Source: Iphione sp. A-MEVVRFRX5 (lineage: Eukaryota). From it: 64,000 bases of DNA. Each line of letters starts with the position of its first letter. The stretch's first letter is position 1. The notes under the pieces are model-generated. The model did no database searches. It worked only from the letters and a program-made list of their open reading frames with translations, and was not told where the DNA came from. The stretch is taken from NCBI GenBank assembly GCA_976226885.1, contig OZ320315.1, forward strand, positions 35,402,001-35,466,000, given 5' to 3'. A program made the position numbers and the translations under genes. Below are positions 1 through 64,000 of this stretch, in pieces.

Positions 1-634
1 ACCGACCATCACCACCTTAACGCAATCGGCACGAAACTTGATTTTATGGGAATTAAAGCTACCCCTGTATCCCTTTATCTAATCAATTAGGCTTCCTGAC
101 TCGAGTATTGACCTGCTCGGCCTGGCGAGTTGAGCAACTCAGGAAGTAGTCGGCCCTGAATGGCGTCTTTGGCGCTGGATGGGTCGGCGCCTGAGCTTCT
201 CGGGTGTACGACTAAGGTCCCGGAGGGGGGGGGGGGTGAGAAGGCCAGGGGAGCTGAAGCTTATCGATCGGAGGAAGCTTGACACCCTGATGGCTTCGCG
301 CCATGGGTGCCTCCCCCACTCCCCCCTCCCGCTCCAGAGCTTATCAGCCCACCAGCTCTCTCAAAGACGGAAAAGCACAGGGAGCAAACGGAAGAAGCGC
401 GCCACTGTTTTCGGGAAAAAAATAAACCGAAATACGTGTAATTGTTTTTTTTTGCGGGTAGTACTGGTATATAATACAAATACTGTACGTGAAGACAAAC
501 AGACTCTGGAATGATTTTTTGAAGTGCGGTGTCACTTTGACGCTATATATTTTTTTTATTTGATCCCTGCATCTGCAGATGTACACGGCCTTTCGAAGCT
601 GGGAACTGCAGTTATCTCAGTATGTATGCATATA

Positions 635-810
635 CAGTGGAACCCCTCTACAAAGGACACCCCCTATAAAGGACACCCCTCACTATGGACAGACTGGAGA
701 AGAACCAACTCTACATAATCATGTTTAAATACCCCTGCTATAAAGGACACCCCTCTTTATGGACAGTTTTTGGCCAGTCCCTTTACTGTCCGTAGTGGAG
801 AGGTTCCACC

Positions 811-811
<1 letters not shown>
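635..811. mobile_element. Tc1/mariner-superfamily (pogo/Tigger-like) MITE, family 1
   Basis: TA|CAGTGGAACCCCTCT ... AGAGGTTCCACCG|TA; the right TA runs into (TA)n. A homologous copy is at 36611-36798 in the opposite orientation. Confidence 0.88.

Positions 812-855
<44 letters not shown>
812..855. repeat. (TA)n microsatellite
   Basis: Direct read; extends the MITE TSD. Confidence 0.97.
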
Positions 856-858
<3 letters not shown>

Positions 859-3800
859 CCGGTGCGTATAATGAAGCCATGCACGCCAAAAAAAGGAGAC
901 ATAGACCTCCCTGTCGTGATCTCCGGAAATGAACGAGACGGGCAGATCCTGCGGCGGTCGCAGTTATATATGGTATATATAGTCGGCCAGCATGTGTCCT
1001 CGGACAAAGAGGCCGGGGAAGGCAAGGTTGCAGCGATAAGTCCACACTAGTAAGAACGGTTGCAAATACAGGTGCAGCCAGTCTAGGCAGCTGCTACTCT
1101 CCAGATTGGATCAGGGTCCCACCACTGGAGGCTCAAATATATAGTAGTCGGGCTTGTTACGTTACTACTCGAGGTACAGCTGATATTAACAGGGAAGTCA
1201 TGGGAACTCTAGAAGTTTCGAGAGTTGTCCGGGCGGAAGCAGTGCATGCATATATATATATATATATATAGAGATGTATATATACACGTCTATTCTAATG
1301 AGCAGGTCGAAGTGGAGACTTTTCCCTGAAATAAGTCGAAGGAACATTTATGTAAAGACCATTCATTCTGTTTCAGCAGTTCACTGCATAGTGGAAGGTC
1401 GTAGAGAACGCATGGACTTGTATGTATATCATGCAGATAATAAAAAAGACTAATGTCCAGATTTATGTTGGCATTTGTTCAGCTATGGCTTCTAAGCAGC
1501 AGGATTAAAATACCGACTACATGTATTATATGTCGTATCAATGTTGGCTGTGCGCTGACGAATTAAGTTCACTTTGAAAATAATGCAGAATGCATGTCGG
1601 ATCTTGTTTCATGTTAAGAAGATGGTCATTTAATCGAACAGGTCCCCTCAGAGGGCCATTGAGAGTTCGTAAAATGTTGTTTTATTTCACTCCATTGATT
1701 CCAAGAGGGGAAACCCTATCAAAACATTTGGCTGATTCATCAAGTCGCTACAGCGCAAGAGGAAATCACTGAACTAGGGCCCTTATCACATGTGTCCATA
1801 AGACTTCTGGAAGAAAAATATGTCTGTGTGTGAAGAGACATGGATTACCTCCCGCAGCATCTAATTAATTCCATATGATAACAAGATGTCTTTCCACCAT
1901 TGCCTTCTATGGACTCTGCATCTTTGTGCATAGAAAACCCGTCCTGGCTGGGTCGATCATCTATGCATATGGATGCGCAGACTGGACAAATACATGTACA
2001 CATACATCTGAATGCTCTAAGGTTTAGTATAGGCTGTGTAAAACGCAAAATCTACGCATCTGTAGTTGTATACATGTGCATAGAAAAACACACATATGAT
2101 AAGGGGCCTAAGCAAACACTGTATCAAACATTACCTTTCTCCCCTTAAGCGGTACACTTACAGATATTGTGTGGACGTTTGTTGGTCTTGATGGGCACCT
2201 ATTACATGTAATGTGACATGGGAGGTTAGCACCTGTTTGGATCTGGTCTCTGAGTGGAAATGTGGGCAACAGCCAGTTCCCTCTACAAGACTGCCATTCA
2301 CACCAGGTAGCCCCAGCAATTATGTTACCCTTAAGAGGACATAATTATAAGGTGGGATAGAAAGGTAGGAAAACAGCGATCCGACATGTATGGTAGGGTA
2401 AATGATACCTTACTTCCATCAGGTTTTATTATACATGTACATGTAGATGAGTATAGTGGAAATAGTGGATGTTGTATTACATTCTGAAAATATATAGCGC
2501 AGGAGCTCTGCAATTACTTTAACATGATGGAATATAACTGTAGGGCGAAGGTGGTGGTAACTAGAGACTCCAGAGGAAGAAACAGTCCTTCCTGAAGAGC
2601 CAAGGAACCCTGTTTCCACAACGGAACAATTCATTCCGAGAAGAGTAATCTAAGTCAAAGGCTTGTTTACTCACAGGACTGCTTCATCTTACTAAACGGG
2701 TAAAATATGTGTATTTAGTACATATTATGAGTGTTCTCCCCTAGGAACACAACCTCGTTCGAAGCAGTTGCGCAGCACCAGGTGCTGTTATAACATTCAG
2801 CGCTCAGCCTTCCTTGCAGACTGGGCAAAGCTGAGTTCTACCCGCTGCTGTCTATTAAAGACACGTGTTCTGCATATGACTTGCTATTATGTAAGCCTTC
2901 AGTTGATCGAGTGTACCAGTTGGTCAGATGAATATGTTGGATGCTAACAAGAGATACAGAAGGTTCTAAAAAGGAGCCGTCTTTGTACGCTTACGCATAG
3001 TTCCATCAGCGAATATTATATGTACCCTATTTGCACTCCGAAGATGGCGGGCGGCAGGAATAGATAGATACGGTAGGTTCACTGTGAGGCTCGTTTGTTA
3101 CACTAAACATTTTGAGCAAAGGCCCCGCGAACTACAGTTAACAGCCGTGATCAAATTATAAGTGTTTCTATTTCAGACTTTTGCAATTTTAACCTCGCAG
3201 GCCAGTTCACTTGCATGGTGGCTCGATCATAAAACAAGAACAGTTTGATAGCACGCGCCAAAGATGAGATAACATTGCATTTTTCTTTCTCCGTTTAATG
3301 ATTGTGAGATCAGGGCGTGATTTTTTTTTTTTTTTTTTTTGGGGGGGGGGTGAAATGAGAGCATGTGATAAATAGAAAGATTTGCAATGAATTTGAATGC
3401 TTTGACATTTTTGGTTCTCCATCATAAATTCACACACAAGTACTTCCACTTATGAAGAGTATTTCACAGGCGGGAACGTCGAAGAAATTACTGTTTGAAA
3501 AACTCAATCCAGAGGACAAAAAACTTTCTTTTATCTGTATGAGCCTTGTGGCACAGGCTTACTGTACTACTGTGAAGAATCAACTAATCTTTTTATCAAA
3601 ACATTGTACATGTACTTGCTGCCCTCCTTTGTTCGAGAAAGAATAAATTTAACCTCTAATCTGTTTCACCTCCGTACTTTGTGGCGATGTCGATTAGCAC
3701 AGATTATGTATTTATTTACAATTCGCAACTCTGGTGATATATATAATCGAAAGGCAAAAAGCTGCTGATAGGACGTGACCTCATAACATTCGTGTCTCTA

Positions 3801-4210
3801 GAAATACCCTCGGCCTGATGCTTGCTACCACATCCGTCCGACCTTTTCACGGTCTGTCAACACGAATAATGCTAGTTGGGGAAATATGACTTTACAACTA
3901 TGATCTATAAACAAAAAATTCCAGCAACATATTATCCTTTACTGTAACGTTTTATGCTATCACACTTTCTCAACTTACTTGACCCGGCCTGAAATCGGGA
4001 GCATTTGTAAGGAATTGGGCTTGTTTCAGTTGGATTGTCTCGATTCTTGATTGTGGCGTCTGCGTCATCTTGTCGCTTTATGTTTGTAAATGCTTGAGCT
4101 ATTACGGGAAAAGAAACAATCATATTTCGTCCTCCTTTTCTTCACAGGATCCGTCATTCAAGTTCAAACTCCATATTCATGTTTGTTTTCCATTGTGATC
4201 GCCTCGTCTG

Positions 4211-4346
4211 NNNNNNNNNNNNNNNNNNNNNNNNNNNNNNNNNNNNNNNNNNNNNNNNNNNNNNNNNNNNNNNNNNNNNNNNNNNNNNNNNNNNNNNNNN
4301 NNNNNNNNNNNNNNNNNNNNNNNNNNNNNNNNNNNNNNNNNNNNNN
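4211..4346. other. Assembly gap
   Basis: N run. Confidence 0.98.
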
Positions 4347-7300
4347 AATAGGCAGGCTTCCAAAAGGAGTGAAAGTGTTAAATCTTGTACCGCCAGATGA
4401 CTCGACGAACGAGAGCCAGATGACGCGATAAATCACTGGCAGCCCGACCGCCGTGCGGCAACAGGGACTTCAGTGCTTTCTATTAGGTCGGCGTTGGGGG
4501 TTGATGCCCTCTAATAGGACCGCGCTGATCGCTTTTACCGGCCGCGCCGTGAACGATGGGCTCGCCGTACCCCGAGTGATAGCTGGGCGACATCTTGTAT
4601 CGCCTTGCCAACCTAAATGAAAATAAATACGTCGCGGCGAGTATTTCCGTCGCACGCGCTGGAAGTTTTCGGAAGCTTGCACATGGGAGATGCTTATCGC
4701 AGCACAATGTATATGGTGTTATTTATTTACAGACGAAGGGGGGGGGGCTGGCTCGCAGAGAGAAATATGTATAGGAGCAATTATAGAATGAGATAATAGC
4801 ATGGAAGGTTAGTGCTCGAAACTTTATACGAAAGTTCATTCGCATCAGATCTCTTGACTCTTATCTACTAGTGATATGAAAGATAATGGCTTATCACAGC
4901 CAGAATCCAATTAGCATAAGTGGCGATGGGCAGGTGAAATGGGTCACGCATCATGCTCCCGTAGTCGTTCTGTCGATGTTCTGCGCGGTCGAGTGAAGAT
5001 TTCAACTGGAAAAGTCGTTCAAGCGCTTGAAAGAGACATTATAAAAGATCATAACTTGTAGTTCAGGCAGACCCCCACCTAACGAGCCATGCGACTTCCG
5101 ACATCTTAACTGTACAAAACGGTTCTGGGGAACACAGAGGTTGCGGATGGGGGCGTGTACCTGGGGTTTGGGAGGAGTGTTTAAGGTGGAGTATGGAGGT
5201 CGGGCTGGTCGGCTGAAGAGTTTAGTTTCTCAGGTAGCGGACCCCCCGGGGCGGGCCCAGGTGTCAGGTATACAGAGGAGCAGACAGGCCCCCCCCTCAC
5301 CTGTGATCTCCGAGTGTAGAGATGTTGATACTGCTGTTCCCTGTGCAGACCTCTCTGGCCTTCCTCCCGTTGGCGCCTCCTGCGCCCTCTACCACCTTTT
5401 TTCGCCCACCTCCCCTCCCCCCTCTTTGCCTTTGCTATGCCTGCAGGCGTTGAGTTGGTCTCCATTGAGCAACAGTAAAATGAGTAACTCTTGCCGCTGG
5501 ATGACTCACTATACTTGCTCCCATCACCTAACCCCCACGCTGCCAGCTCGCTCTCTCTGCCAGCCCAAAGGTAACGCTGTGTAATATACACGCAGACAGG
5601 TTAGTCGGTCAAACGATGCCCGGCGCCTTGCCCAATTCCCATGGCGTCCTGGATAACTGTGTCATGATATGAATATATTTACCAAACACGCCTGACAAAC
5701 GAGAATGCAGACTTTCCCGGTTCTTTGCCAAGTTTTTTTTAGATAAACTGTTATACCTAAGCATATATGCATGTGCATATTCATTTTGAGAGTATGTTGT
5801 CTGAAGTATGAAATATTTATACAGGAAACGGTTTTGCTCACAAGAAACGACCCGACTACTGCAGGAAGCTGATGACTTTTAGCATGTTTTTGTTACTTCC
5901 GCGCATCGTAACCATTGCCGTTTGCTGACGGATGCCCCTGCGTCGAAACGTTATGGGAACATTTGAACGTAGAGAATGATGCATGGGTGCAAATCGCTTA
6001 CACGAGTTCGAAAGTTATATGAAAACTGCGCGTGTCGACGATTTCTCTCCAGAATCATCCAGATTTACATATAATCATTCATTTTACATCCAGTCATTCA
6101 CTACAGTGTACATGTATATGTATAACAAATGCAGTCTGGTAAGCTGCAGGTTTTCGAACGGGCCACAAAGTACCTAGACATCTGACCTGTCTGTTTTTCC
6201 CCTGCAATGTGTGTTCCAGGCCCCACTCCTTATGTTTCATCGATGTGGTTAACACCATTTTGCCCAGTTTTTTTTTGTGGTTTATTTTAAGGTTCGAGTC
6301 GGCACACGCCCCGCGGTCTGTGCGCGGCCCACAAGACGCTAACCTGACTTTTTGTCTGCATAGATGGGGGGGGGGGGAAGATAACGTGTGTATACATATG
6401 TTAGATGGGTGGCTGTAATTGAGACAGTGCTTACCTCAGCATCCCTCCCCCCACCTTTTTTCCCCTAACGACTCCTTGTTGTTGGTTTCCTGTTGCTGTC
6501 ATGTGAATCTTCCCTCCCCCACATCCTTCCGCCGTGGCTCCGCTTACTACAGCTTACTTCCCTCCACAGTCGTGCTCCACTCATATGCGTCCCTTCCTAG
6601 TGGTGTTCAGTTTTTCACTCCGGGTGCAATGTATTCCCTACACTTCTATATTTTCTTATTTCTCTCCATATTCAGTTAACACTTTGACCTGTGGTTGACA
6701 TGTCAGTGGTTTCTTTCGAGCTTTACATCCTTTCCTATTAGGTTTTCTCTTTCACCCTGTGTACAAAGTGAATTGCATTAGGAAGACTATTGTTTCTCTT
6801 CTCATTCGATTCCTGCTTTATTTTTTGATTGACATGTCAGTATTTTATTTTTGCTCATCACACTTCGAATTACTAGCAACTTTCAGAGCACAGTCTCCAC
6901 CTCATTTGTACATGGATTAAGTTAAGTGTCCGGATATACAGTATACATGCATAAATAAGTACAGCTAAGGAATGTGAGAACAGAAGCAGATCTGTATACA
7001 TGTATCTTTGTGTGCTCTATGCACAATCGAAAGAATCTATTGCTTAGGGGCTATTCACATGTATCCATACAAAAAAATCTGCTCCCACGTGCAGATGTGG
7101 AGAAACACCCTGCAGAGATCTTTATTTAATTGTAAACATATGTTAACCAGATGTTCTTCACTATTGCTTCCTATGGAATCTACATGTGGGTGTGGACCAA
7201 ATCCATTTTGGATGGTTTGACATCCACACCCGCATGTAGACACAAAAGTCTGCACACATCTAAATGAGAGCAATGGGACAACAGGGCTCGAAAGAAAGCT

Positions 7301-10300
7301 GCACTCTTGTGCGGATGCGGAATGGAGGAATATGGATACATGTGAATAAGCCCTTAAATGTCGCCTGCCCGAGGCTCGCCCAGCAGGGAACTACATGTGT
7401 GCTGCAGAACAACAAGCAGGGGCATACCATCAGTTCCTGTCGAGCTCCTCGTATAATCGGTCCCCCATGTCCTTCGTCAACGCCACCAACCCCGTCACGG
7501 GCGCATTATTCCATCTGGTCATGTAAGAAATACAAAAGGGTGGGGATGGGGGGGGGGGTTCGGGATTATTTATTAGCAACCTCAAGGGGCATCAAATTTA
7601 AAATCATCCCACCTCGTACAAGAAGAAAACCCAAACAAGTGAAGACTTACATTTTAATGTAGAAAATATAAGCTTACCTGCAGTCCAATATGGATTCTAC
7701 ATGAATCAGGCCAACATATGGACGAATTCATCAGGCCCAGCTTAAAACTTCCCACATCTACATGTATATAAATACACTTTTCCTTTTTCTCCACCGAAAA
7801 GGTAGGGAAAAGGGGAAGGGGAAAACTCTCTCGTGGCTGTGATTAATATTTGATGCCAGCAGCGTCTTCTCCACGGGCAACAAGAGGCGCGTATGGTTTT
7901 ATGTGTCCCGTTCATTCCGCTCGGGTGCGCCACCTGAATCACCCCAGATGGGGGAGGGGAAGTAGGGAAGTGTTATTGCCGGCACCGACCGACGTGAAGA
8001 AACCTCGGTGGCGGAATCGCAGCCATTTCGGTGCAGCCGGGCTCTTTAAAGGCAGGCAGAGGACAAAGTCGGTCAGACGGTGAGAGTAGACGGCAGGGGG
8101 GGGGGCAGGTAAAGTAGGGAAGTGTCGATCCAATAGGAAGGAATGGAATCAGAGTCACGGGAAGGGGAAACACGAGATGTCCTGTCAGGCTGACGATGCT
8201 TGAAATGAACTGGCGAACCATGCTGCTAGCGTGGAATGCATGTTCTACATGTATATCTGTTCATCTTGGCTGTTCTCCTGCGTTTTGATGTACGGCTGTG
8301 GATTTTCAAAGTTGTACGTTGTGTGCCGGACTTACTCAGTGAATATAAGCCGACGGCGATATCGGGGAAAGAAATATACAGTCATATGTAGTAAAAGTGT
8401 CGTCTATACACCATAGGAAAACGCTGATCTCAATTTGCCACTGGTTATAGTGGGCATCAGACTTTCAAATGAAACACATTAAACATATATATGAGTATAC
8501 ATGTACATGTAAATATAAATATCTATTTGTTACAGGTAATAAGTATCAAGTTGAAGTTGAATAGATAAACAAGGAAAAGTGTGTTTTAAGCAAGCAGATT
8601 TAGGGTGTGGAAACCAAAATCCATTCTCATCGGCTTTTTGGCCTGGCCAGTGAGAAAAGTGACGCAAGTATTACCTATTCAGGTTCGAGCATGCCTCAAG
8701 TAAGACGGTTTAGGTTTACTGAGGCCGGTCGGACGCGCGGTTAGCGGGGGGGACCCCCGACGTTAAATATTTACGGCAGACGGGCCCAGAAGGACCGTAA
8801 AGAAGGACGCCATAATCAGGAAAAAAGAGGCCCGCACTCCTCTAGTGGCGATGCCCTCCTTTGTCGTGCGCGGCGCGGTGGCAGTCAGGGGACCCGGGGA
8901 CCGGACATCACGTCACAGACGAAATAAAACGCATCGTGCCGGCCCCCGCTCTTCTTATTTGACCTCCCGACGCCCGTCCGCCCGCGCCCGCCAGCCAGCC
9001 GACCGATGTATCCCCCGGACGCCACTACAGGGGCCCGGCAAATGACACTCCGCCGATAAGCAATCTCAGTGGCCGGGCGGGGGCCCTTGATAATCATACA
9101 CGCGCGCTCTGTCATCATGCCCGACTCCCAGGCGGACCTGACACTATGTCATTACGGCTACGCCGAAATGGTGAACGCCTGTAGATAACCGCCAATTTAT
9201 ATACTACTTTCTCATAACCGACGCCGCCCTGGGCCCCCCTTGGCTTGGCCTTGCGGGTGGCATAGATGGAAGTGGATGGTGGCCGGATAGCCACCCAGGC
9301 GGGGGTTAGACCAAGATTTAACATCTTGGTCTTGCATTAGCGGGGTGTTTTGTATTTGGAATGGAAAACGAAAGTGGGAAGTGGTGTACGGTAGTTGCTG
9401 GCCTGTGGTAACCAGTTGACGTTATAGTAATCCGGTGAATATTCATTGTCCGCTGTAAAACGAAATGCCGCTATTGGTTTTACTGTTTCAGCGGTCCTTT
9501 ATGTGAAGGAGGCTTAGATCCGTCTGCAAATAGAAACTGTGGCAATGGGAAGTGTTCTACATGTCCGTCTGCACCCAGCCCGGCTCACACATGTAAACCG
9601 TACTGTCTAACCAAGTGAAGACCCCCCCCCCCCACCCCCCCACCCTGCCTCCACCCTGCCCATCGTCACACGCCCTGCTACATCGATTATGACTGTGTCT
9701 TTGTTTGTCACTGACGTCAACATCTCAGCATCACTATTCAAACCCTCTAGGATGTTACATTCATCATCCTTATGCGAGATAGTCCACTGATGTCGATTCT
9801 GCTACTGCTCCTGTTCACCAGAAAAGCACTAAAGCCTTGTAGACTGGATGATAACCACAAGCCTGTTTCCTGCCATCGCCACGTCTTAGACCTGCCTCGT
9901 TTGTCGCCGTTCTATAGCTGTTTGCTGTATGTCAAACGTATTTATTGCTGATAGGATTGCGGTACTGTGGCAACGCATTAGGAGATGGTTCAATAATCAA
10001 CCTCCCACACGCCACCTCGTGCCAGTTGGGCCTGACACTTATGCTTGTCATGTACGAGAGTACCTAGACAGTCAGACAAGAAGTAACAAAGTGCCCGCCA
10101 CTAACGAAATGAATTCTTCTGAGGCCATCTAATGAAATTATAAACGGCTGGCAACGTTAATCATGACATCCACTGGTAGCAGTACATCGGGACTATTTTA
10201 TATCTACACCGATCATACCTGTACATATACATACATGTCCGGCAGTTACAACAGGCTTTACCCTCACCGTGCGTCGTATACTTTTAAACATTTTTTTACA

Positions 10301-13300
10301 TTAACATTGACGATGTCTAATTCTTTTACTGTTAAAAGTTTTCAACCGATATATATTTACATACATGTATATGTGCATATGTATTCTGGGTATTCCTGTA
10401 TATTCATAGATATCTATATATATCTTTCATCAAGATGTACACAACAACATTTTCACATTGATAATGCTAGGTCTTATCTGTCAATTAATCCTTCACTAGT
10501 TGTGTTCGTTATCTCAATTTTTAAAGAAACTTGTTTAATACCTAAAAGATTAATGGTTCCTATTGCTATAATTGTTCTTCTTATTATTGTCATTTCCACA
10601 TGTTCTCTGAAAGATCTTTGATTGTACTATTACTCCTGAAGATGCGAATTCAATTCAATTCAGTGCTTCGTGAATCGATGAATCGTTGCGGATCCTACAT
10701 GGCTGCCCACTCTCAAGGCAAGGGGGATAAGATCAAAGAGTCATCAATACCGCCCGTTTGAAACGCCAGAGGTCGCGCTGTTTGATGCGTACGATTAAGT
10801 CATCGTAGCCCTCGGACAGAAAGGTTCCCCAACTTTCAGGTGCTAATGTAACTTATCCTCGGCATAATTTGACCAACTAGATGAGAACCATGCACCCGCG
10901 CCATGCACTCGTCGGGATGTACGCCGGGCATGCGAGAAATGTGGGTCCCAGGAGACAATATGGCCACCCACTGGCGCTCCCCTATTATCGTCCACACTTT
11001 GAAGGCTGCCAATGCCTGAGGGCAAGGACAATGGTTGTCATGGTATCTGGTTTTGGACACTGGCCGGGTGTACCCGTCTGGTTGTACGCCGGAGGGTGGA
11101 GTGGAGTGGTCGCCATTGTACCTCTTAAAGTAATGTGTGCTTTTTAGTAGCGGCAATGAGCATATCTGTGAGACTGCAAGCTCTCTTGTCTGTTTCAATG
11201 AGACAATTTCACAAATTGGATTGGACATAGAAAGCAACTCTAGATTTAGAATAGGCGCACTAGCGTAATGTGTTTTTTCAGTTTAATGTGTCCTCCTATC
11301 CAGAACTGTTGGACATCGCAAACGAATTAAAATTCATTGCAAATGGATCTCGATTTATTGCAAATTAACAGAAGTGAAGTCTTTCTCTACAACGGGTTTT
11401 CCACGCAGTTACCGTTTTCAATACGGGCTAAAACGTTGGTCACAGTTTCTTCATTACTTTGCCAGGTGTCTGTCTCGCCTTAAAATAGTTCAATGGCTAA
11501 CAGCAGGCCCTATGGATGTGTTAATCCAGCTTAGTGAGAGGGGGCTTCTTTGGTCCGGGATAACCCAATACCGTGTGGCGGGCGTGATGTTGAGAAGACA
11601 GGGGAGTCTCATCACAAGGTCAATGGCCGGCGAATTGCTCACGGTTTGCCATTAATCAGTTTCCTGAACGCCGCCAGATGGCAGCCGTGGCTGACGTAGC
11701 CGCTGACGTAGCATGACCAACTCCAGGTGGCGCCAGGAGATGAAAGGAACGCTGCCTTCCTCGGTGATAATTAGGTCGTGCGTGATCCCGGGGCATGGGT
11801 TGTGGTATCGCGAAATATCCTCTTCATACCCATCAAGTTTGTTTAGCGACTAACAGAAAGACGTAAATTAAAAAGAGCTCAGCTGTTAAAAATGTGGATT
11901 TGTACATTGTTTTTTTTTTTTGTCGTGAACGAATGCAAGGCGCTTGATAATTGTCGTCTGCCGCACAGATTCTTTGTGAATCAGCAGGTGGGCGGTTGGT
12001 GGGCCGGCACGGCACCAGTTGGTGTTGTTGTCACCCTGCTGTACCCGTTAAACCCTCCCGTTACTTTGTTCAGACTTCACAGCAAGACATGACGACCACG
12101 AGGCACCTGTCGGGACGCTCGTGTTTCAGCTATTGTCCTCCTAAGTGGCTTCTTCATCCTCACTTCGGATATAGAAAAACTACGTTATAACTGCATCTGG
12201 GGCTGTGACCTTATAGCTCCGTTGGTGTTATGTCTCCGCTTGTCTATTAGATCAGATTGGGCGCTGCTGTCATCATTTCATTCAGCGGCGTCCATTTTCA
12301 GTGATTGGCATAGATAAATCGTTCATGATTACCCCGAAACGTACACCAAGATATCTCCTGAACTTGTCACTTGAGGCTTTGTGCGAAGATGACATGTGGT
12401 CATGTAAATACGATTACTTCGACATCTCATTAGCTTCAGTTTCCCCCTAGCGAGCGACGTCGGCGACGTGCCGTCTGACCGACCGGCGGGCAAGCGGCAC
12501 GCCCGAGACACGCTTAATGAAACTGAAGTGATTGAGACGACGCTGGTAACCCCGGACGACCGTTCGACCGCAACGGGCGCCCGCCAGGCTGGCGCCAGCG
12601 GCGGCGCCCTCCGTCCCTAGGACGCCACTTCAAAGACCCCCGGCGGTCTGAGGCGTCCGCCCTAGACGCCCCCTACAGGCACTTTGGGACTTGGGTTAGG
12701 TCCCGTCTCGTCAGGCCAGACACATCGACCCCCCTACTCACACCTATCATTAACTATTAACCTCCCTTTATGTCAGGCTGTGTCGTCCCCGTCCGCCGGT
12801 CCCGAGTGGCGCCGACCACTGCCGACTAATTTGTCCCGAGGATACATTGTTGATACCAGTCGAGGAAACTTCATTGTGTGCCTTTGAGGGGGCCCTATTC
12901 ATATGGGACCATGCAACATTCAAGCACCATCTGTATGTAGATCAGCCCAGCCAATTATTGTTTGCTCAAACAGCTATAAGGTGTCAATTAATTGTTAGCT
13001 TTTAGCCATTAGCGTTAGGGTGATGTATGAATATTTTTCACTGGGTCACATCATCAGTGATATGCGTCGCGCTTAGATGGATTTCGATCGCCGAACTTTA
13101 GAAGAACGCTCCTGATGTTAATTTGTGTTTTATCACTTCGTATTTTGTCTTACTATTGGTTTTGATGAGAGCGTCGGCACTTCAGCACATGTCCTTATGC
13201 ATACTCCTCTCGTCTGTATGTCTTTGCTGTGTTTGGTTTCACTAAAACAAAAACCTTTAAAGTGTGTGATACTGATTAACAGTCCGCACACGCCTTCTTG

Positions 13301-53515: not shown

Positions 53516-55843
53516 GTAAATATTTAATTATTTATCGCACTTCAGAATTATTTATTAGGATTGTATCATCATCCATGTGATAGTTGTTTATGTGATTAGC
53601 ACAGGTCATTTAGTTTTGCAGTGCTTAAGAAACAGCAACCTGCTGGTTAACCACACCGCAGCCATAACAGGGAAGCTAGCGTGGTTGTTGATTGTGTTTT
53701 GTTACTGAATACACGATCTGAACAGCTGAAATCCAGGGTGAATCAGTCCCCATAAGCGAAAAGTGGACGTTGGGTATCCGTCCTAGGGAGTTTTCCTCCT
53801 TCTCTAATATAAATAACCATGATACATGTATCTTCTTTTGTGGTAAGCTAAATGGGACAAAGCGTCCGATATTCTGTCCAGGAGTGACCCAGATTTTCGG
53901 CGCAGTCAGAGTGACCTTGCACTTGGGCAAGCCATGCTCATGGCCACTTGCCAGGATTTTCTGAACCGCCCAATCATCGCCAGTGTATGTAATCCATTTT
54001 CTGTAAGCCATGTAGATTATGCATTACCAGCTTACGGTCTGGTACTAGTAAAGCAGAAGTAAACAAAGGCACGTGTTTTCCAAGTGTCGCTGACACTCAT
54101 TAGGCCGGTTGTGTATTGTGTTGTCATTGGTATGGTTCACTTATTACGGTATATGTATGATGATTGTGTTTACAGATTTAAGAATTTGTATGAATATTAT
54201 GACGGCGCCAGACACTATATGAGTGGTTCCTCTATTTCACTATGATATAACTCATGAGTCAACTCACTGAATCTCAGTCGATTTGTCATTATGGGAGGTA
54301 CGGGGTAGCAATGTCACGTTTCTAACTAGGACATACTTGGTACAGTGCAGTTGTTAGAACCGGCAGACAGAGGTTGAAATTAAGGTGTGTGTGTGTGAAT
54401 TTCCATTTACTTGCATTATCTTCACTGCCATAGCTTGTCCTTGCATCTATGATGCATTGTTGCACTTGCAACTTTTTTTCAAGCAGTCTGACTGCAGCTG
54501 CAGTGTTTACACAATGACAGTCCTCCAGCGTCGTAATTTTCTTTCAACCAGCACTCTCTGTCAAGGATACGAAGGGCACAAAGATTTACCCACCCAAGTG
54601 AATAATAACACAATTAAAGAATCGTTCTCTGTCAAGACGCACCGGAAAATAACGGTGTGTTACATCCAAATATTTGGCCAGTGTTCTTCACATTGAGAAC
54701 ATAGTTTAGGCGGCCTAGCACACATATTCCGTAATAGTAAGCTAGCTATACATGTATTTCTCTCTCTATTGCATAAAGTGAAAGGAAGCATACTTTTTGA
54801 GGTAATTCGGTTGCGTTATCTTAGGTAATTTCGTCGTGATTGCTATCTGCTGCTTTATCTTGATAAACCAATTAGTGTGCATCCCGTATTACGCATCGGT
54901 AAGTTATCTCTTACTTTGTGCCTTAGGGATAAAGTTGATGAGAGTAAATTTTGATGCAGTTAAGTTATAGTGTGTAGCATAGAGTACATTGGAATACATT
55001 AGAATGCATATCTGAGGGTATTAGGGTTGGTTTTCAAAGTTGCATTAGTGTGTTGTGCATGGTGTATAAAGTTGGATGGTTTCCATACATGTTTGATGCA
55101 TTGTTATTGTGCTGTTCATTTTCAGACAGTTCTCATAAATTTCATTTTTTTTTTTTTGCGTAAATATAATTACATGCTAAATTTCATGCTAATGTCCAAG
55201 TAGGGTATGAGACTGGGACCTGGGGTCGGGTTTTCAACGTGAGATCCATGAATGAAATAGGTTTAATCAATGAAGATGAAGATGGGGTTCTGGTCCCTGT
55301 TGGTGCTACCTTGAAACTGAAGCTGTAGGCTTCTACACCACTTATAATTTATTTCAAAATAAAAAAAAACGAAATAGGTTTAGTTTGCATATGATTAACA
55401 TAAAAGCCGCACAGTTGCAAAAATGCTCAGCTTCAGGACATTTATGGAAATAATTCAAGACATTTGGGGGAGGGGAATGTACATTTGGCACAAATGCTGA
55501 AAGATTCATGATATTTCACAGTATGGGCTCTATTCCTACCATAAAACTGTAATAGGAATTAGTGCGGCGCAGGTAGAATGACATCCCTATATGCTCCTGT
55601 GCATCATTGCGACCACACTGACCATGCAACTGGAACTCATAACACCCATACTCATGAATAGGAGTGCATATTTATAAACTAGTATGATAATATAAGGAGG
55701 ATGTTGTAAATATCAACCTGTTGTAATAACTGATTTTGGCTTTATTATACGTGGGGCAACAATCATTTGGATCCCACAGATGTCAATTGTATTGAATTGA
55801 TGGATCAGTGTATCTTACGTGTGTGACTTCTATTTGTTTCCAG

Positions 55844-55859
55844 AAATATGCCCCGGAAA
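55844..55859 (+). CDS. LBR: LBR start micro-exon, 16 nt (AAAT ATG CCC CGG AAA = MPRK)
   Basis: TTTGTTTCCAG acceptor and GTAAGT donor; phase 0 fits the next exon; resembles the vertebrate LBR start MPSRK. Confidence 0.72.
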
Positions 55860-58800
55860 GTAAGTAGCTTTTTACTCTCATAAATTTTTGTAGGTTACCG
55901 ATAGTTCCAAAGGAAAAAAATAACTAATTATGAAAGTATAGATGTGTCCACAAATTTCTTTGCCTTGATGATTTTGTTCTCATTTTTTATGAAATTAAAC
56001 CCTGTATTACACTGTTATGCAGTCTGCGGTCATTGTGAAAGTGGATATGTTTGGAGTTTAACAGACAGGTCCAGGGGACCAGTGAGATGTAAACAAAGTT
56101 CAAAAAGCCCCATACATGTATGAGTAAAGTACATGTAGTAAGAACTATAAGATACACATCTTTAGGGTGTTATCCATGTTGTTTCAGTGGCATATGTGAC
56201 CTGTTAGTGAAAAATACCACAAAGGGTTCATTATAGGATTAAATTTGATAATGGTCCAAAAAGAGGGAAAGGGGACTTCCTTTCATCTTTTCTTGTCTTG
56301 AGTAGCTTCTTCTCTGTTGGTAGGAAACGAAAAGCGGTTCTAAAACCGCGTCGAGGCGGTCGCGCTCGCGATCCCGCTCGCGATCGCGATCCAGGAGTCG
56401 CGGTCGCTCCAAATCTCCCGCTCGGACAAAGTCGAAGGCCAGTACTTCCTCCTCCACGCCGTCCCAGACTCGACAGCGGCGAGCTCCATCTCCGACCCTC
56501 ACCAAAACGCCGACGACGCCGACGAGGGTGTCGGCGAGAATAGCTGAAAAGGAGCTGCAGAAAGCAGAGGTGGGTCCTGTCTTCCTGGTCGAGGAGCATG
56601 GTTTTGTCTGTCAGCATTTCTTGGCCCGCTGGGGGGTGGGGGGGTGTTGCCTTTTTCAGAATCATGTTCTCTCATTCTGCCCCGCACAAGTGTATTTTAC
56701 GTCGAAGTGAACCGAAGAGCAGTATTTAATGCCATTGGTTCCTCCCTTCTTTGCAGTATTCCCGATACCCTCCCCCCTTCATTTTTCTCGATAAAGGTGC
56801 AATGATTCTTCAGCGTTAGATATATAAAAAACACATTAGCCCGTTTTGTTAGTTTTTTCCGATAGCCATTTATAATCATGAAATTCTCCTGGATTTCTTA
56901 GCATTTCGTATCATTTTTTCAGGAGGAGAAAAGAATACAAGAGGAAACGAAGGAGGTGAAGAAAGAAACGGTTGTTCAAGAAAAAACTGAAGTGAGGACA
57001 AAAGTTGTCAAGCCCCACAAAAATGATGTGAAGTTTGCCCATGGTATCCTGGGTCCACTACTGGCCACACTTGGCATACCCTGCTTCCCTGCCACTGCCA
57101 TGGCTTTCTACTGGATCTGCACCAAGGTATGTGCACTTCATATATGTTGGCGTCTGTTCCTGTAAGGGGGTTATTGGTTGGGGGTGCCCATGTCATTTGA
57201 AGTGTTGAGATAATTCCTATTTCGTGTGAATTTGTTAAATTTTTTTTAATATATATTTTCCGTGGTCCTGCAGTTATTCATTATCTTCTTACAGGCATCA
57301 TGCACAGTCAAGTCTGTGCCAGTGCTGCCAACTGGACTAGCTTCATACTTCACCCTACAGTCATTTGGAATTGCTCTTGGGTTCGTGGCAGTACAAGCAG
57401 CTCTGGCTGCCGTGCCCGTTGGTCGTCTTGTTGAGGGCCATCCAAATGCAAGGGGACAAAGACTTTTCTACCGGTGCAATAGTGAGTGTGTTTATTTTTT
57501 TATTTTTTTTCAGGGGTTTTATCCTCCCCGCGGACATTTTTTTTCTGGGCATCAAGTAATAAAAGAAGATATTAAATACATGAGGTTTGTGGAAATGTAT
57601 CTTCCTATAAAGCTGATGGTGCTCATATCCCGGATTTTTCATGTGATCGAGGACATTTATTGATGAACTGATTTAATGATACTGTATACTGCGACCTTCT
57701 GACTACTGGTTGTGCATAATTTCAAAGTTGTGCTAATATAATTGATCCTCTTTGCAGTGTTCTTCTCACTTATCGTCACCCTTGCTGCACTCACTCTGAG
57801 TTCCTACCGGAACGTGTCCTTCTCAGCTGTTCTGAACGATCGCATTCCCCTGATGGTGGCATTCTCAATCATAGCGTTTTTCTTGAGTGTCTTCTGTTAT
57901 GTAAAAGCGAAAAGGGCCCCTACTGGTGCATTGTCTCCTGAGGGTCAGACAGGTGAGTAGTCATATTAAAAGATTTTGAGTGATAAATGTCACATGTTTG
58001 TAGCTAGAATAAAACATTCTATTACCTAATCACCTCAATATTTTAGACTTCTGGCACCATTTTTTCATTTTCAATTTACATATTCGATGTTTGTATTAAA
58101 AACAAAATGCAGTGTCCTTCATTTTCCTCTCAGCATGCTTGTTCTTCCTGTTCTCTTCAGGTTGCATACCATACGATTTTTGGCTTGGTCGAGAGCTGAA
58201 CACACGTGTTGGCTCATTTGATATGAAGATGTTCTTCATGCAAACTACCATGGTGGGCTGGGCTGCCGTTAATGCTATGCAGATTGCGGAGGCCTACAAG
58301 CGCAGTGGTCAAGTAGATGCCGCGCTTGCTACTGTGACTGCGCTCCAGCTCCTCCAGATTGCTGACGTTTGTTGGTTCCAGGTGTGTTTACTTCACACTT
58401 TCTTCTGTATGTGTGTCACTGAGTTGGTGGGTTGCCCACGACTAATGTATAAAATGAATGAATATATGTGTGCATGTACTTGTATAACAAGGCGCAGACA
58501 TTTTGGAATGCTTAGTTACAAATTGTCAGGCTGACTCTGCCCTTTTTTTCATGTATTGTCTTAGGTTTTAACCCCATCTTAGCTTGCCAGGCATAGAGGA
58601 TTGTGCTGATGCAGCTAATAGATAGCTGTGGGTAGCTGGGCTGGGTCTTTGATGACGGGGGGTGGGGTTGGGGGTCTCTGATGGCTGGAAGTCGCCGTAG
58701 AGCGTATGTAGTTGCCATGCTATATGCAAAGAGGATTGTGAGCTCCCTGGGTATTGTTGAAGTCAGCAGAAGGTGGGACAAGACTTCAGGGGAGAGGATT

Positions 58801-61687
58801 GGGGGCGAACTGAACTTAATGACAGCAAAGGTTTTTTTTTAGGGGGGGAGGGCATTGGAAGTTTTGATTGACAGTACTTATTGGTACAGCTTGAGAACGT
58901 TTTCAATGCAACCAGGAGAATTACCTGCAACCACTTATTGTTGGCGAGCAACGGTCAACTGTACATGTGTAAACTACATCTAAACGCATGTAGATATGTC
59001 CCATCAATACTAAAGAGCAGACCTGTATGGTGGAACCTCAGCAATAGCCATCGAAGTGGCTACAATAGCCTGTCCACTGAGTATTTTCAAATGTCAACCC
59101 TGGAAGTTACCCTCGCGTTTCCAGTGTTGTCTGAATGATTTCACATGAGCTGTGGGGATGCCGCTAGTTTTATATGTATTACATAAGAGCTGTGGCCGAC
59201 TTAACTCATTGCAGTGACTGTCTGATAAGCCCATCCAGAAGCTAGTCCTTCATTATTTTAAGGATTTAAACCGCTCACTGGCCCCGATTGCTCTGTTCCA
59301 CTGTACTGCTGGTGTCTATATTACTCTGTACTGAAAATGGCTGGACCACAGAGTGAGGCAACCATATTGCTGATGTATTTGTGTATTAGATTCTAGCTGT
59401 AAGTCATCTGTTCCAAGCAAAGTTGACTGTACTCACCCATCAAACATACTTTTGAGTTGATGACACCGCTAGGTTTCTCTATACTTCATATGGTCACTAT
59501 TACATGGATGAATTTTTGTTTGTAAGTATCTCCTTCTTTGCAGTGAGATGTGTAGATTTGATTTATGTATGAAGTAAAGTACTCCAACAATCCTCTTTCA
59601 GAAAGCCACTCTGTCCTCGTTTGACGTCCAAAATGAAGGATGTGGATTCATGATGTCAGCCGGTGCACTGGTGTGGTTACCATTCACATATAGTTTCCAG
59701 ACATACTTCCTGGCTACCCATCCGCGGACTTGGAGCTATGCCTCACTCGCTGCCTTCTGTGTTCTCGGCCGTGAGTTTTCATCTTGGTTTCTCTCCACGG
59801 TCTCATTGCCAAATGCCGAAAAACCCTATATTAGGTTGAACAGGGGGAAAGCTAAGTTTGGTCTCCGTTACAGTATAATGGCATATGATTTTTAAGAGCC
59901 CAGACATTAATGTATTAATGTAACCTTGTATTGTATTTTTTTGGCTACACCTTGATTCAGGTAGGTCAGATTTCTGTAGGTGAAGGATAATTATGTCCCC
60001 CGGCTCAGGGCATGATCACCAAGACAAGGACTTAGTCTAGCAAAATTTGTATGTTTTCCTACTTTAATTGTATATATTCTTTTTACATACTTCAAATATA
60101 ATGCTATGGTATCTCTAATATATCACTTTTTTTGATTATTTACCACAATATTTTCTCTTTTAACACCTTGGTTTACAAATTTTGTTTCCTCTATATATAC
60201 ATTTATTCGGTACATAATACTGCTACTCAAATGCGCTTACAATAATTTTATGATACCGTCAGGAGTTGGAAATTTAATCCATAGGTATTGGTGTAGTTAA
60301 ATTACCAATTAGAAAAAAAATAACAGGGCTCTTTGATTCTCTCACTCTTTGAGGTATTGTGTGAAAGCTAGTAAAATCCCATTTATTTATTTATTTTTTA
60401 AATAATGGAATGCTGCGGTTAAAATGTGAACAAAGCTTTCAAGACATACAAGCTCCTTCAGTGCATGCATTGGTTGTTTGCAGTGGACTGGATGATTTTT
60501 TTCTCTCCACAGTTGTGAATGGTCATTACACCTCGCTGAACACGTAGCATATTGATGCATACTCTTGCACTCTTGCTAAAAATCTGCCGTGTGCCACTGA
60601 ACTGCTTTTATTGGTTATGATGTGACCATAGATGCCTGACATCAAATGACTGTTGTCAGTTTAAAAGATAATTGAGGTTATAAAAAATGAAGAAACCTTT
60701 TATCGTTATATTAAGATAGTGCCCTATGGTTACGTAGAATGTGTATTTTGTGTTTTTTTTTTCTTCCAGTTGTTGGTTATGTCATTTTCCGTGGCTCGAA
60801 CTCACAGAAAGATCAGTTCAGAAGGAACCCATTTGACCCAGCTTTATCCCGTAAGTCTTTATCATTTTGCATCGGTAAAGAATCCTTGATTCATATAACT
60901 TGGCACCAGGGTGTGCTTTTTCAACTGGTCTTCAGGTTTGATAACAACAAAGTAATATGCCAAAGCTCGGCTTTTCATGATTAAGCTCTTACTTGTAACA
61001 TTTAACCTAACATTCGGTGGAAGTAGGGCCTTACAGGAATTTTGTTTGGGCTCACACAGTAACCTACCACCATTATGCCAGGCTGCTTCTAGTGTTCTGT
61101 AATCTTTTATTTCAAGATTTGAAGACGATCCCTTCACCATCTGGCAAAAAACTGCTGGTATCCGGTTGGTGGGGCCTGGTCCGCCACCCCAACTACTTGG
61201 GCGACATCTTGATGAACTTTGCTTGGACATTTCCCTGTGGTAAGTAGCCGGGCATGTTTCAGCTTCACAATACAAATGTATCTTCCAGAACATCTTTAAT
61301 GAGTCAGCTGCAAGTATTGGTACCTTTATCTGCCGATTTACCCACGCCTGTGGTTACTGCAGTGAACCTTGGTGAATTTCTATGGTTGACATATATAAAG
61401 ATAATTCTGTACTTTAGTAGTAACTAATGTCCATTGCAGTTAATCTTAATATTCAAAGGTTTTAGGTTTAATAATTTACGCTGTGTGTCATAGTTTGTGG
61501 AAGGAAAATACCCTTTTCTGCTGCAGGCTTCCAGCACTTCCTCCCATACGTGATCCCGTTGTTCGTCACACTGTTTCTTGTTCACCGTGCCCAGAAGGAT
61601 GATGTTCTTTGTCGTGGCAAGCATGGTGCTGCCTGGGATCGCTACTGCCAGCATGTGCGCTTCAAGATCGTCCCTTATGTCTTTTAA
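55848..61687 (+). CDS. LBR: Lamin B receptor-like / ERG4-ERG24 sterol reductase family protein, 532 aa; exons 55848-55859, 56324-56569, 56923-57126, 57295-57481, 57758-57952, 58161-58381, 59602-59770, 60770-60850, 61117-61239, 61527-61687
   Basis: Exons total 1599 nt, in frame, all GT-AG. RS-rich N-terminus ([24 protein letters not shown]) precedes family motifs [71 protein letters not shown] domain plus C14-reductase-type body points to LBR rather than DHCR7. The first 12-nt coding exon is the least certain. Confidence 0.92.
56324..56569 (+). CDS. LBR: LBR exon, RS domain ([19 protein letters not shown]...KELQKAE)
   Basis: TAG/GTGGGT, 246 nt; not in the ORF track in this frame. Confidence 0.88.
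56923..57126 (+). CDS. LBR: LBR exon, linker and first TM segment
   Basis: TTTTTCAG/GTATGT, 204 nt, phase 0/0. Confidence 0.9.
57295..57481 (+). CDS. LBR: LBR exon (ASCTVKSVP...RLFYRCN)
   Basis: TTACAG/GTGAGT, 187 nt, phase 0/1. Confidence 0.92.
57758..57952 (+). CDS. LBR: LBR exon (MFFSLIV...SPEGQT)
   Basis: TTGCAG/GTGAGT, 195 nt, phase 1/1. Confidence 0.92.
58161..58381 (+). CDS. LBR: LBR exon ([14 protein letters not shown]...DVCWFQ)
   Basis: CTTCAG/GTGTGT, 221 nt, phase 1/0. Confidence 0.94.
59602..59770 (+). CDS. LBR: LBR exon ([17 protein letters not shown]...CVLG)
   Basis: TTTCAG/GTGAGT, 169 nt, phase 0/1. Confidence 0.94.
60770..60850 (+). CDS. LBR: LBR exon ([27 protein letters not shown])
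   Basis: TTCCAG/GTAAGT, 81 nt, phase 1/1. Confidence 0.95.
61117..61239 (+). CDS. LBR: LBR exon ([30 protein letters not shown]...FPC)
   Basis: TTCAAG/GTAAGT, 123 nt, phase 1/1; sterol reductase signature. Confidence 0.96.
61527..61687 (+). CDS. LBR: LBR last coding exon (GFQHFLPY...KIVPYVF-TAA)
   Basis: CTGCAG acceptor, stop at 61685-61687; hand-translated. Confidence 0.95.
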
Positions 61688-64000
61688 GGAGAAAACTCCA
61701 AGAGACCAAAAATCCCTTCGCGTCCTGATAGCAGGGTTTGAAGTACATGAACCATATGCATGTTACAAGGATATGCCCAACATCTAGTGAGGGACCAAGA
61801 AGCGGAGCATTGGTGCCAGCAGGTGGTCCTAACTTAATCCACATCAACTGGTGTTCTGAAATATCAAATCGTTGTTTATCAGTTGCGAAAATAGGTTCCC
61901 ATATATGTACTGACAAATTTGGGAGGGGCCTTCTCCTCCTTGAAGCATATGGAAAATGGCACGGACAAAATTGTGTCTAGGGGAGTGCAGAAGAAATCCC
62001 AGCAAATGTATGAAAACGGCAGTTTGTTCTGGTCCAAAATCTGTTCTAATTATGCGATCAGTTTCTGGAGCTAAATTGCGTTTTCTGTTGTGTAGATCAT
62101 CAAAATGGCTTCGCCATGATTGTCAGTAGTGTCCTATCTCTGAGCATCGACGAACCTGTTGGCAAACCCTTGTACATTTCCGAGCTGTCTTTTGGCTGGC
62201 TGTTCTGGAATCGGTTATAACTTGTTTACAGATATGGCCTGAACTCTGGTAAAGGTATCAGTTCAGTGGGGGAAAGTCATTTTTTGATGAATAACTTGCG
62301 ACAAGAAGTGTCGTGCGGGAACCCTACAGAATCCATCGTCCTTAAACAGTGCTACATTGGGTGTCAGAAAGTTGTGTATGTACAAAGATAGTGCAGGGTG
62401 TAGAAAAACATTAACAGCATCTTTTACTTAATATATCCGTTGGTTTAGGTACCTCTGAAGTAAAGGTCTGTGTGTACCAGTCCTCATTGGCTGTCACATT
62501 TTTTTTCTAATTCTTCAGTATACATGTATGTGTGCGATCATTCAATTATTAGTTTACAAAATTTTACGTATTTTATACTGCCTGGCTATTCATATAAGAG
62601 GCCATTTTAATTTAATTCTTTGGCCTGTATTTTTACTTTTCGTATCAATTTGCTCCTTTTCAGTGTAGTGTAGTTTTTTTTTTTAATTTTGAAGTAGAGA
62701 TCTTGGTGGAGAGTTACATCTTAAGTAGTTCACTGTAAAAAAAAATTGTACAAATGCGTTCACTTGGACTTGTCATATCTAGGAAAACAGTTGATTTGAA
62801 AGTAACAGTTATGCTGTACACGATGTAGTTCCTCACAGGAACTTGTACAAAAGATGTTTCATTGATGAACTTGGTGGAGATGTATGAGTCAAAAGCTGCT
62901 TTACATATCACCTTCTTGAACTTTTAACTTGGGATCAGTCCAAGGTCCAAAGGAGTGATAAGGGCGCCAGCGTCGGCCTACTTAAAGCCATATTCTGTGG
63001 CCTACTTAAAGCCAAGTTCAGCCCCTCTCCATAATACCGATCAAGCATAATTTTTTTAATAAATGTAATTATTTGTGAGGTTAGCGCCATTATGTATATA
63101 GACTTATGGTGATGTATATTCTTCAAGGAATCAGTCATGGCGTATACTCTCGGTTACAAGTATAAACGAGTGCCAAAGGAAATGACCGCTTGTCACTTGC
63201 CGTTGAACACTGGCCCCCCGACTGAATCAGTCATCTGTCGGTGAAGTACCACTACTAGTGCGCTGCCGCATGAAATGCAAACTGGTCTCCGTTAGGCGTC
63301 AGCTCATACAGTTCATAAGCACAGGTGTTAGTTATTTATCGCCACGCAGTCACACTTGTACAGCTTGAATGTCACAGTGTTTAGTTGGTAGCCGTGTGTA
63401 AACCCGTGTCATGGTAGCTAGAGCCCCTTGTTAGTGCGCCGCCACCATCGGCCAATTCCTGCCCACGTTGGATCACTGGACATCCGAGACGGGTAGTCTC
63501 TTGGTTGTTTATCACTTGAAGCTGAAGCACGCAACAGAGTCACTTACAAAAGCCAGGGTAAAGGAATCATGAGGGCTTGGTTACTGAAAGGTCCAGAAAC
63601 ATTTCTTTTAAAAAAAAATGGAGCGCGTCACATAAAGAGTATGGATTGTAGAATTCCATCACTAATACATGACCATATCAGAAATCCTTTACGTTAGGTT
63701 ATGAAACTTATCCAGTTAATAACTGTAGAAACTGCCTCGAGATATTCATTTCATGTGGTTGATGAATTATTCAGACATTTATTATTGATGCATCTAGTGA
63801 CCTTTCACTGACCTTTCCTTCTGGTTTGTGTGGCAGCTAGTAAACTCAGTTGGTCTAACTGGTGGCTCCTATCCGTTAGGCTCTGTTCATTTTGTAGATT
63901 TTTCACAGAGATTTATTTCACTTTTTTTTATGATTTACATCGTGCTTTGATGGACAGTTTGAATGTTTTAGTGAAGTAGAATGTTTAGTTTATAGACGCT

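Follow-up and report, generated by a model that had tools for sequence, protein, structure and literature searches.

The window analysed here, a 64,000-nucleotide stretch of contig OZ320315.1 from Iphione sp., contains one LBR/TM7SF2-type gene at 55848–61687 on the forward strand, which we rebuilt from the window letters as ten exons with canonical splice sites and 0 stops. A 1587-nt open frame runs over nine of these exons, all bordered by AG and GT, and is preceded by a probable start mini-exon. A preliminary description of this DNA had placed an LBR-like protein at 58161–61687; LBR-type coding exons do lie there, but this span is only the C-terminal half of the larger gene, whose exons are as follows.

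55844–55859, + strand: probable first coding mini-exon (MPRK), with ATG at 55848, a GTAAGT donor and a tttccag acceptor before it
56324–56569, + strand: RS/TP-rich basic nucleoplasmic segment, with (RS)n beginning near residue 11; Octopus P0056, P0010 and newt LBR have RS regions that align with it
56923–57126, + strand: charged linker and first transmembrane segment (hydrophobic aa 123–147); AG/GT borders, open frame
57295–57481, + strand: TM2 and next loop (VPVGRLVEG...YRCN); Pfam ERG4_ERG24 64–117, tblastn with relatives
57758–57952, + strand: TM3–TM4 exon; Pfam 111–180 (weak match), tblastn, splice borders
58161–58381, + strand: exon with GRELN, altered ELRPG, lost Tyr and lost Glu; Pfam E = 1.7e-13, PDB alignments
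59602–59770, + strand: TM7-region exon starting SSFDV; Pfam E = 4.2e-11, PDB alignments
60770–60850, + strand: exon with the first NADPH-site motif, canonical; Pfam, 0/9 conserved columns changed
61117–61239, + strand: exon with the N547 and D551 equivalents kept (motif at 61185–61205); Pfam, alignments
61527–61687, + strand: last exon, with the HR Arg at 61586–61588, GKHG, W..YC and the stop at 61685–61687; Pfam E = 1.8e-15, PDB alignments

The last five exons (58161–58381, 59602–59770, 60770–60850, 61117–61239 and 61527–61687) splice to one frame that closes with TAA at 61685–61687. At the other end of the gene, an in-frame stop lies just 5' of the 56324–56569 exon, so the start codon must sit in an exon upstream of 56324. 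Five ATG-plus-donor candidates occur in 44000–56323, among which 55848 was chosen as the sole one with a perfect GTAAGT donor; the peptide it would encode, MPRK, resembles the N-termini MPTK and MPPK of the relatives P0211 and P0010. No 5' UTR exon was found farther upstream of 55844. When both strands of the 64 kb window were searched by tblastn with six relatives, this was the one gene found, with neither a second copy nor another version of any exon. Scans for Rfam families and tRNAs gave no match, and the N runs (4211–4346, 15114–15250 and 28145–28332) are far from the LBR gene. On this predicted model, the locus is apparently an intact and functional gene.

The exon peptides match Pfam ERG4_ERG24 (PF01222) over profile positions 64–432 of 432, with each of the five C-terminal exons matching singly at 27.7–57.1 bits (gathering cut-off, 27 bits) and together covering positions 184–432. 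The best PDB matches of the exons are two Δ14-sterol reductases, 9l5r and 4quv, and Kyte-Doolittle analysis gives a multi-pass architecture with at least seven strongly hydrophobic stretches at the expected places. The N-terminal 115 aa have a pI of 11.6, consist of 67% S/R/T/K/P and include an (RS)n run before the first TM. A Tudor domain (PF09465) was not found by Pfam on the upstream ORFs or by tblastn of three Tudor domains against the whole window, and is likewise missing from the molluscan, brachiopod and nemertean orthologs. Judged by its predicted product, the gene is an invertebrate form of LBR/Δ14-sterol reductase, with a short RS-rich basic N-terminus, no Tudor domain and a complete ERG4/ERG24 domain.

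Sterol pocket and NADPH site

The preliminary description had compared the window protein with human LBR motifs. These motifs and their numbering proved correct when checked in the 615-aa ape and monkey LBRs, which carry KYFCELRPGLIGW, QLLYVVDALWNEE (Y430), FGDLVW (D460), HPNYLGD (N547, D551) and HR (R583), and all of the substitutions listed against them are present in the window. The counts out of 231 given below are from an alignment with 231 family members, with which the 4quv and 9l5r alignments agree. The principal changes in the pocket are:

58238–58249, + strand: MQTT (ATG CAA ACT ACC) replacing (E)LRPG, one residue deleted; from the alignment columns
58355–58357, + strand: Gln codon CAG at the predicted catalytic Tyr position (MaSR1 Y241, yeast ERG24 Y257, ape LBR Y430)
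58379–58381, + strand: Gln codon CAG for the near-invariant first Glu of W-x-E-E (Glu in 230/231)
59665–59667, + strand: Ala codon GCA for the GD Asp (ape LBR D460, yeast D287), motif AGALVW; from the alignments

The multiple alignment called for in the preliminary description places Gln, and no Tyr, in the predicted catalytic column of the window protein; the column holds Tyr in 205 sequences, Trp in 23, Phe in 2 and Cys in 1 of the 231, and Gln is found in the window only. The same pairing is given by the PDB alignment, where MaSR1 FQSFYLID (ending at residue 244) lies against window LQLLQIAD. The ELRPG columns have R in 224/231, P in 210/231 and G in 217/231, and the GD Asp column contains Asp in 198 and Asn in 17 of 231. 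Four residues after the GD Asp, the Val corresponding to yeast V291 is Leu in the window, which further reads PYVIPLFV, and GKHG where the family has KYG. The replacements of Arg, Tyr and Glu by Gln (Gln305, Gln343 and Gln351 of the predicted ∼532-aa protein, respectively) are all polar. No other frame near 58220–58260 encodes ELRPG, and the altered motifs are therefore attributed to divergence and not to a local frameshift. The window protein thus lacks E-x-RPG and W-x-E, the pocket signatures of active Δ14-sterol reductases, together with the predicted catalytic Tyr.

A 2025 modelling paper on ERG24 equates Sc Tyr257 with MaSR1 Tyr241 and predicts a catalytic role for it in concert with the Asp of NYLGD and the Arg of HR (PMC12489058); we found no mutational test of this Tyr in the literature, and its role comes from models and docking. 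The catalytic network put forward in the preliminary description, in which the Tyr pairs with the Asp of GD and the Arg of HR, agrees with this prediction for the Arg, but the partner Asp in the paper is that of NYLGD. As a catalytic residue the GD Asp (D460) was rejected, since the yeast D287N mutant is viable and Mucoromycota carry Asn there naturally; D287 and V291 are amine-resistance positions of ERG24, tolerant of change (PMC12489058). The change of KYG to KHG is a weaker sign of lost activity than had been implied, as KHG is also found in Aplysia and Octopus. A bacterial 8,14-sterol reductase described in a 2026 paper was set aside as a comparison, being an NTF2-fold protein.

The principal NADPH motifs of the window protein are canonical, FRGxNSQKxxFR and HR among them, and 14/15 positions of the FRG-to-KYG signature are consensus. 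The alignment bears out the residues first listed as retained (the N547 and D551 equivalents, the HR Arg R583 and W..YC), and the predicted catalytic Asp of NYLGD (61203–61205) and Arg of HR (61586–61588) are both present. N547 and R583 of LBR are NADPH-pocket residues tied experimentally to NADPH affinity (PMC4951196). The proposal that the NADPH-site motifs are kept thus holds for the principal motifs, but the NADPH half has also exchanged several conserved Tyr for Phe, Ile or His, which make up most of the 8/24 conserved columns changed in the last exon.

Divergence along the gene and phylogenetic placement

The two halves of the membrane domain differ in how far they have diverged, as measured for each exon by the identity of the window to canonical enzymes divided by the identity of those enzymes among themselves. 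This ratio is 0.59 and 0.62 in the pocket exons (58161–58381 and 59602–59770, respectively), and 1.04 and 0.93 in the NADPH exons (60770–60850 and 61117–61239), and the same profile is seen in the Octopus, Tachypleus and Anabrus LBRs. Among conserved columns, changes are in excess in the pocket exons (19/50 versus 11/53, p = 0.08, with p = 0.45 also obtained), an excess that is clear in kind and modest in count. Divergence of the pocket would appear to have accelerated while the fold was kept, as in the inactive LBR of sterol auxotrophs, although the count-based test of this is weak.

In the tree the window protein lies inside a protostome clade (SH-aLRT 98), on a branch of 1.29 compared with a median of 0.36 (∼3.5-fold), with weak placement; it is not an arthropod ortholog by the tree. 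An exhaustive representative search with the 58163–58381 exon peptide gave nothing above 38–45% identity, word searches that started from Octopus P0056 or the Logan transcript P0211 led to nothing nearer the window than ∼40–45%, and the exon peptide had no match when metagenomes were scanned. The two nearest transcripts are from SRR14325533 and SRR30674219. Human origin of the window was rejected, in view of ∼35% identity to vertebrate LBR and the missing Tudor domain, and the source is probably a protostome.

Function of the predicted protein

We judge it somewhat probable, from sequence comparison and analogy, that the gene encodes a Δ14-reduction-dead invertebrate LBR, probably a non-reducing nuclear-envelope protein like Drosophila LBR. 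This is the most likely explanation because octopus, horseshoe crab, cricket and fluke have LBRs with the same mosaic and because Drosophila LBR is reported to lack reductase activity; the loss of the predicted catalytic Tyr with the NADPH motifs kept likewise points to a protein that probably does not reduce sterols. Such a protein would fold and take its seat in the inner nuclear membrane via the RS domain and first transmembrane segments, as its architecture suggests, and NADPH binding may persist, while C14-unsaturated sterols would no longer be reduced by the canonical Tyr/Asp/Arg mechanism. The gene would then be kept for a non-enzymatic role in nuclear-envelope or chromatin tethering, as described for Drosophila LBR, and the animal would take dietary sterols or use another reductase. 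Full retention of the NADPH motifs, however, is not needed by a pure scaffold, and therefore favours some cofactor-dependent role and counts against this explanation. The 'intermediate state' suggested in the preliminary description is conjecture.

A real if lesser possibility is that the gene is a diverged paralog, left free to specialise by a canonical C14-reductase elsewhere in the genome, much as vertebrate LBR stands beside TM7SF2. In favour of this, lamprey has a degenerate LBR-like copy in which the NADPH motif has decayed (HPELLGE), and otophysan fish have an LBR with Trp in place of the predicted catalytic Tyr, which is still present in their TM7SF2; the long branch and weak placement of the window protein would also be consistent with such a history. 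Among the matches listed, however, the sampled protostomes have one LBR/TM7SF2-type family per species, and no second copy lies within the 64 kb window.

It is rather unlikely that the protein is a still-working Δ14-sterol reductase, in which water or a different side chain would supply the proton and the pocket would be retuned by the Gln changes. For such an enzyme the principal NADPH motifs are all in place, as are the predicted catalytic Asp and Arg; yeast tolerates substitution of the GD Asp and of the Val that follows it by four residues, and the role of the Tyr is a prediction. Nevertheless, the Tyr position is aromatic in 230/231 relatives, three more near-invariant pocket features are changed (Arg and Pro/Gly of ELRPG, and the Glu), and the same exons decay in the LBRs of arthropods and a fluke, which belong to sterol-auxotroph lineages.

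The conservation of the NADPH exons at the level found between active enzymes, despite the very long branch, would also fit a re-specified NADPH-dependent enzyme acting on another lipid, or an NADPH-sensing membrane protein reporting the redox state of the nuclear envelope, with the cofactor site under selection. The lamprey LBR-like paralog, by contrast, has lost its NADPH motif, and the three exchanges to Gln are polar and non-random in kind. We regard this reading as doubtful, as insect and horseshoe-crab LBRs keep HPNYLGD and HR too, so that these motifs may be retained for the sake of folding or stability, no enzymatic role has been reported for Drosophila LBR, and no candidate substrate is known. 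A particular form of it, quite improbable in our estimation, is an LBR that binds the cofactor and has a pocket remodelled (by Gln in place of Arg, Tyr and Glu) for a non-sterol lipid or for coupling NADPH/NADP+ to the nuclear envelope, which would explain the enzyme-level conservation of the NADPH motifs along so long a branch. Finally, a pseudogene in decay, or an artefact of assembly or translation, to which the many changed conserved residues might point, is very improbable and was rejected, given an unbroken frame of nine canonically spliced exons, conserved motifs flanking each changed motif in the same frame, canonical motifs encoded in no other frame and N runs at a distance.

If confirmed, the Δ14-reduction-dead LBR would add one more animal lineage in which an LBR/C14-reductase gene has survived loss of the predicted catalytic tyrosine, and would be a clean case, in that the proposed proton donor has been lost along with its neighbours whereas the cofactor site has hardly changed. 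It bears on the long-standing question of what function the sterol-reductase fold of LBR has at the nuclear envelope besides cholesterol synthesis, and Gln at the predicted proton-donor site offers natural test material for the role of the Tyr, so far a modelling prediction. Taken alone, this is what one would expect of a sterol-auxotrophic invertebrate, the pattern being already known from other LBRs.

Comparison with known LBRs and sterol reductases

The closest named relatives are lophotrochozoan proteins annotated 'delta(14)-sterol reductase TM7SF2-like' (Lingula, Patella, Batillaria, Lineus and Octopus), at 38–45% identity, which have the Tudor-less, RS-rich architecture in common with the window protein. 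Unlike the window protein, those from gastropods, bivalves, a brachiopod and a nemertean are canonical at every signature position; in the Octopus protein ELRPG is degenerate and GD is GN, but the Tyr and the Glu are intact. Vertebrate LBR and TM7SF2, at ∼35–36% identity overall, share with the window protein the domain, exon-level collinearity, an RS-rich N-terminal segment and the N547, D551 and R583 equivalents; in contrast to vertebrate LBR, no Tudor domain was found in the window, and Tyr430 is replaced by Gln, ELRPG by MQTT, the Glu by Gln and Asp460 by Ala. MaSR1 (PDB: 4quv) and 9l5r align with the window exons over TM5–TM10 with E-values of 1e-5 to 1e-8, but carry E-x-RPG, the Tyr, GD and KYG, all four of which are absent from the window protein.

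The LBRs of octopus, horseshoe crab, cricket and fluke show decay comparable to or stronger than that in the window. Flatworms and cephalopods are known as sterol auxotrophs. The arthropods are also sterol auxotrophs (PMC2478713, PMC11591786), and their LBRs from Anabrus and Tachypleus share with the window protein a decayed pocket and kept HPNYLGD and HR, although Anabrus LBR keeps the Tyr that is Gln in the window and the NADPH half of the window protein is nearer consensus than that of the arthropod LBRs. Compared by description, the Drosophila melanogaster LBR (CG17952) is also from an invertebrate and, like the window protein, joins a charged N-terminus to a membrane domain of the ERG4/ERG24 type. 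The Drosophila protein binds lamin and does not rescue yeast erg24, in agreement with the statement of the preliminary description that it lacks C14-reductase activity, and is thus a sterol-reductase fold without that activity in a sterol auxotroph (PMC2478713).

Structure of the LBR gene

Reading of the DNA and joining of exons at AG/GT borders gives the LBR/TM7SF2-type (lamin B receptor/Δ14-sterol reductase) gene nine exons on the + strand, which together form a 1587-nt frame with 0 internal stops. The interval 58161-61687, to which the preliminary description was confined, is the C-terminal half of this larger gene.

Features of the LBR gene and its surroundings (LBR exons: AG/GT borders, open frame)
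4211-4346, 15114-15250, 28145-28332: N runs, 461 bases in total, none near the LBR gene
36137-36709, +: ORF with PRY domain (Pfam)
43617-43955, +: SPRY domain (Pfam, E = 7e-14)
55844-55859: candidate LBR start mini-exon, 16 nt (aaat ATG CCC CGG AAA, then GTAAGT; tttccag acceptor ahead)
56324-56569, +: LBR exon
56923-57126, +: LBR exon
57295-57481, +: LBR exon, Pfam ERG4_ERG24
57758-57952, +: LBR exon, Pfam ERG4_ERG24
58161-58381, +: LBR exon, ERG4_ERG24 at gathering score alone
59602-59770, +: LBR exon, ERG4_ERG24 at gathering score alone
60770-60850, +: LBR exon, ERG4_ERG24 at gathering score alone
61117-61239, +: LBR exon, ERG4_ERG24 at gathering score alone
61527-61687, +: last LBR exon, ERG4_ERG24 at gathering score alone
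61685-61687, +: TAA stop codon, end of the open frame

An in-frame stop directly upstream of 56324 means that translation must begin in a preceding exon, for which the 16-nt mini-exon is the strongest candidate. Its putative peptide, MPRK, resembles the N-termini of the two nearest relatives (MPTK and MPPK), and its use would imply that one or more 5' UTR exons lie still further upstream; residue numbers here follow the 528-aa model, which leaves MPRK out. Every exon from 57295 on matches Pfam ERG4_ERG24, jointly covering profile positions 64-432 of 432, and hydropathy places at least seven strong membrane stretches where they are expected. The first 115 residues are basic (pI 11.6) and rich in (RS)n and TP, and a Tudor domain was found neither by Pfam on the upstream ORFs nor by tblastn of three Tudor domains across the whole window. 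The DNA is not human: the protein is ~35% identical to vertebrate LBR and differs from it in architecture. Its orthologs in molluscs, brachiopods and nemerteans have the same Tudor-less, RS-rich arrangement.

All three N runs lie tens of kilobases away from the LBR gene; that at 28145-28332 adjoins a (TCTC)n microsatellite (27882-28143). Upstream of the LBR gene lies a PRY/SPRY (B30.2) gene (36137-43958, +), which resembles the FSD1/MID-type C-terminal SPRY. The intron between the exons for PRY and SPRY holds a 126-bp satellite (37581-42935, ~42.6 copies, 87% matches), and long minus-strand ORFs at 37950-42269 were rejected as genes, being translations of this satellite.

Changes in the sterol pocket and the NADPH site

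Every substitution listed in the preliminary description, including that at codon 58355-58357, is borne out by two alignments, against 39 and 231 family members, and HMMER alignments to the solved Δ14-sterol reductases 4quv (MaSR1) and 9l5r give the same differences. The human motifs and numbering it had given are likewise correct in 615-aa ape and monkey LBRs (Y430 in QLLYVVDALWNEE, D460 in FGDLVW, N547 and D551 in HPNYLGD, R583 in HR). In both family alignments the window LBR has the KYFCELRPGLIGW segment replaced, with a one-residue gap, the QLLYVVDALWNEE segment replaced, and AGALVW for FGDLVW, PYVIPLFV for PYFY..YF and GKHG for KKYG; it is canonical at the NADPH-site motifs, the RD Asp, the KYG Lys and W..YC. 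Among the 231 members the Tyr column holds 205 Tyr, 23 Trp, 2 Phe and 1 Cys, so that the Gln of the window is unique, while the first Glu after the Trp, also lost, is present in 230. The ELRPG columns hold Arg in 224, Pro in 210 and Gly in 217, and the GD column Asp in 198 and Asn in 17.

A 2025 study of ERG24 predicts yeast Tyr257 (MaSR1 Tyr241) and Asp374 (MaSR1 Asp363, the NYLGD Asp) to be catalytic, elsewhere adding the HR Arg, and proposes from modelling that the Tyr hydroxyl protonates the Δ14 bond, perhaps via water (PMC12489058). MaSR1 ...FQSFYLID, ending at residue 244, aligns with LQLLQIAD of the window, which places Gln at Tyr241. LBR N547 and R583 (MaSR1 N359 and R395) are NADPH-pocket residues, and proteins mutated at them bind NADPH less tightly and no longer rescue cholesterol synthesis (PMC4951196); both equivalents are kept in the window. 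The GD Asp corresponds to yeast Asp287, a mapping checked by the Val four residues on (yeast Val291; Leu in MaSR1, matching PMC12489058). Since yeast D287N is viable and Mucoromycota carry Asn naturally (PMC12489058; in our alignment Mucor has GN and Radiomyces GL), Asp460 to Ala alone is no evidence of inactivity, and KHG for KYG is present in Aplysia and Octopus too. The earlier interpretation of a cofactor-binding, catalytically dead or re-specified protein is reasonable, though supported only in part. The loss of the key Tyr is real and meaningful; the GD Asp and KYG Tyr changes carry little weight.

A cofactor site kept beside a rewired pocket had also been claimed. The identity of each window exon to twelve canonical animal enzymes, divided by the identity of those enzymes to one another, is 0.59 (58161-58381) and 0.62 (59602-59770) in the pocket exons, 1.04 (60770-60850) and 0.93 (61117-61239) in the NADPH exons, and 0.74 at 61527-61684. 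The contrast is real but modest by counts and should not be overstated: changed conserved columns number 19/50 in the two pocket exons versus 11/53 in the three C-terminal exons at an 85% threshold (p = 0.08), and 5/27 versus 3/31 at 93% (p = 0.45). It rests mainly on the kind of change. In the pocket exons, among other changes, Gln has replaced Arg, Tyr and Glu, Thr has replaced Pro and Gly, and Ala has replaced Asp and Phe; in the C-terminal exons most replacements are Phe for Tyr, Lys for Arg and Ser for Thr. Nor has the last exon escaped change: over the whole domain, six conserved Tyr have given way to residues without the hydroxyl.

Relatives and other degenerate LBRs

With the 58163-58381 exon peptide as query, an exhaustive search returned 183 proteins at E ≤ 0.001, at best 38-45% identical over the exon; full-length identity is ~40% to a wide range of lophotrochozoan proteins (Lingula, Batillaria, Patella, Mactra, Lineus, Octopus), and a further search that started from the nearest transcript gave no closer relative. 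In the top match of the exhaustive search, P0001, a model of 1068 aa, the same LBR segment recurs several times and is joined by an unrelated insert; this architecture seems not to be real but to stem from mis-assembly or misprediction of an arthropod-type LBR. A quick maximum-likelihood tree places the window LBR within a protostome clade (SH-aLRT 98), with an end branch of 1.29 against a median of 0.36, and joins it weakly (82-84), possibly through long-branch effects, to the Logan transcripts P0211 and P0010 (loci L001, SRR14325533, and L002, SRR30674219). In both, ELRPG is degenerate (MRVG, which shares the one-residue gap, and EVHFG) and GD is replaced by GM/GN; the Tyr and Glu are kept.

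Across 25 signature positions, 116/232 sequences show no deviation. Canonical sequences are those of gastropods, bivalves, Lingula, nemerteans, echinoderms, Priapulus and vertebrates. The window LBR has 6 deviations, Octopus 7 (NFRMS for ELRPG, GN for GD, KKHG), Anabrus 8, Paragonimus 11 (Trp at Tyr), Tachypleus 12 (Phe at Tyr, Ala at Glu) and a lamprey LBR-like paralog 12, its NADPH motif decayed to HPELLGE. This lamprey protein (Petromyzon, Lethenteron; P0025, P0164-P0166) has a Tudor-type N-terminus and keeps ELRPG and the Tyr alongside the decayed motif (SWGRLRHPELLGE), a mosaic opposite to that of the window. Otophysan fish LBRs (zebrafish, carps, catfishes, characins; P0291, P0247, P0251, P0363, P0329, P0367, P0231, P0226) have Trp at the Tyr (QLLWVxDG) and GLWG for GWWG, while Betta LBR, Scleropages LBR and carp TM7SF2 keep the Tyr, which suggests that Δ14 reduction by LBR may have been lost in that vertebrate clade too.

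Possible function and place among known LBRs

The LBR gene is intact and keeps the fold signatures and NADPH-pocket residues, and has lost the residue predicted to donate the proton, along with invariant residues near it. We consider it somewhat better than even that the protein folds, that its RS domain and first membrane segments would anchor it in the inner nuclear membrane, that it may still bind NADPH, and that it would no longer reduce Δ14 bonds in the canonical way; the gene would have been kept for a function at the nuclear envelope, such as has been proposed for Drosophila LBR. Compatible with this or other readings, it may be a paralog beside a canonical copy, as in lampreys and in otophysans, whose TM7SF2 keeps the Tyr that their LBR lacks; this is possible rather than probable, and the window holds only one copy, with no second copy or alternative exon version. 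Our literature search found no mutational test of the role of the predicted catalytic Tyr. An LBR still active as a Δ14 reductase through another proton source seems unlikely. NADPH exons as conserved as those of enzymes, unlike the decayed motif of the lamprey paralog, argue for re-specification to another NADPH-dependent function, which we nonetheless hold to be distinctly unlikely; a pseudogene or artefact is highly improbable.

Cephalopods and flatworms are sterol auxotrophs. So are arthropods (PMC2478713, PMC11591786), and Drosophila LBR binds lamin and does not complement yeast erg24 (PMC2478713). Particular to the window LBR is the combination of the unique Gln and the lost Glu with a near-perfectly canonical NADPH half. 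Judged by its sequence, the protein is otherwise not very unusual, and belongs with the catalytically degenerate invertebrate LBRs, an already known kind.
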